Source: a virus. From it: a DNA stretch of 64,000 nt. The number at the start of each line of letters is the position of its first letter. Within the stretch, counting starts at the first letter, position 1. Location: the IMG/VR virus record IMGVR_UViG_3300022074_000005; one strand, written 5' to 3'. Below are positions 1-64,000 of the stretch, piece by piece. A model generated the notes under the pieces. That model worked only from the letters and a program-made list of their open reading frames with translations. It was not told the origin of the DNA and did not search any database. Position numbers and translations under genes: made by a program.

Positions 1-9
1 TTGGCACTT

Positions 10-672
10 TTAACTCAACATTTTTAAGAATTTTGCGAATTCTAGTGCTTTCATTTTATCTTCTCTTAATCGAGTTCTCTTCTCAATTCTTTGTTTCATC
101 TCAAATACTTCCGACTCGACTAAATTACCATGGTCCCATACCCACTCTTTACCTTCCATAATTCCCTCTACGAAAGCGTTTGGAGCAGACGGGTCTGCCA
201 CGATATCCCCTGCTGTTGCAAGTTTGAAGTCGCTTCTCACATAGTTAGCACCGCCTCTTTGGTCTAAACTTCCCATACCCCTTGATGATACACCGAGAGT
301 TGCACCCTCGTCCATAAGGTTTTTTACGATTTCACCCATCGGAGTCGACATAATTTTTGCTTCTCCTACGAAATTATCGCCCTCTGGTTTTAGTTCAGTT
401 ATCATATGTGATACTCTGTCTAAATTAACCGTTGGACCTTCTGGGTGACCTAATTCACCAAAGGCTCTATTCTTTTGAACATACTCTTTATTGTAGTTTG
501 CAACCTCTTTCATCAAAATGTCTTTTGGATATACTCTTCCATTTCTATTTTTGATGTTAGATTGCATAAAGATACCTTTGATCTTATATTCTTTTTTACC
601 GTTTTTCTCTTCAATTAAATAATTGTTTTGAGAGAAATCCGTTGCTTCTGTTATTAGTTTTACTTTACTCAT
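10..672 (-). CDS. gp21: prohead core protease (T4 gp21-like)
   Basis: GIFMQSNIKNRNGRVYP, GELGHPEGPTVNLDRVSH and GVSSRGMGS motifs; downstream of portal. Confidence 0.95.
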   Translation of the reverse strand: MSKVKLITEATDFSQNNYLIEEKNGKKEYKIKGIFMQSNIKNRNGRVYPKDILMKEVANYNKEYVQKNRAFGELGHPEGPTVNLDRVSHMITELKPEGDNFVGEAKIMSTPMGEIVKNLMDEGATLGVSSRGMGSLDQRGGANYVRSDFKLATAGDIVADPSAPNAFVEGIMEGKEWVWDHGNLVESEVFEMKQRIEKRTRLREDKMKALEFAKFLKMLS

Positions 673-676
673 ATTC

Positions 677-1057
677 CTAGCTTAAGTTATCATATCCGTC
701 TGTTTTCTTTAACTTTAGAATAATAAAACCAACAGATGCACTTGAATTTGTTAATACAATATCGCCAGTTACACCTGAACCAGCATTGTTTTTGATTGTC
801 GGTAATGATTGTGATGTATTGTACGCTCCATTACCATTTAAAGATAATGCAACCACATTAGAAGTTGCATCGAATAGCAAATCTGTTTGTGAACCTACTG
901 ACCATTGACACGCAACAATCGATAGTTTTGGGCCTGAGTCATGTCCAGCTAGACCTGACGCATCAACAACTGTTGCAGTTGAGTTTGTACCAGTAGTTGT
1001 TATTTTAACAACGTGTTCAAAATCTGAATCTACCAATGTTTGTAATACTACTGCCAT
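677..1057 (-). CDS. hypothetical protein, probably virion structural
   Basis: Co-oriented ORF in head operon; beta-strand-like Thr/Ser/Gly/Val-rich composition; SD-like AGGA upstream. Confidence 0.65.
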   Translation of the reverse strand: MAVVLQTLVDSDFEHVVKITTTGTNSTATVVDASGLAGHDSGPKLSIVACQWSVGSQTDLLFDATSNVVALSLNGNGAYNTSQSLPTIKNNAGSGVTGDIVLTNSSASVGFIILKLKKTDGYDNLS

Positions 1058-1066
1058 TTTTATTCC

Positions 1067-1315
1067 TTATTTCATAAATCCGATTGCTTCTTTTTCAAAA
1101 TAACTAAGTAGGTCTTGTTCTTTCACTTTGTACTTTTTAGAGACATCGGATATAGTCTTTTCAAAAGTATTTAGGAAATTTTGAGGTTTGGCGTCCATTT
1201 TTTTGAATATATCATCGACTGCCCTCTTCATTTTAGGCGACAATTTTCTATATTCTTTAGTTCTTTTGAACTCATCGGCCTCAAATGTTTGAGTATAAAC
1301 CTCTTCAAATTTCAT
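1067..1315 (-). CDS. small prohead core / internal head protein (gp68 position)
   Basis: Position between gp67-like and gp21; charged; N-terminus MKFEEVYTQTFE resembles capsid-targeting leaders. Confidence 0.55.
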   Translation of the reverse strand: MKFEEVYTQTFEADEFKRTKEYRKLSPKMKRAVDDIFKKMDAKPQNFLNTFEKTISDVSKKYKVKEQDLLSYFEKEAIGFMK

Positions 1316-1318
1316 TTT

Positions 1319-1531
1319 TTACTCTGTTTCTTTAACTTCAGGTTCTACTGCTGGTGCTTCTGGTTCTACCTCTGTTATATGATCTCTTACAAAACCTTTT
1401 GCTACTTCTTGTTTTTTAGTATCAATAGCCATTGCGATTTTGTCTTTCATAACATCTTTAAAAGCATCCTCAGCATCTAAGTTGCTACCTGTGTGTATTG
1501 CGTCTATAACTTTATCACTTGTCATTTTCAT
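1319..1531 (-). CDS. prohead core protein (gp67-like)
   Basis: Small acidic protein directly after portal; AEDAFKDVMKDKIAMAIDTKKQEVA pattern typical of this slot in T4-like phages. Confidence 0.65.
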   Translation of the reverse strand: MKMTSDKVIDAIHTGSNLDAEDAFKDVMKDKIAMAIDTKKQEVAKGFVRDHITEVEPEAPAVEPEVKETE

Positions 1532-3104
1532 CTCCTATTTCATCTTCTGGTTCTTGGTTATCTGCAGGTTCTGTATTACCTGTTGGTCTATTTGTGACAC
1601 CTGAGTTAGGTGGTAAATCTACACCGCCATCTTCTACATCAAGACCTGCTTCTGTGTTCATTTGATCTTTCATCTCATCAATTTCGTGTTCAGTAAATTT
1701 AAGTACGTTTTGTTGTACCCATTTCTTACTAAAGAATGTTCCTACAAAACTTTCAATAGCTCCTAATTGATCTATCTTCTCTCTTAATAATTCTGCATTT
1801 TTTAATTCTGCAAAGTTATTGTCTTGTAAGAAGTCATAACTTATTCTTTCTTTTATAGAACTCCACTCCTCTACATTAATAACACCTTTTAAAACTAATT
1901 GTGATTTAAGTATATCATTAAATAAAGGTGTAAACTTCTTTCTAATTTTCTGTACAAACTTTGTAAATTTTAATTCATCTCTAGTAATCTCTGTTGATCT
2001 TCCTAAAGAAAAGTTTTGTTCAGCTTCTAATCTTGATATGGGAACATTTAAAGAACGATATAATTTTCTTTGAAAGTAAACTATATCCTCTATTTCACCT
2101 AAGTTGTTTCCACCTGGTAAAGTTGTAATCTCTGTACCTCTGCCACCTTCTCTTCTTGGTAACCAAAAGTCTTCAAGCATTGACATGTGATTTCTGTCGT
2201 CTCTAATCTCACCAGTCTTTGCATCATACACTAATTTATTTCTATATCGGTGCATAACATCTTTTAGATATTGTTCTGCTTTTGCTTTTGGTAAATTACC
2301 AACATCAATATAAAAGATTCTTCTTTCTGGTGCTCTTGATATTCTATAGATAACAAGACTGTCTTCAATCATTCTTAATTGATTAACAGGTTTAATTGCT
2401 TTGTGCAAATAAGATAAAACCATATTTCTATTTGCATCTATTAAACCAGATGGGCAATATGCTACTGAGTCTGGTGATAGTCTAGCACCAATCAAAGTGT
2501 TACTACCACTTCCCCCATACATCATGCCTTTTGGATTGTAAACATAGTAGTCCTCAGATTTTTTAATTATATCTGGTCCTATTGCTTTAGGTTGTTTCTT
2601 AACTTCTTTAACTTTTTTGATTTGTCTTGGGTCGATATATCTAACTTCTTGAATACCTAATTTTGGATTTTTGGTATCAATAACTTTATGATAGTAAAGC
2701 CTACCATCAATATACCATCGTCTGAATATGTCTGGTCCTTTAGTATCAAAATCTAATAATCTTAATACTTGATCAAACTCTTCTCTAATTCTATTTTTTA
2801 CTCTAGTGTTATAAGGTAAGTTGTCTGTTATTACTTCTACAGATTGATCTCTTTCATTTGCAACAATAGCTTCATTAATGATATCTTCAATTGCACTATC
2901 ACACTCTGGTTGATTCGCAATGTCTCTATATCTACGAACAAGGTCTTGTTCGTTTCTGTCTCTACCGTCTTGATCTAGAACTTGAGCAAAGTGCCCACCG
3001 CCTGCGATTTCTACTGTGCCATCGTCAGGCGATTTTTGGGTAAACTTTTCTTGGCTCTCTGTATCTTTTATTCTTTCGAATTTAAATCCGAATAGCTCTG
3101 CCAT
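1515..3104 (-). CDS. gp20: portal vertex protein
   Basis: LRMIEDSLVIYRISRAPERRIFYIDVGNLPK and EDFWLPRREGGRGTEITTLPGG signatures. Confidence 0.97.
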   Translation of the reverse strand: MAELFGFKFERIKDTESQEKFTQKSPDDGTVEIAGGGHFAQVLDQDGRDRNEQDLVRRYRDIANQPECDSAIEDIINEAIVANERDQSVEVITDNLPYNTRVKNRIREEFDQVLRLLDFDTKGPDIFRRWYIDGRLYYHKVIDTKNPKLGIQEVRYIDPRQIKKVKEVKKQPKAIGPDIIKKSEDYYVYNPKGMMYGGSGSNTLIGARLSPDSVAYCPSGLIDANRNMVLSYLHKAIKPVNQLRMIEDSLVIYRISRAPERRIFYIDVGNLPKAKAEQYLKDVMHRYRNKLVYDAKTGEIRDDRNHMSMLEDFWLPRREGGRGTEITTLPGGNNLGEIEDIVYFQRKLYRSLNVPISRLEAEQNFSLGRSTEITRDELKFTKFVQKIRKKFTPLFNDILKSQLVLKGVINVEEWSSIKERISYDFLQDNNFAELKNAELLREKIDQLGAIESFVGTFFSKKWVQQNVLKFTEHEIDEMKDQMNTEAGLDVEDGGVDLPPNSGVTNRPTGNTEPADNQEPEDEIGDENDK

Positions 3105-3141
3105 AATGTACTCCTACTTTTTATGTATTTATGTAGGTAAA

Positions 3142-3672
3142 TTAGAAGTTAACGCCACTTGCTTCGAAGTGTTGATATCTCCATGTCACCTCAAACTCTT
3201 CCAATGCATTTGTTGACTCATATGCTACGTCAATTTGTGCAACTGTTAATGGATGAGCATTTCTAAAGATGTAGTTTTTAAGAACTGTATCATCTCTATC
3301 TAATTGTTCAACGAATAAATCAGCAGAATATTCAGCAGGTGTAGATACACCAGTGTTTTCTACTAAATCATTGATACCATTCATCCAACGCTCTATAGCA
3401 TTTCTTACCATAAAGTCTGTATCGTTAATGAATGTTGTTGACCATGTTTCGAACTCTCTGTCACCAGCGATGTAGATATTTCTACCTCTGAATGGTACAG
3501 GTATTTCACCAAGTGTTTGGCCTGGTAAGTTTGAAGCTTTTGCTAAGAAAGAACTTCTTCTTACATCAAGTCCTATTGCAATACCTGGTGGTGGTGTAAT
3601 AGTGACTCTAAACTGATTGGGTCTAGCGCCTCCACCGATTAGGTTTGCTTTAAAGTCGTCTATTCTAGCCAT
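3142..3672 (-). CDS. gp19: tail tube protein
   Basis: GGGARPNQF, VPFRGR, AGDREFETW motifs; follows sheath gene. Confidence 0.95.
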   Translation of the reverse strand: MARIDDFKANLIGGGARPNQFRVTITPPPGIAIGLDVRRSSFLAKASNLPGQTLGEIPVPFRGRNIYIAGDREFETWSTTFINDTDFMVRNAIERWMNGINDLVENTGVSTPAEYSADLFVEQLDRDDTVLKNYIFRNAHPLTVAQIDVAYESTNALEEFEVTWRYQHFEASGVNF

Positions 3673-3673
3673 C

Positions 3674-5683
3674 TTACGCTCCTCCTACTTCGGTAAACGC
3701 AACACCAGTTCTAGTAGCAATAAATGATAAAGTTATGAAGTTAATGCTTCTTGCAGGTTTTACAAAAATGTCTGCAACAAACTCATTTCTATCAATTACT
3801 TCACCAGTATTATTACTTGCGTCTGCTATTACTCTAAAGTCACTTATTCCTCTTCGACCTTGTATGTCTCTTAGGAATGGCTCAACTAAGTTTCTAAATT
3901 GTGCTCTAGTAAACTCATCATTGAACTCAAACAATTGGAATTTAGCAGCTGTTGCTATTGCTTTTTCTAGAAGTAAGAATAGTCTTCTTACGTTTATTCT
4001 ATCGAAAGCACTTGGTTTAGTTAATGCAGTTTTGTCACCAAATAAAACAACACCTTGACCTGGGAAGTTAACAACTGGGTTAATTCTTGCTCTGTAAAGT
4101 ATATCTCTCTGAGCTTGGTTAGGGTTGTAAGATAATTTGATTGCGCCTCTTATGTTTCCTCTGTTAAATCCAGCAGGTGAAAAGAAGCTATCTGCTACTC
4201 TATCTGTATTAGCACATAATCCAGCAGTATCACCATTTAATGGTACAAATCTAAACTCATCATTGTATTTGTCATACATGTATTTGTATCCACTATCGAA
4301 TACTACGTATGATGAACTAGGACATAAATCAAATGCTGTTTTTACGTTTTCAGTTTGTGTTGTATCGTTAGCAACATTAACTGTTGCACCTCTATGTGGT
4401 GATACGAATGCTACACAGTCTTTTCTTTTTTCAACTAAATCAGTAATCATAGTTACGTGTGTGTCTTGACCACTTGATGTATCTGCTACAATAGAAGATG
4501 GTCCACCAATTACTAGATTGATATCAATTGACTCTGTATCACTAAACTTATCATATGCACTTTCAATCTCTCCAGCAGTTACAGCGTAGTCGTCTGTACC
4601 AGATGCTAAGTTTGTAGCAGTTGGTGTATCTACAGCTGTGTATGCTGATGTAGTATCAGTTCCCCAATTTGAACCACCTGAGTTGTGGTCCATCCAAAAT
4701 ATATTTTCTGATTGATTGTAAATTACATTTGGATAGTAATTTGTATTACCTTGAGCAGTTTTTGCATTTGGGTTTTTTGACATATTTGCAAAAGTTTCGA
4801 TAATTGCATTTTGTCTATTTCCGTTTGAATCAACATCAAAACCTGAAATGTCGCCAGTAGTATCGTAAACTACTACGTGAATTTCGTCACCTGAACCTCT
4901 ACCGTTTTGAGTTGCCCATGCAGATGTACCTGGAGCTCCGTCAAATCTGTCGTAAAATCTCCAACGTCTTTTGATGAAAGAGTTATCAGGTATGACGTTA
5001 TGAACACCACCACCGTTAGGGTCGTCTAATCTTTTGATTGTTGCAACGTTAGTTGAAGTATTAATCGCTGTTACTTCATATTGTTTTCCGTCTTCACCAG
5101 TTACAGGTGTTGTACCTGCTGAGTCTGTAAAGAAAGATATAATATCTCCAACGTGTATTTCATCGTCTGCTAAATCTATGTTATCTACTGCGATTGATGT
5201 TGAACCTACTGCATCTTCACCAACTGTTTGGTTAGATGATGTCAACATTTCTTCGTATGCTGTTGCTGTTGCACAAATAGAAACTCCTATAGAATTTCCC
5301 CATGTTCCAGCTGATCTTGCAGCCCACTCACCAACAGATGCTTCGCCTGCAGCGAAAGAACCTTGATAGTGATCTGTATCTCTAATTAGTATTGCTGTAC
5401 CTGATGCAACTGCGTTAACTACTCCACTTTCTGCTCTTACTACTCTCAAAGAGTTTGTATATTGTAGGAAGTTTGCAGCTGAAAAGAATGTCTCAAAGTT
5501 TGAGTCATTTGGTTTTCCAAAATTTTTAATAAGGTCTTCTTCAGACGTTATAGTTGTTACAGATGAAACAGGGCCTTTTTGAAATGCTCCAGCGATTGCA
5601 CCTATAGATGTTGCTACTGCTGGTACCACATTTGTTAAGTCAACTTCTTTTACCTGAACGCCAGGTGAGACTAAAAATGCCAT
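3674..5683 (-). CDS. gp18: tail sheath protein
   Basis: SPGVQVKEVDLT start, SPAGFNRG, SAFDRINVRRLF, KPARSINFITL. Confidence 0.97.
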   Translation of the reverse strand: MAFLVSPGVQVKEVDLTNVVPAVATSIGAIAGAFQKGPVSSVTTITSEEDLIKNFGKPNDSNFETFFSAANFLQYTNSLRVVRAESGVVNAVASGTAILIRDTDHYQGSFAAGEASVGEWAARSAGTWGNSIGVSICATATAYEEMLTSSNQTVGEDAVGSTSIAVDNIDLADDEIHVGDIISFFTDSAGTTPVTGEDGKQYEVTAINTSTNVATIKRLDDPNGGGVHNVIPDNSFIKRRWRFYDRFDGAPGTSAWATQNGRGSGDEIHVVVYDTTGDISGFDVDSNGNRQNAIIETFANMSKNPNAKTAQGNTNYYPNVIYNQSENIFWMDHNSGGSNWGTDTTSAYTAVDTPTATNLASGTDDYAVTAGEIESAYDKFSDTESIDINLVIGGPSSIVADTSSGQDTHVTMITDLVEKRKDCVAFVSPHRGATVNVANDTTQTENVKTAFDLCPSSSYVVFDSGYKYMYDKYNDEFRFVPLNGDTAGLCANTDRVADSFFSPAGFNRGNIRGAIKLSYNPNQAQRDILYRARINPVVNFPGQGVVLFGDKTALTKPSAFDRINVRRLFLLLEKAIATAAKFQLFEFNDEFTRAQFRNLVEPFLRDIQGRRGISDFRVIADASNNTGEVIDRNEFVADIFVKPARSINFITLSFIATRTGVAFTEVGGA

Positions 5684-5731
5684 TGTTGTTCTCCTTGTAA
5701 AGTATAGCTATTACTTTTAATTTTATATCTG

Positions 5732-5771
5732 TATTTATAGATATTTAATTTTCAAAACCCTATTATTTATA
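5732..5771 (-). promoter_or_regulatory. two T4-type late promoters (TATAAATA) for gp18 operon
   Basis: TATTTATA at 5732-5739 and 5764-5771 on + (TATAAATA on -). Confidence 0.8.
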
Positions 5772-5782
5772 GACTAACTGAA

Positions 5783-5790
5783 TATAAATA
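5783..5790 (+). promoter_or_regulatory. T4-type late promoter for HNH-like ORF
   Basis: TATAAATA 7 nt before ATG at 5798. Confidence 0.7.
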
Positions 5791-5797
5791 CTACATT

Positions 5798-6097
5798 ATG
5801 CAATCCCACTATGAGAAATACAAAGAAACTATCAAAAAAGTAGCAAGAAGACATTATAATAAAAGGGTCTCTTGGCTAAATCAACATTTATCTGATAAGT
5901 CTTGCCATAATTGTGGTGAAAGTGAAACTATATGTCTAAAGTTTCATCCTCACGACTCTCAAATACGTAAAATATCTAAAACAAATGGTATCAATGGGTC
6001 TGGTAGACAAGAGATACTAAATCTTATAGATAGTTCAAAAATCATATGTCATAATTGTTGGATTAAATTAGATAATGATTTAATCGAACTTATATAG
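5798..6097 (+). CDS. HNH-like zinc-binding protein (possibly degenerate homing endonuclease)
   Basis: CHNCGE...CLKFHPHD...IICHNCW: two CxxC pairs in HNH layout. Confidence 0.65.
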   Translation: MQSHYEKYKETIKKVARRHYNKRVSWLNQHLSDKSCHNCGESETICLKFHPHDSQIRKISKTNGINGSGRQEILNLIDSSKIICHNCWIKLDNDLIELI

Positions 6098-6424
6098 CAT
6101 TGGATAGTTAAACAATTCACTTAAATATCTTACATAATATTGTCCATAAGTTTTTATTAAGTGTGATGATATAAAATGTATTTTAGGACACATTGATACA
6201 TCATCTATAGATTGTGTTGTTTTTCCACTAATAATAACTTGCACATCAAATAGATATCTAACAATTTGATAAAACTCTATATTCCAACTATCTAAATGTA
6301 TTATATTATATTTTACAGATAAATCTATTTGATCTGTAGGATTATCAAAAACTTTCACCATTTTTGGAAAGTAATCTAATATTTTTTTATCGCCTATTAC
6401 AATTAAAAGTTTATTCATTACCAA
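6080..6424 (-). CDS. hypothetical protein
   Basis: Overlaps gp17 stop, co-oriented; no recognised motif. Confidence 0.5.
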   Translation of the reverse strand: MVMNKLLIVIGDKKILDYFPKMVKVFDNPTDQIDLSVKYNIIHLDSWNIEFYQIVRYLFDVQVIISGKTTQSIDDVSMCPKIHFISSHLIKTYGQYYVRYLSELFNYPMLYKFD

Positions 6425-8049
6425 TCTGTATCCTTATCTCTAACAACTGGTGACCATCTAGTACCATATTCATCTACTGATTCTCCTATCTCTTCATTAC
6501 CATCTAATATAAAACCAAATGGTGTCATATCTTGCTCTATTCTATCTTGATTATCTGCATACATTCTTTTTCTAATATCTTGATCTGTTAACTCTTTAAA
6601 ATATCTTTGATCTGTTGCCCAGGAAAATAAAACTAAACACATTACTAAATCATCATTGCTACCTTCCTCTGCTTGAAATTGATTACCACGAACTATGTAA
6701 GTTGATAATTCATTTATTATATCAAAATCATCTACGAGTAGTTTATCTGTTTCTAATAATTGTTTTAAGTTAGAACATCCTACTTTTTTAACTGACTTTG
6801 TTGTTCTTACACCTAATTGTGCTTTACCACCAGAAAATCCACTACCCATAACTTGACCAGCACGTCCTCTCATATAACACATAATTATATTATCATATTC
6901 TAAATCAAAATGTAAGTTGTTTGATACTTGCTCTCCTATATCATTTACTTCAACTAAAACATATGCATGATTATATGCCCTAGCAACATGATGTATTTTA
7001 TGTGGAAATAATAAAGGTTTTATTTCGTTATCTTTAAATGATGCAACTACTTTATATGGTATTTCTGAAACATCAATAACAGTAAATGCTGATGCATCGT
7101 TTTTAGTTCCACGTGCAACGTCAGCTGTTACAACATAAGTGTGATCTTTTTTAGGATTTTCATAAACATTTAATCCCTCATGTTTTACAATAGGTTCTTT
7201 GTAAGTCATTTGTCTTAATTTTGCAGAGTTAACAAGTGTATTAGTAGAACCTAAAAACTCACATTCAAACTCTGTTTGGAATTGTTGTTCACTTGTATTT
7301 GAGATAGTTTCTTGTTTCCATTTTTCATCTCTACCTGGTACTTCCGACCAATGTACTTCTATAGGTACATAAGTGTTTCTTTTATATTGTGCATCATTCC
7401 ATAATTTATAGAACATATTCATACCATGTGGTGTAGATACAATAATTACTTTTGTTGTTTTACCAGAAGAGATTGTAGGATAAACTGAACTAAAAAATTG
7501 TTCAGCAACATTTGATGGTACATATGCAAACTCATCAAGAAATATTATATTGTATGAACCTCCTCTAACTGCTGATGCTGATGTAGATGATGCTAGTATT
7601 TTACTTCCATTTTCTAATTCTAAACTTCCTTTGTTCCATGACATTACTCCTTGTTGTAACCATTTAGGTAAGTTTTCGTATGCGAGTTGTAATCTACCTA
7701 ATAAGTCTCTAGCAGTTGCAGCTTTGTTTGCAAGTATCGCTATGTTAACACTAGGATTAAATAATGCATAATGTAAAAGATAAGCAATCATAACAGTTGA
7801 TTTACCTGATTGTCTAGGAAGTTTGCAAATAGTAAATCTATTACTATGAAAAGTACCAATCATTTCTTTTTGGAAATTATAAGGTTTAAACTTGACTAAT
7901 CCCTCGTCAAGTGATATAATCTTTATGTAGTTCGTGATAAAGTATAAAGGGTCATTCATACATTTTTGATATTCTTCAATCTCAGCTTGTGACCACTCTT
8001 TAGGTTGATTAGCTTTTTTTAGATTTGGATTACCTAGATAACTTTCCAT
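6418..8049 (-). CDS. gp17: terminase large subunit
   Basis: YLGNPNLKKAN, Walker A PRQSGKST, Walker B IIFLDEFA, STPHG, C-terminal nuclease DDLVM. Confidence 0.97.
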   Translation of the reverse strand: MESYLGNPNLKKANQPKEWSQAEIEEYQKCMNDPLYFITNYIKIISLDEGLVKFKPYNFQKEMIGTFHSNRFTICKLPRQSGKSTVMIAYLLHYALFNPSVNIAILANKAATARDLLGRLQLAYENLPKWLQQGVMSWNKGSLELENGSKILASSTSASAVRGGSYNIIFLDEFAYVPSNVAEQFFSSVYPTISSGKTTKVIIVSTPHGMNMFYKLWNDAQYKRNTYVPIEVHWSEVPGRDEKWKQETISNTSEQQFQTEFECEFLGSTNTLVNSAKLRQMTYKEPIVKHEGLNVYENPKKDHTYVVTADVARGTKNDASAFTVIDVSEIPYKVVASFKDNEIKPLLFPHKIHHVARAYNHAYVLVEVNDIGEQVSNNLHFDLEYDNIIMCYMRGRAGQVMGSGFSGGKAQLGVRTTKSVKKVGCSNLKQLLETDKLLVDDFDIINELSTYIVRGNQFQAEEGSNDDLVMCLVLFSWATDQRYFKELTDQDIRKRMYADNQDRIEQDMTPFGFILDGNEEIGESVDEYGTRWSPVVRDKDTDW

Positions 8050-9001
8050 TTACATAAACCTCTTTATATCTATTTGTGTTTTTCATTTTAGAAGAACATT
8101 TTGATTTACAAAAATCTGGCACATCGCCATTTGTAATTTTATCAAAAAAATCTTTCCATGCTTTACTATTTACTATATCTTTTACTTTATTATTATTTAG
8201 ATTGTTGCTAGCATCTAATAATGGTTCATATCTTTTATCAACTTGTTCACTATGTAATACGTCTGCATCTAACCAACAACACGGTAATACTTGTTTTGTT
8301 GTTGATACGTATGGCAATCTTTCTTGAGTCATGTATGTATCATCTAACATACTTAAACACTTTGGTCTAAACTCTTCTTTTTCTTTCTCTATTTTTTCTT
8401 TGAATTTTTTATTTTTTGGTTCTAAAAAATCATTAGTTCTACCAGAGTAATTTAATTCTAAAGTAACTCCAATATCTTTTGCCATTTGTATTGCTTGTGT
8501 TATCTTATCTTCATTATAACTAAAAACAATATATTGCCATTTACAATCTATACCCATTTCACTAGCAGTTTTCATTACTTCAAATAATTTTTCACCATCT
8601 TGATTTTGTCTGTAAACAAAACTTTGATATGGAAGACCATCTATACCAAAACGCCATTCTGCTTTTGGATGAGCTCTAAATGCATCAATATAAAACTCTA
8701 TAGGTTTTTGTGAGGCTGCATTACTAATAGATACATGAACATTTTTAGAACATGCAATACGAAGCATTTCAATTAGATTAGGATTAAATATAGGGTCACC
8801 AAATGTACCATTAAGAGTTAATGCTGAAAAGTGATCAGTTAAGTCTTTCCATTCATCAATTGTTAAATCGCCACCAGGTATATCTTTAGTTTTGTAATCC
8901 CAAATAGAACGAGCACATTGAGAACATTGCAATGTACATTTATTTGTAATATCTAAATCTAAACCTCTATTTTTAAAACCATCATTTTTATAATCAATCA
9001 T
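8030..9001 (-). CDS. radical SAM protein with C-terminal SPASM/Twitch-like Cys cluster
   Basis: CTLQCSQC (CxxxCxxC); C-terminal PKC...LPCCW...CKSKC. Confidence 0.85.
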   Translation of the reverse strand: MIDYKNDGFKNRGLDLDITNKCTLQCSQCARSIWDYKTKDIPGGDLTIDEWKDLTDHFSALTLNGTFGDPIFNPNLIEMLRIACSKNVHVSISNAASQKPIEFYIDAFRAHPKAEWRFGIDGLPYQSFVYRQNQDGEKLFEVMKTASEMGIDCKWQYIVFSYNEDKITQAIQMAKDIGVTLELNYSGRTNDFLEPKNKKFKEKIEKEKEEFRPKCLSMLDDTYMTQERLPYVSTTKQVLPCCWLDADVLHSEQVDKRYEPLLDASNNLNNNKVKDIVNSKAWKDFFDKITNGDVPDFCKSKCSSKMKNTNRYKEVYVNGKLSR

Positions 9002-9404
9002 CCTTTTTCTTTTTCAATAGTTTTTGTAGTTCGGCTGTTGAACCTACATACAAAGCATTAGTTACATTTTTGGGAGCATTGTTAGGAACTTCTTTTAATT
9101 TTTTCATCTTCTCTTGTAGATCACCAAGTTTTTCTGTTACCTCAGAAACTTGTTTAATTAAATTACCAGCAACTTCGTATGCTCTTGGATGGTCAGAGTT
9201 TTGAGCAATATCTAATATTCCTTGTATTGCGTCTTGTCCTCTTTCAACTAAATTGTAAAAATTTTCTCTTTGATACTTGTAATCAGAATCTATATCTTCA
9301 TCTTCTTTTGGTCTAGGAATAACTTTTTTAGGTTCTGATTTTATAAGTTCTTTATCTTTAACACCTAAAGCATCGTTTATTATTTCATCTATTTTATCAG
9401 CCAT
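8994..9404 (-). CDS. gp16: terminase small subunit
   Basis: DYKYQRENFYNLVERG, HPRAYEVAGNLIK, NALYVGSTAELQK. Confidence 0.92.
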   Translation of the reverse strand: MADKIDEIINDALGVKDKELIKSEPKKVIPRPKEDEDIDSDYKYQRENFYNLVERGQDAIQGILDIAQNSDHPRAYEVAGNLIKQVSEVTEKLGDLQEKMKKLKEVPNNAPKNVTNALYVGSTAELQKLLKKKKDD

Positions 9405-10254
9405 TTAAAAAATACCTTTTCATTTTTGCATCGTCTTGATCAAGATTTATACCACATCGCTTTCTGCAAACTTCTGGTGGATTAGTTTTTAATTTATTAT
9501 TAAATGTTTTCCACGTATTAGAGTTTACTATTTCTTTAACAGTATTTATTTTCAAATTTAAAGTACTATCATATAATTCTGAAACTTGTTGTTTATGTGA
9601 GTCTAACCAACAACATGGTAATACATTACCACCAGCTGCATAATACATATTTGTTTTATTCTCTAAACATCTTGGTCTTATTTTAGGTGACATGTTATAT
9701 TTTAATTTTACATTCTTACCCTCAGCATCGGTATTTGTTTCTAACAACTGTAATCTTATATCATGATCTTTAGCTAATTTATATGCATCTAATTGATATT
9801 TCTCATTGTAAGGAAAAACTATATACTGCCACTCTACATCTATACCAAGTTTTTTTGCATCTAACATTCTTTGAAATAAAAACTCACCATCTTGATTTTT
9901 TCTATATTGATGTGATTGATGAGGTAGACCATCAATTCCAAAAACCCAATGAGCATGTAAGTTTGATTGAAACGCTTCATCATATACACTTTTCTTTTTA
10001 TGATTGGCTGCGTTATGAATACGAACATGTTTTTTTCGTATGTAACATAGTTTTAGTAATTGATTTAGTTTTGTGTGATAGATTGGGTCTGATTGACCAC
10101 CACACATATCTATGATATCAAACTCATCAAGAATTTTTTCAAACTCGTCTATTGTTATTTCACTTTTAACAATAGTATAGTTTTCATCTTGACGATTACA
10201 ACCACCACATTTAAGAGTACACTTATGTGTTATATCTAAATTTATTTCTTTCAT
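9397..10254 (-). CDS. radical SAM protein with C-terminal SPASM/Twitch-like Cys cluster (paralog of 8030-9001)
   Basis: CTLKCGGC; FGIDGLP, WQYIVF, LPCCWLD and CRKRC motifs shared with the paralog. Confidence 0.85.
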   Translation of the reverse strand: MKEINLDITHKCTLKCGGCNRQDENYTIVKSEITIDEFEKILDEFDIIDMCGGQSDPIYHTKLNQLLKLCYIRKKHVRIHNAANHKKKSVYDEAFQSNLHAHWVFGIDGLPHQSHQYRKNQDGEFLFQRMLDAKKLGIDVEWQYIVFPYNEKYQLDAYKLAKDHDIRLQLLETNTDAEGKNVKLKYNMSPKIRPRCLENKTNMYYAAGGNVLPCCWLDSHKQQVSELYDSTLNLKINTVKEIVNSNTWKTFNNKLKTNPPEVCRKRCGINLDQDDAKMKRYFLNG

Positions 10255-10274
10255 TAAAAATCATTGTATAATTA

Positions 10275-11051
10275 TTAATCACTTTTTGCGTCTTCATAGA
10301 AAGCTGTAGTTTCGTTAAATCCAAAATCATCATCTGCATTGGCAGTTGCTGGTGAAGGTGTAACTGTATATCTTTGCTCTCTCGTTGGTGACTTATCAGG
10401 TAAGTCTGTATATTGGTCAACTTGAACTCTTTTAATAACTTTACTATCTGTTACTGGTCCGTATAGATAAAATTTAGAAGTGAAATTTAATGTGTAGATA
10501 ATTGCTCTTCTTTCTGTAAACTGACCTCTGTAACTATCTTCGTAATTAATTGAATTTAAAATAATTGGTATATCTCTTTTGATACCCATATCTGACATAT
10601 CATTAATTGTAACAGTATAATCTGGTTGAAAGAAAGGTAATATTTGTTCTATAATTTGTAACGCATCATCTGATTGTTTTGCCATAATAAACAATTCAAA
10701 ATCTAAATTATATGGCACTGGCATAAATTGAGTTTCTAATTGACTTGTAGTACCAGATTTTGCTTTTTTAAATTTTTGAACTCTATTTAATTTTCTTGTA
10801 GTATCGTATGCCATGTTTTGAATTTCAAAACCAATACGAGGTAAAGTAATTGCTACTTTACTTGTTAGATCAGCATCTTGATCTAATCTTGCTAGAAACT
10901 TTTGTTTTGGACCATATGCTAAAGGCACTTTCATTTTTTGAATGATTGTACCATTATTATCTTTTCTAACTAAATTGATATTATTAAATATCGTACCAAA
11001 TGAGACAACCATCTTTCTGATTGTTTCGTGATAAAATTGTGTTCCTAACAT
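10275..11051 (-). CDS. gp15: tail sheath stabilizer / tail completion protein
   Basis: FYHETIRK..FGTIFNNI, VPLAYGPKQKFL, QIIEQILPFFQP. Confidence 0.93.
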   Translation of the reverse strand: MLGTQFYHETIRKMVVSFGTIFNNINLVRKDNNGTIIQKMKVPLAYGPKQKFLARLDQDADLTSKVAITLPRIGFEIQNMAYDTTRKLNRVQKFKKAKSGTTSQLETQFMPVPYNLDFELFIMAKQSDDALQIIEQILPFFQPDYTVTINDMSDMGIKRDIPIILNSINYEDSYRGQFTERRAIIYTLNFTSKFYLYGPVTDSKVIKRVQVDQYTDLPDKSPTREQRYTVTPSPATANADDDFGFNETTAFYEDAKSD

Positions 11052-11060
11052 TTTCTATTC

Positions 11061-12068
11061 CTATTCTCCAGCATCACCAAAAGGGTTTCTTTCAGAGAAG
11101 TCTAGTATTGAATCATCTGCTTTATCAAATAATTCATTTTGACTTGTTACATCTATTGTACCGTCACCAATTATATATGTCTCTTGGATTAGGTAGTTTG
11201 AACTTACAGAGTCATCTGCTTGTTCAAGTAATATGTTTTCACCGACAGACCTACTATCATTTTCATGTACAACAACATCACTATCTTCCATTAATAACGT
11301 ATCAGTTTGTGATGCGTTTGTAAAGAATTCTAATGCGATACTTTCGTTATATGCACTTGTTGATTCAAGTGTAAACTGATGGCCTAAAGTATCTGTTGTT
11401 AAAGCATCTTCGATAGCATCAACATCTGTAATGCCAGTATTTAGTTCCTCGCTAGAGTATTCAAACTGTCTGCATCTTAATTTGTAAACAGGGTTGTTAT
11501 CTAGTTGATGAAATGGTTCATCGTGATCTACGAAAGATATCTCAAATAATTTTTTAAGTATTGGATGAAAAACTAAATCACCCTCTAGTGGTCTTGTTGC
11601 AAACTCACCAAGTGTGTCATCTTCTTTTCTCAAGTAAGCACTTTCAAAAGAAGCACTAGCATTGTTTGTAGTATCAGCAGTAATAGTACCACTTTCTAAA
11701 AGTATTGAACCCTCAGTAGTATCTGTACCACTTTCAATATCTATTTGACGAGCAACATCATTAAATCTTTTTCTATGTACAACAAAAGTAATCTCGTTTC
11801 TATTTTCAAGACCAAACTGTTGCATGACTTCTTTCTCACCTTGAAATCCACCAGATGAGTCTTCAACATACATTTCAATTGTTTGAGATTTATTAAATTG
11901 TGATAAACTATCTTCGCCAAAGATATTATCTCTAGCTTGTAAAGTTCTATCTATATAATTTACATCATGTCCGTAGATTTGTATAGACTCTTTTACTAAG
12001 TCTGAATACAAGTTTTTTTCTACATCGAGAGTAGTATTGTCTGTTTTAAATAGACTGTTGACAGCCAT
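11061..12068 (-). CDS. gp14: neck protein
   Basis: ESIQIYGHDVNYI, RPLEGDLVF, DFSERNPFG C-terminus; carries acidic insertions. Confidence 0.9.
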   Translation of the reverse strand: MAVNSLFKTDNTTLDVEKNLYSDLVKESIQIYGHDVNYIDRTLQARDNIFGEDSLSQFNKSQTIEMYVEDSSGGFQGEKEVMQQFGLENRNEITFVVHRKRFNDVARQIDIESGTDTTEGSILLESGTITADTTNNASASFESAYLRKEDDTLGEFATRPLEGDLVFHPILKKLFEISFVDHDEPFHQLDNNPVYKLRCRQFEYSSEELNTGITDVDAIEDALTTDTLGHQFTLESTSAYNESIALEFFTNASQTDTLLMEDSDVVVHENDSRSVGENILLEQADDSVSSNYLIQETYIIGDGTIDVTSQNELFDKADDSILDFSERNPFGDAGE

Positions 12069-12072
12069 GACG

Positions 12073-12885
12073 TTAACCCTTCATTATTAGATCGGGGTAT
12101 TGCATGTTTTGTATTTGTTCTTCTAGTCTAGTTATTTCTTCTTGAGCTTGAGTAAATATTTGTTCACCATTCATAGTGACACCACCTAACATTTGAACCT
12201 CATTGAACTTAGACAAGTTTTGACCCCATTGTTTTTTTATTAATGCAGTTGCATATCTTTTAAGATGCATATCGTTAAATAAATCTGTATATGTGGCAGG
12301 GTCAAGCTTTCTATAACATTCAATAATTAAATAATCATTTTCGCTTATGTCATTTGTCCAATCCATATCAATATATAATCTTCTTTGATGTTCATAAAAT
12401 CTTAATGGACTTTCGCCTACCAATAAATGTGACAAGTAATCTAAATGTTGCATTGTCATTTCGTAATGTATAATACTTGTTGAAGAAAAATCATACAGGT
12501 CATTCAATCTTAATTGATATCTTATATCAAACATATTATTAGTAGCTGCGTTATCAAAACTAAAAATGTTTAGTACTGAAACTACTGAGTCAGGCATAGG
12601 GATGAAGTTTTTACCTTCTTGAAAAGATGCTGTGATTGAACTATCTGCAACGTCTGTCGCAGTTGTAGTTATATTTTCACTACCTCTAGTTATGTCTGCT
12701 GATGTAATTTTATATTTAAGATACATCTTCTCAATACCATCGTAATAGTAATGAGAAAAATATTGTAGTGCTTCGTCTAATCTATCGTCTGCTTGATCGT
12801 CTGTTATATTGATTTGTACAGCACCTTTACCTAAATTTCTTAGGCAATATTCTTTTAATGTACTCTTTGAATTTGGAATGGCCAT
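12073..12885 (-). CDS. gp13: neck protein
   Basis: LKEYCLRNLG, YATALIKKQWGQNLSKF...GGVTMNG. Confidence 0.93.
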   Translation of the reverse strand: MAIPNSKSTLKEYCLRNLGKGAVQINITDDQADDRLDEALQYFSHYYYDGIEKMYLKYKITSADITRGSENITTTATDVADSSITASFQEGKNFIPMPDSVVSVLNIFSFDNAATNNMFDIRYQLRLNDLYDFSSTSIIHYEMTMQHLDYLSHLLVGESPLRFYEHQRRLYIDMDWTNDISENDYLIIECYRKLDPATYTDLFNDMHLKRYATALIKKQWGQNLSKFNEVQMLGGVTMNGEQIFTQAQEEITRLEEQIQNMQYPDLIMKG

Positions 12886-13663
12886 GTATTTTTCCTTTTA
12901 AGTATTTATCTAAATCCCTTTTTGGTCGCCATCCCAAAGATAATATGTCCTTGATATTTGCAGTATTATCAAGACTTTCGCCACTATGACCTTCTTTTGT
13001 TGGTATATTTTTAAAGTATTTATCGACCAATTCGTTTACTTTTATGCCTTTTCCACTTGCAATTTCATATGTGTGTTGTGTCCAATCCATATAAAACTCT
13101 TTTCTATATATCAACAATTTTATCGCATCAACAACATCTAACACATGTATAAAATCTCTAGTGTGTTCAGTCTTGTATTCTAGTGTTCCGTCAATCATCT
13201 TTTGAGTTAACATAGTAGGTCTACAACCATCACCAAAAACATTTGTAAATCTTAATCCTATATGTTTACCTGTTGCTTTTGCTACAGCTTCCATTGCTTT
13301 TTTAGAACCTGCATATGGGTTCTTCCACCAATAATGTGCGTTTGATGATGACGCATAAACACATGGTGTTTTATTTTCAGCACACAATTTAAACAAATTT
13401 GTTGACCATTCAACATTTGTTTCGTACCATTTATCTGGGTTATCAAAAGATTTACGTACATCTGCTAGAGCTGCCAAATGTACAACTCTGTCAACATCTT
13501 CTAACGTTTCTTTTGTAATATCTTTAAAGTTTCTAATCGCAGGTTGTCCTAATTCATTTCTACCATGCAAATCCCACTTTGAAACTTCGTGGCCATCTAA
13601 TTCTAACTCTTCGACAAGATTACGACCTATAAATCCTTGAGAGCCAGTTACTAATATTTTCAT
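12827..13663 (-). CDS. NAD-dependent nucleotide-sugar epimerase/dehydratase (extended SDR)
   Basis: KILVTGSQGFIG Rossmann motif, HLAA, ASSS, YAGSK (YxxxK), RDFIHV; ATG at 13663 preferred to TTG at 13669. Confidence 0.9.
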   Translation of the reverse strand: MKILVTGSQGFIGRNLVEELELDGHEVSKWDLHGRNELGQPAIRNFKDITKETLEDVDRVVHLAALADVRKSFDNPDKWYETNVEWSTNLFKLCAENKTPCVYASSSNAHYWWKNPYAGSKKAMEAVAKATGKHIGLRFTNVFGDGCRPTMLTQKMIDGTLEYKTEHTRDFIHVLDVVDAIKLLIYRKEFYMDWTQHTYEIASGKGIKVNELVDKYFKNIPTKEGHSGESLDNTANIKDILSLGWRPKRDLDKYLKGKIHGHSKFKEYIKRILPKKFR

Positions 13664-13691
13664 TGACAATTCCTATATAAATATCTATAAT
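13663..13691 (+). promoter_or_regulatory. consensus sigma70 promoter with embedded late promoter, for glycosyltransferase pair
   Basis: TTGACA(13663-68)-17 bp-TATAAT(13686-91); TATAAATA at 13676-83 inside the spacer. Confidence 0.8.
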
Positions 13692-13700
13692 GTTATGTAC

Positions 13701-13730
13701 ATATTAACAAATTGAAGGTGATTATGTCAA
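13701..13730 (-). promoter_or_regulatory. sigma70-like promoter for epimerase
   Basis: CCCTTGACA-18 bp-TAATAT with TG extended -10 on minus strand. Confidence 0.55.
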
Positions 13731-14605
13731 GGGTTATTTACTCAATATATATCGATATTCCTAAAGAAAAATTAGACTTACACGATACACACATTCTTAA
13801 AAAGAACGAAACGCCAATGAATCTTAAAATGAAACAGGCGTTTATAGATCACTATGATTGGCTCGTAGAAACGAAAAAACGCTATGCAGACAAGATAGGT
13901 GCAGATTTTCAAATGTATGAATACGATGAAGATTACATTAAGTTTCATGAAGAGTACTCAAAAAAATATCCATTTCTTACAGATTATAATATAGTAAACA
14001 AATATAAATTACATATTTTAGATAGACTTGTTAATTACAAAGATGAAGTACTATATCTAGACTTTGATGCTATACCGACTACTAACGAATCCTTTTTTGA
14101 TGTATGGGATTTAAATAAGGGTATTACCATATTACATAACAACGATAAGATAAGAGACCCAGGGCAACATATACATCGTATCAATGGCACTATTCGTTCA
14201 CCGTCAGCAAAATATTTTAATGCAATGGCAATGTTAGAAGAGACAGATAATAAACCTCAATGTGATGTAGTAAATACTGCTATCATTGGTGCAACAAAAG
14301 AACATTGGAAAAAGTTAAAATACTTTGATGATTTAAAACAATCATTTGATTTAATGACATATTTAAAAAGTGATGAGTATCAATCTATGTATCCACCAAA
14401 TATAACTAAAACATTTGGATATGACAATGAAACTATATTTACATATAAGTTAGTTGCAAATAATGTATCAGTACAATGGTTAGATTATCAATGGCATTTC
14501 TTTTATGATAATAATAGAGGTATTCCTCAAGACGCAAAAATAGTACATGCAATAAACAAAGAATTTGAAAGAGTAAAACAATTTTATGAAAAACTTAATC
14601 TTTAG
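13724..14605 (+). CDS. GT-A fold glycosyltransferase-like protein
   Basis: VLYLDFD (DxD), VNTAIIG, DNETIF, W..F and IVHAINK motifs; ATG at 13724 follows AAGGTG. Confidence 0.75.
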   Translation: MSRVIYSIYIDIPKEKLDLHDTHILKKNETPMNLKMKQAFIDHYDWLVETKKRYADKIGADFQMYEYDEDYIKFHEEYSKKYPFLTDYNIVNKYKLHILDRLVNYKDEVLYLDFDAIPTTNESFFDVWDLNKGITILHNNDKIRDPGQHIHRINGTIRSPSAKYFNAMAMLEETDNKPQCDVVNTAIIGATKEHWKKLKYFDDLKQSFDLMTYLKSDEYQSMYPPNITKTFGYDNETIFTYKLVANNVSVQWLDYQWHFFYDNNRGIPQDAKIVHAINKEFERVKQFYEKLNL

Positions 14606-15425
14606 TATCTGGCGACCTGCAAAGATAGAAAAAAACTTTGAGGACAGACGAACATACGTAAACAATCAATTAGAAAAATACTTTGATAAATTAGTTGATA
14701 ATAAAAAATTATATGCAGATAAGATAGGTGCAGAGTTTAAATTATTAGAACCAGAGAGTGATCTTTATGATAATATGAACTTTGAAAAACTATTTTTACT
14801 TGATAAGTTTGCATATGATTATGATAATGTTTTGTATCTAGATTTAGATGTTATTGCTAACACTACTAAAAGTTTTTTCGATAAGTTTGATATGAATACT
14901 TTGATATGTAGATATGAACCATGTACCAGATATGATAGAATGGGATTACATGCTTTGTTAGACACGATGGTTAATGATAGTGAAGAGAGAAGAAAGTATA
15001 TTCAACATCTAAAACAAAAAGGTGAGTTTGTAAAATTTGCTAGGGAATATATTGATAAACACTTTGAAGAAGCGTGGTCTAAACTAGACAAGTACCATTG
15101 GATGAAAAAAGGTCAAGAAGTACAAAAGATAATACCAGATGGTGAACATTGGATTTTCAATACAGGTATTACTGGTGGAGGTTCTGATATAATAAAAAAA
15201 TTAAATATTCATAAACACTACGAAGAGTTTAAGAAACTTGATGTACAACAAAATAATGAAGTATTTTTAACTTGGTTAGTAAAGAAAGAAAAGTTTCCTC
15301 TTACTCAACTACCTGAATGGTGGCATTACAATTGTTTAAAATCAGATAATAAGATTGCCAATGCATGTATGTGGCATGTAACAGATAAAAACTTTGAGAG
15401 AGTTTTTAGGCTTGTGAACTTTTAA
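14586..15425 (+). CDS. GT-A fold glycosyltransferase-like protein (paralog)
   Basis: YADKIGAEF shared with upstream paralog; VLYLDLD, FNTGITG, NNEVF, WHVTDK. Confidence 0.75.
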   Translation: MKNLIFSIWRPAKIEKNFEDRRTYVNNQLEKYFDKLVDNKKLYADKIGAEFKLLEPESDLYDNMNFEKLFLLDKFAYDYDNVLYLDLDVIANTTKSFFDKFDMNTLICRYEPCTRYDRMGLHALLDTMVNDSEERRKYIQHLKQKGEFVKFAREYIDKHFEEAWSKLDKYHWMKKGQEVQKIIPDGEHWIFNTGITGGGSDIIKKLNIHKHYEEFKKLDVQQNNEVFLTWLVKKEKFPLTQLPEWWHYNCLKSDNKIANACMWHVTDKNFERVFRLVNF

Positions 15426-16101
15426 TTTCTAATAAAGTCTGTATTACTTCTAAAGGTGTTTTTGCTTTTCTTAATTTAGACTTAACTTCTTTATCTTCAG
15501 ATTTCTGAACCATATCTAATTCAAAAGCTGCAAGTTTACAAACAAACAAATCTTCTTTTTGTTTTTCTTCATCAAAAGGACCAAAGAATAATTTAATTGA
15601 TTGTGTATAAAATTTAGTATCTACTTTCGCACTATTACTTTCTGAATCGTAATACGCTACTGGGTCAATAAGATAACCTTCTTTTTTTCCTAGACGTATA
15701 GCAAATTCTTTGAATGATGCTTCTTCAGCTTTAATTCTTTGATAAGTATTTTCCATGATCTCATCTTTATCAGTTAATTGATATACTTGTTCAACTAACC
15801 AAGCTCTTGATGGGTCTGTCTCTTCAAAATCAAACTCAAGTCTTTCAGAACCACCATCGTCTTCATAGAAGATTCTCATAGTTGTTCTTTCAGAGTTAGT
15901 ATATTCTGCTCTGTTAAAAGTAACAATCTTATGACCTAAGTCAATTTCTTTTTTACTATGATCAGGTTTTGGTTTACCTTCAATAGGTGTTTCGGGTGCT
16001 TTTTGGATTTCTTTTTGAACTTTTACTTTATGACCATTATGATCTATGTAAGTTACACTATCTAGATCGATACGTCTATCTTCATGCATTTTTTTTAGCA
16101 T
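15406..16101 (-). CDS. hypothetical protein
   Basis: 231-aa ORF with SD GGAG; downstream of fibre genes. Confidence 0.65.
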   Translation of the reverse strand: MLKKMHEDRRIDLDSVTYIDHNGHKVKVQKEIQKAPETPIEGKPKPDHSKKEIDLGHKIVTFNRAEYTNSERTTMRIFYEDDGGSERLEFDFEETDPSRAWLVEQVYQLTDKDEIMENTYQRIKAEEASFKEFAIRLGKKEGYLIDPVAYYDSESNSAKVDTKFYTQSIKLFFGPFDEEKQKEDLFVCKLAAFELDMVQKSEDKEVKSKLRKAKTPLEVIQTLLEIKSSQA

Positions 16102-16135
16102 TCATTCACTCCTTAATAACAAAAGTTATTATATA

Positions 16136-17101
16136 TTATTCTCTATTTATTTTAAAGTTAAAAGTACTAATTGTTGCTGATGAACCATTAGGGAACTTTT
16201 GTGATCTGTAATCGTCACCACCTACAAATCTGTTTGTCTCAGAACCTGAACCATCTAGTTTAGTATCAACCATAGAGTCACCTCTAGTTTCACCAGAACC
16301 ATTAATGTTGTATCTGATATTATGACCAGAAGCTGAATCATCACTAGCTGCAAGGTCTCTCATAAACTGTTCTAATACATCTGTAATGTCAGCTGCATCA
16401 TCACCTGAAGTTGCGTATTCTTTCAAGTCATTGTTACTATCGATGTACAATAAGTTTTGAGATGGTGTAATTGATGTTGCATCTTGTCTATGTAAGTAAT
16501 AGTTGTTTACTGTAGATGAATGATCTTGAAAACTACCTGATGTTCCAATTTGGTCAGAACTATAAGAACCTGTATCTGCTCTTGTATCTGTAAATACAGC
16601 AGTTGAAGATATTAAAGTAAAACCAGAAACCGATGTACCTGTTTTGATAGCAAATGTTCCACCAAAGTCACCTGTATTTCCCTCAGACGAAGCACACATT
16701 AATACGATTGCTGGTTTAATAAAAGTATCTAGAAAGTCTGTAAGTGACATTGCTTGAATACCACCTGAACCATCATAGTACACAGGAAAAGATTTACCTG
16801 TATCTGAAAGTACAGACGGGTTAGTAACAGCGTTACCCGATATATGGTCAAAGTTTGTAGTGACCGTTGTTAGTGAACCTGAACCAGGGTGAGATGAGTT
16901 TTGTTGAGTAGCTGCACTTGATCTAAATCTAGTGTCTGCCATAGTTGGTGATAAATCACCAGAGTTGGCTGCGACTGAACAAACTACACTTGGGTTGCCT
17001 GCATACATTGAGATAGCTTTTCTTTGCCATTCAAGTAATTGAGCTGAACTCATTTCTATTAAATTACCACTATCGTAATATAACGGGTTTCTTGCTGTCA
17101 T
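16136..17101 (-). CDS. virion structural protein (fibre-associated)
   Basis: Ser/Thr/Gly-rich; three repeats PLYYDSGNL / PVYYDGSGGI / LLYIDSNNDL. Confidence 0.65.
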   Translation of the reverse strand: MTARNPLYYDSGNLIEMSSAQLLEWQRKAISMYAGNPSVVCSVAANSGDLSPTMADTRFRSSAATQQNSSHPGSGSLTTVTTNFDHISGNAVTNPSVLSDTGKSFPVYYDGSGGIQAMSLTDFLDTFIKPAIVLMCASSEGNTGDFGGTFAIKTGTSVSGFTLISSTAVFTDTRADTGSYSSDQIGTSGSFQDHSSTVNNYYLHRQDATSITPSQNLLYIDSNNDLKEYATSGDDAADITDVLEQFMRDLAASDDSASGHNIRYNINGSGETRGDSMVDTKLDGSGSETNRFVGGDDYRSQKFPNGSSATISTFNFKINRE

Positions 17102-17142
17102 AATTATCCTTTATACTATACTTATATACCTTTTGTCAACTA

Positions 17143-18426
17143 TTATATAGCTGCGTGTCCGTTTACAGTTTTCAAAGTCGAACCAGAAGAGTTTTTAATC
17201 AATAGAATACTATCTGGTGTTGCGTGAAACTTACCAGTTGAACCTACGATTTTTGCTTTTTCTGTAGCCGCTTCTGAATTACCACATCTGAACGAAATCT
17301 TAGTTGCGTTATTAGATGCAGAGAAGTCACCTTCAGAAACACACTCAACAGCACCTGCAACTAAAATTGCATCTGTACCTGTGCCTTCATCGGGAGCTTG
17401 GAACTGTATAGAACCTAATACGTTGTTAGCTGCAACATCTGTATCACCTGTTTGCATTGTAAGAACAGCACCAACACCAGAGTTACCTGTAGTTGAAGTG
17501 TTTTTCATAGTGATACCTGTATCTGCTACGTGAGTTAAAGTTACATCTGAGTCTGCACCAAAAGATAATATAGCTGCGTCAGATATTAATCTTAAATCAT
17601 CACCGATTGATGCGTCTGCAGCTACACCAAGTCCACCACCGACAGTTAATGCACCGTCTGTAGCACTTGTGTTTGCAGTTGTTGCTGTAATTGAAACAAC
17701 ACCACCAGAAGATATTCCGATTGCGTTTGTATCTGAAGCTGATCCGATTGTACCTGCATCAGGTATTACGATTGCACCACTTGAACCGTTAAGTGTTAAA
17801 ACACCAACTGAAGATAATGCCATAGTTTCAGCAGCTGCAGCTGAAGCCGCAGTTTGAAACGATAGTTTTGTTGCGTTGTTAGATGAACTAAAGTCACCTT
17901 CTGAAACAGCAGAGATACCACCTGCAACTAGAATTGCATCTGTACCTGTACCTTCATTTGGTGCTTGGAATTTAATATGTCCTAAAACGTTGCCTGATGC
18001 GATATCTGTATCGCCAGTCTGCATTGTAAGAACAGCACCAACACCAGAGTTACCTGAAGTTGACTCGTTCTTTAAAATCAGACCTGTGTCTGCAACGTGA
18101 GTTAATGTTATGTCTTGATCGTTACCAAATTTGATAACTGAACCATCTGCTAGAAATAAGTCAGAAAATTCTGCTGACGCAGAACCTATTGCTGCTCCAT
18201 CGGCGCTGGATGGCACAATAGAAGTTGTTATTGCTGGAGAGGTTAAAGTTTTGTTTGTTAACGTGGACGTGCTTGCAGCAGTCACCATCGCAAATCCGCC
18301 TGCTGTGCTTCCGTCATGTACTCGAAGAGTATCGACCGTTGTATCATAGGTGATTTCACCTAAAGCGCCAGTAAATGCGTTATTCTGCGTTGTTGTACCA
18401 CGTCTAAATTGAAGTACTGTAGGCAT
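17143..18426 (-). CDS. tail fibre-like protein with Mtd-like N-terminus and internal duplication
   Basis: MPTVLQFRRGTT...GALGEITYDT...LRVHDGSTAGG N-terminus; two ~100-aa repeats 189 aa apart. Confidence 0.8.
   Translation of the reverse strand: MPTVLQFRRGTTTQNNAFTGALGEITYDTTVDTLRVHDGSTAGGFAMVTAASTSTLTNKTLTSPAITTSIVPSSADGAAIGSASAEFSDLFLADGSVIKFGNDQDITLTHVADTGLILKNESTSGNSGVGAVLTMQTGDTDIASGNVLGHIKFQAPNEGTGTDAILVAGGISAVSEGDFSSSNNATKLSFQTAASAAAAETMALSSVGVLTLNGSSGAIVIPDAGTIGSASDTNAIGISSGGVVSITATTANTSATDGALTVGGGLGVAADASIGDDLRLISDAAILSFGADSDVTLTHVADTGITMKNTSTTGNSGVGAVLTMQTGDTDVAANNVLGSIQFQAPDEGTGTDAILVAGAVECVSEGDFSASNNATKISFRCGNSEAATEKAKIVGSTGKFHATPDSILLIKNSSGSTLKTVNGHAAI
17453..18056. repeat. direct repeat within fibre gene
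   Basis: 37-nt identical TGCATTGTAAGAACAGCACCAACACCAGAGTTACCTG at 17453-17489 and 18020-18056 (567 bp apart), inside a longer degenerate repeat. Confidence 0.9.
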
Positions 18427-18461
18427 TTGAATAAAGCTCCTTTATATTCTTTTATTTTTTA

Positions 18462-18469
18462 TATTTATA
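18462..18469 (-). promoter_or_regulatory. T4-type late promoter
   Basis: TATAAATA on minus upstream of fibre gene. Confidence 0.75.
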
Positions 18470-18485
18470 TTTAGTATTTATCATT

Positions 18486-19019
18486 TTATATACCACTAGC
18501 TTGTCCTAAATCTTGGGTATTTACTATCCCTTTAGGCTCATTCATATCATATAAGTTGGAAGATAACGAAAATCCAAAAGAATCTTGAATAGAAGTATCA
18601 AATGGAGTTTCACCCCCTGCCAAATCTGCGTTTCCGTCAGCAGTGGGTAATTGTGTCAATGTTGAATTAGAAAACCCTAGATCGGCAGTATATGCAACGG
18701 TACCATCTGCATTTTTGAAAGTAATTGTTCTATCTGCTGTGGGTTCTGTAAAAACAACTGTTGTTTCAAAGGCATCAACATTCTGGCCTTCTACTACAAA
18801 TCTGTCATTTTCTAATTTAAATGTTGTAGGAGTAATAGAGTCAAGAGAAAAAGTACCCGTAACTGTCAAGTCACCTACTGATATAGAAGTGGCTGCGACA
18901 TTCGTTAAGTTCAAAGTACCTGCTTCAATCGCAGTTACATCGGTAACTAACTCATTGAACTGAACTCTTAATTGTTCAATCGTACTATTGTTATCTATTT
19001 CTATCGCTCTAATTGCCAT
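18486..19019 (-). CDS. virion structural / fibre adaptor protein
   Basis: N-terminal STIEQLRVQFNEL resembles fibre N-termini; PTADRTITF motif. Confidence 0.65.
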   Translation of the reverse strand: MAIRAIEIDNNSTIEQLRVQFNELVTDVTAIEAGTLNLTNVAATSISVGDLTVTGTFSLDSITPTTFKLENDRFVVEGQNVDAFETTVVFTEPTADRTITFKNADGTVAYTADLGFSNSTLTQLPTADGNADLAGGETPFDTSIQDSFGFSLSSNLYDMNEPKGIVNTQDLGQASGI

Positions 19020-19245
19020 TTTTTTCTAACACCTTTTTTAACATATCTTTTATTTCGTGCATTTCACATTTTAAATTATTTATCTCTCTAGTCGCATGTC
19101 TTATTTCATCTCTTTGTTGAGATGCAGCTTTTGCTCTAGCAACTGCTTTTACATATGCAACTTTATTAGTATTAATAATTGCACTTGAGTTTCTATCTCT
19201 TACTAATTCAGAGTATCCCTCAACTTTTAAATATCTTTCGCTCAT
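19009..19245 (-). CDS. conserved hypothetical protein of marine T4-like phages
   Basis: YLKVEGYSELVRD..SSAIIN plus C-terminal coiled coil; follows VrlC-like gene. Confidence 0.7.
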   Translation of the reverse strand: MSERYLKVEGYSELVRDRNSSAIINTNKVAYVKAVARAKAASQQRDEIRHATREINNLKCEMHEIKDMLKKVLEKNGN

Positions 19246-22200
19246 TATGTTGCCAATGCTATTGCTCTGAAATCTTTAATTCTAATTGGTTCAGCAGCAT
19301 TAGTTCCTTGTCCTACTATTTTGATTGCAAATTGTATAAACTCTGGTAAAGGTGTTCCTATACCATCATCTGTCACACCAGAAGTAAACACGTATTCTTG
19401 GAAGTCATCATCTTCAAGTGATGAACCTACCTCTGTATCTGTTGTACCAGTTGTGTTAAAGAAAGTATAACCTAGTTCATCGAAATCAGAAGCATCATCT
19501 GATCTTAAAACTTTAAATAAACATTTGATCGTAGCACTATTATGTTTGTGTGCTGAGAAAAATACTTTTAAAGCTGTTGCTGGTGATTCCAAAGCAACTT
19601 TTTTAGTAATGTATATAAATGCATTTTGGTCACCATCTGGTGCTTCGTTTGTTACATAATCAGTTGTAGGGAAAACTCCACTAGAATCTGTTATGTTATT
19701 TACTTTGTTTGCAACTAAAACAGCTGACAATCTATCTGTATCAATAACAGGTGATATGTTAGCATTATTAGAACCAAGTGTTAATGGTAAGAAGAATGAT
19801 TTAGCACCAGCAAGTTCATTTGTTTCATTTATTTGAGATGCAACAATATTACATTCTGGTAGTCTTTGGTTTTCATTTAAAGATATTGCTCTAGCATTTG
19901 CTAATGTTCTAGTATTAAATGATGTTTCTGTACCACTTGGTGATCTACCTGTAGTGTTTCTTAATTTACCAGCTACACTTGTTTCTGGTAATTCTAAAGT
20001 AGCAATTGAAGTTTTAAGTAATTCATATCTATAGTTTTCAGAAGCATAAACAGCTACTCCACCTATTTCAGCAGTTGTTGAACCACCACTAATACTTGGT
20101 GCAGTTGTTAAAGTTATTGTGTAATAATCTGTACCAATATTTCCTATTGATGTATGCTCTTTGTTTATCTCTGTTAATGATACACCAAATATTTCATACA
20201 ACTCAACTTTGTCTGAAGCAGTATGTGCTGATGCAGTTGAACCTCCAGCACCTCTTGTTAAAGATGATAAAGTTGTACCAGATAATGAACCTGTAATAAT
20301 TTCGTTTCCTATTTTAACAGTTATGTTTCCACTACCAAAACCTGAGTTACTTGCAAGTGTAAGTGAAGTCGCACTATCATTAATTGTAGCAGATAGTGTT
20401 GTCTCTATACCAGAAGACACACCAGTAACTACAACATTGTTAGATGTTTGATACATACCATGATCTTCATGTTTAATCTTTAATGTTGTAGAACCATTAG
20501 TCATGATTAAAGGATTTGATTTTAATCTGTTTACATATACAGTATTTCCAATTTCATTTGTTATCGCTTGACCAATAGGATTATTTTCAAGTGTAACAGC
20601 ACCTGCAGCTGTAGTATTGAATACAGCTTTTCTTAAAGTAAATTTAATATCTTCACTTTGAGATGCTGCCCATGTTCTATTGTTTTGTGATTTAAACAAT
20701 ACACCAAGATGTGGTTGTTTAGAAACAATTCTTAATCCACCAATATCTGTTTCACCCATTCTAGAAATCCATATTTTAGGTTCTAAAGAGTCTGAACGAA
20801 CAACAAAACAATATTCTTGACCGTTCTTTAAATATACAGGTGCATCAAATGTAAATGTTGTTGCTGTTGCAGCTGTTGTTGATGTATTAATTTCAGAAGC
20901 TTGTAATAGTTTTCTACCAAATGGTAATATTTTTGGACCAGGATAACCATTGTCAACATTTCTAATTTCAACCCAACAAGGTAAATCGTTATCTTTAGTT
21001 TGGAAGTATAAATCTAATTCTGTTATAAATGCTCCACCCTCTTCTTCAACCAAGAAAGTTTGAGCTAATGGGTCTGGTCCAGGTGGGTCACCTCTACCTT
21101 GATCAATTTCTTGAACGTTTATAACTCTTGAACTTGTACTTAATCTACTTGTTGTTTCTGTTACACTTTTTTGTACTACTCTAGCATTTCTAGTAGCGAT
21201 AATAGTTTCTTGCTCTGTTTCTAAAATACCTTTTGCAATGTAAGTTGTATTGGCTGCAGTTACAGGTACAGGTGTTTTAATATTTGTAGAACTAGAAGTA
21301 ATTCTAAATTCTACTTCACCTGTTTTAAATTTAGGAACAGCAGTTTGACCTGCAAATCTATATTCAGGTATTCTCATAGTTCCCTCAACATTACCGTTAC
21401 CATCAGTTACTAATTGGACACCCTCTGCTACTGTAGAAACATTTGTGTAACTTTGTGATTGAGGTGTGATATAAGCTGCCATTGCAGTTCCGTCAAAGAA
21501 AACATAAACTTTAGTGTTAGGTAAAAATGCTTGTCCTTTGAATGTTACGTTTCTAGGTCTAACCCAAGGTATCAATGCTCTTGATATAACTCTTGTTCCT
21601 TGAGACTCTTCATCTATTTGTTCTACAACTTGAGTGTTAATACCTGATCTTTTTAAATTTGATCTTACTGTTTGAATTGCTCTAGTTATAACTTGATTAC
21701 CTTGTTGTGAAGTTTGTACTCTTGATGCAATAGTACCAGACCATTGTGTTTCCCATGAGTTCCACACCGTACCTAATCTGTTTGAGTTTGCAGCTCTAAC
21801 AGCATCAAAGTTTCCGTCAACGTTAATAATTAAATCTGGTGCTGTTTCTGTTTCAAACCAATCATCACTTTGTGGGTCAAGATCAATGTTTCCTACCCAT
21901 TGTGCTGTAATAACGGGTTGTACCTTTTCTACTCTTGATGCATATGGGTTTTCAGATAATGTATCACTTGAATAAGGAAGTGTAATTAATGGACCAGTTT
22001 TTTGATAACCTAATGCTGTTCTATTTGCATCTGTAGATACAGACTCAGTTAGTGTTGCATTTCTTAATATACACTTAGGTCTTAATTCTTTATTTTCCAT
22101 ATCCATTGCATTAGAGTAATCTTTATTTTTAACATCACCTACTCTATGACCTGCAAAGTTATCGACTACAAAACCTGATTTAAATCTGTTTAAACCATTT

Positions 22201-25200
22201 GCGTCTGTTACTTCAAAAGACTCTGCATCCCTTTCAAGTAATGACAAGTTAGTGTAGTACTCTAAGTTTTGAATTCTTTTTTGTAGTTTACCAATATCTC
22301 TCATAGTAAACCTTTGAGTTTTAAATCTTTCGATTTCAACATCTGTAGGTCTAAATGTATAAGCAGGTATGAATAGTTTAGCTAGTTTCATAGCATTTTC
22401 TAATTCTTTAGGTTCAGTTGGAACTTCAGCTGAAGAACCTGTAATAACTTTAAAATCACCTTCTTGAGTTAAGAAAACTAAAGCTAATCTTGATAGATAA
22501 AATTCTAAATCTGCTGTTCCTAGAGTGTTTGGTTTTGGTGTATCTACTGTTGATGCACCTGTGCCATCAAATTGTCTATGAAAGAAATCAAACGAATTGC
22601 CTGTAATTGTATCTACAGAACCAATAGAATCTGTTGCACCAGTAACGTTTTCACACGTTGGTCTAAAATCAACGACATCTGTTAATGGAAACTCACCAGT
22701 CGGTTCTGGTTCATCTGGGTCAACTCTTGTTGCTGTATATGTTGGAATATTACCATATCCCATTTGACCAGCGACATCTGAATATGAATCTACTGTAAAG
22801 AAAGAACCTGAAGAATGACTGAAGAAATCAAATACTACTGCTAGTCTTCCTCTAGGTTTTGATGCACCAGCTTTTAATTGTATTCTAGAAATATCATAAA
22901 GGTTATCTCTTTGACCTGTGTCTAGTAAATAATTTGAAGTAATAATTTTAGAACCAGCTGTTACACTTGAAACTATAGCAGTTGCACCAGAGGACGCACC
23001 TGTAATTGTTTCACTTGCCTCAAAGTTTGCAGCTCCCACACCATCTTGTAAATAATATGTAATTGGTGATGTTGGATTAATAACTCTTGCTACTGCACCA
23101 GAAGTTCCACCAGTAATTTTTTCTCCTCTAACAAAAGTACCATTGACTGTTGTTAAAGCAATTGTTGGTAATGATGCATCTGAACTTGTATCCTCAGAGT
23201 CAAACACAGCACCTAAAGTAAAAGCATCTGCTCGTCCTAGTGATATTGTATCATCTGTTGCTCTTGTTCCAAACGCACCTGTTGTTGCGCCAGCAACTTT
23301 AACAACTTTAGATAAGTTAGTTGTTTTTAATCTAGCAGAGATAGATGTTTTTAATAGTGTTGCAGTTAATTTAACTTTAGCACCATTTCCAAAACTTGTA
23401 TTATCTGATATTGTAATTGTAGCTGTACCTGTGCCAGAGATTGTTGACTCAACATCTACAATATCTCCTTGAGATGCACTTCCACCAGAACCTGCTGTTA
23501 AAACCGATAATGTATAATCGATATCTGTATAAGATAAAAATGTTTCATTTGCACCAGCAGTAAATGATACAGCACCAGAAGAGTTTGTTGTTGCTATAAA
23601 TTGTCTTCTAATTGTCATCTGCGTATCAGACGAACCATTGTTATCCTCTGTCAATAATGTTTTAATTGTAGGTTTAGGTAATCTATATAATGCAATATTT
23701 TTTTCTGCTTGATTTAATTTACCAATCTTTTCAGATTCTAATGCAACTGTTGTTGAGTTATCTTCTTCAAGAACTATGTTATCATTTGCATCTGTAGATG
23801 AAGCATCCGTACCATCTAAAACTATTTGACCATCAACACCTGTTGTTGTTGATTCTAATACAGTATCAGCAGTAAAGTCTTGACCACTGTCTGGGTCATC
23901 CATAAAGAAACTTCTTGTTTCTGAAAATATGTGTGTAACAATATTTGATATTGTTAAATCTGCGTTAGATGAATTTTCTACAATCTGATCTGTTTCTGCA
24001 CTATCAGATACTATAAGTTTTTCACCTGTAGTAAAAGTACCAGAAACATTTGTAAGTACAACTTGAGTACCACTCGTTAGTGTACCAAAAACAAAACCTG
24101 TTGCATTTGACGAAGCACCTTTAACTCTAACTCCACCATTACTATGATTAGCAGTTAATGCTGAACTTGGGTTATCGTTTAATGTTAAGTATGTAAATGG
24201 TCTTATATCAAAAAGATATAATCTGAATACTGCATCTGTATTTCCCATAGTACCAGACTCGTATTGTATTGTTCTTGCTCTTGCGACCCCTATTTGCGTA
24301 CCTGAAGCTGTTCCTCTTGTTGACGTAACATCATCAAATAGTTGAATTGTTTTGTATGCAGTTGTCTCACCAGAGATATCTGTTACATCTGGTTGACCAT
24401 ATACATTTGTTATCTTAACAAAGTTTCCTAATTCTGCGTTTATTGAACCTGCGTTTACTGTATCAAATTGTCTTGACTTTTCTACATCTTTAAAAGTGAT
24501 AGTTGGTTTTTCTAATTCATATCCTTTTACATATGCCTTACCTGGTGATATAGCTAATATAAATTTACCTTCATCTGCTGTTCCACCATCGCTAGTAGTA
24601 TCACCAGAAGCATAAACACCTCTGAAACTTTGACCTTGATATCTGTTATCAAGCATTTCTCTAGCATCTAATTGAAAAGGTCTTACTGTATAGTCACCTG
24701 ACTCGTCAAACGTTCTTCTTGCAAGTGTATCACCTAATACTGAATATTCAGTTGGTCTTGCATCACTTTGAATTTCACCATTTTTTACTCTAGCAATTTC
24801 AACAAACTCATTGTCAGCTGTAGATGTTAAATCTAAAGATGTTAAAGTTAAACTCATTTTTAATCTATGAGCACCTTTAGCTGCAAAGTTTGAAGCACCA
24901 GTTGCGTTATCTGTTAAAGATTCATCAACTTCTGGTGTAACTAATTCTTCGTTTAAACTTATACCTATTCTAGCTGATGCAGTTTGTGAATCATCTGATA
25001 ATACAAGTGTTTGATCTGATAGTTGTACGAATGTTCCTCTTATATAATAAACACCACCTGTTGTACTAACAGCTGTTCCTAATTGTGAAGCGCTTGTGTG
25101 AGTTGTTGCTGAATTAGTGTTTATTGCATAAGTTGTAGTGTGTGTAATAGATGTATCAGCGTAAATGTTTTCAGAGTTTTGAAATATAGTTGTCTCTAAA

Positions 25201-25610
25201 TCTGAACCTGATGAAATATATCTTACGTATAATAAAGGTTGTGTTGTCGAAGTTGCAGCTTTAAATCCTATGACTTTTGCTTTTACACCAGATGTTGCAC
25301 CTACGATTGTAACAGGTGAGTCTTCGCTATAATATTGTGATGGGTCAACTGTCTCTCCAGCGAAAGCTGAAGCAAGTTGTACTGAATAGTATTGTGTATT
25401 TACAGAAATACCACCAGGTATAACTACACTACCTTCTTGAAAAACATGAGAACCAAATCTTTCAATTTGATTTTGTAGTATTGATTGTAGCTGTGTTAAC
25501 TCTCTAGCCTGTACTGCGTAACCAGGTCTAAAAAGTATTCTATGAAAATTTTTGTTTTCTGCAAAATCATCATAATATGGTGCTACGTTTAGGTCAGTTT
25601 TTTGTGCCAT
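19245..25610 (-). CDS. large baseplate/virion structural protein (VrlC/DUF4815-like)
   Basis: LNVAPYYDDF, LFRPGYAVQARELTQLQSILQNQIERFG, RRTFDESGDYTV, NRFKSGFVVDNF, DPLAQTF. Confidence 0.88.
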   Translation of the reverse strand: MAQKTDLNVAPYYDDFAENKNFHRILFRPGYAVQARELTQLQSILQNQIERFGSHVFQEGSVVIPGGISVNTQYYSVQLASAFAGETVDPSQYYSEDSPVTIVGATSGVKAKVIGFKAATSTTQPLLYVRYISSGSDLETTIFQNSENIYADTSITHTTTYAINTNSATTHTSASQLGTAVSTTGGVYYIRGTFVQLSDQTLVLSDDSQTASARIGISLNEELVTPEVDESLTDNATGASNFAAKGAHRLKMSLTLTSLDLTSTADNEFVEIARVKNGEIQSDARPTEYSVLGDTLARRTFDESGDYTVRPFQLDAREMLDNRYQGQSFRGVYASGDTTSDGGTADEGKFILAISPGKAYVKGYELEKPTITFKDVEKSRQFDTVNAGSINAELGNFVKITNVYGQPDVTDISGETTAYKTIQLFDDVTSTRGTASGTQIGVARARTIQYESGTMGNTDAVFRLYLFDIRPFTYLTLNDNPSSALTANHSNGGVRVKGASSNATGFVFGTLTSGTQVVLTNVSGTFTTGEKLIVSDSAETDQIVENSSNADLTISNIVTHIFSETRSFFMDDPDSGQDFTADTVLESTTTGVDGQIVLDGTDASSTDANDNIVLEEDNSTTVALESEKIGKLNQAEKNIALYRLPKPTIKTLLTEDNNGSSDTQMTIRRQFIATTNSSGAVSFTAGANETFLSYTDIDYTLSVLTAGSGGSASQGDIVDVESTISGTGTATITISDNTSFGNGAKVKLTATLLKTSISARLKTTNLSKVVKVAGATTGAFGTRATDDTISLGRADAFTLGAVFDSEDTSSDASLPTIALTTVNGTFVRGEKITGGTSGAVARVINPTSPITYYLQDGVGAANFEASETITGASSGATAIVSSVTAGSKIITSNYLLDTGQRDNLYDISRIQLKAGASKPRGRLAVVFDFFSHSSGSFFTVDSYSDVAGQMGYGNIPTYTATRVDPDEPEPTGEFPLTDVVDFRPTCENVTGATDSIGSVDTITGNSFDFFHRQFDGTGASTVDTPKPNTLGTADLEFYLSRLALVFLTQEGDFKVITGSSAEVPTEPKELENAMKLAKLFIPAYTFRPTDVEIERFKTQRFTMRDIGKLQKRIQNLEYYTNLSLLERDAESFEVTDANGLNRFKSGFVVDNFAGHRVGDVKNKDYSNAMDMENKELRPKCILRNATLTESVSTDANRTALGYQKTGPLITLPYSSDTLSENPYASRVEKVQPVITAQWVGNIDLDPQSDDWFETETAPDLIINVDGNFDAVRAANSNRLGTVWNSWETQWSGTIASRVQTSQQGNQVITRAIQTVRSNLKRSGINTQVVEQIDEESQGTRVISRALIPWVRPRNVTFKGQAFLPNTKVYVFFDGTAMAAYITPQSQSYTNVSTVAEGVQLVTDGNGNVEGTMRIPEYRFAGQTAVPKFKTGEVEFRITSSSTNIKTPVPVTAANTTYIAKGILETEQETIIATRNARVVQKSVTETTSRLSTSSRVINVQEIDQGRGDPPGPDPLAQTFLVEEEGGAFITELDLYFQTKDNDLPCWVEIRNVDNGYPGPKILPFGRKLLQASEINTSTTAATATTFTFDAPVYLKNGQEYCFVVRSDSLEPKIWISRMGETDIGGLRIVSKQPHLGVLFKSQNNRTWAASQSEDIKFTLRKAVFNTTAAGAVTLENNPIGQAITNEIGNTVYVNRLKSNPLIMTNGSTTLKIKHEDHGMYQTSNNVVVTGVSSGIETTLSATINDSATSLTLASNSGFGSGNITVKIGNEIITGSLSGTTLSSLTRGAGGSTASAHTASDKVELYEIFGVSLTEINKEHTSIGNIGTDYYTITLTTAPSISGGSTTAEIGGVAVYASENYRYELLKTSIATLELPETSVAGKLRNTTGRSPSGTETSFNTRTLANARAISLNENQRLPECNIVASQINETNELAGAKSFFLPLTLGSNNANISPVIDTDRLSAVLVANKVNNITDSSGVFPTTDYVTNEAPDGDQNAFIYITKKVALESPATALKVFFSAHKHNSATIKCLFKVLRSDDASDFDELGYTFFNTTGTTDTEVGSSLEDDDFQEYVFTSGVTDDGIGTPLPEFIQFAIKIVGQGTNAAEPIRIKDFRAIALAT

Positions 25611-25618
25611 ATTATTCC

Positions 25619-27112
25619 TTAAAACTCAATAATTATCTTAACATCTTCAGTTTGATCTGATACCCTTTGAATTGGTTTTCTATTTTCAATATAAACTATA
25701 TTACCACTATCTGGTTGCAACTCTGGGTTTGCATATCCACTTGTTAGTGTAACTGTATTTCCGTTTGCAAGTGTGACTGTTTCAGAACCAGTTGACGATG
25801 GTGTACCTACCGCATTTGTAGTTGCACCTGTAATAGAATTTGTACCACTAAATGCTGTAAAACTTTGTGTAGTTGTTGCTGTGCCGTAAGTAGAAAATCT
25901 TTCTTGTTGATAATACAATAATTTTCTTGTGGCATCCCACTCAACAACTCTACCTACTGCACCAGTTGTTGCTTGAGTGATTTGTTCATCAACATCAAAA
26001 GTTCCTGTGGCTGAAGAGAACTTAACAACATTGGTTTGTCTAGCTGTAGTTGCAGACGCCACGGTAGTTGTACCATAATTGGTAGGGTCAACTACTATGC
26101 CAACTTGTCTAAAGTCATTTTGTACTGTAAAGTCATCACCTTCAGCTTGTGTTATAGTTGTATTTGCTATTACAAAATGACCACCTAATTCCTCTACTGC
26201 ATCTTTACCATGGCCATCTTTTGGTGAGATGATTATTCTTACATCTCCACCTGAACCTGAACCGATGTTTGCAGAACTTGTTAAAGCTGCATCTGAGAAT
26301 ACGTTTGTTAAAGAAACTTTTCCAAAAGTATATGCAGCTCCACCTGCGTGTATTGTTGTATCTGTACCAGCAGTTAATCCAAAACTTGCGATTGAACCAC
26401 CTGATACTGTAATTCTTATAATTGCACCACTTGATGTTCCTTGACTTGTACCATCACCAAACACAGGTGCGTAGTATGTTCCGTCTGTATAACCTGAACC
26501 AGCAGTTATTTTAATTGATTCTATTTTGCCATCTACTGCAGCTGCAGAAACAGTTGTATCTGTAGATACAGGTATGTAATCTGTAGTAATAAACTTTACA
26601 GCTTCAGACGCTGTGATTGTGTACATGTATTTTATAATGTATCCGCCTGATGCGAATGGTGATGTACTTGTAGATGTTGGCTCGGAGCCTGAAAATGCAG
26701 CCCCAGCATTATTGTCAAGAACTTTATACACATCTTTATTAGAAGTCATGAAATAAAATCTTGAACCATAAATTGAGGAAGCACCTGAAGCTGTAGTGTT
26801 CGAAGATGAAACTCTATCATCGTACATATCAAAGACTGTAGAATTGGCCCAGTTAACTCTAGGAAGTGCGAAAGAGATATCTGAACTTGTAATTTTTTTA
26901 GCCCCTAACATAGAATCCCATAGATAGAATTCATTTGATATGGCATCGGCTGGCGTTGGTGGAGCTGTATCTGTACCACCTGAAGTACCAGTTGTGAAAG
27001 GCATTGGTTTGCCTAAGAATAAGTAATAAGTTGACGCAGCTGATTCACTAAAGGACTCGTGAAACTGATTTGCGTTATGTTGTCTAAATTTTTCTGTTAT
27101 AATTGCTGTCAT
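25619..27112 (-). CDS. gp8: baseplate wedge subunit
   Basis: MTAIITEKFR, VYKVLDNN, GYIIKYMYTI, NDFRQVGIVVDP, ENRKPIQRVSDQTEDVKIIIEF. Confidence 0.9.
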   Translation of the reverse strand: MTAIITEKFRQHNANQFHESFSESAASTYYLFLGKPMPFTTGTSGGTDTAPPTPADAISNEFYLWDSMLGAKKITSSDISFALPRVNWANSTVFDMYDDRVSSSNTTASGASSIYGSRFYFMTSNKDVYKVLDNNAGAAFSGSEPTSTSTSPFASGGYIIKYMYTITASEAVKFITTDYIPVSTDTTVSAAAVDGKIESIKITAGSGYTDGTYYAPVFGDGTSQGTSSGAIIRITVSGGSIASFGLTAGTDTTIHAGGAAYTFGKVSLTNVFSDAALTSSANIGSGSGGDVRIIISPKDGHGKDAVEELGGHFVIANTTITQAEGDDFTVQNDFRQVGIVVDPTNYGTTTVASATTARQTNVVKFSSATGTFDVDEQITQATTGAVGRVVEWDATRKLLYYQQERFSTYGTATTTQSFTAFSGTNSITGATTNAVGTPSSTGSETVTLANGNTVTLTSGYANPELQPDSGNIVYIENRKPIQRVSDQTEDVKIIIEF

Positions 27113-27131
27113 TGGTATACACTTCCTTTTG

Positions 27132-27148
27132 TATTTATATTATTTATA
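27132..27148 (-). promoter_or_regulatory. tandem T4-type late promoters
   Basis: TATAAATA twice (27132-39, 27141-48) on minus. Confidence 0.75.
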
Positions 27149-27153
27149 CGATA

Positions 27154-30100
27154 TTAAGAACTCCTTATCTCAATAACCGAAGATTTTACAACTGCTCTAC
27201 TTCCTAATTGTATTACTCTTAACGGTATATCTTCTTTTAATATTTCTGGTCCACTAGAGAAACGTAAACTTGCATGTGGTATTTGACCCTCACTAGCAAT
27301 TAAAGTAGAATCTTCTAATAATATATGATCTATTTGTGCAGCTGCATCATCAACATCTCTTTCTGATAATAATCTAAACCCTGCGTCTGTTCCGCTACTA
27401 TCAGTTCCGTCTAATATTAGACTATCAGTTGATACATCTTGACTTGCATCTTCTAGTAAAAATGCGTCTGCAAAATTCTTTTGTGTTGTTTTTTCATATT
27501 GTGCTCTAGCACCTGGTACCATTGTACTATCTTCTAATAATAAAAACTGTTTATTAGATGTGGTTGAGAAAGCCTCTGCAATGATAACACCATCCTCTTC
27601 TAAAATAAATCTTTCATCACCAGAACCTGTTTTTTCTGATATAATAAAATCATCTTGATCTGTTACTTGACCTGATAATTCTCCACTTGTTATTAAGTGT
27701 CCGTCTAATTTTATGAAACCATCTATCTCTAATTTGATACCATCAAAGTCAGGTGCCGATGCATTATTAATATCTGAACTTCCATTATCCAAACCTCTGT
27801 TAGATAATAATTCATCTGCAACTATACTGTCTTCAAATATTATAAAACCAGAATTATCTTCTAATTCTAAAGGTGACACAGCATCAAATTCTAATATTAC
27901 TTTATTACTAAATCTTAAACCTTGTACATCTATTAAGTCACTTGGTTGTCCTAGTATAATTCTATCTGGTCTAACTATATCAACAATTCGTAAATCTTCA
28001 AAAGCAGATATTGGAATTGAGTCATTTGTTTTCTGTGAGTCTTCTAATATCATTTTATCAAAGACAGAGTGTACTGTAGCTGCGTTAAATGTAAATGATG
28101 AGTCTTCCATTTTTAATCTACTTGTATCACCAATACCTGTTCCACTTTCTAATATTATATTATCGCCTGCATCCGTACCACTTACTGCTGTTGCATTTAA
28201 CACTATAAAAGAAATCACTGGTATTGGGTCTACACCATCTAGTCTTAATACTTCAGTTTCAGAACCCTCTAATTGTATTCCCTCACTATCAGGAAACATA
28301 CCACCATTACCTACTGCACCACTAACAGTTCTCATAAAGTTTTGTGAAGCTCTTGCTGTTGCTTTTGATTGAATATTTTTTTGGAATAGAGGTATAAAAT
28401 TAGTTTGAGCTTTATCACTAGGTGCTAAAGAAGTTTCTGCCATTATTCTTCCACCTGCACCAAATTGATCTATTGTACCATCTTCAAATAAGAAAGCATC
28501 ACCTGCATCTGTAGATGAACCAGCAGTTGAGTTAATTACAATTTTATCATCTCTATGACCTAATCTACTTGATACTTGTACAGCTTGAGAAGTTCTTCTA
28601 AACAATTCATCAAACAATGTTGTAAGTACAGAACCAAGAATAGGTGAGAACTCAGAACCACCAGATGCTGTAATTGCATTTGATAAAAATGATGCAATAC
28701 TAACTTTACCAAAAGGTGCAAACCCAGATGGGTGTACTGCTCTTCTTAACTCGTTAATGTATGTAGCGATTGATTGGCCGACTTGAACTTCATAAGAAAA
28801 TTGTTGATAGTAGTAAGAGTCTTGAACACGAATCAAGTCCTCGCCAATCAACGATTCAATGTTTACATACTTACCGTCTGTAATTTGTTTTACTCCAGCA
28901 CTTACCGTACCAGTAGCAATATCTGCTAATAAAACTGTACCCGATGCACTTGCAGTTGATATTGTAACAGCTGCATCCTCAGAAAAATCAATCTTCTCTT
29001 GTAGTATTAAACTATCGCCAGCATTATTTGTGCCATCTGTAGAGTTTAGTGTAATAAAGTCTGCAGCATCAACACCTGTTTCATCTAATATTTTTCCACC
29101 ATCGTCACTAGCTTCTAGTGTAATTAAATTACCAAAATCTTCGTTCTTTAATTGATTACCATCTTCATCTAATATAAATGCTGTGCCTGTATCAATTAAT
29201 GTATCGATTAATATTTTACTTCCAGCATCCGTTACTAATCCCTCTTGAGATTGTTCAGTTATAAACACACCAGAGTTATCCTCTAATGCTATTGCTAGTA
29301 AAGGATTAGCACCATTAACAGGTTCTGCTAATATTTTAAATATGTTTGCACTTGTACCATCTAGTAATAAATCTTCTTGATTATCCCTTACAAAACTTTG
29401 TGGTGTATTAGTTTCTATAACTCCACCCATACCAGAATGATTGACACAATAATAATAAAGTGTAGGTGCATTTGCAGCTATTGTTATTTGAATGTATGCA
29501 CCAGTAGTACCTGTTTGAATTGTAATAGGGGACTCAGTTACACCAGTTGTATAAGCTGTACCATCTGCATGTGTGCCATTTGGTGTAGTAGAAAATCTTA
29601 ATTGATGTCTGTTTGTAGCTAAACTATCTCCTAAAGAACTATCTGATAAATCAAAGTAGTAAGTATTACCTTCAACTAATTTTAAACTTTTTTGTCTCTC
29701 ATTATTAATTTCAAATACATTTGCAGTATCATCAGCATTTCTAACTTTTTTAACAACAACATTTATTAATCTTGTCGCTGGTGTAGCAATACTTGTACCA
29801 TCTAATATAATATTATCATTTGGTGTACCAACTATATCTTGAACTTCTTCCATAAGAACATTATGACCTGCAAGTCCTCTTGTATCTTCTTGCACAAAAG
29901 GTGCGTTAAAAGTAGTTGCTTGTTCATGTCTTATTTTTATAATGTCTTCTAAAGTAATATCTAATTGTTGAGTAGTAGGGTTCCAAGCTTTTACTTCACC
30001 TGTATGAGATGTAAGAGTTTCACCTGCAACAAACGAACCTGTAATATTTTTTAATATGAAGTGAGCTCTGAAACGCATGTCTGGTAAATCGCTTGCGTCA

Positions 30101-32004
30101 TAATCAAAACCAGAGTCATTTACTTTTAATGATTCTATAGCACCAATGTCTTTTGTTAATGCTAAAACTTTTGCACCAGAACCACTAACAGTTTCAAAAC
30201 TAATAGTAGGAATAGATTTGTAACCTTGACCTTTATCATTTAAAAATATTTTATTAATAGATGATGCAGTAGAACTACCAAAAGTGCCAGGTTCTAAAAA
30301 TATCTGATCGGTGTCATCACCAAAAGTATCTAAGGTTGTTTGAGTTTCATCTGTAATAATTCTATCATTTGCATTTGAACTAGATGAATCAGTACCATTC
30401 AAAACAATCTTATCGTTTTCTGTAACAGGGTAAGATACTTGAGTTTCAGAATTGTATTGTGTAGTAGGTGGATTAGCTAAACCATAGTTTCTTTCTGAAC
30501 TTGGCATATAAAAAGTTTTGCCAGGAAACTCTATAAACTTAAATGGGTTAGAGCTATCAGTTCCACCAGCTGCAGCTGCAGTTAAGAACAATGGATAGTA
30601 GTAACCTTTTCGTCCACCACCAAGTTGTTGATCACCACCAACTACAGTCTCACCAGTGGCAAGAATATAGTAAGGACCATTACCTGTTTCATTTGATTCT
30701 AATTGTATGTTAAATTCTTCAGAGCTTGATGTAGTTCCAATCTCTTTTAATAAATTGCCTGATGTTGTATCTGTAGCTGTTTCTAATTCTACACCTCCAC
30801 CAAGTATTGATATAATACCTTCAGCTGCATTGATACCACCACCTGTAGAAAATATTGCTTTCTCACCAAGTCTATAACCAGTACCAACATCTTGTATGAA
30901 AGTATCTGATACTGAACCAGATTTTAAACTGTTAACTAATACATCTGCAAAACCATTTCCTTTATCGCTGTCAATAACTGTTGCTTCAGACTCAGAATGT
31001 AGAATACCATCATTGCTTAAGTTTGCTTTATTAATAACTGTTTTTACAACAAACTCAATTTCTAAATCTACAGAGTTTGATATACAAGTTATAGTCTCAC
31101 CAGTTTGAAAACTTGCACCTTGTGATTCATTTTCTAAAGCAAATTCTATTACAGACGTTGTACCTTGTTGGAAAGTAGATGCTGATGCTACAACAGCAGT
31201 TGCACCTGAAGTTCCACCAGTAATAACTTGGTTAATAGCTTCTTGACCTGTAGCATTACCACTAGATGCAACTCTAATTAAAATTTGATTACGCCAATTA
31301 CCATCTGATACTCGTAACATGTTTTCATTAGGATAAAATATTTCAGAGTTCTCATTTAATAATATTTTCATAAAGGTCTTATGACCTTCTTTAGTTCCTT
31401 TGGATGAATATAAGTCTTTAATATTTTTTACTAATTTTCTTTTAGATACTTCACTTGCTAAACTATTTGGAATAGTTGCCATGAATGAATTTCTTACTTG
31501 ATCAAAAAATTCAAATAAAGTATTATCTGTATCTGCGTAATCTAAAAGTTGTTGAATGTTTTGGACAGGGTTTGCTTTGTAAGTAACAATCTTAGCTTCT
31601 GCACCAGAAGTTAATCCTTTGATTGTTTCTCCGATTTGAAATCTTTGGTTTGCAGTGGTATATAAAGAAACGTTTCTTACATCTTCTACAATTACTTTTG
31701 CCTCTGCACCAGACGTTTGACCTTTTACAGTTTCACCTGCTGTATATTCTGTACTATCTTCTAAAACTATTCTATCTACAGCTGCACCAAGTATTCCGTT
31801 TTCAGATAATAGATATTGTTTTGTTTCTGGTTCTAGAATTACATAGTTTGTAGTGAAGTCTAAAGTTATTTTTGCTGACTCTAGAAATGTAAAATAGTCT
31901 TCAACAAAATCTTTAAAAATAGTATGATCTGATCTTACGAAATCAGGTAACTGAGTTTCGATTTGTTGTGATACTTTGTTTATTAGTTTAGGGTCATTAG
32001 ACAT
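27154..32004 (-). CDS. gp7: baseplate wedge initiator (gp7-like), large with inserted domains
   Basis: IETQLPDFVR, KNIKDLYSSKGT, LRVSDGNW, QDSYYYQQFSY...VHPSGF; between gp6 and gp8. Confidence 0.85.
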   Translation of the reverse strand: MSNDPKLINKVSQQIETQLPDFVRSDHTIFKDFVEDYFTFLESAKITLDFTTNYVILEPETKQYLLSENGILGAAVDRIVLEDSTEYTAGETVKGQTSGAEAKVIVEDVRNVSLYTTANQRFQIGETIKGLTSGAEAKIVTYKANPVQNIQQLLDYADTDNTLFEFFDQVRNSFMATIPNSLASEVSKRKLVKNIKDLYSSKGTKEGHKTFMKILLNENSEIFYPNENMLRVSDGNWRNQILIRVASSGNATGQEAINQVITGGTSGATAVVASASTFQQGTTSVIEFALENESQGASFQTGETITCISNSVDLEIEFVVKTVINKANLSNDGILHSESEATVIDSDKGNGFADVLVNSLKSGSVSDTFIQDVGTGYRLGEKAIFSTGGGINAAEGIISILGGGVELETATDTTSGNLLKEIGTTSSSEEFNIQLESNETGNGPYYILATGETVVGGDQQLGGGRKGYYYPLFLTAAAAGGTDSSNPFKFIEFPGKTFYMPSSERNYGLANPPTTQYNSETQVSYPVTENDKIVLNGTDSSSSNANDRIITDETQTTLDTFGDDTDQIFLEPGTFGSSTASSINKIFLNDKGQGYKSIPTISFETVSGSGAKVLALTKDIGAIESLKVNDSGFDYDASDLPDMRFRAHFILKNITGSFVAGETLTSHTGEVKAWNPTTQQLDITLEDIIKIRHEQATTFNAPFVQEDTRGLAGHNVLMEEVQDIVGTPNDNIILDGTSIATPATRLINVVVKKVRNADDTANVFEINNERQKSLKLVEGNTYYFDLSDSSLGDSLATNRHQLRFSTTPNGTHADGTAYTTGVTESPITIQTGTTGAYIQITIAANAPTLYYYCVNHSGMGGVIETNTPQSFVRDNQEDLLLDGTSANIFKILAEPVNGANPLLAIALEDNSGVFITEQSQEGLVTDAGSKILIDTLIDTGTAFILDEDGNQLKNEDFGNLITLEASDDGGKILDETGVDAADFITLNSTDGTNNAGDSLILQEKIDFSEDAAVTISTASASGTVLLADIATGTVSAGVKQITDGKYVNIESLIGEDLIRVQDSYYYQQFSYEVQVGQSIATYINELRRAVHPSGFAPFGKVSIASFLSNAITASGGSEFSPILGSVLTTLFDELFRRTSQAVQVSSRLGHRDDKIVINSTAGSSTDAGDAFLFEDGTIDQFGAGGRIMAETSLAPSDKAQTNFIPLFQKNIQSKATARASQNFMRTVSGAVGNGGMFPDSEGIQLEGSETEVLRLDGVDPIPVISFIVLNATAVSGTDAGDNIILESGTGIGDTSRLKMEDSSFTFNAATVHSVFDKMILEDSQKTNDSIPISAFEDLRIVDIVRPDRIILGQPSDLIDVQGLRFSNKVILEFDAVSPLELEDNSGFIIFEDSIVADELLSNRGLDNGSSDINNASAPDFDGIKLEIDGFIKLDGHLITSGELSGQVTDQDDFIISEKTGSGDERFILEEDGVIIAEAFSTTSNKQFLLLEDSTMVPGARAQYEKTTQKNFADAFLLEDASQDVSTDSLILDGTDSSGTDAGFRLLSERDVDDAAAQIDHILLEDSTLIASEGQIPHASLRFSSGPEILKEDIPLRVIQLGSRAVVKSSVIEIRSS

Positions 32005-32015
32005 AGCATCTCATT

Positions 32016-33998
32016 CTAGTACGAACTTCCTGAGCTTCCACTTGAGCCAGATGAACTAGATGAGCTTGATGTCGATGTAGTTGTGCTACCTGTGGTCGTG
32101 GTTGTAGTAGTAGTAGAAGTACCAGACCCAGACACACTATATGATGTACCAGAGGTAGACGCACTATCAACTTGAGCTGTAATAGTAGTGTTCGCAAAAT
32201 CTATTTCAAGTAATTGATTTCTTACAGGCACAATATCATTTGATGCTGGTGTCATAATTAATCTAATTGCAGTCGATGTAGAACCATCAACGTTTGATAT
32301 TGCAGTAAAATTAATATTGTTAATTGTAATATAACCAGAAGTATAATCTATAGTTCCAGCTTCATTATCAAAGTAAGAACGTGTTGTACCAATCAAAGCA
32401 TATCTTCTTAAATTACCAGAACCATCATCGTCAAAAAAGAATTCTGTTTCTGTATCCGTACCAACTTTAAAACCAGAGGAAGATAGCACACCACCAGTTG
32501 CTTTTAGATAACCATCCTCTGGGTGAAACATTGCATTGTTAAACGCAACGTTATAAGATTTTGTTGTGCCTTGTTCTGGTGTAAAATCTTTAGATAGTTT
32601 TACAGATGTTGTGTTATTTAAAATAGCTGTGTCTGACTCATCAATTAATTTAGAAACTGCTGATGCTCTATATTGTCCATTGAAAGTTTGTAGAGTACTA
32701 GAGTTATAATCTGTTAATGTTGTATTTACAAGAGTTACTAATTCTGAACTTAATTTTGTAGTTGCTGATGAATCGTAATTAAATATTACATTCAATCTTA
32801 ACTTTGTAGTCTCTGGGTCAACAACAACAGGTGTGATTGATGCAACAGTAAAAGGTGCTAAGTCAGTAATCAATTGAGATTTTTGAGAAGACGTTAAGTT
32901 TGCACCAGTTGTAGATTTTACAGAGATAAACACTTTACCATACTCAGGTGTTGATGTTACACCAGTTGAAGAGTTGTAAGAACCAAGCTCTCCACCAAAT
33001 ACTGAAACTGCTTGTGTTTGTGGGAATAATCTTTTTACATAAACCTCATAGTCACCAGTGGTTACACATCTACCTTGCGATGCATAATCTAAAGGTGCAT
33101 TTAATTTTATTGATTGAATAGTTTCTGGTTCTGCTCCACCAGTTGCTCTTTCAACAGTTGTCAAAGTAATATCAGTTACGCCATCGATACTTGCAGGTGG
33201 TGTAAATATGAAAGCACCATTTGCATCTGACTTATTAGTTACAACGTATTTTAGTATAACGATGTTACCATCATCAACAGCTTTAGAAACAACACCATCA
33301 CCAAAGTAAACTTCATGTCTTCCGTTTTCTATTTCTTGTAAGAAGTAAACAGTAGAGTCAGTAGCAAGTTGAGTTATGTCTGTTGCTTTTGTGTAAGTTG
33401 TTGTAGTAGAATCTGAGGCAGAGTTTTGAACTTGCACGGTTAGTGTAGAAGTATCTGCTCTGTTATCTCTTAATATAAATCTTTGTTCTAGGTCTGTAGT
33501 GTTTACAGTATATCTTGTAGTGACATAAGTACCTTCATAAACTTTTTGTGCATCAAAGTTTACAGAGTTTCCAAACTTGGCACCTGTAACATCAGCAATA
33601 GTAACAAACTGATAACTAATACCATCAAGTGTAGTAGTAAACGCTGTTCCAGCATTCATTGTCTTTGAAGTAGAATCTGTTTTAAGTGAAATGTTTATTG
33701 TCGCCATTGGAGCTGTGGCTGATCTAACTTCATATCCTAAAGTTTTTGCATGTGATACAGCTGACGATCTTAATGATGCTGTATCTAAAAACATTTCATT
33801 TGCTAACATGTTAGCATTGAAACCTAGATAGTGTGTATTGTAAGCTAATGTATCTAATAGAACATCGATACCTGAACCATCAAAGTCATAATCTTTAAAC
33901 TCTTCTTGAGCTTTTAAATATATTTTTAAATTTGATTTGATTGCGTCAAAATCTAATTCTGTTACTCTTAAATTTCTTTTCTTTATAGTCGTTGCCAT
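32016..33998 (-). CDS. gp6: baseplate wedge subunit
   Basis: ELDFDAIKSNL, DYDFDGSG...LAYNTHY, QGRCVTTGDY, YGKVFIS; S/T/G-rich C-terminal tail. Confidence 0.95.
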   Translation of the reverse strand: MATTIKKRNLRVTELDFDAIKSNLKIYLKAQEEFKDYDFDGSGIDVLLDTLAYNTHYLGFNANMLANEMFLDTASLRSSAVSHAKTLGYEVRSATAPMATINISLKTDSTSKTMNAGTAFTTTLDGISYQFVTIADVTGAKFGNSVNFDAQKVYEGTYVTTRYTVNTTDLEQRFILRDNRADTSTLTVQVQNSASDSTTTTYTKATDITQLATDSTVYFLQEIENGRHEVYFGDGVVSKAVDDGNIVILKYVVTNKSDANGAFIFTPPASIDGVTDITLTTVERATGGAEPETIQSIKLNAPLDYASQGRCVTTGDYEVYVKRLFPQTQAVSVFGGELGSYNSSTGVTSTPEYGKVFISVKSTTGANLTSSQKSQLITDLAPFTVASITPVVVDPETTKLRLNVIFNYDSSATTKLSSELVTLVNTTLTDYNSSTLQTFNGQYRASAVSKLIDESDTAILNNTTSVKLSKDFTPEQGTTKSYNVAFNNAMFHPEDGYLKATGGVLSSSGFKVGTDTETEFFFDDDGSGNLRRYALIGTTRSYFDNEAGTIDYTSGYITINNINFTAISNVDGSTSTAIRLIMTPASNDIVPVRNQLLEIDFANTTITAQVDSASTSGTSYSVSGSGTSTTTTTTTTGSTTTSTSSSSSSSGSSGSSGSSY

Positions 33999-34444
33999 TA
34001 TCGTATTCTTTCTAACATAATTGATAAATCAACTAATTCAGTAGGTGCATTAACAACATAAAAAGATATACTAATTTCATAAGCATTGTTATCCATATTA
34101 GGTATTGCTCTAACTGAAACTAATCTTGCTCTTGGTTCAAAGTTATTAATTACATCTTCAACTTTTCTTGCAATAATATTAGCCACAATAGGAGTCATGT
34201 TTTCAAACAACATGTCTCTCACCCCACCATGTATTTCAGGGTGGAATGGTTTTTCATATTCGTTAAGTAGTACTAGATTTCTGATTGAACGTTTAACGGC
34301 TTGTATATCTTCGACTCTACCAACATCTGAGTCTGTGCCCTTTTTTTTAAAGAATAAATCTAAGTCTCTATATATTCTTGTAGATTTATTACTAGAATTT
34401 ATTGATTGAGAGTCATATCCCAATCTACCTGGTCTTGATGCCAT
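33998..34444 (-). CDS. gp25: baseplate wedge subunit
   Basis: AVKRSIRNLVL...EKPFHPEI, INNFEPR. Confidence 0.93.
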   Translation of the reverse strand: MASRPGRLGYDSQSINSSNKSTRIYRDLDLFFKKKGTDSDVGRVEDIQAVKRSIRNLVLLNEYEKPFHPEIHGGVRDMLFENMTPIVANIIARKVEDVINNFEPRARLVSVRAIPNMDNNAYEISISFYVVNAPTELVDLSIMLERIR

Positions 34445-34469
34445 CGAAAAAATCTCCTACTACTTTTAT

Positions 34470-34477
34470 TATTTATA
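34470..34477 (-). promoter_or_regulatory. T4-type late promoter
   Basis: TATAAATA on minus upstream of gp25. Confidence 0.75.
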
Positions 34478-34492
34478 CAAAAAGTCTAGAGA

Positions 34493-35563
34493 TTAATCGC
34501 CAATGATTACAGTTGTTGATGCGCTTTCTATTTTGTTTGAACCATCAGAACCTGATATACCTGCAGGGTCATCGCCTGTATCAACTTGATCGTCTAGACG
34601 AGCTGCACCTTTAGTTCCGCTATTGAGATTAATTGTTTTTGCGTCAATTGTACTATCGCCTGTTACATTTTGATCGTAAGTTCCTTTAATGTTTTCTATA
34701 ACGTTACCATCAACTTGTATATTCCAATCACCCTTGACGTAAGTATTACAGTTTGCGTCAATAGTAAGATTGACATCACCTTTGACATTAACAAATTCTT
34801 TACCAGCGACTATTTGATAATTGTCACCAACTATTCTAGTAACTTTATTTCCGTCCTTATCTATTTCATAGAACGTACCTGACTTATGATATTCATGAAT
34901 TCTTTCTGCATCTGTTGTATCGTCATATTCTTTTATGTGACCAGATGAAGTTTCTATTACATTGTTGTCAGGGTATACAGCTGCGTAAGTAGATGCTGGT
35001 TCATCAAAAGTTTCATCGGAATTAGCGATTGGTATTGTTTTGCTTCGGCCTTCTTCTTTAGTTGTTAGTACTGTATGCGATAAATCTGTTTCATTCTTCG
35101 CAAGTCTATTAACATCACTCTCAATAAATTGTGTTTCTGTAGTATAATCATTATTATCTTTATCAGTACCATGACCAGAGTTAGAATTTTTTTGTTCGGG
35201 GTATACGTCATTAGGGTCAGAGAAACCAAAACGTTTGTCTTTGTAAGAGGGTTTACCTTTGAGAGTTCCCATGACAATAGGATTTTGCATCTCAGCTGCA
35301 TCCATATAGAAACCAACTACCCAAGTTCCGTTTACTATTTTAGAAAACTTACCGATACCTTGCATCGATGTGTCATTTGTTGGCGACATAACAGACGCCC
35401 ACGGTAAACTATCCGTTGGTATATCTGTTAAATCTTTTGTATGGAAACCATATGATCTTACTTTGACTCTTCCTAGTTTATCAGGGTCGTTATTATCTTC
35501 TACAACTCCAACAAACCATTTAAAGCCATCTAGACCCATATAGTGCTGAGGATTTTTTGCCAT
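34493..35563 (-). CDS. gp5: baseplate central spike (gp5-like) lacking lysozyme domain
   Basis: WFVGVVEDNNDPDKLGRVKVR OB fold, YPDNNVIETSSGHIKEYDDT, VxGD beta-helix repeats; PAAR-like tail. Confidence 0.9.
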   Translation of the reverse strand: MAKNPQHYMGLDGFKWFVGVVEDNNDPDKLGRVKVRSYGFHTKDLTDIPTDSLPWASVMSPTNDTSMQGIGKFSKIVNGTWVVGFYMDAAEMQNPIVMGTLKGKPSYKDKRFGFSDPNDVYPEQKNSNSGHGTDKDNNDYTTETQFIESDVNRLAKNETDLSHTVLTTKEEGRSKTIPIANSDETFDEPASTYAAVYPDNNVIETSSGHIKEYDDTTDAERIHEYHKSGTFYEIDKDGNKVTRIVGDNYQIVAGKEFVNVKGDVNLTIDANCNTYVKGDWNIQVDGNVIENIKGTYDQNVTGDSTIDAKTINLNSGTKGAARLDDQVDTGDDPAGISGSDGSNKIESASTTVIIGD

Positions 35564-35571
35564 GTGATTAT

Positions 35572-35697
35572 TTAGTACGCAATCACATAATATTTTATTC
35601 CAAGTTGTTTAACAATGTCAAGGATATCTAATAGTTCATCTGCTTTAAAATCATGAACCATATACTTTGAGGGGGATTTATATAGTACTATTCTCAT
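35572..35697 (-). CDS. small hypothetical protein (41 aa, not in ORF track)
   Basis: MRIVLYKSPSKYMVHDFKADELLDILDIVKQLGIKYYVIAY; fills the gap and overlaps the upstream stop. Confidence 0.5.
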   Translation of the reverse strand: MRIVLYKSPSKYMVHDFKADELLDILDIVKQLGIKYYVIAY

Positions 35698-36157
35698 GTT
35701 GACGCCATGACTTTCTCATTTCGATGTAAGTTTCATCTTGAGTTACTAAATCTCTATACTTTTTAAAGACACGAGCGGCTTTTGCTTTCTCATTTGTTGC
35801 CCAATCCTTTGCTTGTGGTAGTGGTCTAAACTTTTCATCGTGAGTTTGTACATACTTTCGACCATCTTTATGGTTCGCATAACGCCTCGCTCGGGTAAAA
35901 CCCATCTCTAAAAACTTTCTACACATATCCATACCAACAAAATCATGTATTTTTTTGTAATCAACATACATCTCGTAAATAGTTTTGGCTGATTTTTTTG
36001 CAATCGCCACGGTTTTAAATCGCCAATGTTGACATATGTTCTCTGTATAAGGACGAACCAGTAATACTCCTTGTTCACCACGACCAATACGATAACGAGT
36101 ATCATTTGGTCTAAACATTGTGTGCTTGTAGTCTATGTTATAGTCAAATTCTTTCAT
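35678..36157 (-). CDS. DUF4385-like protein
   Basis: YRIGRGEQGVLLVRPY, HWRFKT, DFVGMDMCRKFLEMGFTRARRYANH. Confidence 0.8.
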   Translation of the reverse strand: MKEFDYNIDYKHTMFRPNDTRYRIGRGEQGVLLVRPYTENICQHWRFKTVAIAKKSAKTIYEMYVDYKKIHDFVGMDMCRKFLEMGFTRARRYANHKDGRKYVQTHDEKFRPLPQAKDWATNEKAKAARVFKKYRDLVTQDETYIEMRKSWRQHENSTI

Positions 36158-36780
36158 CGTATATGCTTTTGTCCAAAATAATTATTAATTTCTGTTTCTT
36201 TTGTCGTTTCCCAACTATGAAATAGATTTCCAGCGACCATAATTCTTTCAATATTGTCTTCAATTGTTGCTACTTCGTGTTGTACATGACCAGGAAATAC
36301 AATAAGATCACCTTTTTTAGGATATATTTTCTTGTTAGCAGTAGGAAAAAGTAAAGGACTCGTGTCACAATCTGTCAAATAATAACCAAATGCGTAAGTG
36401 TACGGCCAATGACTATGACGTTTGGTATGTTTTCCTTTATTGTAAACAATACCCCAGCTCTCTCCAATAAACATATTGGGTTTAAACATATTCGCAGAGA
36501 TTTTTTTCGCTACACGACAAGCAATATTTCCAATGTGTGCAAAACTCTCAAAGTTTTTGTGCATATTCCAATCTGTCATGTAGGATTTAACGTTAGATGT
36601 AAAAGTAACACCAACGTTTTCACGTGTGGTTAATTCTAAATCGATATGTGCATTAACAGTTTGACCTGTGTGTCTTTTGATTTCTTTGGATTCAACTTCG
36701 GATAAAACGTTTGTATGAGAAAAAGGATAGGTCTCGGTTACTTCTATGTTATTTTTATGATTGAAGTCTGATAGTTTCAT
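36154..36780 (-). CDS. putative 2OG-Fe(II) oxygenase (HxH type)
   Basis: WGIVY...HSH...GYY, GDLIVFPGHVQHEV, ERIMVAGN. Confidence 0.8.
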   Translation of the reverse strand: MKLSDFNHKNNIEVTETYPFSHTNVLSEVESKEIKRHTGQTVNAHIDLELTTRENVGVTFTSNVKSYMTDWNMHKNFESFAHIGNIACRVAKKISANMFKPNMFIGESWGIVYNKGKHTKRHSHWPYTYAFGYYLTDCDTSPLLFPTANKKIYPKKGDLIVFPGHVQHEVATIEDNIERIMVAGNLFHSWETTKETEINNYFGQKHIR

Positions 36781-36796
36781 CCGCCGCCCTTAAACT

Positions 36797-37129
36797 TTAT
36801 TGGTATCCACCCGAGGTTGAAAGATCGCTCTGCTCGAACCCCTTGTCCGTAACCACATAACTGACATTATTTAGTTTGAATATGTCACCCATCTGCGTAC
36901 TTCTGGCGTGTGGAACTTTACAATCTACATATTTGTTTTGATACCATGCATCACTAATACTTTGTGATAACATATACGCTTTGTCTAACGCATCTTTTGT
37001 ATTCAGTTTGTCCGACACATATATGTCAGCAACATGTTTCATATGATAACCATAGAGATCATCAAAGACATGATGTACCTCGACTTTATAGTTTTTGTTT
37101 AAAAGGGTTAAATTGTTGAGTAGACCCAT
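36797..37129 (-). CDS. hypothetical protein
   Basis: 110-aa ORF with RSTQMGDIF (YodL-like RSxSxGD pattern). Confidence 0.6.
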   Translation of the reverse strand: MGLLNNLTLLNKNYKVEVHHVFDDLYGYHMKHVADIYVSDKLNTKDALDKAYMLSQSISDAWYQNKYVDCKVPHARSTQMGDIFKLNNVSYVVTDKGFEQSDLSTSGGYQ

Positions 37130-37271
37130 AATATTTTTTCCATAGTATATTGCATATTAAGTAAAAAGGATATAGAAGAGGTACACGTTTAACATGTTTT
37201 CCTCTTACAATTAACATTGTCCATATCCAAGAACCTTGAATATGACTAAAACCTATACATCCTTTTAACAT
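37086..37271 (-). CDS. small hypothetical protein
   Basis: SD GAGAGG upstream as in other early genes. Confidence 0.5.
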   Translation of the reverse strand: MLKGCIGFSHIQGSWIWTMLIVRGKHVKRVPLLYPFYLICNILWKKYYGSTQQFNPFKQKL

Positions 37272-37464
37272 AATATCCTCTCTTGTATATTCATTGACAC
37301 CGTGTCAAATTACATAAGGGCATCGAAGAGTAGGCCCAGACACGGCGAACATCGCTTTAGTGCATACACATAGGGGTAACTACGATGCTTTAGAGAACCC
37401 CGCTGTTTGCGTGTGTATTCATTGTTATGTCATTTTAGTTGATTCCTCTCTCATTCATATGATA

Positions 37465-37493
37465 ATACTATCATACGCAGACGTATTTGTCAA
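37465..37493 (-). promoter_or_regulatory. sigma70-like early promoter P1
   Basis: TTGACA-17 bp-TAGTAT. Confidence 0.75.
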
Positions 37494-37599
37494 GGCATTT
37501 AAGTGTTTGAAAAGACACCAGTTTTAGGGGGGTGGGGGTGAGAACAAAGAAAGAACATTGATATATTCTAGAAACTATATATTGCATTTATAGATTACC

Positions 37600-37805
37600 T
37601 CTGACCTAGTATATAAGGCGAAAGGGGGCCTCTGAGTAAACTATGAGGATTGCCGAGACCTCTACTTCCACCCCACACCTCTACGAGGAACTTTCAGACA
37701 GAACATCCTACGTGGGCCACAACATCCTTAAAGAAGTCTCGGCGCATACTCGGTGTTTCTCATATCTACATTATACAATGGATTTCATTTCACTACCGAG
37801 TATTC
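37600..37805 (-). ncRNA. putative structured non-coding RNA downstream of P2
   Basis: Starts at predicted TSS with 9-bp stem (37795-803/37746-54), then 12-bp stem (37732-43/37652-63) that pairs fully only on minus (G-U); GC-rich; no plausible minus ORF noticed. Confidence 0.55.
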
Positions 37806-37809
37806 TTTC

Positions 37810-37838
37810 ATAATACATCATTTGGGGGTAATTGTCAA
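37810..37838 (-). promoter_or_regulatory. sigma70-like early promoter P2
   Basis: TAACCCTTGACA-17 bp-TATTAT. Confidence 0.75.
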
Positions 37839-37915
37839 GGGTTATTCTGAGATACTTTGAGAATACTATGAGAATGCTTAGAGCTAATATACTATACCCA
37901 GCACCCTCATAGGGT

Positions 37916-37944
37916 ATTATACAGGTAAACGCCAAACTTGTCAA
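37916..37944 (-). promoter_or_regulatory. sigma70 consensus promoter P3
   Basis: TAACCCTTGACA-17 bp-TATAAT. Confidence 0.8.
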
Positions 37945-38096
37945 GGGTTATTTTGGTCAATGCTGTCGCAGCTGTGTATGGCCACCAGGCCTTTTTCGTG
38001 TGTAACTCTGAGAAACCTCTGAGAAAATGCCGAGGTGCCGCAGGATTTAAACACAAAGACCCTATATTCTTTTGAGCCTTTTTTTAGTTCTTCCGA

Positions 38097-38243
38097 TTAT
38101 CGATGTTTTGGGGTTCTCTTGTTCCTATTACCTCTCATATAGTGCTCTCCTGGTTCGTAATTCCACTTCATACCGTGATGTCCTCTGATATCACAATAAA
38201 GCATTCGAAGTTTGACTATAAGTTTTCGTATTGGTAATGGCAT
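38097..38243 (-). CDS. small basic hypothetical protein (48 aa, not in ORF track)
   Basis: MPLPIRKLIVKLRMLYCDIRGHHGMKWNYEPGEHYMRGNRNKRTPKHR; late-like AATAAATA upstream. Confidence 0.6.
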   Translation of the reverse strand: MPLPIRKLIVKLRMLYCDIRGHHGMKWNYEPGEHYMRGNRNKRTPKHR

Positions 38244-38303
38244 ATTGGTAATTATTTATTATGGTGCGACATGGCCTTCGCTAGATTTCTGAAACTTTTT
38301 TCC

Positions 38304-38762
38304 TCATTCCCACACATAGAAGATGTGGTCACCTATCTGTATGGTCTTTCTCTTCGTTGATGCCCACTCTGGTGTTACATATGTGGCGTGATAGTGCGTA
38401 GCGCCGAGCGTTATATCCTCTGCCTTTAAAGAATTAGCAATGGCGGCGGCCATCATTGCGTTCTTCCATGCTTCCTTATATCTGATCTTATCTGATTTAC
38501 CATCGCAATACCAAGAGAATTGGCAACGATTTTTTACGGGCCAATAGATAGGGTCTAGCGTATCATCGTTCCTTGTCTTCCAACTCTCATACACTGGTCC
38601 TTGTTCTACTACTTCGCATATAGTATTGGGAAATCTTTTGTCCTCTACTCTATTCAGTACTACTTGAGCGACTGCGACTTGACCCTCAAATGGTTGATTT
38701 TTTGCCTCGTGATATACATTCATTGCAAGACATAAAAATCCAGCTGCAATTGTCTCAAACAT
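38304..38762 (-). CDS. SleB-like cell wall hydrolase (Hydrolase_2)
   Basis: CLAMNVYHEA, AVAQVVLNRV, CQFSWYCDG, GATHYHATYVTPEW, IGDHIFY. Confidence 0.92.
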   Translation of the reverse strand: MFETIAAGFLCLAMNVYHEAKNQPFEGQVAVAQVVLNRVEDKRFPNTICEVVEQGPVYESWKTRNDDTLDPIYWPVKNRCQFSWYCDGKSDKIRYKEAWKNAMMAAAIANSLKAEDITLGATHYHATYVTPEWASTKRKTIQIGDHIFYVWE

Positions 38763-39303
38763 TTCCTACCACCCATCCTACTAATGATTTTCTGATACCT
38801 TTTGTGACAGGTTTAACTCTATGCCATATATGACTAGGAAAGACAATCATATCGCCTTTTTGTAATTTAAATGTTGTTGTAGTAGAGTACTCTGGTATCG
38901 GATGTGGATTGCATATTTCAAAATCTCCGCCCTCATAATCATCATTAAGACATAAAGTAAAACTTAACTTTCGTATAGTGTTATTTTCATAAGGCGTTAG
39001 TTGATCTACATGCCAGTTATAAAAATCACCTTCGTTATATATTGTGTATTGTAATGATTCAAATGCTGTTATTGAGTAATTCCACTTACTCTCTTTATTT
39101 GAAAATTGAACAAAATGATTTAATGTTTTTTGTAATTCTTTATCTGCATTTCTTATCCATGATATTTTAGAACTTCTATTTGCATGGTTACCATATGCTA
39201 GTTTTGCTTGCTCAATAGTTTGTGACTCGCCGTTGTTTATTATTTTGTCACAAAAACTATTTGGTATACACTCTTCATTTATATGATATATTTTATCATT
39301 CAT
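38755..39303 (-). CDS. 2OG-Fe(II) oxygenase (PKHD/prolyl-4-hydroxylase-like)
   Basis: QYTIY...FYNWHVD, RKLSFT, YEGGDFE, FPSHIWHRVKPVTKGIRKSLVGW. Confidence 0.88.
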   Translation of the reverse strand: MNDKIYHINEECIPNSFCDKIINNGESQTIEQAKLAYGNHANRSSKISWIRNADKELQKTLNHFVQFSNKESKWNYSITAFESLQYTIYNEGDFYNWHVDQLTPYENNTIRKLSFTLCLNDDYEGGDFEICNPHPIPEYSTTTTFKLQKGDMIVFPSHIWHRVKPVTKGIRKSLVGWVVGNV

Positions 39304-39913
39304 TGTCTATATCCTTTCTAAAGTATGAATCAACATGATTTTTCGTCAACTTTGGCGTTCTCTCGTTCAGTTTGTCATTGTATTGATTTGCATGTTCAAA
39401 TATCTTTGGTTTGTCGATTGTGATATTGTTTTTCTGCAACATTTGTATATGTTCTTTGATTGTAGGGTGTCCTCTAAGTCCATTGTAAACTTTCTGTATG
39501 TCGGTATACGCTAGTGTATCGTTTTGTATCTTTGAATACAATAGTTTTAACATTTGTCCTTTGATTTTGTCAGTTTCCTCAAGATTTGCAAGAAGATTGG
39601 TGACATAGAATATTTTATGTGGTATTTTTTTGTATTGTAGTGTGTTTATAACTCCTTGACATATCGCCAGTTCTATGTCTGGTTTGACGTTAGAATGACG
39701 CCCTAGAAAAGTCCAACATATCGCAATCTCATCGTCCTTGTCAATATCGTAAAAGTGTATGGCTTCATGTACACGACTTGCGATAAACAAATTACTCGCA
39801 CCACCTTCTCCATGATTATAATGTTCTAGATCATTTTGATATGCGTAGATATCCGCCCAAGTGCTTCCTTGAGAGTATTTTGTAAACGAGCAACCAAATG
39901 TAAAATATCTCAT
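39296..39913 (-). CDS. SGNH-like hydrolase/acyltransferase-like protein
   Basis: FTFGCSFT (GDS-like), NHGEGGASN, C-terminal GHPT. Confidence 0.6.
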   Translation of the reverse strand: MRYFTFGCSFTKYSQGSTWADIYAYQNDLEHYNHGEGGASNLFIASRVHEAIHFYDIDKDDEIAICWTFLGRHSNVKPDIELAICQGVINTLQYKKIPHKIFYVTNLLANLEETDKIKGQMLKLLYSKIQNDTLAYTDIQKVYNGLRGHPTIKEHIQMLQKNNITIDKPKIFEHANQYNDKLNERTPKLTKNHVDSYFRKDIDNE

Positions 39914-40638
39914 GTGCTAATGTCCAAGTCTTGAAACCAATTATAGTCAATTGATTCTCTCTTACGTAACCACGGTGGATTTTTATCAAGATTATATTTG
40001 TTAATAAAATCTGTTATCTCTTTTGTTGGTTGCATTTTAAATACCTCTATCAAATACTTTAAATGCTGTCTCATGCTTGGATGAGCATCACCATGTAGTG
40101 TATCATCTGGGTTTTGTATTTTACCCCCCATACATACGTCAATCATGGATGGTTTAAGTTTTGATAGCACATCATGATATAATATTGCAATAGATGGTGT
40201 CATGCTCTTTTTAAAGTTTGCCATAGAAAACATGTCAAATGGTATACCTGATTGTTGCAACATGTCATAAGAGTTTTGTATGATCATTGCGTCTCTCTGC
40301 GAATACAGCGATCTATCGTCCTCTGTATATTCTCTGTCTTTATAGTTCATGACAATACTACCCTTGAGTTGCCATACGTTGTTTTCTATAATGCTATTAC
40401 GATCAATATCTGTCCAACAGACCATAACCAAATCATTCTCATCGATATCATAAAATTTTATAGCTTGAGAGAGTCGAGTTCCGATAAACAGGTTACAAGC
40501 CGCAGAAGCGCCAAAGTTGTAAAATTTTTTAGGTTCTAGTTTTGCCGCAAGTATGTTCGCCCATGTGTTTAATCTGTATTTTGTAAAGCTACATCCAAAT
40601 GTAAACAATCTTGCTGGTTTGATCTTGTTAATATCCAT
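39910..40638 (-). CDS. SGNH-like hydrolase/acyltransferase-like protein (paralog)
   Basis: FTFGCSFT, NFGASAACN, DAHPS (DxHP). Confidence 0.62.
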   Translation of the reverse strand: MDINKIKPARLFTFGCSFTKYRLNTWANILAAKLEPKKFYNFGASAACNLFIGTRLSQAIKFYDIDENDLVMVCWTDIDRNSIIENNVWQLKGSIVMNYKDREYTEDDRSLYSQRDAMIIQNSYDMLQQSGIPFDMFSMANFKKSMTPSIAILYHDVLSKLKPSMIDVCMGGKIQNPDDTLHGDAHPSMRQHLKYLIEVFKMQPTKEITDFINKYNLDKNPPWLRKRESIDYNWFQDLDIST

Positions 40639-41701
40639 ACTTTAGACCTCTGTGTGTTTCTAGTCTTTTTACGTATTCCATACCCTTAACATACATGTCA
40701 TTATCAGCTTCTTTAAACAGTTCATCTTCTATTTCTTTATTAGGAATATACCTTACCTTGTCTTTGTCTGGTATGTGTCGTATGGATAGTGTGTTAGGGT
40801 TTATTACTGCCGCCCATTCTATTGGTATGTTATAATGCTTCTCTATGTCTTTCAAGTCATATACATTTAGCATTGATACTGCAACATTGAGACAGTTGAT
40901 GTCTTTACGATATAGTGCTAGGTTTTTCTCAAACTCAAATACATTGATAGGGTACCTTATCCACTTTAATTTCTTACCATAGTGATCTACAGAAACGTTA
41001 AGTATGAGTTTTTTAAATCGTTCCTTAATCCACTCAATAGAATAACCATCGTATTCTGTTTGTGTTAGATTAGTTGATATCAATATCTCTATGTTCTTGG
41101 CTTTGTCTTTTGGTATCTTTGATAGAAACGACCACATTCTAGGTAGTTGTATTGGTTCACCCCCATAAAAACGTAATCGCTTTACGTAATCTATATTTGC
41201 AATAAGATTGTTTTCGACCTCTTCATATCTCTTCTTACCTAGATTGATAGGTTTGTCCATAGTCCAATCTGCTGACTCCATTTCATACCACATATTTTTT
41301 AGACCAGACTTTTGTAATTCTGCTCTACGTGTAGATGAATCAAATGGTATACACATATAACAACCTAGATTGCAAAATGTACCAAAGATACGTAGCTTTA
41401 AGTCTATGTTTTTTACGGTTGTTGGTAGGTCTTTGCCTTGGTTGTATTGTTGTCGATAAGATTCTTGTCCTTCGGCTTCTTTTTTGTAACAAACTTCACA
41501 ACCAGCTATGGCTTTGCCTGATAAAGCATCATCTCTGATCTGCTCCATCTTGGCTGATTTGAAATAGTCAAATGGCATCGTATTATGCAGGTTCATGTCG
41601 GCAATGTCAGGGTTTATATCAGCATGACAACAAAATCTGTACTTTGATGCTGAGTCAGAAAATATCTCATTAAATAATTTTATGCAATATGTGTCATTCA
41701 T
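40628..41701 (-). CDS. radical SAM protein with N-terminal Twitch/SPASM-like domain
   Basis: N-terminal YC...FCC...CEVCY; CNLGCYMC; FYGGEP. Confidence 0.85.
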   Translation of the reverse strand: MNDTYCIKLFNEIFSDSASKYRFCCHADINPDIADMNLHNTMPFDYFKSAKMEQIRDDALSGKAIAGCEVCYKKEAEGQESYRQQYNQGKDLPTTVKNIDLKLRIFGTFCNLGCYMCIPFDSSTRRAELQKSGLKNMWYEMESADWTMDKPINLGKKRYEEVENNLIANIDYVKRLRFYGGEPIQLPRMWSFLSKIPKDKAKNIEILISTNLTQTEYDGYSIEWIKERFKKLILNVSVDHYGKKLKWIRYPINVFEFEKNLALYRKDINCLNVAVSMLNVYDLKDIEKHYNIPIEWAAVINPNTLSIRHIPDKDKVRYIPNKEIEDELFKEADNDMYVKGMEYVKRLETHRGLKYGY

Positions 41702-42152
41702 AATTTCTTTTTATGTATTTAACAACCTTGTCAGCAAGTGTTATATCGTCTTGTAGATTACCAACAACACTATTACAAGGTTGACATATGATACCCTTGA
41801 ATTTACCTGTCTTGTAGTCATGGTCATATGTCCATACTGTTTTTTTCATCGTTCTTTGAAACAATCTATATTGTTCTAATATAGTTGGCTCATCACGACC
41901 ACAACAATCACACACATGATTGTCTGGTATTGCACCTATTTGTTTTTTGATATTGGAAACTTGTTTTGCGGCGATCTTATCACATGCTTTGCAATAGTTC
42001 TTATATTCTTTGTCACCATTTTTGTTATATGACCTATGTGCGAAATCTGTATAATGCTTAGACTCATTGCATCTGCGACAAGTTTTTAGTTCATCATCAA
42101 TTTGAACAGTTGATAGTTCATCGAAGTATGGGTTAACCATGTCATGCACCAA
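41694..42152 (-). CDS. endonuclease VII-family nuclease with N-terminal zinc finger
   Basis: CRRC...CKAC; CDCCG...DHDYKTGKFKGIICQPCN. Confidence 0.8.
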   Translation of the reverse strand: MVHDMVNPYFDELSTVQIDDELKTCRRCNESKHYTDFAHRSYNKNGDKEYKNYCKACDKIAAKQVSNIKKQIGAIPDNHVCDCCGRDEPTILEQYRLFQRTMKKTVWTYDHDYKTGKFKGIICQPCNSVVGNLQDDITLADKVVKYIKRNYE

Positions 42153-42468
42153 AATATGCCTTTAGTAATCCCATGACTAGCACCATGACTAGAGCACCAT
42201 TTAACATAATCAGAGCTCTATCGTGCCACAGCATTCCTACTGTAAACCATCCAACAGTTCCTATCAAACTAAACCATAGATCAAACATTGGTAACGTGCC
42301 TGTTGCTCGACTAGCAACTGCTAGTAAAATTAATACAGACGATGCCCACTTGACATACCATGATAGATCATGTCTTGGTGTTATCTTCTTATATACTCTT
42401 GATGAGTTTAATGCTTTTATCTTATCGTTTAATTTTTCATTCATATTAATAACTTGCATACAAAACAA
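42142..42468 (-). CDS. small membrane protein
   Basis: Three hydrophobic segments; SWYVKW and WHDRAL motifs; true start may be MNEKL. Confidence 0.7.
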   Translation of the reverse strand: MFCMQVINMNEKLNDKIKALNSSRVYKKITPRHDLSWYVKWASSVLILLAVASRATGTLPMFDLWFSLIGTVGWFTVGMLWHDRALIMLNGALVMVLVMGLLKAYFGA

Positions 42469-42712
42469 ATAATATACATGCTGTCCAAATTATTGCTAGA
42501 GTATGATTACCTAGATTACCCCAATCACTATTAACTGTATTAGTTTGATCGTGAGGGTCTATTAGTTTTTGTTTTAACGTTTGGTTTTTTTCATCTATTT
42601 TGATTAATGGTGCCGAATGGGTATCATTACCAAATTGATCTGTTGTATCAAATAATTCTAGTTGTTCTTTATCACTCATAAGGGTCTCCACAATAAGAGC
42701 CAAACCAATCAC
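42446..42712 (-). CDS. hypothetical protein with C-terminal TM
   Basis: Operon packing; likely start MSDKEQ. Confidence 0.55.
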   Translation of the reverse strand: MIGLALIVETLMSDKEQLELFDTTDQFGNDTHSAPLIKIDEKNQTLKQKLIDPHDQTNTVNSDWGNLGNHTLAIIWTACILFVLYASY

Positions 42713-42899
42713 CTTCGTTTGTTTTTAAAATATGTCTGTTGTTATCGCTGTCGTAGTAAGATACTTTTTTTCTTACATCTTCAGCCCAATCACTACACTC
42801 ATATACTGTCATTGGTTCTACACCAATGTCTGCAAGTTTAACACAATCCATTACGTACATGCCACCAACTAGCAATATAGCACAAAAGGTGTCTACCAC
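42672..42899 (-). CDS. hypothetical protein
   Basis: Overlapping operon packing, SD GGAG. Confidence 0.55.
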   Translation of the reverse strand: MVDTFCAILLVGGMYVMDCVKLADIGVEPMTVYECSDWAEDVRKKVSYYDSDNNRHILKTNEGDWFGSYCGDPYE

Positions 42900-43120
42900 A
42901 TGCCCTCCGTATAAATTTGAAACTCTTCCTCTTTCTCATATCCAACAACGAAAGCACCTTTATCAATACCTACGTGTGTTTCGCCTGCTCGTTCTAATGA
43001 GAATGTAAAATCTTCGCCATCTTTGTATCCTAGATAATCGCCACCACGTTTGTTCGCCCAAAATTGTGCGACCCTTGAGCTCCTATGAACACTATAAGTT
43101 GCGTATTCTTTATTAGACAC
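42893..43120 (-). CDS. hypothetical protein
   Basis: Overlapping operon packing (GTG start). Confidence 0.55.
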   Translation of the reverse strand: MSNKEYATYSVHRSSRVAQFWANKRGGDYLGYKDGEDFTFSLERAGETHVGIDKGAFVVGYEKEEEFQIYTEGMW

Positions 43121-43325
43121 CTAGCGCCCTCGTCATTTCTTCCTCTGTCAATGGTAAGTGTTTACCACTTGATAAATGATCGACCAATTGTTCGAAATAA
43201 AATGCCTCGTCTTCTTTACCTTCACTTTTTAATACTGTACCTGCCATCTTTAGACACTTAAAAAACTTCATGTCATTATGACTTGTATCTTTACTTTGAT
43301 ACTTACCTTTTCTTTGATTTGACAT
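43113..43325 (-). CDS. hypothetical protein
   Basis: SD GAGG; overlapping packing. Confidence 0.65.
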   Translation of the reverse strand: MSNQRKGKYQSKDTSHNDMKFFKCLKMAGTVLKSEGKEDEAFYFEQLVDHLSSGKHLPLTEEEMTRALGV

Positions 43326-43422
43326 GTTTAACCTCTTCCTTATTCCATAATACTAATAATCCCATAATCGCAAGATAGATTACTGCAAAACCAGCTAAAG
43401 ACAAAAATACTTCAAATATCAT
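43303..43422 (-). CDS. single-TM micropeptide (39 aa)
   Basis: MIFEVFLSLAGFAVIYLAIMGLLVLWNKEEVKHVKSKKR; overlaps both neighbours. Confidence 0.5.
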   Translation of the reverse strand: MIFEVFLSLAGFAVIYLAIMGLLVLWNKEEVKHVKSKKR

Positions 43423-43528
43423 TTTTGTTTTCACCTTCTCTTTTCATCGCATAGAGTATCGCCGCAAACACAGCGACAGACACACCTATACCTAAAAAAA
43501 ATAATAATATACCTGAAGTTAAATCCAT
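43412..43528 (-). CDS. single-TM micropeptide (38 aa)
   Basis: MDLTSGILLFFLGIGVSVAVFAAILYAMKREGENKNDI. Confidence 0.5.
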   Translation of the reverse strand: MDLTSGILLFFLGIGVSVAVFAAILYAMKREGENKNDI

Positions 43529-43596
43529 GATATAATTTTATGTACTAATAAAATACCACCAATAAGTGATACGCCTAATATTGCAAAACTAAGCAT
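43519..43596 (-). CDS. single-TM micropeptide (25 aa)
   Basis: MLSFAILGVSLIGGILLVHKIISWI; SD GAGGGG, overlaps upstream stop. Confidence 0.45.
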   Translation of the reverse strand: MLSFAILGVSLIGGILLVHKIISWI

Positions 43597-43801
43597 GTGC
43601 CACCCCCTCATTAATATAGTCTGTTAACCAACTTGTTAAGTCATCCTCAAATTCATCGTATCCAAGAAGTGACCAAGCACAGTCCTTATCTTTTAACTCG
43701 TTAACTGCAAGTTCGATTAACCAACCGTCTTTTACAGCATCAATTGCTTTAGACATAGCATTTTCTGCCTCTGTCCAAAAATAGTCTTTTGTTTTACTCA
43801 T
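43589..43801 (-). CDS. early hypothetical protein
   Basis: SD GAGAGG; first gene after promoter 43823-51. Confidence 0.7.
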   Translation of the reverse strand: MSKTKDYFWTEAENAMSKAIDAVKDGWLIELAVNELKDKDCAWSLLGYDEFEDDLTSWLTDYINEGVAHA

Positions 43802-43822
43802 TATGACCTCTCTTTCATTATT

Positions 43823-43851
43823 AATATATCACGATTCGTCTTGATTGTCAA
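43823..43851 (-). promoter_or_regulatory. sigma70-like early promoter
   Basis: TTGACA-17 bp-TATATT; shares 14-nt TCTTGATTGTCAAT with promoter at 63903-31. Confidence 0.75.
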
Positions 43852-44044
43852 TGGTATTATTTTGTTCAGATGTTCTCTTTTTGTTCTTGGCATGGAACAT
43901 CATTAAATTATCCCATTTTATATCGTAAGATTTGTACAATCCACTTTCTTTGTGAGTTTTTAAGAATTCGACTCTTGATTTCTTAGTCTTACATTTTGCA
44001 AATGCATCATACATTTCTTTTAGTGCGGTATCAGTTGTATTCAT
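43829..44044 (-). CDS. early hypothetical protein
   Basis: SD GAGAGG; first gene after promoter 44075-103. Confidence 0.65.
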   Translation of the reverse strand: MNTTDTALKEMYDAFAKCKTKKSRVEFLKTHKESGLYKSYDIKWDNLMMFHAKNKKRTSEQNNTIDNQDES

Positions 44045-44074
44045 ATTAACCTCTCTGTTAGTTGATTCTCTTTA

Positions 44075-44103
44075 ATAATATAGGGTTGAGAGTATATTGT
44101 CAA
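44075..44103 (-). promoter_or_regulatory. sigma70-like early promoter
   Basis: TTGACA-17 bp-TATTAT. Confidence 0.75.
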
Positions 44104-44192
44104 GGCATAAAATACCCTTATTTTAGGGGGTATCCTACTATCCAAAAGGGTTTAAAACACCTGCTAGCGTGTCGCTAAGCGTGTCTAATTTA

Positions 44193-45146
44193 CTATATTT
44201 CTTCGTATTGAGACGTTTCTACGTTTCCTACTGATTTTGTGACTTTTCTAATGCCCCCTTGATCTTGTACAATAGTTCTAATAGGGGTTGTGTTTTTCTT
44301 GATCTTTTTCTTTAAATTTTTTTGTCTAGTTTGAAGTCTTTGATACTTTCTAGTAATACTAGCGAGTTCATCTTTCCTCTTATTTTTGTTCTCTTTTTGT
44401 TCTTTTCTATCTCTAAATGACATATTGGCCGCAACAAGTAATAATACTGCAAGAGGGTCAAATACAAATATGAATATAATAATCAATCCTCTAACTGCCT
44501 CGTCTAACATGTCTTTGGCCTGATCCCCATATACCAATTCAGCAATATACTTGAGTGGTCCTACGTCTGCCTCTATGACTAACTGCTCTTTTTCTACTGC
44601 AAACTTCTCATTGTTTAGTTCTACTATCTTTGTTGTAGATGATTTGATTGCATTGTTAAGTTCAGTTCTTTCTTCTTCTTGTTTCTTTCGTTCTTTTAGT
44701 CCACGTGAAACATACTCCTTATCGATGTAAACTTCTAATGCTTTATCTAATAATGCTAGTGTCTCTTCAGCTCTTATAATCTGTTTCTCTTCAAATACTA
44801 TTTGTTTGTCAATAGTTGATATGATAAGTTGATTGTTACCTGCTGGTCTTACTTGGTCTAAGTGTGCTTTGGATAAGAAACCAAAGATACCAATTGATGT
44901 AATGAATATTAATACTAAGACTGCTGTAAATAGATATGTTTTAAGAGCTCGTCCTAATAGTTTGTTTCGCCAGTTTTGATAAAGCCACGATGCTGTTACT
45001 AACTTACCAACTTCTAATGCACCACCCATGATAGCGATCTGCATCGCAGCGCCACTGAATATTGCCATCAATCCTACGATTGAATAGAATGCAGCGATAC
45101 CAGATATCGCTAGAGCTGTGAATAGTGTTACCAATGCCATCAACAT
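44193..45146 (-). CDS. membrane protein with coiled coil
   Basis: N-terminal TMs, LEVGKLVTASWL, TSIGIFGFLSKAH, DVGPLKYIAEL, FVFDPLAVLLL. Confidence 0.75.
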   Translation of the reverse strand: MLMALVTLFTALAISGIAAFYSIVGLMAIFSGAAMQIAIMGGALEVGKLVTASWLYQNWRNKLLGRALKTYLFTAVLVLIFITSIGIFGFLSKAHLDQVRPAGNNQLIISTIDKQIVFEEKQIIRAEETLALLDKALEVYIDKEYVSRGLKERKKQEEERTELNNAIKSSTTKIVELNNEKFAVEKEQLVIEADVGPLKYIAELVYGDQAKDMLDEAVRGLIIIFIFVFDPLAVLLLVAANMSFRDRKEQKENKNKRKDELASITRKYQRLQTRQKNLKKKIKKNTTPIRTIVQDQGGIRKVTKSVGNVETSQYEEI

Positions 45147-45149
45147 AGA

Positions 45150-45815
45150 TTACTTTCTTCTCTTAAGGTCTAATTGATGTTTTATCCATTCTTTTGCTCT
45201 ACCATTCCTTACTGGTTTTCTCAATAATGATTTAACTCTTTTTGTAACCTCTCTAAACACATCTTCTTTTGCATCATTATTATCTACTACTATAAATCCT
45301 TGTCTAAAATGTAAACTAAACTTACCAATGTTACTTTGTACTGCCTTCCATGATCTAGTTAAAATTGGTTCTGGTACTTTTCTAGGTCTTTTTGCGTTTC
45401 TCTCTAATGCAACGTCTAATGATGTATTTACAAATACCATATATGTGTCATATCCTAATTGTTTTAGATCATTTGATTGTCTTGCAATCTTATCATACTC
45501 TCTAGCTGTACCATCAATGATAAGTCCTAATCGACCCTCGATATAGTTTGCTTGTCTTTTGGCTGTAAGTTTTTTTGCTCTAGTTCTAACGGGGTCTCGT
45601 AAATCTGCTTCCTTATCAGGCATCTGTAAAGACAGACCTGCTTTCTTTAATAGACTTTCAAAAGCATCGTCTGAGTTTACTACTTTAAGACCCTCACCTC
45701 TTATTGTTTTACCTGAAACGTAAGACTTACCTGAACCAGGTCCACCAGCAAGAAATATTGCCTTAAATATATTTGGGTCGTAAACTCCCTCTGTCAGTTG
45801 TTCGAATTTTATCAT
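45150..45815 (-). CDS. P-loop kinase (zeta-toxin/AAA_33-like)
   Basis: FLAGGPGSGKS Walker A, VNSDD, IIDGT, FVNTSLDVALERN..RPR. Confidence 0.8.
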   Translation of the reverse strand: MIKFEQLTEGVYDPNIFKAIFLAGGPGSGKSYVSGKTIRGEGLKVVNSDDAFESLLKKAGLSLQMPDKEADLRDPVRTRAKKLTAKRQANYIEGRLGLIIDGTAREYDKIARQSNDLKQLGYDTYMVFVNTSLDVALERNAKRPRKVPEPILTRSWKAVQSNIGKFSLHFRQGFIVVDNNDAKEDVFREVTKRVKSLLRKPVRNGRAKEWIKHQLDLKRRK

Positions 45816-45924
45816 TTGTATCTTCTCTTAATTCCTTGTAATATTTATCACCACTATTATAGTTTGTTCTATGCTCATTTTGAAAAGTCATTCTTCTTAA
45901 TTTGTGTTTTTTCTTTGTAGTCAT
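45763..45924 (-). CDS. possible small basic protein (53 aa)
   Basis: MTTKKKHKLRRMTF...; SD AAGGGG; overlaps kinase start. Confidence 0.3.
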   Translation of the reverse strand: MTTKKKHKLRRMTFQNEHRTNYNSGDKYYKELREDTNDKIRTTDRGSLRPKYI

Positions 45925-45976
45925 TCTTATACCCCTTTAAGATTAATTAAGCATAATGATGAAATTAAGTAGCCTC

Positions 45977-47356
45977 CTATTCTAATTCGAAAGTTCCACC
46001 TTTTTGACTTTCGTATTCTTCGTATTCGATTGTGCCATTCTTAGGTACTTCTTCACCTGAAGAGTCCTTGACAAGTTTAAACATTGTTTCGTGTTTCTTT
46101 GTACCGATATCAAATTGATGTCTTAATTGTACAATTAAATATTTGCCATCGTAAATATCACTTTCATTAAGATTACTAAAGACACCTTTTACATTTACAC
46201 ACTTACCAGCACCTATTGTAACATTACCGTTTGCTGATGCTGTTGCGCCAATCATTGTTAACAATTCCTTATTCTTTGATTGTTTCTCAAGAAAACTAGA
46301 TTTACCAATTTCACTAGGGGTGAAACTGTAAGATTCTGTATTTGAGTTGTAATTAGACTTATCTTGACCATCATGCTCTGAAACAGCATGTAAAAATGTT
46401 TTTGCGTTGGGAAAATCACCAACTGTTTTACCGTCTCGTTGTATCGGTGCATTACTGTATATAGGATTCTCATCTATTCTCGCATGTTTTAAAAAGTCCT
46501 CAAAGTAATTTACTATCTTTTCATTAAAAGATTTATTGAATATATTGATCTCATCTAACTTACTTGATAACACACCTGTTGCTGTGTTCATTAACATATC
46601 CATACTTTGATTAATTTCAAATGTCATAAGTTTTTTAAAGTCTTCTTCTACGTTAAATGTCTTAGTTGTTCCACCAAGAGTGGCATCATCATCACCATGA
46701 TTAAAATCTGCAACAGTTTTTTGTTCTAACATGTTTTGTAAAGTTCTACAATGATAACCTTCATTGTTTTCAAAAAAGAAATAATGTGGTGAATTGTTTT
46801 TTGATGATACTGACTCTAATAACATTTGTTTTATTGCTTCAAAAGGTCTTACGTTTGGAAAGACAACTCTTTTTAAACCTGTAGAGTGTTCTATGTAGAA
46901 TGGTTTTTTAGATGCAAGTAATTTTTCGTCTCTGAATATATTCTCAATTATTTTAGTTGGGGTTTCATCATATGCTTTAGATATTTTTAATCTAATATTT
47001 TTTAATACTTCATTTGATACAAAATGCAATTGTACAAACTCAGCTTTTACACCTGCTTTAAATTTGGCTTCTACTTTGTTGATAACAAAAGTTTGATCTA
47101 TGTAAATATTTGAATTATCACTTAACGTTGGTGTAGATATTTTTAAAACAAGGTAGTCTTGGCCTCTGACATGTCCTTTTGAAAATATATTATTAGTATC
47201 TACAAAACCAATTGTGCCAGTCATACCTGAACGGTATATGTCTTCGAAAATATTGATTTCTACAGCTAATGCTTTTATATCTACCTTACCACCTGATGTT
47301 GTAATTAGATCGCATTTATCTAAGGTAAATTCACCTGCGTATTGTATACCTGCCAT
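45977..47356 (-). CDS. baseplate hub protein (gp27-like)
   Basis: INIFEDIYRSGMTG, YFFFENNEGY, GKYLIVQLRH...KLVKDS; directly after gp53. Confidence 0.7.
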   Translation of the reverse strand: MAGIQYAGEFTLDKCDLITTSGGKVDIKALAVEINIFEDIYRSGMTGTIGFVDTNNIFSKGHVRGQDYLVLKISTPTLSDNSNIYIDQTFVINKVEAKFKAGVKAEFVQLHFVSNEVLKNIRLKISKAYDETPTKIIENIFRDEKLLASKKPFYIEHSTGLKRVVFPNVRPFEAIKQMLLESVSSKNNSPHYFFFENNEGYHCRTLQNMLEQKTVADFNHGDDDATLGGTTKTFNVEEDFKKLMTFEINQSMDMLMNTATGVLSSKLDEINIFNKSFNEKIVNYFEDFLKHARIDENPIYSNAPIQRDGKTVGDFPNAKTFLHAVSEHDGQDKSNYNSNTESYSFTPSEIGKSSFLEKQSKNKELLTMIGATASANGNVTIGAGKCVNVKGVFSNLNESDIYDGKYLIVQLRHQFDIGTKKHETMFKLVKDSSGEEVPKNGTIEYEEYESQKGGTFELE

Positions 47357-47884
47357 TTAGAACACACTTTCTTGTACCAAGTCCTTAAACTCATCAACAA
47401 AGTCACTTACAAACCTAGGGTCTAGTAACTTTATATTTCTCAATTCATTTTGTCTAGCAACTTCATACTCATAATTTGTTATTGGTGTTGCCGATGGATA
47501 ATCATCATTTGTTATACCAACATCAATTTTTAATAATCTATCACCAGATGTTTCTGTTATTTCATAATGATGAATACCACTTATGTTAGTATATTTGTCT
47601 GCAACATATTTGTTAAATGCACCAGTAGTCATTGGCCATTGATGATATCTATCTGTTATGTCATTAAATAATAAAACAACCCAATGTAAGTTTACATTGT
47701 CATATAATCTATCAGCAATCATTTCTGGTGTTTCGCCTTCTCTTACAAAATAAGTATCAAACAAAGATGAGTTACTTCTAATATCACTACGAACCTTAAC
47801 TCGTCTTAATAGATTTTTTAATTCTTTAGGATTACCATCTCCAAGAGAGTCGTATTGTATAAATGGAAAATTATCAAAATACAT
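47357..47884 (-). CDS. gp53: baseplate wedge subunit (LysM-like)
   Basis: MYFDNFPFIQY, EGETPEMIADRLY..LHWVVLLFN, TNYEYE..N..RNIKLL. Confidence 0.92.
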   Translation of the reverse strand: MYFDNFPFIQYDSLGDGNPKELKNLLRRVKVRSDIRSNSSLFDTYFVREGETPEMIADRLYDNVNLHWVVLLFNDITDRYHQWPMTTGAFNKYVADKYTNISGIHHYEITETSGDRLLKIDVGITNDDYPSATPITNYEYEVARQNELRNIKLLDPRFVSDFVDEFKDLVQESVF

Positions 47885-47885
47885 C

Positions 47886-49082
47886 TTAGTAACCTTCTCT
47901 TATTCTTTCTCTTGTAATTAATTCTATCTCTGCAAAGTCTAAAGTTATTTGTGTCTCAACTGGTGGAGCACCTTCCTCGTTTGGTGTAAATGTTCTATAT
48001 CTATCACCACCATAACTCATTGTCATGTTTTCTAGATAACAAGTACTAATTTTTTGTAAGTACTCATTCTCTCTACCATTGTACATGTAAGCAATATCAA
48101 AAGTATTTGGTACTCTGAATTGTCTACCTGTACCTCCTACCATTTCTGGCACCATGTTAACTCTAAATGCGTATATGATTTTTCTTATCTCGTCTGCTTC
48201 TTCTTGAGATTTAGGTATCATTTTAAAACTAAATTGAAACTTTCTTTTTGCAAGACCTTTAAATGCTAATTCTAACCTGTCTGCTATAACCACACCTTGC
48301 GATGCCTCATATGCTTCTCTTGTTCCAGCAAAACCTGGTAATGCACCAATTGTTCCTAGTGCTGCTGTTTGCATAGTCTCTGATAACGCACCACCTAAAT
48401 TATCTAATGCGTTTTTAGTAACAGTACCAATATCTGTACCTGCCCTTACTTGGTCAAAAGCTTGCATACCTAATCTCGCACCAGCACCAATAGGTGTGTC
48501 TGCATAATCTGCTCTCGTAAAGTAGTTTGCACTAGGTGGCATGTATAAAGCAATCGCTGTATCTAATCTAACTGTTGGTGCTCTGTCAATGTATGCGTTG
48601 TATCCACCTTTGTAGTTTGTTGGCTGTTTTGTTTCATATCTAAAACCTGAGTCTGATTGATGACTTAAATTTAATTGTTCGTTAATGCCACTTGTATTAT
48701 TTGTTTTAGTTCTTACGTTACTATTTGGGTTTAATCTTGTAATATATTTTGGTATGTTTGCATTTTTCTTAGCTCTCTCAGCATCGGTCATTGCGTTACC
48801 ACTTCCACCACCAAACTTTAGTTCTGCACCTGCTTGTTCATTGATATAGAACATAACATAATGTCCTTGATTACCGACTCCTGGTCCACCTTCTACGTCT
48901 AATGGGAATGAAAAGTTTTTTGTTTTTCTTTTGCCAAATACTTCTGGTGGGGCAACACCTGGTCTTTGTTCATTTTTAGAACCAAAAACACCCTTTAAAG
49001 CACCACGTACTTTCTTTAATACAACACCAGACGCCGTTGAAACAACTGCACCCCCTATTGTAGATTTACTGAAAAAAGCCAT
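47886..49082 (-). CDS. gp48: baseplate tail tube cap
   Basis: IALYMP, RKFQFSFKMIPKSQEEA, ITLDFAEIELITRE. Confidence 0.88.
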   Translation of the reverse strand: MAFFSKSTIGGAVVSTASGVVLKKVRGALKGVFGSKNEQRPGVAPPEVFGKRKTKNFSFPLDVEGGPGVGNQGHYVMFYINEQAGAELKFGGGSGNAMTDAERAKKNANIPKYITRLNPNSNVRTKTNNTSGINEQLNLSHQSDSGFRYETKQPTNYKGGYNAYIDRAPTVRLDTAIALYMPPSANYFTRADYADTPIGAGARLGMQAFDQVRAGTDIGTVTKNALDNLGGALSETMQTAALGTIGALPGFAGTREAYEASQGVVIADRLELAFKGLAKRKFQFSFKMIPKSQEEADEIRKIIYAFRVNMVPEMVGGTGRQFRVPNTFDIAYMYNGRENEYLQKISTCYLENMTMSYGGDRYRTFTPNEEGAPPVETQITLDFAEIELITRERIREGY

Positions 49083-49111
49083 ATAAATATCCTTTGATAG
49101 TAATATTTATA
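49082..49111. promoter_or_regulatory. face-to-face late promoters for gp4 (+, 49082-89) and gp48 (-, 49104-11)
   Basis: TATAAATA on each strand. Confidence 0.75.
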
Positions 49112-49129
49112 TAGAAATGAGAAAATATA

Positions 49130-49576
49130 ATGGCATATAGTGGTCGATTTAAACCATCCAATCCTATAAAATACAAAGGTAACCCCATGAAGATTATATA
49201 TCGTTCTACATGGGAACTTAAACTTATGAAGTACTGCGACAATACAAAAGCGATTATTGAGTGGGGTAGTGAAGAAATATCAATACCATACTACTCACCA
49301 ATTGATGGCAAAATGCATAGGTACTTCCCTGACTTTTACATGAAAGTTAGACAAAAAGATAGAACAATAAAAAAATTTATAATAGAAGTTAAACCAAAGA
49401 AAGATTTAAAGGCACCAAGTGCAAATCCTAAACGTAGAACTAGACAGTGGTTTGTGTCATGTAAGACTTTTATCATAAACAAAGCAAAGTTTAGATATGC
49501 TGAGGAATACTGCACTAATAATGGTCTAGAATTCAAGATACTTACGGAAGACCATCTACAACCCAAGTATAAATAA
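49130..49576 (+). CDS. gp4: head completion nuclease-like protein
   Basis: YSGRFKPSNPIKYKG, YRSTWE, WGSEE, HRYFPDF, IEVKP. Confidence 0.93.
   Translation: MAYSGRFKPSNPIKYKGNPMKIIYRSTWELKLMKYCDNTKAIIEWGSEEISIPYYSPIDGKMHRYFPDFYMKVRQKDRTIKKFIIEVKPKKDLKAPSANPKRRTRQWFVSCKTFIINKAKFRYAEEYCTNNGLEFKILTEDHLQPKYK
49568..49575 (+). promoter_or_regulatory. T4-type late promoter for gp2
   Basis: TATAAATA overlapping gp4 stop. Confidence 0.65.
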
Positions 49577-49581
49577 TACAT

Positions 49582-50139
49582 ATGGCACAAAGTAAATACA
49601 TTCAAGCCGTAAAAGCTGCGGCAGGTGGAAAACCTAGGTCTACTGCATGGTTTCGTAATAAGATAAAAGAGTTTGGAACACCAACTCAATCACAACTTAT
49701 TAGAGACGGTAAAGTAACAGCAAGACCTAACTTTGGTAGATTAAATCTATTTGTATATGACCCAAAGATGAAAAAGGAACTACCATATTATGATACTTTT
49801 CCTTTGATACTTCCTATTGAAAAATATAGTGATGGGTTTTTAGGAATAAATTTACACTATTTGCCAATGAATTTAAGAGTAAGATTATTAGATAGATTAG
49901 TTGATTTTACTAATAATAATAAGTTTGATAATACAACAAGGATTGTTGCTGATTATAATAAATTAAAAAGAGTGAGATTAATAAAACCAGCAATAAAGAG
50001 ATATTTAAATGCAAAAGTTAAATCTAGATTTAGAAGAATTGACGCTGATGAGTTTACTATCGCAACTTTATTACCAGTTGCTAGATTTAAGAAAGCAAGT
50101 ATTCAACAAGTACATAGAGATTCGAGGGGAATGATCTAA
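49582..50139 (+). CDS. gp2: DNA end protector protein
   Basis: YDPKMKKELPYYDTFPL, GFLGINLHYLP, IKRYL. Confidence 0.92.
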   Translation: MAQSKYIQAVKAAAGGKPRSTAWFRNKIKEFGTPTQSQLIRDGKVTARPNFGRLNLFVYDPKMKKELPYYDTFPLILPIEKYSDGFLGINLHYLPMNLRVRLLDRLVDFTNNNKFDNTTRIVADYNKLKRVRLIKPAIKRYLNAKVKSRFRRIDADEFTIATLLPVARFKKASIQQVHRDSRGMI

Positions 50140-50855
50140 TGGCAAGAAGTTCTTTACTAGACGGCTTCGCATACGGAGTCTTAAATGAAATTATAGCAAC
50201 ATTTAGAGAGCAAGATGGTGGATACTCTAGACCAGCACGTTACGAAGTAATTATTGGTCCACCAAAAACACAAACAACTGAAACTCTTAATTTAAAAGCA
50301 TATACAGATTTTTTAAAAGAGAATAAAAAGATTGTTAGAAAAACTTCTCTTGAAATGACACAAATAGCATTTCCAGCAATGACTTTAGAAAGTCAAGAAG
50401 ATACAAACATCTACGGTCCACCAAGAAAAATAGTGACTGGTCAAACATTTGCTGAAGTAGCAACTAATATTAGATGTAGTGCTGACATGGCAGAAAAACA
50501 ATTCATGGATGCTTGGCAAAGAATAGCAGCTAACAGACATGATTTTTCTGTAGGATATTATGCTGACTATGTTGGTAACATACAAATATTTCAGTTAGAT
50601 CAAGAAAACAAAAGAAGATTTGGAATAGAATTAGTCGAGTGTTATCCAGCAACAGTTGGTGAGATTGCTCTAGACTATGGAGCAACAAACTCTATATCTG
50701 TATTACCTGTAACATGGGCATATAGATATTGGAAAAACTTAACAGATGAAGCAGAATTACCGAGACCATTACTTGAAAGAATTGGTGATGTGTTCGTTAA
50801 TACAGTAGAAAGACAATTAAGAAGTAGGATTCCTGCTGTTTTAAGAAAATTGTAA
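50139..50855 (+). CDS. gp54: baseplate tail tube initiator (gp54/gp19-like)
   Basis: SRPARYEV, YYADYVG..I.QLD, ECYPATV, VTWAYRYW; between gp2 and gp26. Confidence 0.78.
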   Translation: MARSSLLDGFAYGVLNEIIATFREQDGGYSRPARYEVIIGPPKTQTTETLNLKAYTDFLKENKKIVRKTSLEMTQIAFPAMTLESQEDTNIYGPPRKIVTGQTFAEVATNIRCSADMAEKQFMDAWQRIAANRHDFSVGYYADYVGNIQIFQLDQENKRRFGIELVECYPATVGEIALDYGATNSISVLPVTWAYRYWKNLTDEAELPRPLLERIGDVFVNTVERQLRSRIPAVLRKL

Positions 50856-50882
50856 TCGTTATAACATAGGAGGTGAAAAATT

Positions 50883-51593
50883 ATGGCATTACCTAAACTA
50901 GAAAACCCAACTTATACTTTGAAGTTACCCTCAACAGGTGAAACAATAAAGTATAGACCGTTCCTTGTAAAAGAACAAAAGATACTTTTACTTGCAACTG
51001 AGGGTAAAGAACAAAATCTAAAAGATGTTGTCAACGCAATAAAAGGATTGATTAAAGGTTGTACTTTTGATTCTATCAATGTTGATGAGGCACCTCTATT
51101 TGATATAGAGTATATCTTTTTAAAACTACGTGCAAAATCAGTAGGGGAAACTGCAAAAGTAAGTGTTTTATGCCCCGATGATAATGAGACTAGAGAACTT
51201 GTAGAAGTTAATCTTGATGAGATAGAACCAATCGTTGATGAAGGTCACACTAATATGATAAATATTACTGATACTATTAAGATTGAAATGGGCTATCCTA
51301 CATTATCTGATTTTGAAAAAGGTTTCTCAACAGATGATACAGATGCAGCTCTTGAATTAGTTAAGACATGTATTGGTACAATATCTGAAGGTGAGAAATT
51401 ATATAACAAAGTTGATTATACTGAAAAAGAATTAGACGACTTCGTTGGTTCTTTTAATACTGAACAACTTGGTAAGATTATGAGTTTCTTTGCAACTATG
51501 CCGACATTAAAAACAGTTGTAAAAGTGACTAATCCTAAGACCAAGGTTGATAGTGAAGTTGTGGTACAAGGCTTACAAAGTTTTTTAGCATAG
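50883..51593 (+). CDS. gp26: baseplate hub assembly chaperone
   Basis: MALPKL..PTY.L.LPSTG..IKYRPFLVKEQKILL, DIEYIFLKLRAKSVGE, FFATMP. Confidence 0.92.
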   Translation: MALPKLENPTYTLKLPSTGETIKYRPFLVKEQKILLLATEGKEQNLKDVVNAIKGLIKGCTFDSINVDEAPLFDIEYIFLKLRAKSVGETAKVSVLCPDDNETRELVEVNLDEIEPIVDEGHTNMINITDTIKIEMGYPTLSDFEKGFSTDDTDAALELVKTCIGTISEGEKLYNKVDYTEKELDDFVGSFNTEQLGKIMSFFATMPTLKTVVKVTNPKTKVDSEVVVQGLQSFLA

Positions 51594-51787
51594 GCCTTTC
51601 TCACGACTCTATAACGAACTACTTTAAAACCAACTTTGGTTTGATGCAACATCATAAGTATTCGTTAACAGAGTTAGAAAACATGATGCCGTGGGAAAGG
51701 GAAGTTTACTTGACAATGTTATTAGAATATATAAAAGAAGAGAATAGAAAACAAAGAGAAGAACAAGCGAGAAATAAAAATGGATAA
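51581..51787 (+). CDS. gp51: baseplate hub assembly catalyst (gp51-like); -1 frame relative to gp26, first ATG at 51644
   Basis: Open frame FFSIGLSHDSITNYFKTNFGLMQHHKYSLTELENMMPWEREVY...; not in ORF track. Confidence 0.85.
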   Translation, partial: FFSIGLSHDSITNYFKTNFGLMQHHKYSLTELENMMPWEREVYLTMLLEYIKEENRKQREEQARNKNG

Positions 51788-52097
51788 AGTAAAAGTAAAA
51801 GAGACCAGTAAAGAGTATGAAGTAAGTAAAGAAGACTTAATACCTGCCTCACCAGAGGAAGAGAAAACATGGTATAATCAAACTGCTGGTGTATTAGATA
51901 GATTTAGATTAATCCCTAGACTTATTATGTTAGCATACATATATGCCTTCTACAAATCAATCACTTGGTTTATGACATTACCAGAACCTACAAACTCACA
52001 AGCGATGTTTATATCAACTATCGTTGGTGCAGGTGCAGCTTTCTTTGGGTTATATGTTGGAAAACCTGGTGCATCACTTCCTAAAGGTAAAAAATAA
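51780..52097 (+). CDS. two-TM membrane protein (holin-like topology)
   Basis: RLIPRLIMLAYIYAFY and FISTIVGAGAAFFGLYV hydrophobic segments. Confidence 0.65.
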   Translation: MDKVKVKETSKEYEVSKEDLIPASPEEEKTWYNQTAGVLDRFRLIPRLIMLAYIYAFYKSITWFMTLPEPTNSQAMFISTIVGAGAAFFGLYVGKPGASLPKGKK

Positions 52098-53962
52098 TGG
52101 TCGTAGCAACTGGCGCAGCTGGAACAGATTTAAAAGACACATTAGGGTCTTTGACTAAATCTATTCAAAAACAGAATACTATGGCTGAAGAACAAAAGAA
52201 AAAGTCAGCTGCACAATCAAGAAAAAAACTAGAAGTTTCTGACACAAAAGCAAAAGAGGCACTTGATAAACTAAAAAATCAAATTGCTAACTCATCTGGT
52301 GAACAAAAAACACAATTAGAAGAACAATTAAAAGCTGCAAAAGAAGCTGCATCAATGGCTTCTATGGATTTAAAATCTAATACAGATGCAAGAAGTCTAG
52401 AACTAAAACAACAAAGAGAACAAACTATTATTGCTCGTCAAGCACAAGGTATCAGTCTAGAACAATTACAAGAAGATAGAAAAATTAAAGAAGATATAAC
52501 GGCACAAAAAGCTGCACTTGCTAAGTTAAGTGAAAACTCTGACTTATCTACTGAACAGTTGAAAAAGACAAATGCATATCAACAAACTCAAGACAGAATA
52601 GATAGAGCAGAAAAAAGATTAGAGAATAGACAGAATAGACGAATTCAAATGAATAACTTAAAACAAACTCTGTCATTAGGTAAGATGGTAAAGGGATTTA
52701 AAAATTTACCAAATGCATTTGTTGGTGGAATAAAAAAACTAGGCGTAGGTGCAAAAGATAAAATCATGAGTGGTTTAATGCCAGCACTTAAAACTGCAGC
52801 CTTTATAGGATTTCTTGTTGCATTTAAAAAATTTCTTGATAGTCCTTTTTATGAAAGTACAAAAGAATTTATAGTAAATAAAGTGGTGCCTTTCATAGCA
52901 GGTACATTTAACGTAATAAAAGATATATTTAAATTCTTATTCTTCAAGGATGGTGTTAATGGTATAGGATTAAGACCTGCAATAGCAGCTATCACAACTT
53001 TCTTTACTGAAACAGTTCCACAAAAATTTGAGGATGCCAAAAAAGCAATCACTAATTTTTTTGTTGGTGAGGATGGTGAAAGTGGTTTGATTGGTGGAAT
53101 AAAAGGATTCTTTAATGATGTAAAAGGTTTCTTTACTAAAACTATACCAGAGAAGATAGAACAAGTCAAGACAAAAATTACAGACTTCTTTACTGGTGAG
53201 GAAGGTATTATAACAAAAATTATAGAGTTTTTTAAATTTGACTTCGAATCACTAAAAGCAACAATTAAAGATAACTTTAATGTAGAGAGTTTTTTTGATA
53301 TAGTGTTTATGCCTTACGATGCTGCCATAAAAGCATTGATGGGTTTCTTTGGTTTCAACAAGGAAGATATAGAAGCGTTTTCACTAAAAGACTTGATAAC
53401 TGATACTGTAAAAAGTGTAGGAAAATTCTTTAAAGACATATTTAGTTTTGATAGTGAATCTATGATAGGTGATCTAAAAGGTAAGATAGCAGATATGGGT
53501 CTCATATTAAAAGCGATGACTAAAGGCTCCATCGCAGCTGCAAAAGCAATCGGACCTGGTGGTGAAAGCCCAGCAGAAGCCTATAAAAGAGTTTACAATG
53601 AGACTATGGCAACTGGCGAAAGTCAGTTAGATACTGCTGGCACAGGTGATGCTCAGATCGCAGAACAAATCGCAGCTGAAGCTAAAGAGGGCGGAATAGT
53701 AAAAACAGTAACTACATCCTCAGGTTCAGCATTCATACAAGGTCCAGGTGCTAAAGAAATGATAGCTGCCATGGAACGTGTTAATGGTACTTCTCAACAA
53801 TTAAATGGTGAAATGGCAGCTAACGCTTCAGGTTCTACTCAAACGCAACCAGCTGTGATACAAGTTGTTGATGCTAAATCAAATAATAATTCACAAACTA
53901 ATAATACAGTTGTAAGTAAAACAGTAACAGATAACGACCCTATTCTTGAGGCTGCTTTTTAA
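52097..53962 (+). CDS. tape measure protein (gp29-like)
   Basis: N-terminal coiled coil, central amphipathic xxFF repeats, NNNSQTNN C-terminus; after gp26/gp51. Confidence 0.7.
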   Translation: MVVATGAAGTDLKDTLGSLTKSIQKQNTMAEEQKKKSAAQSRKKLEVSDTKAKEALDKLKNQIANSSGEQKTQLEEQLKAAKEAASMASMDLKSNTDARSLELKQQREQTIIARQAQGISLEQLQEDRKIKEDITAQKAALAKLSENSDLSTEQLKKTNAYQQTQDRIDRAEKRLENRQNRRIQMNNLKQTLSLGKMVKGFKNLPNAFVGGIKKLGVGAKDKIMSGLMPALKTAAFIGFLVAFKKFLDSPFYESTKEFIVNKVVPFIAGTFNVIKDIFKFLFFKDGVNGIGLRPAIAAITTFFTETVPQKFEDAKKAITNFFVGEDGESGLIGGIKGFFNDVKGFFTKTIPEKIEQVKTKITDFFTGEEGIITKIIEFFKFDFESLKATIKDNFNVESFFDIVFMPYDAAIKALMGFFGFNKEDIEAFSLKDLITDTVKSVGKFFKDIFSFDSESMIGDLKGKIADMGLILKAMTKGSIAAAKAIGPGGESPAEAYKRVYNETMATGESQLDTAGTGDAQIAEQIAAEAKEGGIVKTVTTSSGSAFIQGPGAKEMIAAMERVNGTSQQLNGEMAANASGSTQTQPAVIQVVDAKSNNNSQTNNTVVSKTVTDNDPILEAAF

Positions 53963-54551
53963 TATCAACTATAGCAGAGTTTTGTAGATTTCTTTCTACA
54001 TCCCAAAAAGTATTTCTAAGATTACCTGCAACCATTATTCTTTCGCCATCTACAGGTTTAACTTCATGAGTTATATGACCAGGAAAAACTATTAGATCGC
54101 CAGGTTTAGGATTGTATTCACAATTAGCTGTAGGAAAAACTATTGGTGCATACTCTGGTACTTTTATATAATAACCAAATGCATATTGATATAACCAATG
54201 TCTATGTGGTTTAGCATTTGTTTTTTCTTTATAGTGTACACCCCACATTTCATGACACTCAAATTTTGTTTTAGATAATTCTTTACTAATCTCTTCAGCA
54301 AGTTTACAGGCTCTCTCTGCAATCCAAGCATATGATACACTTTCTTTATGCATGTACCAGTTTGTCATTTTTGGATTTAGTTTATTTCGTATTGTATTTG
54401 ATTTTTCTATTGTAGTCAAACCTAAATCTACGTGTAAAGGTACCTCTTCTACTCCATTAATAGTAGGTCTTGTTATCTTTGCAAACATGGCATCTTCGTA
54501 AAAATTACGAACACCAAAGGGATATTTTTCTGTTGCCTCAATATACTTCAT
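53940..54551 (-). CDS. putative 2OG-Fe(II) oxygenase (paralog of 36154-36780)
   Basis: MTNWYMHK, HRHW..YAFGYY, GDLIVFPGH..HEV, ERIMVAGNL. Confidence 0.8.
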   Translation of the reverse strand: MKYIEATEKYPFGVRNFYEDAMFAKITRPTINGVEEVPLHVDLGLTTIEKSNTIRNKLNPKMTNWYMHKESVSYAWIAERACKLAEEISKELSKTKFECHEMWGVHYKEKTNAKPHRHWLYQYAFGYYIKVPEYAPIVFPTANCEYNPKPGDLIVFPGHITHEVKPVDGERIMVAGNLRNTFWDVERNLQNSAIVDIKKQPQE

Positions 54552-54572
54552 TTGCTATTTTAATTATCCTAT

Positions 54573-54597
54573 AAAAAAAGGGGGCCGAAGCCCCCTC
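54573..54597 (-). terminator. rho-independent terminator with C(UUCG)G tetraloop
   Basis: AGGGGGC-TTCG-GCCCCCT followed by T-run on minus. Confidence 0.9.
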
Positions 54598-54622
54598 TTG
54601 AGTTCAACATCTACAAGTTGAA

Positions 54623-54955
54623 TTATGCGCTGTAAGCTACTTGCTTACCGAACACTTTGTTGATACCTGCAGCGATAATCGCTTTAGAAGGTGTACCAAC
54701 TCTGTAAGAAACACCTTTTGCTGATCTATTTTCATAAATCATCATACCTTCGTTTCTTAATTTTCCAACCATTGCAGCTGGAGATTTAAGATCGAACTTG
54801 TTTCTTAAAGATTTCCACGTTACATCAGCACCTGTATTAAATAGGTTTCTGATTTTTGTAGTTTTGCTTAGTGCTTGTCTACCCATGATATAGTCTCCTT
54901 TAGACGTTTTTTGGTTCTCTACTGAGAACAGTTTGTTTAGAAAGTTTATCATCAT
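54623..54955 (-). CDS. small winged-helix-like DNA-binding hypothetical protein
   Basis: Basic; VTWKSLRNKFDLKSPAAMVGKLRNEG...YRVG; two in-frame starts with SDs (54955, 54886). Confidence 0.65.
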   Translation of the reverse strand: MMINFLNKLFSVENQKTSKGDYIMGRQALSKTTKIRNLFNTGADVTWKSLRNKFDLKSPAAMVGKLRNEGMMIYENRSAKGVSYRVGTPSKAIIAAGINKVFGKQVAYSA

Positions 54956-54981
54956 TTCGCCTTTCTCTGTTATTTGTATTA

Positions 54982-55010
54982 AATATACACGGTATAGATG
55001 ATATTGTCAA
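54982..55010 (-). promoter_or_regulatory. sigma70-like promoter
   Basis: TAACCCTTGACA-17 bp-TATATT. Confidence 0.75.
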
Positions 55011-55033
55011 GGGTTAATTTTTCCTTGATTTTC

Positions 55034-55897
55034 CTACTGATTTGCCAGTTTTTCAAAGTAATTCATCGTATCATCGTCTTGACTCTTAGTAATAGGAGCC
55101 TCTTTCGATTCTACAGGTGTCTCACTTTGTATATCCTCTGCGACATTACCGACCACAGTTTTACCACTTAAAACAATGTCAAGTCTAGTTTTCAACTCGT
55201 CATATGATTTAAAGTTATCTGCAGCTGTAAACTCTTTTAGAGCATATGCTTTTTGACATACAGCCTCTACTTTTGCCTCGTCTTCAAATAGTTTAGAAGA
55301 TGATTCAAAATCTGAAGTATCGTAATTCCAAAAACCAGCGACCTTTCTAATCTTTAATTTAAAGTTAGCGCCACTAAATGGGTCAAATGGATTTACGGGT
55401 TGTTCATCTTGAAACTCTGGTTGCATTGCAGCCAAAAGTTTATCATATATTTTCTTACCATATCTGAATAAGAATACCTTACCTTCATTGTGAGGATTTT
55501 TAGGGTCTGTCACTACATAAACGTTAGAGTAGTATTGTAACTTTCTCTTTTGTTTTCTAGCGATCTCTTTATCAGATTCAGCACCTGTGTTCCACAAAGC
55601 AGTATTATACTCTGATACTGGGTCTTTCTGATTAACAGTAGTTAATGAATTTTCAATATACCACTGACCAGTTGGACCTTGAAAGGCATGTGAATATACT
55701 TTTGCCCAAGGTAGTTCTTCACCATGAACTGCTGGTAAGAATCTTAGGACAGCATAACCATTGCCAGATTTATCTAACTCTGGTTTCCACAATCTCTCGT
55801 CTGTATATGATTTTTTTTCTTGAGGTTTATTCTCTTCTTGAACTGCACCTAGCAATTTATCTAGAGAATTATTTTTACGTATGTTTTCTAATGACAT
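55034..55897 (-). CDS. gp32: single-stranded DNA-binding protein
   Basis: DKSGNGYAVLRFLPA, GQWYIENSLTT, YGKKIYDK, GANFKLKIRKV, acidic tail. Confidence 0.97.
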   Translation of the reverse strand: MSLENIRKNNSLDKLLGAVQEENKPQEKKSYTDERLWKPELDKSGNGYAVLRFLPAVHGEELPWAKVYSHAFQGPTGQWYIENSLTTVNQKDPVSEYNTALWNTGAESDKEIARKQKRKLQYYSNVYVVTDPKNPHNEGKVFLFRYGKKIYDKLLAAMQPEFQDEQPVNPFDPFSGANFKLKIRKVAGFWNYDTSDFESSSKLFEDEAKVEAVCQKAYALKEFTAADNFKSYDELKTRLDIVLSGKTVVGNVAEDIQSETPVESKEAPITKSQDDDTMNYFEKLANQ

Positions 55898-55934
55898 TTT
55901 ATTGTCTCCTTATGTGAACGTATGTTATCGTATG

Positions 55935-56510
55935 TTAATTTGTATTATTATTTATACAAGTTATAAGTGTCATTCTACACTTTTCCTTGTCTATTGTCAA
56001 GAACTTTTTATAGCAATCCATAAGATTTTTTATGTCTGTCCATATTAAGTCTTCTTGCCAATTCTTTTGATATTGAACTAATTCATCCAATATAATCATT
56101 GTTTCTAATGAAACTCTTTTACCTAGATACTCTCTTAATAATAAAGGGTGTGTATCTTTCCACTCAAATAACTCTTCAAATCTATCTGTATATGGTTCTA
56201 TCTCATTCTTAAAAGTATATGTAAGTGATTCTGTTCTTTTTTTCCAATCTGCATAATATTGATCTTCAAACTTTCCTACCCATCCACCTTTGACTATTAT
56301 ATAATTTGATACAAAGTAATCTTCTATCTCTTTTTTAGTCTTTAGTTTTCTGGCTAGTCTTGCAAAGAAAAATCTATCTTTTCTTTTATAGAAACTATCT
56401 CTCTTTATTTTAGTCTTACCAGCAAACTTATGGTAATCATATTTGTTTTTAGAGAAGTGAGCTTTGATTGCACAATATGTTAGATATACATCAGCTGCAT
56501 CTATTGCCAC
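55935..56510 (-). CDS. gp59: helicase loader
   Basis: YCAIKAHF..YDYHKF.GK, FYKRKDRFFF, HPLLLREYL..VSLET. Confidence 0.9.
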   Translation of the reverse strand: MAIDAADVYLTYCAIKAHFSKNKYDYHKFAGKTKIKRDSFYKRKDRFFFARLARKLKTKKEIEDYFVSNYIIVKGGWVGKFEDQYYADWKKRTESLTYTFKNEIEPYTDRFEELFEWKDTHPLLLREYLGKRVSLETMIILDELVQYQKNWQEDLIWTDIKNLMDCYKKFLTIDKEKCRMTLITCINNNTN

Positions 56511-57640
56511 GAATGCTTGCCCATTGTAGGTTCTGCAAAATCCATACAGTATTGTATATGTTTTAAGTCTTCTTTAGTTTTTAGAAAATATATCTCTTGA
56601 GCAAAATGTAATTCTACATTATTTTCTAATGCTAAATTTAGTAACTCATTACGTCTTTCTGCATTATCTGTTAAACTGTACATACTACAAAGCACAATAC
56701 CATCTGGCTTTACTTCTTTTATGTAATGTTCTAAATTAGGTTGCCAATCAAGATACTCGTTTTCAAACTCATAACTAGAATACTTTATGTTAAATTTTTT
56801 ACAATAGTCATCTATTGTTGCTCTTTGCATATACTTAGGAAGACCTTTACTAAATCTACTATTCCATGCCTCGTAAGTAATGAAGTGTTTACCTGTATAA
56901 TCATGATTTTCATCTGATCTATGATCACCAGGCACTCTAAAGTAACCACCAGGATATCTTCTATCGTGTTCCTCACCTTCGAGTAAGATACGCATGTCTA
57001 TCGCAACTCTAGTATATCCCTCTTCGTTGTTTATGTTACCGTGCATATGTTCTTGCCAAAACAAATGACTTTGCCCAGGTTTGAGTTCGACAGGGTATGC
57101 CGCATCAAGACATACTTTTTCAAATTTATCTAAATCCCATTTTTCCTCTATGACTTTTTTTGTAATCTCACAACTCTTTTTCCAATCTATAAACCAAACT
57201 GAAGCTGTATTTGTTGCCAAAGTTAATGGAGTCCAAAAGGTTCTAATTCCTCTACCGTTTCCTACAAATACACCTTGATGAAAATTTAATCTTCTACCTG
57301 ATTTAGCTTGATTAGGAATTACTACTCTAAGGGTTCCTTGCCTTTGAATCATATATCTTTTATTATCTATTCTAGGTGGTGCATACTCTGCTAAGAAAGC
57401 TTCAAACAATTCCATGAAGTCCTTACGTAAACAAGCGTTTTGAACATACATTTGTAAATCGACTACCTCTGTAGGTGTCAATACTTCATGAATTTTTTCT
57501 AATTCTTTTACTTGTGGAAATTTTTCTTGTATTGTTCTTAGTGCCCAACCTGGCAAATCGTATTTTTTTAAATCATAATTTAATGTCGCATTATCCCAAT
57601 GTTTACCAACATTGTCTAACATCCACTCTCTACTTTCCAT
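56501..57640 (-). CDS. fusion of 2OG-Fe(II) oxygenase-like and LIC12192-like 'sporadic carbohydrate cluster' domains
   Basis: N-terminal TLRV...FHQG...WTPL...HMHGNINN..G.TRVAIDMR; C-terminal QRATIDDYC...DGIVLCSMYSL...ELHFAQE. Confidence 0.65.
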   Translation of the reverse strand: MESREWMLDNVGKHWDNATLNYDLKKYDLPGWALRTIQEKFPQVKELEKIHEVLTPTEVVDLQMYVQNACLRKDFMELFEAFLAEYAPPRIDNKRYMIQRQGTLRVVIPNQAKSGRRLNFHQGVFVGNGRGIRTFWTPLTLATNTASVWFIDWKKSCEITKKVIEEKWDLDKFEKVCLDAAYPVELKPGQSHLFWQEHMHGNINNEEGYTRVAIDMRILLEGEEHDRRYPGGYFRVPGDHRSDENHDYTGKHFITYEAWNSRFSKGLPKYMQRATIDDYCKKFNIKYSSYEFENEYLDWQPNLEHYIKEVKPDGIVLCSMYSLTDNAERRNELLNLALENNVELHFAQEIYFLKTKEDLKHIQYCMDFAEPTMGKHSWQ

Positions 57641-57650
57641 AATATCTCCT

Positions 57651-57884
57651 TTATATTGGTAGTTTACCTACCCCATTATCTTTTGTCTTGATAAGTTTTA
57701 GTATGGATGCGTCAGCCTCAATCTTTTGTTTAAGTGCTTTTGTAATTAACTTTCTTACAGTTTCCACATCCATATTATTTATATCGCAATAGTACATAAC
57801 AGAATCTAAATGATTTAGATTCTTTTCAATACATATCTTCTCTATTTCTAAAGAAAACTTTTTAGGCGTCAGCTTCGTAAGCAT
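57651..57884 (-). CDS. gp33: late promoter transcription coactivator
   Basis: FSLEIEK...LDSVMYYC..NNMDVETV.KLI.K.LK.KIEADA..L; start reassigned to 57884. Confidence 0.88.
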   Translation of the reverse strand: MLTKLTPKKFSLEIEKICIEKNLNHLDSVMYYCDINNMDVETVRKLITKALKQKIEADASILKLIKTKDNGVGKLPI

Positions 57885-58287
57885 CAAGTGTCCTCTGAAA
57901 TTTGCCAGCATGAGACTTTTCTGCTTTTGCTAATGTTTCAAACCAATCTGCGATTTCATCAAAACCTTCGTCTCTAGCAGTTCTTGCCATGCCAGGATAC
58001 ATATCAGTATATTCGTGTGTCTCACCTTTTATAGCTGATTGTAAGTTTTGTTTAGTTTCGCCCATAGGTTCACCAGTTGCTGGGTCACCTACTTCTTCTA
58101 GATATTCCATATGACCATGAGCATGACCTGTCTCTCCCTCTGCTGTGCTTCGGAATACTTGAGCCACATCTGGTGCTCCCTCTATATCTGCTTTTTGTGC
58201 AAAATAAAGATAACGTCTGTTTGCTTGACTTTCGCCTGAAAAGGCTTCTTTTAGATTTTCTGCTGTTTTACTGTCTTTTAGATTCAT
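57862..58287 (-). CDS. rubrerythrin (erythrin-type, no rubredoxin domain)
   Basis: [47 protein letters not shown]. Confidence 0.93.
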
Positions 58288-58312
58288 AATATTCTCACTA
58301 TTAATTAATTAA

Positions 58313-58545
58313 GTGCCTGTTTCTGTTGCTAGGTACAGGCAAACCCCGAAGAATTAAGCCGCTAGGCTGTATTCTCCATATGCAAAATTATTGTTTGCAT
58401 CTATGGTTGTGAATCCTCAGCTAAGATACTCGTCAGTAGTCGAAACCTATTTCACCCCCTAAGTCGAGGTTATCTAGGTTTGGTGGAGGTGTAGGGTATC
58501 GCACCCTAGTCCTAACTGCATTTCTACAAAGCGTCACCGAACTCA
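58313..58545 (-). ncRNA. ssrA: two-piece (circularly permuted) tmRNA
   Basis: Acceptor piece ends CACCTCCACCA (58481); coding piece starts GGGGGTGAAATAGGTTTCGAC (58459); G3-U70 acceptor stem; tag ANNNFAYGEYSLAA* (58398-58354); outer ends approximate. Confidence 0.92.
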
Positions 58546-58549
58546 ATTT

Positions 58550-58580
58550 TATTTATACCACATTTGGGTTATAATGTCAA
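58550..58580 (-). promoter_or_regulatory. dual sigma70/late promoter of tmRNA
   Basis: TTGACA-17 bp-TATAAA; the -10 is also a perfect TATAAATA. Confidence 0.8.
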
Positions 58581-59003
58581 GAGCTTTCTTACATTTACAG
58601 ATGTATTTTCAGGTAACTCACCTTCTAATATCTGAAAACCTTGTCCTATTGCTAATACACATGCCATATTCCAATTAGGATGAAACTCAAAAATTGTAAA
58701 CGTTTGAGTTGTAATATTTACAGCAGTAAACACCCATACATAAATTTTAGAACCATCATCTTTCATCAATTGTCCTTGCCCCATAAATGCTCTATACTCG
58801 CCTTTTCTTTCTAGAACATCAATAAAGGCATCGCCTTGTTGACATAGATGTGGTTTAGTTATCATAAATGGTCTTGTGTCTTCCAGCATACCTTCTGGTG
58901 ACATTTTCATTTCTGGTTGTGTTGATTTTGTATCTGGTGTATTTGCTACTGCATTAACGCCAAAAACAAAAACCAAACTAAGTATTATTAGTAATTGTTT
59001 CAT
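58569..59003 (-). CDS. hypothetical secreted/periplasmic protein
   Basis: Signal peptide MKQLLIILSLVFVFGVNAVA; two Cys. Confidence 0.65.
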   Translation of the reverse strand: MKQLLIILSLVFVFGVNAVANTPDTKSTQPEMKMSPEGMLEDTRPFMITKPHLCQQGDAFIDVLERKGEYRAFMGQGQLMKDDGSKIYVWVFTAVNITTQTFTIFEFHPNWNMACVLAIGQGFQILEGELPENTSVNVRKLLTL

Positions 59004-59664
59004 GGCTTATTTCCTTATTGAACTCAGTAGTGATTTCTTCTATCATCGGAACATAAGTCTTCTTGTCTTTGATAAATTCTTGCACTACGCCGTCCGCTGT
59101 TACGACCAAAATAACAATCTGGTCGATTGATTGAGCAGTTCGCTCTTCAAACATTTCGGCGTAGGCAGATGCTTGGATATAATAGTTTTGATTGTATTCA
59201 TCGCTACGTTCTCTTGATGCCGTCTTAAAATCAATCACCGACAAGATGCCGTTGTATTCAGCAATGCAATCAACCCTACCTGCTAATTTATATTTATCTG
59301 AATACAAGCTACACTCTTGAGCTCTAATGTTGTCAATGTTGCATAGAACCTTTGTGCTTAACTGTTGGAACAAACAATATGGTAAAAAATCTTTTTTAGC
59401 TTTATCAATATCAAACGTATTATTAAGATAATCTTCGCACATACCGTGAACCTTAGTACCTCTTGACGCAGCTGTTCTAGAAATATAATTAGCGACATCT
59501 TCACCCACCCGTTTACGCCATTCGAACAAACCTTTTTTGTTTCTTACTGACAAAACAGTTGTAATTGAGGGATACTTATTTCCCTCTGGTGTTATGTAAT
59601 ATCTTTTTTTATTAATATTTTCTGTTGACAATTCTGCCAACGTCACAGGTACATGATTAAACAA
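58978..59664 (-). CDS. PD-(D/E)XK exonuclease
   Basis: YPSITTVL, RGTKVH, AGRVDCI..IDFKT, YYIQASAYA. Confidence 0.88.
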   Translation of the reverse strand: MFNHVPVTLAELSTENINKKRYYITPEGNKYPSITTVLSVRNKKGLFEWRKRVGEDVANYISRTAASRGTKVHGMCEDYLNNTFDIDKAKKDFLPYCLFQQLSTKVLCNIDNIRAQECSLYSDKYKLAGRVDCIAEYNGILSVIDFKTASRERSDEYNQNYYIQASAYAEMFEERTAQSIDQIVILVVTADGVVQEFIKDKKTYVPMIEEITTEFNKEISHETITNNT

Positions 59665-60106
59665 TTCCTACCGTCCTCATTCTATCAACTAATCGTTGAG
59701 CTCTATTTGTTACTTGTCGATACCAACCTGAGTCTACCATTTCGTCTGCAGCCTTTTGCCAATCTTGACTATCAACACCAGCTTTCATTCCTTTAAATTT
59801 AGAAAGTCTTGGTCTTCCCATGTTAAACATCATATTTGCTATTATTTGTTGTACTTCTTCTGGTAGATTGTCAAAATCTGGGTATAAAATCTTACATTCA
59901 TCTATCATAACTTGACAATCTTTATCAAATAATTCTTTTACTCTTTCCTCTGATATAGCTGTTCCTACTGGTTCGCCATGCTCTGGGTCTGACTCTAAAA
60001 TTAAATGTCCAATACCACAAGTTGGGTATCCTAAATGATCTTTATATATTTCGTATTTTACACCTTCATCTATTTCTAATTGTTCTCTTAATTTATCAAT
60101 ATCCAT
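59657..60106 (-). CDS. T4-type lysozyme (GH24) endolysin
   Basis: DEGVKYEIYKDHLGYPTCGIGHL, NMMFNMG, EMVDSGWYRQVTNRA. Confidence 0.92.
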   Translation of the reverse strand: MDIDKLREQLEIDEGVKYEIYKDHLGYPTCGIGHLILESDPEHGEPVGTAISEERVKELFDKDCQVMIDECKILYPDFDNLPEEVQQIIANMMFNMGRPRLSKFKGMKAGVDSQDWQKAADEMVDSGWYRQVTNRAQRLVDRMRTVGIV

Positions 60107-60108
60107 GA

Positions 60109-60828
60109 TTACTCCATTCCAAATCCAAGTTTGGTTTTTTCGATTAAATATTCTCTTATAAAACCAGAACGTACAATATCAGCTATTGTAAATTCAGTTA
60201 CATTAAAAGATTTCATATTTTCTAATATTCTCATAAAATCATGTAAACCATTTCTATCATTTGTCTTGAGTAAATCAGTTTGAAAAAAATCACCTGCAAA
60301 ACATATCTTAGAGTTTTGACCAACTCTGGTAATTATTGTATCTAATTCATGGAAGTTTAAATTTTGACATTCATCAACAATTATAATTGAGTTATCAAAA
60401 GTTAATCCTCTTAGAAATGAAGTTGACATAAAGTACATTGAACCTTGATTAATCAATCTATCATATAACATATTGAAAGCTTGTTCGTTTGGTTGTTGAA
60501 ACATAAACTGAACCATGTTTCTATATGGTATTTGATATAATGCTGACTTATCCTCTTCGTCACCAGGTAAGAATCCAATCTCCCTTGTAGGAATAAGTGA
60601 TCGCACCACAACTACTTTATCGTATTTTGATTTTATATTAAGAACATCTTGAAATGCTTTATATAAAAGAATAAAAGTTTTACCTGTTCCAGCTGCCCCA
60701 AAGACAAACTGGTTCATGTCTTTATCCCAAGTATCAAAAACTGCCTGTTGGTTTTCACCAATAGGTTTTATCTTGAGCATATCTGTTATTTGTAAATCTT
60801 TATTTTTTGACATAACTTTCAGTACCAC
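60109..60828 (-). CDS. phoH: PhoH-like ATPase
   Basis: GAAGTGKT, IGFLPG, FLRGLTF, IIVDECQN, GDFFQTDL, DIVRSG; real start may be 60813. Confidence 0.95.
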   Translation of the reverse strand: MVLKVMSKNKDLQITDMLKIKPIGENQQAVFDTWDKDMNQFVFGAAGTGKTFILLYKAFQDVLNIKSKYDKVVVVRSLIPTREIGFLPGDEEDKSALYQIPYRNMVQFMFQQPNEQAFNMLYDRLINQGSMYFMSTSFLRGLTFDNSIIIVDECQNLNFHELDTIITRVGQNSKICFAGDFFQTDLLKTNDRNGLHDFMRILENMKSFNVTEFTIADIVRSGFIREYLIEKTKLGFGME

Positions 60829-61030
60829 TCTTATCGAAGTATTTATTAATCATTTGCAATAAATCATCATAATCAGCGATTATTCTGACCTCTTTTTCTA
60901 TTGTTTCAATAACGTCTGGGTGCTCTGCTATTCCCATAGGTTTTTGTAACAATACTTCTACGTTTGCAATATGTTTATCGATATGACCTTGAGCATGTGA
61001 CTTGAAAGCTTTGAGTATAGTATCTCTCAT
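60800..61030 (-). CDS. conserved hypothetical protein
   Basis: HAQGHIDKHIANVEVLL..PMGIAEHPDV pattern. Confidence 0.7.
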   Translation of the reverse strand: MRDTILKAFKSHAQGHIDKHIANVEVLLQKPMGIAEHPDVIETIEKEVRIIADYDDLLQMINKYFDKSGTESYVKK

Positions 61031-61326
61031 TTTATAAGTCCTCGTTTCCTTAGTATGCTTTTTGCTTTTAGTTTACCATGTGATTCACCAGAACCAAATC
61101 TATCTGCAAGAGGTGAGTTAGGATGATTTTCAGCTACTTTTTGTAAAACTTCTTTCATCCCACCATCTTGTTTGATTCTATCTCCCACACTACCAACAAT
61201 GTTTATAGGTGTTGGCATTTGTTTGTATCTAGGATTATCTTTTAAAAACTTTTCTAACTCATCCCAGCTACAAAATTCTTCGTATAAATCCTCTGTCTTT
61301 GTATCACGTATAATATATGTTGGCAT
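61027..61326 (-). CDS. conserved T4-like hypothetical protein (degenerate FmdB-like)
   Basis: MPTY..RDTKT...FLKDNP, GMKEVLQKV...HP. Confidence 0.7.
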   Translation of the reverse strand: MPTYIIRDTKTEDLYEEFCSWDELEKFLKDNPRYKQMPTPINIVGSVGDRIKQDGGMKEVLQKVAENHPNSPLADRFGSGESHGKLKAKSILRKRGLIK

Positions 61327-61616
61327 TATTTAACTTCCATATCTTCGCTTAAGACTAAAGGTTTTTTTAATTTATCTCTTAATTCACTATTCTCTTTTCT
61401 AAGTTCTCTGACAGTAGATATTTTTTGTCTTAGTTCGCCATTTGTTTCTTGATGAAATCTATTCATGTTTTCTAATCTTTTTATCTCTTTAATTAAATCT
61501 TCCTTAGTCAAATTATCAAAATTTGTTATTCTAGGATGATCGTCAACTACGTAATTCTTTATATCCTTTGTCATACCAAATCGGAACCTCCCTATTCTTC
61601 CATGTTGCAAATTCAT
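61326..61616 (-). CDS. coiled-coil hypothetical protein
   Basis: HQETNGELR coiled coil; start uncertain. Confidence 0.55.
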   Translation of the reverse strand: MNLQHGRIGRFRFGMTKDIKNYVVDDHPRITNFDNLTKEDLIKEIKRLENMNRFHQETNGELRQKISTVRELRKENSELRDKLKKPLVLSEDMEVK

Positions 61617-62097
61617 TTTTATAGTTTATATAGTATTTTTTATATGCATCAATAACGTTTTCTGTTTTACAATCCTCTGGCATACATTGAGGTAATTCTG
61701 TTACTTGTCCATGTGGAATATTTTGAGGGCATCTTTGTAACCATAAAGATGGTTTACTTGCACCGTGTATTTTTCCATATCTATATTTAAATTCTGCTAA
61801 TGTTGCCATGTACAGAAAAAATAACTTATAGTAATTACCGCTTGTCTGTCTTACCCATATGCCATCGGGGTGTTTTACGTGTGATGCTTTATATAAAACA
61901 TCTTCTCTATCGTCATCAAGTCGCCATCGTTTTGCTTTACGACCTGTCTTAGTTTCACCAATATATTCTGTACCATCAAGAACCCTATGAGCAGTACTCA
62001 ATAACTGAGCATACTCAATAGGCATCTTGACAATGTGTTTATCACAATGCATTTCTGCACATACACCAGGATTCTCATGTAGTTCAAAAATGTTCAT
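61543..62097 (-). CDS. pyrimidine dimer DNA glycosylase-like (DenV-related) protein
   Basis: MNIFEL...HCDKHIVKM.IEYAQLLSTAH, HP..IWVR, EFKYRYGKIH, PQCMP. Confidence 0.75.
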   Translation of the reverse strand: MNIFELHENPGVCAEMHCDKHIVKMPIEYAQLLSTAHRVLDGTEYIGETKTGRKAKRWRLDDDREDVLYKASHVKHPDGIWVRQTSGNYYKLFFLYMATLAEFKYRYGKIHGASKPSLWLQRCPQNIPHGQVTELPQCMPEDCKTENVIDAYKKYYINYKNEFATWKNREVPIWYDKGYKELRS

Positions 62098-62103
62098 ATG
62101 ATA

Positions 62104-62781
62104 TTACTCTACACTAGATTCAGGTTGTTTGTCAACCTCTATAATCTCTGTAATATTCTTTTCAATATTAGCTAGAGATTGTGCTTCCTCTGTTTCGAGT
62201 TTTTTATTAACTTCTTTTTCAAGTTCTATCCAAGCCTTTTTAGACTTTAGTTTAGAATAGACCATTTGATCTTTCTTGATTCTGTTAATAATTATTTTTT
62301 GTGCCTCGATATCAGAATACTTTAACAAGACGTATGCTGTGTATTGAGCACCGCTAGAATGTATTTCGATTTTCTCTGGGTAATATCCAGCGACATCTAC
62401 AGAAGCAACAACATTTTTAGTTGCCTTCTCAAACTCTGTAAGAGTTGTAGCATTGATATCATCATCCGTACCTAATCTAGTTACAAATGTTTTTATCATC
62501 GCATCCATTTTACCATTGATTCTATCTGCTAAAACATACTTAGCATTCATTGTTGCTAAGTCAACAGATAATTGTAAATCTGGTGCAGTTGCAGCTCCAG
62601 CAGTAAAAATTATATCCTTTTTATTAGGAAGTTTTTTATACCATTTTGGAATTTCAACTATCGTTTGATTTACTTTTTTTTCTTTATGTTCGAGTATAGC
62701 TGTTGTCGGACTTTTCACCGCACAACCAGTTAAAACAAGACCACCAAGAATAAACATTGATATTAGTTTCAAGTGTTTCAT
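62104..62781 (-). CDS. lipoprotein (LPP20-like)
   Basis: Lipobox LTGC; IPKWY; SVDLATMNAK..LAD. Confidence 0.75.
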   Translation of the reverse strand: MKHLKLISMFILGGLVLTGCAVKSPTTAILEHKEKKVNQTIVEIPKWYKKLPNKKDIIFTAGAATAPDLQLSVDLATMNAKYVLADRINGKMDAMIKTFVTRLGTDDDINATTLTEFEKATKNVVASVDVAGYYPEKIEIHSSGAQYTAYVLLKYSDIEAQKIIINRIKKDQMVYSKLKSKKAWIELEKEVNKKLETEEAQSLANIEKNITEIIEVDKQPESSVE

Positions 62782-62915
62782 GATTTAAGACCCTCCAATG
62801 TGTCTATTGCTTTATCAGTTGCGCCAGATTCATTCAGAAAATTTAGTATGTCTGGCAACAATCCAAATTTTACTATACAGATACCGATTACGATACCTAT
62901 TATAATTTTAATCAT
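62778..62915 (-). CDS. small membrane protein (45 aa, not in ORF track)
   Basis: MIKIIIGIVIGICIVKFGLLPD...; ATGA overlap with lipoprotein start. Confidence 0.55.
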   Translation of the reverse strand: MIKIIIGIVIGICIVKFGLLPDILNFLNESGATDKAIDTLEGLKS

Positions 62916-62916
62916 A

Positions 62917-63198
62917 TTAATTCATCCAATCATTATAAAAATCGGTCATTGATACCATTGGCCAACTGTTTTCAAATGCAACAGCTGTTGATTCAATTTT
63001 AGTATCGTTTGACTCGTGTTTAGTTTCACATACAAATGAAACTTCAGCACTTATTATTTCTTTTCCCTCATACTTTACTTTTTTAACAACATTACAATGT
63101 TCATAAGGGTCTGCAAGTGCAGTTAGACAATAAAACAATACCACCAAGACAGTTATAAACAAAAATGTATTATTAGGTCTCGGTGGCATATAACTCAT
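62917..63198 (-). CDS. hypothetical exported protein
   Basis: N-terminal hydrophobic segment, Cys pair. Confidence 0.55.
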   Translation of the reverse strand: MSYMPPRPNNTFLFITVLVVLFYCLTALADPYEHCNVVKKVKYEGKEIISAEVSFVCETKHESNDTKIESTAVAFENSWPMVSMTDFYNDWMN

Positions 63199-63201
63199 AA
63201 T

Positions 63202-63423
63202 CTAATCTTTTTTAGTTTTAAAAAGTTTACTCTCTGACCAAACTTTCTTTTGGTACGCTTTTGTTTTCTCAACTTCATTACCAAACCATGTAACTAATTT
63301 ACCTGGTACACTTGCGATTGTGTTAGCAAACTCTGAAACAGATGATGTATTATCATTTGCTTTTGCTATTGTTGTAAATGAAAATAATGTCAAGAAGAAC
63401 ATAATTATCACTTTTCTCATCAT
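63202..63423 (-). CDS. hypothetical exported protein
   Basis: Signal peptide ending AKA; SD AAGGT. Confidence 0.6.
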   Translation of the reverse strand: MMRKVIIMFFLTLFSFTTIAKANDNTSSVSEFANTIASVPGKLVTWFGNEVEKTKAYQKKVWSESKLFKTKKD

Positions 63424-63449
63424 ATACCTTTCTATTAAAACTAATAGTC

Positions 63450-63881
63450 TTAATTCGGTGTAGAGTTATAATAAGACTTAGAAAGAGTTCTTTGTTTTCT
63501 ATATGCTTCTCTTTCCCACGGCAACTTACTATAGCTAGTATTCTCTTTAATATATCTATTACGCCAACGATAGACACCTTTAATTGCATTGTCTGTCATT
63601 TCGTTTCTGGCGTATTGTTTTACATGCACCATTTCATGGCACAATGTTTTAACCATTTCGTCAAAACTTAATTTTTTTTCTATCTCTATTTCAAAATCTC
63701 TATTGTTCTCTTGCATTAAACAAGTTCCAACAGTATTTTCTTTTTTAGGAATTTTTTTAAAGACAACATTAATATCAAGAGTTCTCATTCTTGGCATCAA
63801 CTTTTGAATACAATGTTTTATAACGTCTCTAGCAACAGAATGTTGAAGTCTATTGCCATTCTTTGCTGTGATTATATTCAT
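63450..63881 (-). CDS. zinc metallopeptidase-like protein (HExxH)
   Basis: TLCHEMVHVKQY...PWEREAY. Confidence 0.8.
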   Translation of the reverse strand: MNIITAKNGNRLQHSVARDVIKHCIQKLMPRMRTLDINVVFKKIPKKENTVGTCLMQENNRDFEIEIEKKLSFDEMVKTLCHEMVHVKQYARNEMTDNAIKGVYRWRNRYIKENTSYSKLPWEREAYRKQRTLSKSYYNSTPN

Positions 63882-63902
63882 CGTCTCATTCCTCTTTCTA
63901 TT

Positions 63903-63931
63903 AATATACCTGGTTTTATCTTGATTGTCAA
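63903..63931 (-). promoter_or_regulatory. sigma70-like early promoter
   Basis: TTGACA-17 bp-TATATT then SD GAGG. Confidence 0.75.
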
Positions 63932-64000
63932 TAGTATTTATTTTTTCAACTTTTGATTTTATAAGTCTTTTTGAACCAGTCTCGTCATAATTATTGGAAT

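Follow-up and report, generated by a model that had tools for sequence, protein, structure and literature searches.

A conserved locus of predicted early promoters and structured RNAs upstream of gp5 in an uncultured marine T4-like myovirus

A stretch of about 0.8 kb in the genome of an uncultured marine T4-like myovirus is probably an early small-RNA and leader locus, in a place where related phages also carry tRNA genes. The DNA analysed here (the window) is 64 kb long, and the stretch in question (the island) lies 1.7 kb upstream of a gene for a gp5-type baseplate hub (34493-35563, minus strand). Judged by its conservation among relatives, the island appears to be a real locus of early promoters and structured RNAs, to whose RNAs functions can be assigned provisionally. 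In the arrangement that we propose, a promoter, P2, would drive an RNA that begins with a hairpin, hp1, and continues into a second structured element, R1; another promoter, P1, would drive a strong ribosome-binding site with a mini-ORF, followed by a structured leader, R2, and by the gene orf110. R1 would be produced early and abundantly; it would then either be freed from the transcript's 5′ end and persist as a stable small RNA, or act in cis on the transcript that carries it, while R2 would control the expression of orf110 in cis. A third promoter, P3, would mainly supply read-through transcription.

An earlier note, made from the sequence of the window, had described the island as devoid of credible genes, and this is borne out. 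No ORF of more than 66 aa is found in 37272-38096, and alignment of the island with its relatives reveals frame-breaking indels of 1, 2, 4, 10 and 11 nt which, not being multiples of three, mark it as non-coding. The gene-free stretch ends upstream at 38096, because the 48-aa ORF that bounds it there (38097-38243, minus strand) has tblastn homologs with 54-71% identity in contigs L027, L065 and L178, as well as DNA matches. This ORF is a real conserved small gene; it is rich in basic residues, its homologs occupy differing genomic positions, and it may be a mobile small gene. A weak terminator-like hairpin, read from the sequence and putatively functional, follows it (38045-38083, minus strand; AAGGCTC / GGGTCTT and a T-rich tail), and the TGTGTTTAAA tail of this hairpin is kept in all relatives (L207 and L258-L262). 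The GC content of the island is indeed higher than that of its near flanks, as had been claimed, but only modestly so (0.35-0.46 versus 0.29-0.40). ARAGORN and Rfam RF00005 found no tRNA gene in the island, and the Rfam comparison that the note had proposed likewise returned no family of Rfam 15 that matches the island at E<=10.

The neighbours of the island are DUF4385, two 2OG-Fe(II) oxygenases and a cell-wall hydrolase (38304-38762, minus strand). Elsewhere, the window carries a permuted alpha-type tmRNA at about 58.3 kb (58263-58584) and TATAAATA late-promoter octamers 5′ of its late genes; one such octamer (58550-58557) is at the edge of the phage tmRNA gene. The nearest cultured phages, Melnitz among the matches, are distant, with gp5 identity of at most 42%.

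Relatives of the island were collected by several routes. IMG/VR held one near-identical contig (L081, the same as L082 and L205). Short ENA contigs were reached via homologs of orf110, and L207 and L208 via a pattern made from an invariant loop (the P1-loop pattern), which gave three matches in metagenomes; the third, L206, was discarded as a chance AT-rich match. L207, L208 and the short ENA contigs constitute lineage 2, whose identity is about 78% over the full length of the island. More distantly related phages, represented by longer contigs, were reached via a fragment of a 2121-aa virion gene, and all five of these contigs that cover the region upstream of gp5 possess a tandem-promoter island with R1, in which two to five tandem TTGACA-17-TATAAT promoters head the same gene cluster. 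Two of the five islands, those of L258 and L259, include a tRNA gene (Arg-tct and Asp-gtc, respectively). These two contigs also have a conserved ORF of about 50 aa (M-W/E-..-HPS-Y..) between the first two island promoters (L258:2340-2520 and L259:255-400), which is missing from the window, where the first two promoters are only 106 nt apart. In Methylophilales phage Melnitz (L347), a tRNA-Leu (76219-76303) sits directly upstream of the gp5 OB-domain gene, which is the position of the island. Contigs from RNA libraries (X1, X2, X4 and X5) cover the island and its flanks alike and possibly represent carried-over DNA; being assembled, they carry no RNA ends, strands or levels and are therefore uninformative on transcription. 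An apparent break of P3 in one X2 variant was dropped, the variant being probably lineage-2-like with the gap placed differently.

The earlier note had placed three promoters on the minus strand of the island, and a promoter scan confirmed all three as the best sites, each with a spacer of 17 nt: P3 (37916-37944; TTGACA-17-TATAAT with an upstream AATAACCC box, 12/12 match), P2 (37810-37838; TTGACA-17-TATTAT, 11/12) and P1 (37465-37493; TTGACA-17-TAGTAT with TG, 10/12). The sequence CCTTGACAA is common to all three, and CCTTGACAA-N15-19-TANNAT has five matches at four sites in the 64 kb, three of these sites being in the island, versus 0.03 matches expected. In the relatives the hexamers are kept while the sequence between them changes. 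The spacer of P3 is replaced in L207 and L208, and counterparts of this promoter are present in L258, L259, L260 and L262; spacers have diverged around conserved hexamers for P2 in L207, L202, L280, L271, L258 and L259, and for P1 in L207, L202, L203, L280 and L271. The 17-nt spacing of all three promoters is retained in lineage 2, L280 and L271, and promoters with unchanged hexamers and spacing but replaced spacers are likewise seen in L258-L262. Such retention of hexamers and spacing, with replacement of the spacer sequence, indicates that the promoters are under selection. All face in one direction and would be the early promoters of the phage, of the sigma-70 type used by host RNA polymerase. 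Promoters of the A(A/T)TAACCCTTGACAA type (AATAACCCTTGACAA) also head small-ORF clusters at 13730, 44103 and 55010 in the window; a scan with the box AATAACCCTTGACAA itself gave mostly noise. No terminator is evident inside the island of the window, so the RNAs started at P3 and P2 may be no more than an extended 5′ UTR that belongs to the orf61-orf110 operon.

The predicted P2 RNA has hp1 at its 5′ end (37746-37803, minus strand; z -3.0). It consists of a 9-bp stem that closes a conserved loop of 40 nt, with an inner 4-bp hairpin inside the loop. Lineages 1 and 2 have this loop without any difference, and compensatory substitutions are seen in L280 and L271, where a C-G pair of the outer stem has become A-U and CATT/AATG of the inner hairpin has become ATCT/AGAT. 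R1 comes after hp1 (37652-37743, minus strand; 91.1 bits and E 1e-21 with a covariance model, model R1). Its layout is a 12-bp basal stem (stem P1), a TTAAGG junction, a stem of 5-6 bp (stem P2), an optional hairpin, GAAAGTT, a further hairpin (hairpin P3) and ..GAAGT. We defined the R1 family by a closing stem of at least 6 bp and free sequence, TTAAGG, the 5-6-bp stem P2, GAAAGTT, the P3 hairpin and GTGT, all of which are found in the member from the window.

A double change and two wobble changes in lineage 2 leave the 12-bp stem paired. In L258, L259, L260 and L262 the closing stem is wholly different, yet it pairs; these contigs retain TTAAGG and GAAAGTT(C) and show covariation in the inner helices. 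Pair counts from alignments A7 and A9, which were built against the models, lean towards the structures; the R1 seed, a seven-sequence MAFFT alignment that predates model fitting, has 90.2% of cells paired, compared with 65.6% in shuffles (none of 500 reaches the real value), and compensatory changes in 13 of 20 pairs. With 35 distinct sequences the figures are 95.4% and 66.6% (again 0/500), slid controls pair at 38-53%, compensatory changes affect 15 of the 20 pairs, and between four and six pair types are seen at each pair of the closing stem. There are 32 G-U pairs against 3 A-C mismatches, which indicates that the RNA strand is the strand read from the promoters. R1 has a variable closing stem of 12 bp joined to a conserved three-way core. 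The proposal that the promoters feed structured RNAs of the minus strand stands for P2, with hp1 and R1, and for P1, and falls for the hairpin at P3; covariation in homologs, which the note had named as a check, is found by pair counts against shuffles for R1 and R2 and as compensatory changes for hp1.

We searched for R1 elsewhere with a pattern made of its unpaired motifs only, the stems being excluded. The pattern retrieved 61 IMG/VR contigs, and every one was accepted by the covariance model (E<=2e-5). In 596 Gb of bacterial and archaeal genomes it matched 22 places, a number at or below chance, and none of the 22 passed the model. Fifty further contigs of relatives, most without coverage of the locus, gave a single weak match to the model (L263, G053:C1:21547-21653, minus strand; 22.6 bits, E 8e-4), in a contig found via its hydrolase gene; it may be a divergent member of the family. 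R1 members in seven other loci match no Rfam 15 family at E<=0.1, where only tRNAs match. Among cultured phages, blastn with the island and three R1 loci returned nothing relevant, and the model found nothing in HTVC008M or Melnitz; literature searches found no description of such an RNA. Together, these searches suggest that R1 is an undescribed RNA family, widespread in uncultured marine T4-like phages.

The surroundings of R1 are in part constant and in part variable. Proteins are shared with the window in 41 of 60 R1 loci, and gp5 is nearby in 16. Of 64 R1 instances, 49 have a strict promoter on their own strand no more than 200 nt upstream, and in 19 of 33 distinct promoter-bearing contexts the extended R1 stem begins 4-18 nt after the -10 box; in other phages R1 is usually at the predicted 5′ end of an early transcript. 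In the clade of the window, hp1 is inserted between the start and R1, and there is no T-tail after R1. Elsewhere, a T-rich tail directly after the R1 stem (13/42 contexts) makes compact promoter-RNA-terminator units. The downstream cargo is not constant: some contexts have tRNAs, others small membrane ORFs or a 193-aa gene, and some have nothing. In 14 of the 64 instances, tRNA genes (Arg-tct, Trp, Ser, Thr and Asp) are found on the strand of R1, 14-400 nt downstream of it. In L296 (4290-4470) and L277 (reverse complement), the interval from R1 to the tRNA genes contains one or two hydrophobic ORFs of about 25-35 aa.

Two accounts of how R1 may work deserve attention. The first, which we regard as possible but rather doubtful, is that R1, alone or together with hp1, acts in trans as a small RNA of the phage and titrates or mimics a host factor, for example as a protein sponge, a decoy for tRNA processing or for an anticodon nuclease, or an anti-defence RNA, and does not act on its own transcript. 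The compact units of promoter, RNA and T-tract, the strong early promoters and the association with tRNA genes are consistent with it, as is the conservation of the junction nucleotides while the closing stem is free to vary; against it, R1 is not followed by a terminator in the window's own clade. A ToxI-like antitoxin mimic would be expected to show tandem repeats of about 36 nt, and the tandem repeats of the island are 11-nt units only (1.9 and 2.6 copies). Base pairing with phage mRNA also speaks against this account. The invariant block at 37579-37600 could pair along 22 nt (10+12 nt around a single bulge) with a late mRNA, that of the 2121-aa gene, at 23676-23698 (minus strand). This best complementarity is probably a chance one, because 2 of 100 shuffles score as high (p ~0.02) and the target is not conserved, varying at synonymous sites even in relatives that are 95-97% identical.

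The second account, also tentative, is that R1 is a cis-acting regulatory RNA at the 5′ ends of early transcripts, either a polymerase-modifying antiterminator like the put RNAs or a ligand switch with a stem and T-tract terminator. The put RNAs of phage HK022 are antiterminator RNAs just downstream of the early promoters and consist of two adjacent stem-loops. R1 resembles them as a structured RNA of about 70-100 nt at or near +1, before variable cargo; unlike them, it forms a closed three-way junction, and there is no similarity of sequence or architecture. R1 is followed by no consistent class of downstream gene, and such variable cargo makes it a poor fit to a gene-specific cis-regulator.

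R2 presents the opposite case, in that it always lies in the 5′ UTR of one gene family, the position expected of a cis-regulator. Right after the P1 start there is a Shine-Dalgarno sequence, GAGAGG, with a two-codon mini-ORF (ATG ACA TAA; 37425-37450, minus strand). It is kept in all lineages, each of which has ATG-NNN-stop behind a strong Shine-Dalgarno sequence (ATGGATTAG, ATGACATAG and ATGACTTAG). R2 itself (37295-37417, minus strand), recognised by its own model, model R2, and by covariation, is a leader of about 120 nt under promoter P1; the earlier note had credited P1 with no structured RNA, and this covarying element is what lies downstream of it. R2 has five helices, of which helix 1 encloses helix 2 and the 9-bp helix 4 encloses an invariant GGGC hairpin and an invariant bulge, TTATGTAAT. 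Helix 4 occurs as CCGTGTC/GACACGG, CCTCGTC/GACGAGG, CCTCATC/GATGAGG and further variants, and the model found extra members in L280, L300 and L271. In the six distinct sequences, which represent only about four independent lineages, 95.6% of cells pair versus 79.3% in shuffles (0/500 reach), with compensatory changes in 15 of 30 pairs, 15 G-U pairs and no A-C mismatch. A pairing between a loop and the Shine-Dalgarno sequence was read by eye only.

The gene orf110 (36797-37129, minus strand) belongs to a family that is always downstream of R2 (homologs P0001-P0004, L280:969-1304 and L271:8563-8865); it follows R2 by 10-170 nt in the window, L207, L202, L203, L204, L280 and L271. Between them lies orf61 (61 aa; 37086-37271, minus strand), a small ORF that is dispensable, being deleted in L204, absent from L280 and L271, and replaced by a hydrophobic ORF of about 37 aa in L201 and L202. 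That replacement is similar to the hydrophobic ORFs found after R1 in L296 and L277. Since R2 always precedes orf110 while orf61 between them is variable, R2 is tied to orf110. R2 is clade-specific and gene-linked and is most simply explained, as far as sequence comparison goes, as a cis-regulatory leader of orf110. It may be an operator for a protein, perhaps the very product of orf110, or it may sense a ligand or ribosomes. The orf110 protein has no Pfam or PHROG match, and its predicted fold (mean pLDDT 65.9) has no PDB match below E 0.5. The pseudoknot of T4 gene 32 and the RegA operators are autoregulatory 5′ leaders, and R2 resembles them as a structured, conserved leader that goes with a single small gene family; in contrast to them, it is larger and is preceded by the conserved two-codon mini-ORF.

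The hairpin at the start of the P3 RNA (37866-37912, minus strand; 13 bp, dG -19.8, z -3.1) behaves differently from R1, hp1 and R2. Hairpins had been noted after both P3 and P2, and both exist; the two G-U pairs seen in the P3 stem are there as well. However, the P3 hairpin is not conserved: its 3′ arm, which is one CTCATAG repeat unit, is deleted or replaced in lineage 2 (L207 and L208). By conservation, it is probably not functional. One might then take the whole stretch for a cluster of strong early promoters and nothing else, the RNA folds being incidental leader with no function of their own. Such clusters are known from coliphage T7, whose A1, A2 and A3 are tandem, strong, near-consensus early promoters for the host polymerase within a few hundred bases. 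Like them, the island has three tandem near-consensus promoters close together, all directed towards early genes, and the 413-nt region, folded in one piece, is no more stable than shuffled sequence (z -0.85). Unlike A1-A3, its promoters are internal in the genome rather than at an end, and they are separated by conserved, covarying RNA. We consider this explanation very unlikely because of the covariation: lineages at least 22% apart share invariant loops in R1, hp1 and R2 and differ in these RNAs by many compensatory changes, and R1 recurs in 61 contigs with otherwise unrelated flanks.

The DNA of the island has further features. Two 11-nt phased TTCTCAGAG units lie about 60 nt upstream of the P3 -35 box (38006-38026, minus strand), identical in lineage 2 and degenerate in L258 and L259. 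About three more phased 11-nt units (TTCTCATAG, TTCTCAAAG and TCTCAGAA; 37845-37875, minus strand) abut the P2 -35 box; they are kept in L207 and L202 and have decayed in L280. Phased CTCAGAG arrays occur in the 64-kb window only within the island, and the 11-nt repeats appear to be lineage-specific, with no conservation beyond close relatives. By their architecture the arrays resemble DNA sites for a protein that binds direct repeats and could be lineage-specific sites for a regulator of P2 and P3. A scan of IMG/VR with CTCAGAG-N4-CTCAGAG-N4-CTCA matched only an unrelated group of high-GC phages.

Downstream of R1 is a near-invariant block conserved among relatives (37550-37622, minus strand; core TAATCTATAAATGCAAT). 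Its core contains TATAAATG (37585-37592), an octamer like those of T4 late promoters, and AATCTATAAA is found 41-160 nt downstream of R1 in 27 of the 64 family instances; the octamer of the window could therein serve as a late promoter. Upstream of P1 there is a C-rich box, CCCCCCTAAAACTG (37519-37532, minus strand), conserved in L207, L258, L259, L271 and others. In the relatives L264, L266, L272 and L274, downstream of their R1 copies, a two-part element made of CC(C)TTAAAACTG, 19-20 nt and TATAAATGCAATAAG is found repeatedly, 20-40 nt upstream of gene starts. This element looks like a separate promoter class, with a T4-late-like octamer and an upstream box; in the window its halves are in the opposite order (37585-37600 and 37519-37532).

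It had also been suggested that the island is an origin of replication, primed by transcription through an R-loop. Such an origin, or one of the iteron type, would compare with oriF, oriG and oriE of T4, the promoters giving the primer and the 11-nt repeats acting as iterons. The strong promoters do adjoin helically phased repeats unique to the island in the 64 kb, and T4 oriE is annotated in the gene 5 region, to which the island is close. An origin here is nevertheless highly improbable: the skew has no inflection and follows gene orientation only; the GC content of 0.46 downstream of P2 is the maximum of the neighbourhood, so no unwinding element is there, and neither P2 nor P3 has an AT-rich unwinding stretch immediately after it; the promoters carry -35 boxes rather than MotA-type boxes; and the repeats decay in L280, L258 and L259, whereas the RNAs persist. 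Least probable of all, and scarcely credible, is that the island is decayed coding sequence (the outcome that the note had named as refuting an RNA locus) or a set of unrecognised small protein genes: the ORF of about 50 aa in L258 and L259 and a 38-aa ORF with a Shine-Dalgarno sequence that starts in the invariant block could be taken in its favour, but indels between lineages break the frames, the 38-aa ORF shifts frame after codon 15 in lineage 2 and has substitutions with no third-position bias, and six-frame tblastn of the island against related loci gave nothing below E 1.

Our preferred reading, an early small-RNA and leader locus, finds its closest parallel in T4. According to the T4 annotation, eight tRNA genes together with the stable RNAs rnaC and rnaD (species 1 and 2 RNA) lie between gene e and the 57-1-3-2-4-53-5 cluster. 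The island and this region have the same place, with a lysis-type hydrolase gene on one side and the baseplate cluster of gene 5 on the other, and in both, small non-coding RNAs lie beside tRNA genes that include tRNA-Arg(UCU), the tRNAs on our side being those of the relatives; the window itself has no tRNA gene. The RNAs differ: rnaC has a tRNA-like T-arm that R1 lacks, and R1 is placed ahead of the tRNAs, at the transcript's 5′ end, whereas rnaC and rnaD come after tRNA-Arg. Model R1, run with filters off on T4 66000-80000, had its best hit at E 0.44, which is not at rnaC or rnaD. The resemblance is thus one of position only, and there is no homology. The island would correspond to the locus of tRNAs and small RNAs that related phages carry upstream of the gp5 cluster, with the tRNAs missing, a match in position that the earlier note had not brought out.

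Few of the marine T4-like phages that infect abundant heterotrophs have been cultured, and little is known of the control of their transcription. The nearest described group, the pelagimyophages, is reported to be without the T4 regulators alt/mod/motA/asiA (PMC7029224); the lack of these early and middle regulators would, speculatively, leave room for control based on RNA. The locus described here yields two RNA elements supported by covariation, and for R1 a motif is now defined with a model, an alignment and boundaries that can be used for biochemistry. R1 can also serve as a marker for phage loci of early small RNAs and tRNAs. If R1 does act in cis, it would point to RNA-based timing of early transcription and of tRNA expression in marine T4-like phages. 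The long-unexplained association of stable RNAs with tRNA genes in T4 appears to have analogues in its oceanic relatives.

Follow-up and report, generated by a model that had tools for sequence, protein, structure and literature searches.

A predicted −1 frameshift joining gp26-like and gp51-like reading frames in an uncultured marine T4-like phage, and the conservation of its slippery site among relatives

The tail assembly chaperones of phage lambda are made in a short form, gpG, and a frameshifted longer form, gpGT, and the slippery heptamer at which the two part is G_GGA_AAG. Xu, Hendrix and Duda reportedly showed in 2004 that a −1 frameshift of this kind is conserved in the genes for tail assembly chaperones in long-tailed phages. 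Two recoding sites of other origin offer further comparison. In the Escherichia coli dnaX gene the heptamer A_AAA_AAG is combined with a Shine-Dalgarno (SD)-like element 10 nt upstream and a hairpin on its 3' side, and in the gag-pol region of HIV-1 the site is U_UUU_UUA, which is read by a eukaryotic ribosome and is followed by a defined 3' stem-loop.

For T4 itself the picture drawn in the literature is a different one. In their 2016 review, Atkins et al. state that long-tailed phages 'except T4' share a conserved G-T frameshift (PMC5009743). A review of the T4 tail names gp26 and gp51 as chaperones of hub assembly, gp51 being needed for assembly yet absent from the particle (PMC3004832). 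According to two papers that cite it (PMC10885494, PMC12846349), the study by Vladimirov, Gautam and Davidson (Virology 2022, 566:9) deals with the tail assembly chaperones of T4-like phages, with two-gene variants and with poly-T slip sites, and the PRFect paper states that, in place of a frameshift, some T4-like phages have one short gene and another that is longer and fused (PMC10885494). Literature searches on frameshifting in gp26/gp51 or in baseplate hub assembly returned nothing relevant, and the study of Vladimirov et al. is known to us through the citing papers; by their account, the essentials of the finding described here seem to have been published in 2022.

The DNA that we analysed is a stretch of 64,000 nucleotides (the window) from IMG/VR record IMGVR_UViG_3300022074_000005, and its source is an uncultured marine T4-like myovirus. 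At the DNA level the window resembles cyanophages, Pelagibacter phage Mosig and Methylophilales phage Melnitz, with 63–71% similarity over short stretches, and the order of genes around the gp26-like gene is the order annotated in Vibrio phage nt-1. A gp48-like gene on the minus strand (complement 47886..49082) is followed by a 148-aa open reading frame (ORF; 49130..49576), which lies in the same place as the gp4 head-completion gene of relatives and is assigned by that position, and by a gp2-like gene (49582..50139). Directly upstream of the gp26-like gene, on the plus strand as are all features described from here on, is a gp54-like gene of the tail-tube family (50139..50855, 238 aa; phrog_45 'tail tube', 1.2e-28), and gp54 of nt-1 occupies the same position.

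The gp26-like gene (50883..51593) encodes a protein of 236 aa and has an SD sequence, AGGAGG, at 50869..50874, read from the sequence 8 nt 5' of its ATG. The protein matches PF12322 (T4_baseplate) with an E-value of 1.5e-60, residues 9–235 aligning to profile positions 2–218 of 219, and phrog_150 with 2.8e-66 over positions 5–232 of 282. No PF12322 match was found in G001, the 13-kb record nearest to the window phage.

On the downstream side, a 105-aa ORF with two hydrophobic segments (51780..52097; phrog_10198, 2e-22, a family with no known function) overlaps the end of the −1 frame extension described below and the start of the next gene, and ORFs of similar size stand in the same place in Mosig and Melnitz. 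The next gene (52097..53962) encodes a 621-aa protein that is probably the tape measure (the gp29 analogue), as judged by its position, its size and its language-model features, which score 0.94 to a PF25671 T4_Tape_measure cluster of the Atlas; Pfam and PHROG gave no match for it, and BLASTP detected no similarity to either T4 gp29 or nt-1 ORF206. The gp26-like gene is flanked by a tube-family gene upstream and, past the 105-aa ORF, by a tape-measure-like gene downstream. The original prediction had the locus preceding the tape measure gene; the probable tape measure gene does lie downstream, but the two are not adjacent.

The gp26-like ORF ends with AGT TTT TTA GCA TAG. Within this end the heptamer T_TTT_TTA (51581..51587) lies in the X_XXY_YYZ phase of the gp26 frame, and the gp26 stop codon, TAG (51591..51593), follows one codon after it. 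The −1 frame has no stop between 51557 and a TAA at 51785..51787 and reads FFSIGLSHDSITNYFKTNFGLMQHHKYSLTELENMMPWERE...; beyond the slip point the extension (51584..51787) has 67 codons and the TAA, and a virtual −1 fusion of the two frames has 301 aa. The predicted junction of this long form is ...GLQSF(L/F)SIGLSHD, with two alternatives for the junction peptide, ...GLQSFLSIGLSHDSITNYFK or ...GLQSFFSIGLSHDSITNYFK. The first TTG and ATG of the −1 frame, at 51641 and 51644 (51641..51646), lie 20 codons after the FF, and the first 20 of the 68 residues precede any ATG, GTG or TTG. The sequence before this first start, aaaccaactttggt, contains no SD comparable to that of the gp26-like gene. These readings bear out the original prediction, which had named the slippery heptamer near the gp26 stop, the same −1 reading, gp51-like residues upstream of the first start codon with no SD, and a gp26 of 236 aa with a fusion of about 300 aa. 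The slippery site and the open −1 frame are confirmed observations; the heptamer alone, on the other hand, is not evidence of frameshifting, because TTTTTT occurs 204 times in the window, near the expected 212.

In its layout the locus is of the lambda G/GT type, having a short ORF, a slippery site close to the 3' end of that ORF, and an overlapping −1 ORF that is without a start until codon 21. It differs from lambda in several respects. The proteins of the window have no detectable sequence similarity to gpG or gpGT, the heptamer is U_UUU_UUA as opposed to G_GGA_AAG, the short form is about twice the typical chaperone size and has a second domain at residues 90–236, and the 105-aa gene separates the chaperone gene from the tape-measure-like gene, unlike in lambda. 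With the slippery site of HIV-1 gag-pol the heptamer of the window is identical, but beyond these seven bases the two sites are not alike.

The −1 reading is recognisably that of gp51. Taken from 51581, its 68 aa match phrog_634 ('baseplate hub assembly catalyst', gp51) with an E-value of 8.8e-29 over profile positions 56–120 of 121, and they also match the C-terminal end of phrog_150 (positions 231–278 of 282, the last 48; 2e-6), a profile that is 282 positions long because some members of the gp26 family carry the extension in frame. One protein that combines both parts is T4 gp51 (249 aa), in which PF12322 covers residues 1–201 (3.9e-52) and about 48 more residues follow; phrog_150 spans the full length of this protein, and phrog_634 its last 100 residues. 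T4 gp26 (208 aa), in comparison, is PF12322 alone and ends exactly at the junction (...GLKEFFELL). When the virtual 301-aa fusion is aligned with gp51 of T4 and of Aeromonas phage 31, the alignment is gapless at the junction (window GLQSFFSIGLSHDSITNYFKTNFGLMQHHKYSL...MPWERE against ...IPAERG in T4 gp51), and BLASTP of the fusion with gp51 of Aeromonas phage 31 returns a single HSP spanning residues 13–287 (E 2.5e-14).

On these alignments, T4 gp51 is a paralog of gp26 that carries the same C-terminal extension. Since the alignment is colinear and T4 gp26 ends at the junction, the short product of the window locus would be the counterpart of gp26, and the long product the counterpart of gp51. 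Both parts are homologous between the two systems, and in each the pair would represent one chaperone in a shorter and a longer version. They differ in how the pair is encoded: T4 and Aeromonas phage 31 have genes 26 and 51 as two separate paralogs that are divergently transcribed and involve no recoding, whereas the window phage would use one gene and a −1 slip. T-even phages, then, have the short and long forms split into paralogous genes. A smaller difference concerns CxxC knuckles, which are present in the proteins of T4, nt-1 and Stenotrophomonas phage IME-SM1 and which the window protein does not have.

The check proposed with the original prediction, an alignment of gp26–gp51 junctions across marine T4-like phages, was run on 80 IMG/VR loci having gp26 relatives at 44–98% identity, together with annotated GenBank records. 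Counts were made on the 77 loci in which gp51's PWERE motif could be found, comprising 54 distinct junction sequences; as related sequences share ancestry, such locus counts overstate the number of independent observations. In all 77 loci gp51 is in the −1 frame, and in all 77 a T_TTT_TTN is present in phase, the Z position being A in 49, G in 11, T in 9 and C in 8. The gp26 stop falls one codon after the heptamer in 73 of the 77, and it is a TAG in 72 loci. The same layout is seen in Prochlorococcus phage P-HM2, Mosig and Melnitz, in Vibrio phage nt-1 (T_TTT_TTC GTA TAA), Pseudomonas phage pf16 (T_TTT_TTT CAC TAG) and Stenotrophomonas phage Mendera (T_TTT_TTC GGC TGA), and in six more cyanophages. 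Altogether, in about 90 related loci that span several phage families (cyanophages, a pelagiphage, KVP40-like phages, pf16 and Menderavirus), with gp26 identity down to 44%, both the heptamer in phase and the −1 position of gp51 are conserved, the exception being one record with a T5 run; not one of these loci has a stop in the −1 extension. The T5 record gave Stenotrophomonas phage IME-SM1 an apparent +1 arrangement, which we considered as a variant mechanism and rejected: the T5 occurs only in the records of that phage, 14 related records have one base more, and Mendera has T_TTT_TTC.

The conservation extends to positions at which the protein would allow change. In every one of the 65 distinct junctions X is occupied by T, and XXY by the codon TTT, while the background in the same genes is 79% for NNY codons ending in T and 83% for Phe encoded as TTT. 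The heptamer is frozen at its synonymous sites. At 44–55% protein identity free synonymous sites would have turned over, which suggests that the sites of the heptamer are held fixed despite the shared ancestry of the sequences. What is conserved is in every case a homopolymer of 6 to 8 T, most copies having 6.

The likeness to lambda may also reach the fold of the short form. An AlphaFold2 model of the window gp26 (236 aa), for which 54 sequences of the collected loci served as input, had a pLDDT of 84 and a pTM of 0.78. When it was compared by VIA-align with 48,161 representative chains, the top rank was taken by the HK97 tail assembly chaperone (2ob9_B; 82 aligned residues of model residues 1–90, rmsd 3.8) at Z 7.2, a moderate value that lies in the VIA-align range common for models without clear relatives. 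Next came 3fgx_B (Z 7.2) and the Bacillus subtilis prophage protein YqbN (3klu_A, Z 6.7); all three matches fall on model residues 1–97, and unrelated rows have Z of 5 and below. The chaperone ORF12 of lactococcal phage p2 scored Z 2.7 against the model, a Foldseek search of the model against the PDB returned nothing below E 0.1, and a PDB sequence search with gp26 gave no match. Residues 90–236 form the second domain, for which these comparisons gave no clear structural match. The modelling nevertheless supports a tail assembly chaperone (TAC)-like N-terminal domain (TAC-N), the top hits being in the family that had been hypothesised beforehand, and with HK97 TAC as the best match the analogy to lambda G/GT holds at the level of the fold as well.

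Two further elements are found around the heptamer in relatives of the window phage. The first is a GGAGGG sequence 9 nt 5' of the heptamer, present in 34 of the 65 distinct junctions and encoded by Leu-Glu-Gly; in its distance and its kind it matches the SD-like stimulator of dnaX. Its Glu codon is GAG in 45 cases and GAA in 5, although elsewhere in the gene GAA makes up 75% of Glu codons and three codons later GAA leads by 24 to 4; for the Leu codon, a final G is found in 35 cases, compared with 22% elsewhere. The second element is a hairpin that begins 5 nt 3' of the heptamer in many relatives and is built from the G-L-S and the D-S codons; on the 3' side of the heptamer, folding energies of −8 to −15 kcal/mol are reached in about 25 junctions. 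RNAalifold found no consensus structure over all junctions, because the hairpin is present in only part of the lineages, and we evaluated it by a count of the named structure in place of such a consensus. In an alignment of 61 sequences, 68% of the cells of the hairpin are paired, compared with 30–39% in slid controls, and its covariation score of 0.181 was reached by none of 500 shuffles. At one pair the combinations are GC in 13 sequences, AU in 10, UA in 8 and CG in 6, in part through Asp-to-Glu changes that preserve the pair. Codon bias and covariation point to both elements as ribosomal stimulators. We found no compensation between the strength of the SD-like element and the 3' structure (Spearman 0.27 and −0.14). 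About a third of the lineages have neither stimulator, and neither is found in the six lineages with 8 T.

Many relatives thereby combine the SD-like element and the hairpin in the manner of dnaX, whereas the window copy is limited to the heptamer, the stop close by and a longer structure as a candidate. Another difference from dnaX lies in the product: the shifted frame of dnaX terminates immediately, and in the window the shift would add a domain of 67 residues. At the position of the SD-like element the window has a weak AAGG (51568..51571, 9 nt 5' of the heptamer), of doubtful function, with an anti-SD duplex of −3.0 kcal/mol that is the weakest of the set; the corresponding value is −9.8 kcal/mol in the 34 relatives with GGAGGG. 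The nearby hairpin is abolished in the window because the Ser codon is TCT instead of AGY, and the first 40 nt have a folding energy of 0 kcal/mol. Over a longer distance, however, positions 51588–51680 fold at −22 kcal/mol (z −4.5, and −4.7 in a second shuffle set, second lowest of 64). The long, irregular stem of this fold (51598..51679), which begins 10 nt after the heptamer, is the only candidate for a stimulator in the window copy. The only close relatives of the window in this region, L004 and L005 (about 96–97% identical over 1.6 kb around the site), differ from it at one unpaired base of the stem.

With these data in mind, we propose that the window locus most probably produces 236-aa and 301-aa forms of one chaperone by tandem −1 slippage of the ribosome. 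According to this model, most ribosomes would stop at the TAG at 51591 and release the short form of 236 aa, which corresponds to T4 gp26. A minority would slip back by one base on U_UUU_UUA (51581–51587), the tRNAs in the P and A sites re-pairing to UUU UUU, and would then read 66–67 more codons of the −1 frame, up to the TAA at 51785, to yield the long form of 301 aa, which corresponds to T4 gp51. We infer that the slip occurs on the ribosome and is a minority event, and that, like lambda G and GT, the two forms may cooperate in building the hub and the tube around the tape-measure-like protein. The central claim of the original prediction, that gp26/gp51 is a −1 frameshift pair of the lambda G/GT kind, gains support from the conserved heptamer and phase, the start-less gp51 peptide, the colinearity with T4 gp51 and the HK97 TAC-like fold. 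Ribosomal slippage is the best supported route to the long form because the heptamer is in phase, its Z position is free, ribosome-type stimulators appear to be selected in relatives and the nearby stop is conserved.

The route need not be the same throughout the family. It is conceivable, though unlikely, that the long form arises in more than one way and that the lineage of the window differs in this from its relatives. The bare-U6A copies and those with 8 T might depend on transcriptional slippage, on the nearby stop or on a longer 3' structure, and the relatives on a dnaX-like signal.

An alternative to a shift on the ribosome is transcriptional slippage, in which RNA polymerase would add an extra U on the T6 and the resulting U7 mRNAs would encode the 301-aa fusion directly. 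Hybrids of rU and dA are prone to slippage, and the constancy of the homopolymer, together with the six 8-T lineages that have neither the SD-like element nor the hairpin, would fit such a mechanism. Efficient transcriptional slippage in bacteria, however, is mainly known from runs of about 8–9 or longer, for which the 6 T of most copies are short. Moreover, a strongly codon-biased SD-like element and a covarying hairpin would do nothing for a polymerase, and the stop one codon after the heptamer (73 of 77 loci) would be left without a role. Transcriptional slippage is the alternative to be taken seriously, but we regard it as quite improbable as the source of the long form, and ribosomal slippage remains our preferred reading.

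It is more improbable still that gp51 is an independent small gene of 47–48 aa, translated from the TTG at 51641 or the ATG at 51644 with no fusion formed. An ORF with a start codon does exist there, and it is the start that gene callers would use (for a 48-aa ORF); many GenBank relatives indeed have a 'gp51' annotated as a gene of 31–63 aa. Such a gene would, however, leave untranslated the 20 most conserved residues (FFxIxLSHDSxxNYYKTNF), which lie upstream of the start. In none of the 77 loci is there an ATG, GTG or TTG at or before the conserved FFxIxLSH, the first starts are scattered from +10 to +28 codons, and in the window no SD precedes them. The annotations themselves are inconsistent, with starts that differ between phages and nothing annotated in four records, and in T4 gp51 the domain is fused to a gp26-like body. 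A joined gp26–gp51 CDS was found in none of the GenBank records examined.

An origin of the T run and of the open −1 frame by chance, or by decay of a once-fused gene of which only the 236-aa protein matters, can practically be dismissed, for although T6 runs are as common as expected in the AT-rich window, the extension is conserved at the level of its family match and free of stops in about 90 loci, and the synonymous sites of the heptamer are frozen at 44% identity. Three things stand above chance: the family match of the −1 reading, the in-phase T6 in relatives and the missing start codons.

For annotation, ribosomal slippage at this site would mean that in T4-like phages, marine ones and many others, 'gp51' has been mis-called, as a gene of 31–63 aa, or omitted, and that it should be given as a joined CDS with gp26. 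It would also remove the supposed exception of the T4 group from the near-universal pair of short and long tail chaperones (cf. PMC5009743), and it would leave two routes to the same chaperone pair, by a slip within one gene or by a set of two paralogs. The window is one more example of this arrangement, since the points on annotation and on the T4 exception have apparently already been made by Vladimirov et al. in 2022, as far as the papers citing that study convey its content. The detail added here is that the putative stimulators, a codon-biased SD-like element and a covarying hairpin, are facultative. If, in addition, the long form is reached by several routes, the gp26/gp51 locus would constitute a natural series in which duplication (in T4), ribosomal frameshifting and polymerase slippage solve the same problem of stoichiometry.

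An internal SD-like element, GGAGGG, lies 9 nt 5' of the slippery heptamer in 34 of the 65 distinct gp26/gp51 junctions aligned (columns 10-15 of alignment A2). Codon usage at this element is strongly biased, with GAG occurring 45 times against 5 for GAA, whereas GAA accounts for 75% elsewhere. The relatives' GGAGGG is similar to the dnaX stimulator; no element of the GGAGGG type was found at the corresponding position of the window (51568-51571). The junctions of six lineages (loci L015, L019, L023, L024, L030 and L034) carry a run of eight T, …AGT TTT TTT TCA TAG, and both the SD-like element and a nearby hairpin are missing from them. The longer T run may substitute for these stimulators, or may permit polymerase slippage.

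The slip site also differs among Menderavirus records. The record of Stenotrophomonas phage IME-SM1 (NC_054952 / KR560069; L085, positions 4700-4790) has only five T, which therefore places the gp51 part in +1 and yields a 280-aa 'gp26' ending in a nonsense tail. By comparison, 14 other Menderavirus records have one extra base at the slip site, which in phage Mendera reads T_TTT_TTC GGC TGA (L093, positions 940-960). The five-T run of IME-SM1 probably reflects either an error in the homopolymer or a variant, confined to a single deposit.

A ribosomal-slippage join was annotated in none of the GenBank records examined, which included those of S-CAM1 (KU686192), Syn30 (NC_021072), MbCM1 (JN371769), ACG-2014d (KJ019031) and P-HM2 (GU075905). 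In four records the gp51 part is wholly unannotated, leaving a 180-nt 'gap' 3' of gp26, and in P-HM2 it is annotated as a 30-aa ORF.

Downstream of the gp51 reading, a 105-aa ORF (51780-52097) with two hydrophobic segments belongs to phrog_10198, a family of unknown function. This ORF shares 8 nt with the end of the gp51 reading and 1 nt with the start of the following gene, and ORFs close to it in size occupy the same location in Mosig and Melnitz. That following gene (52097-53962) encodes a 621-aa protein, for which Pfam and PHROG searches gave no match and BLASTP detected no similarity to T4 gp29 or nt-1 ORF206. By language-model features, the PF25671 T4_Tape_measure cluster is near this protein (0.94). 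In cyanophages, its counterparts carry the annotation peptidase M15 or endolysin.

T4 gp26/gp51 (L088) and the corresponding proteins of nt-1 (L084) and IME-SM1 contain CxxC motifs (e.g. CPKCG, CPECG) that look like a zinc knuckle, and T4 gp51 gives weak Pfam Zn-ribbon matches. The second of these sites reads NPKTK in the window's gp26-like protein (50883-51593), and the knuckle therefore appears to have been lost in the window's clade.
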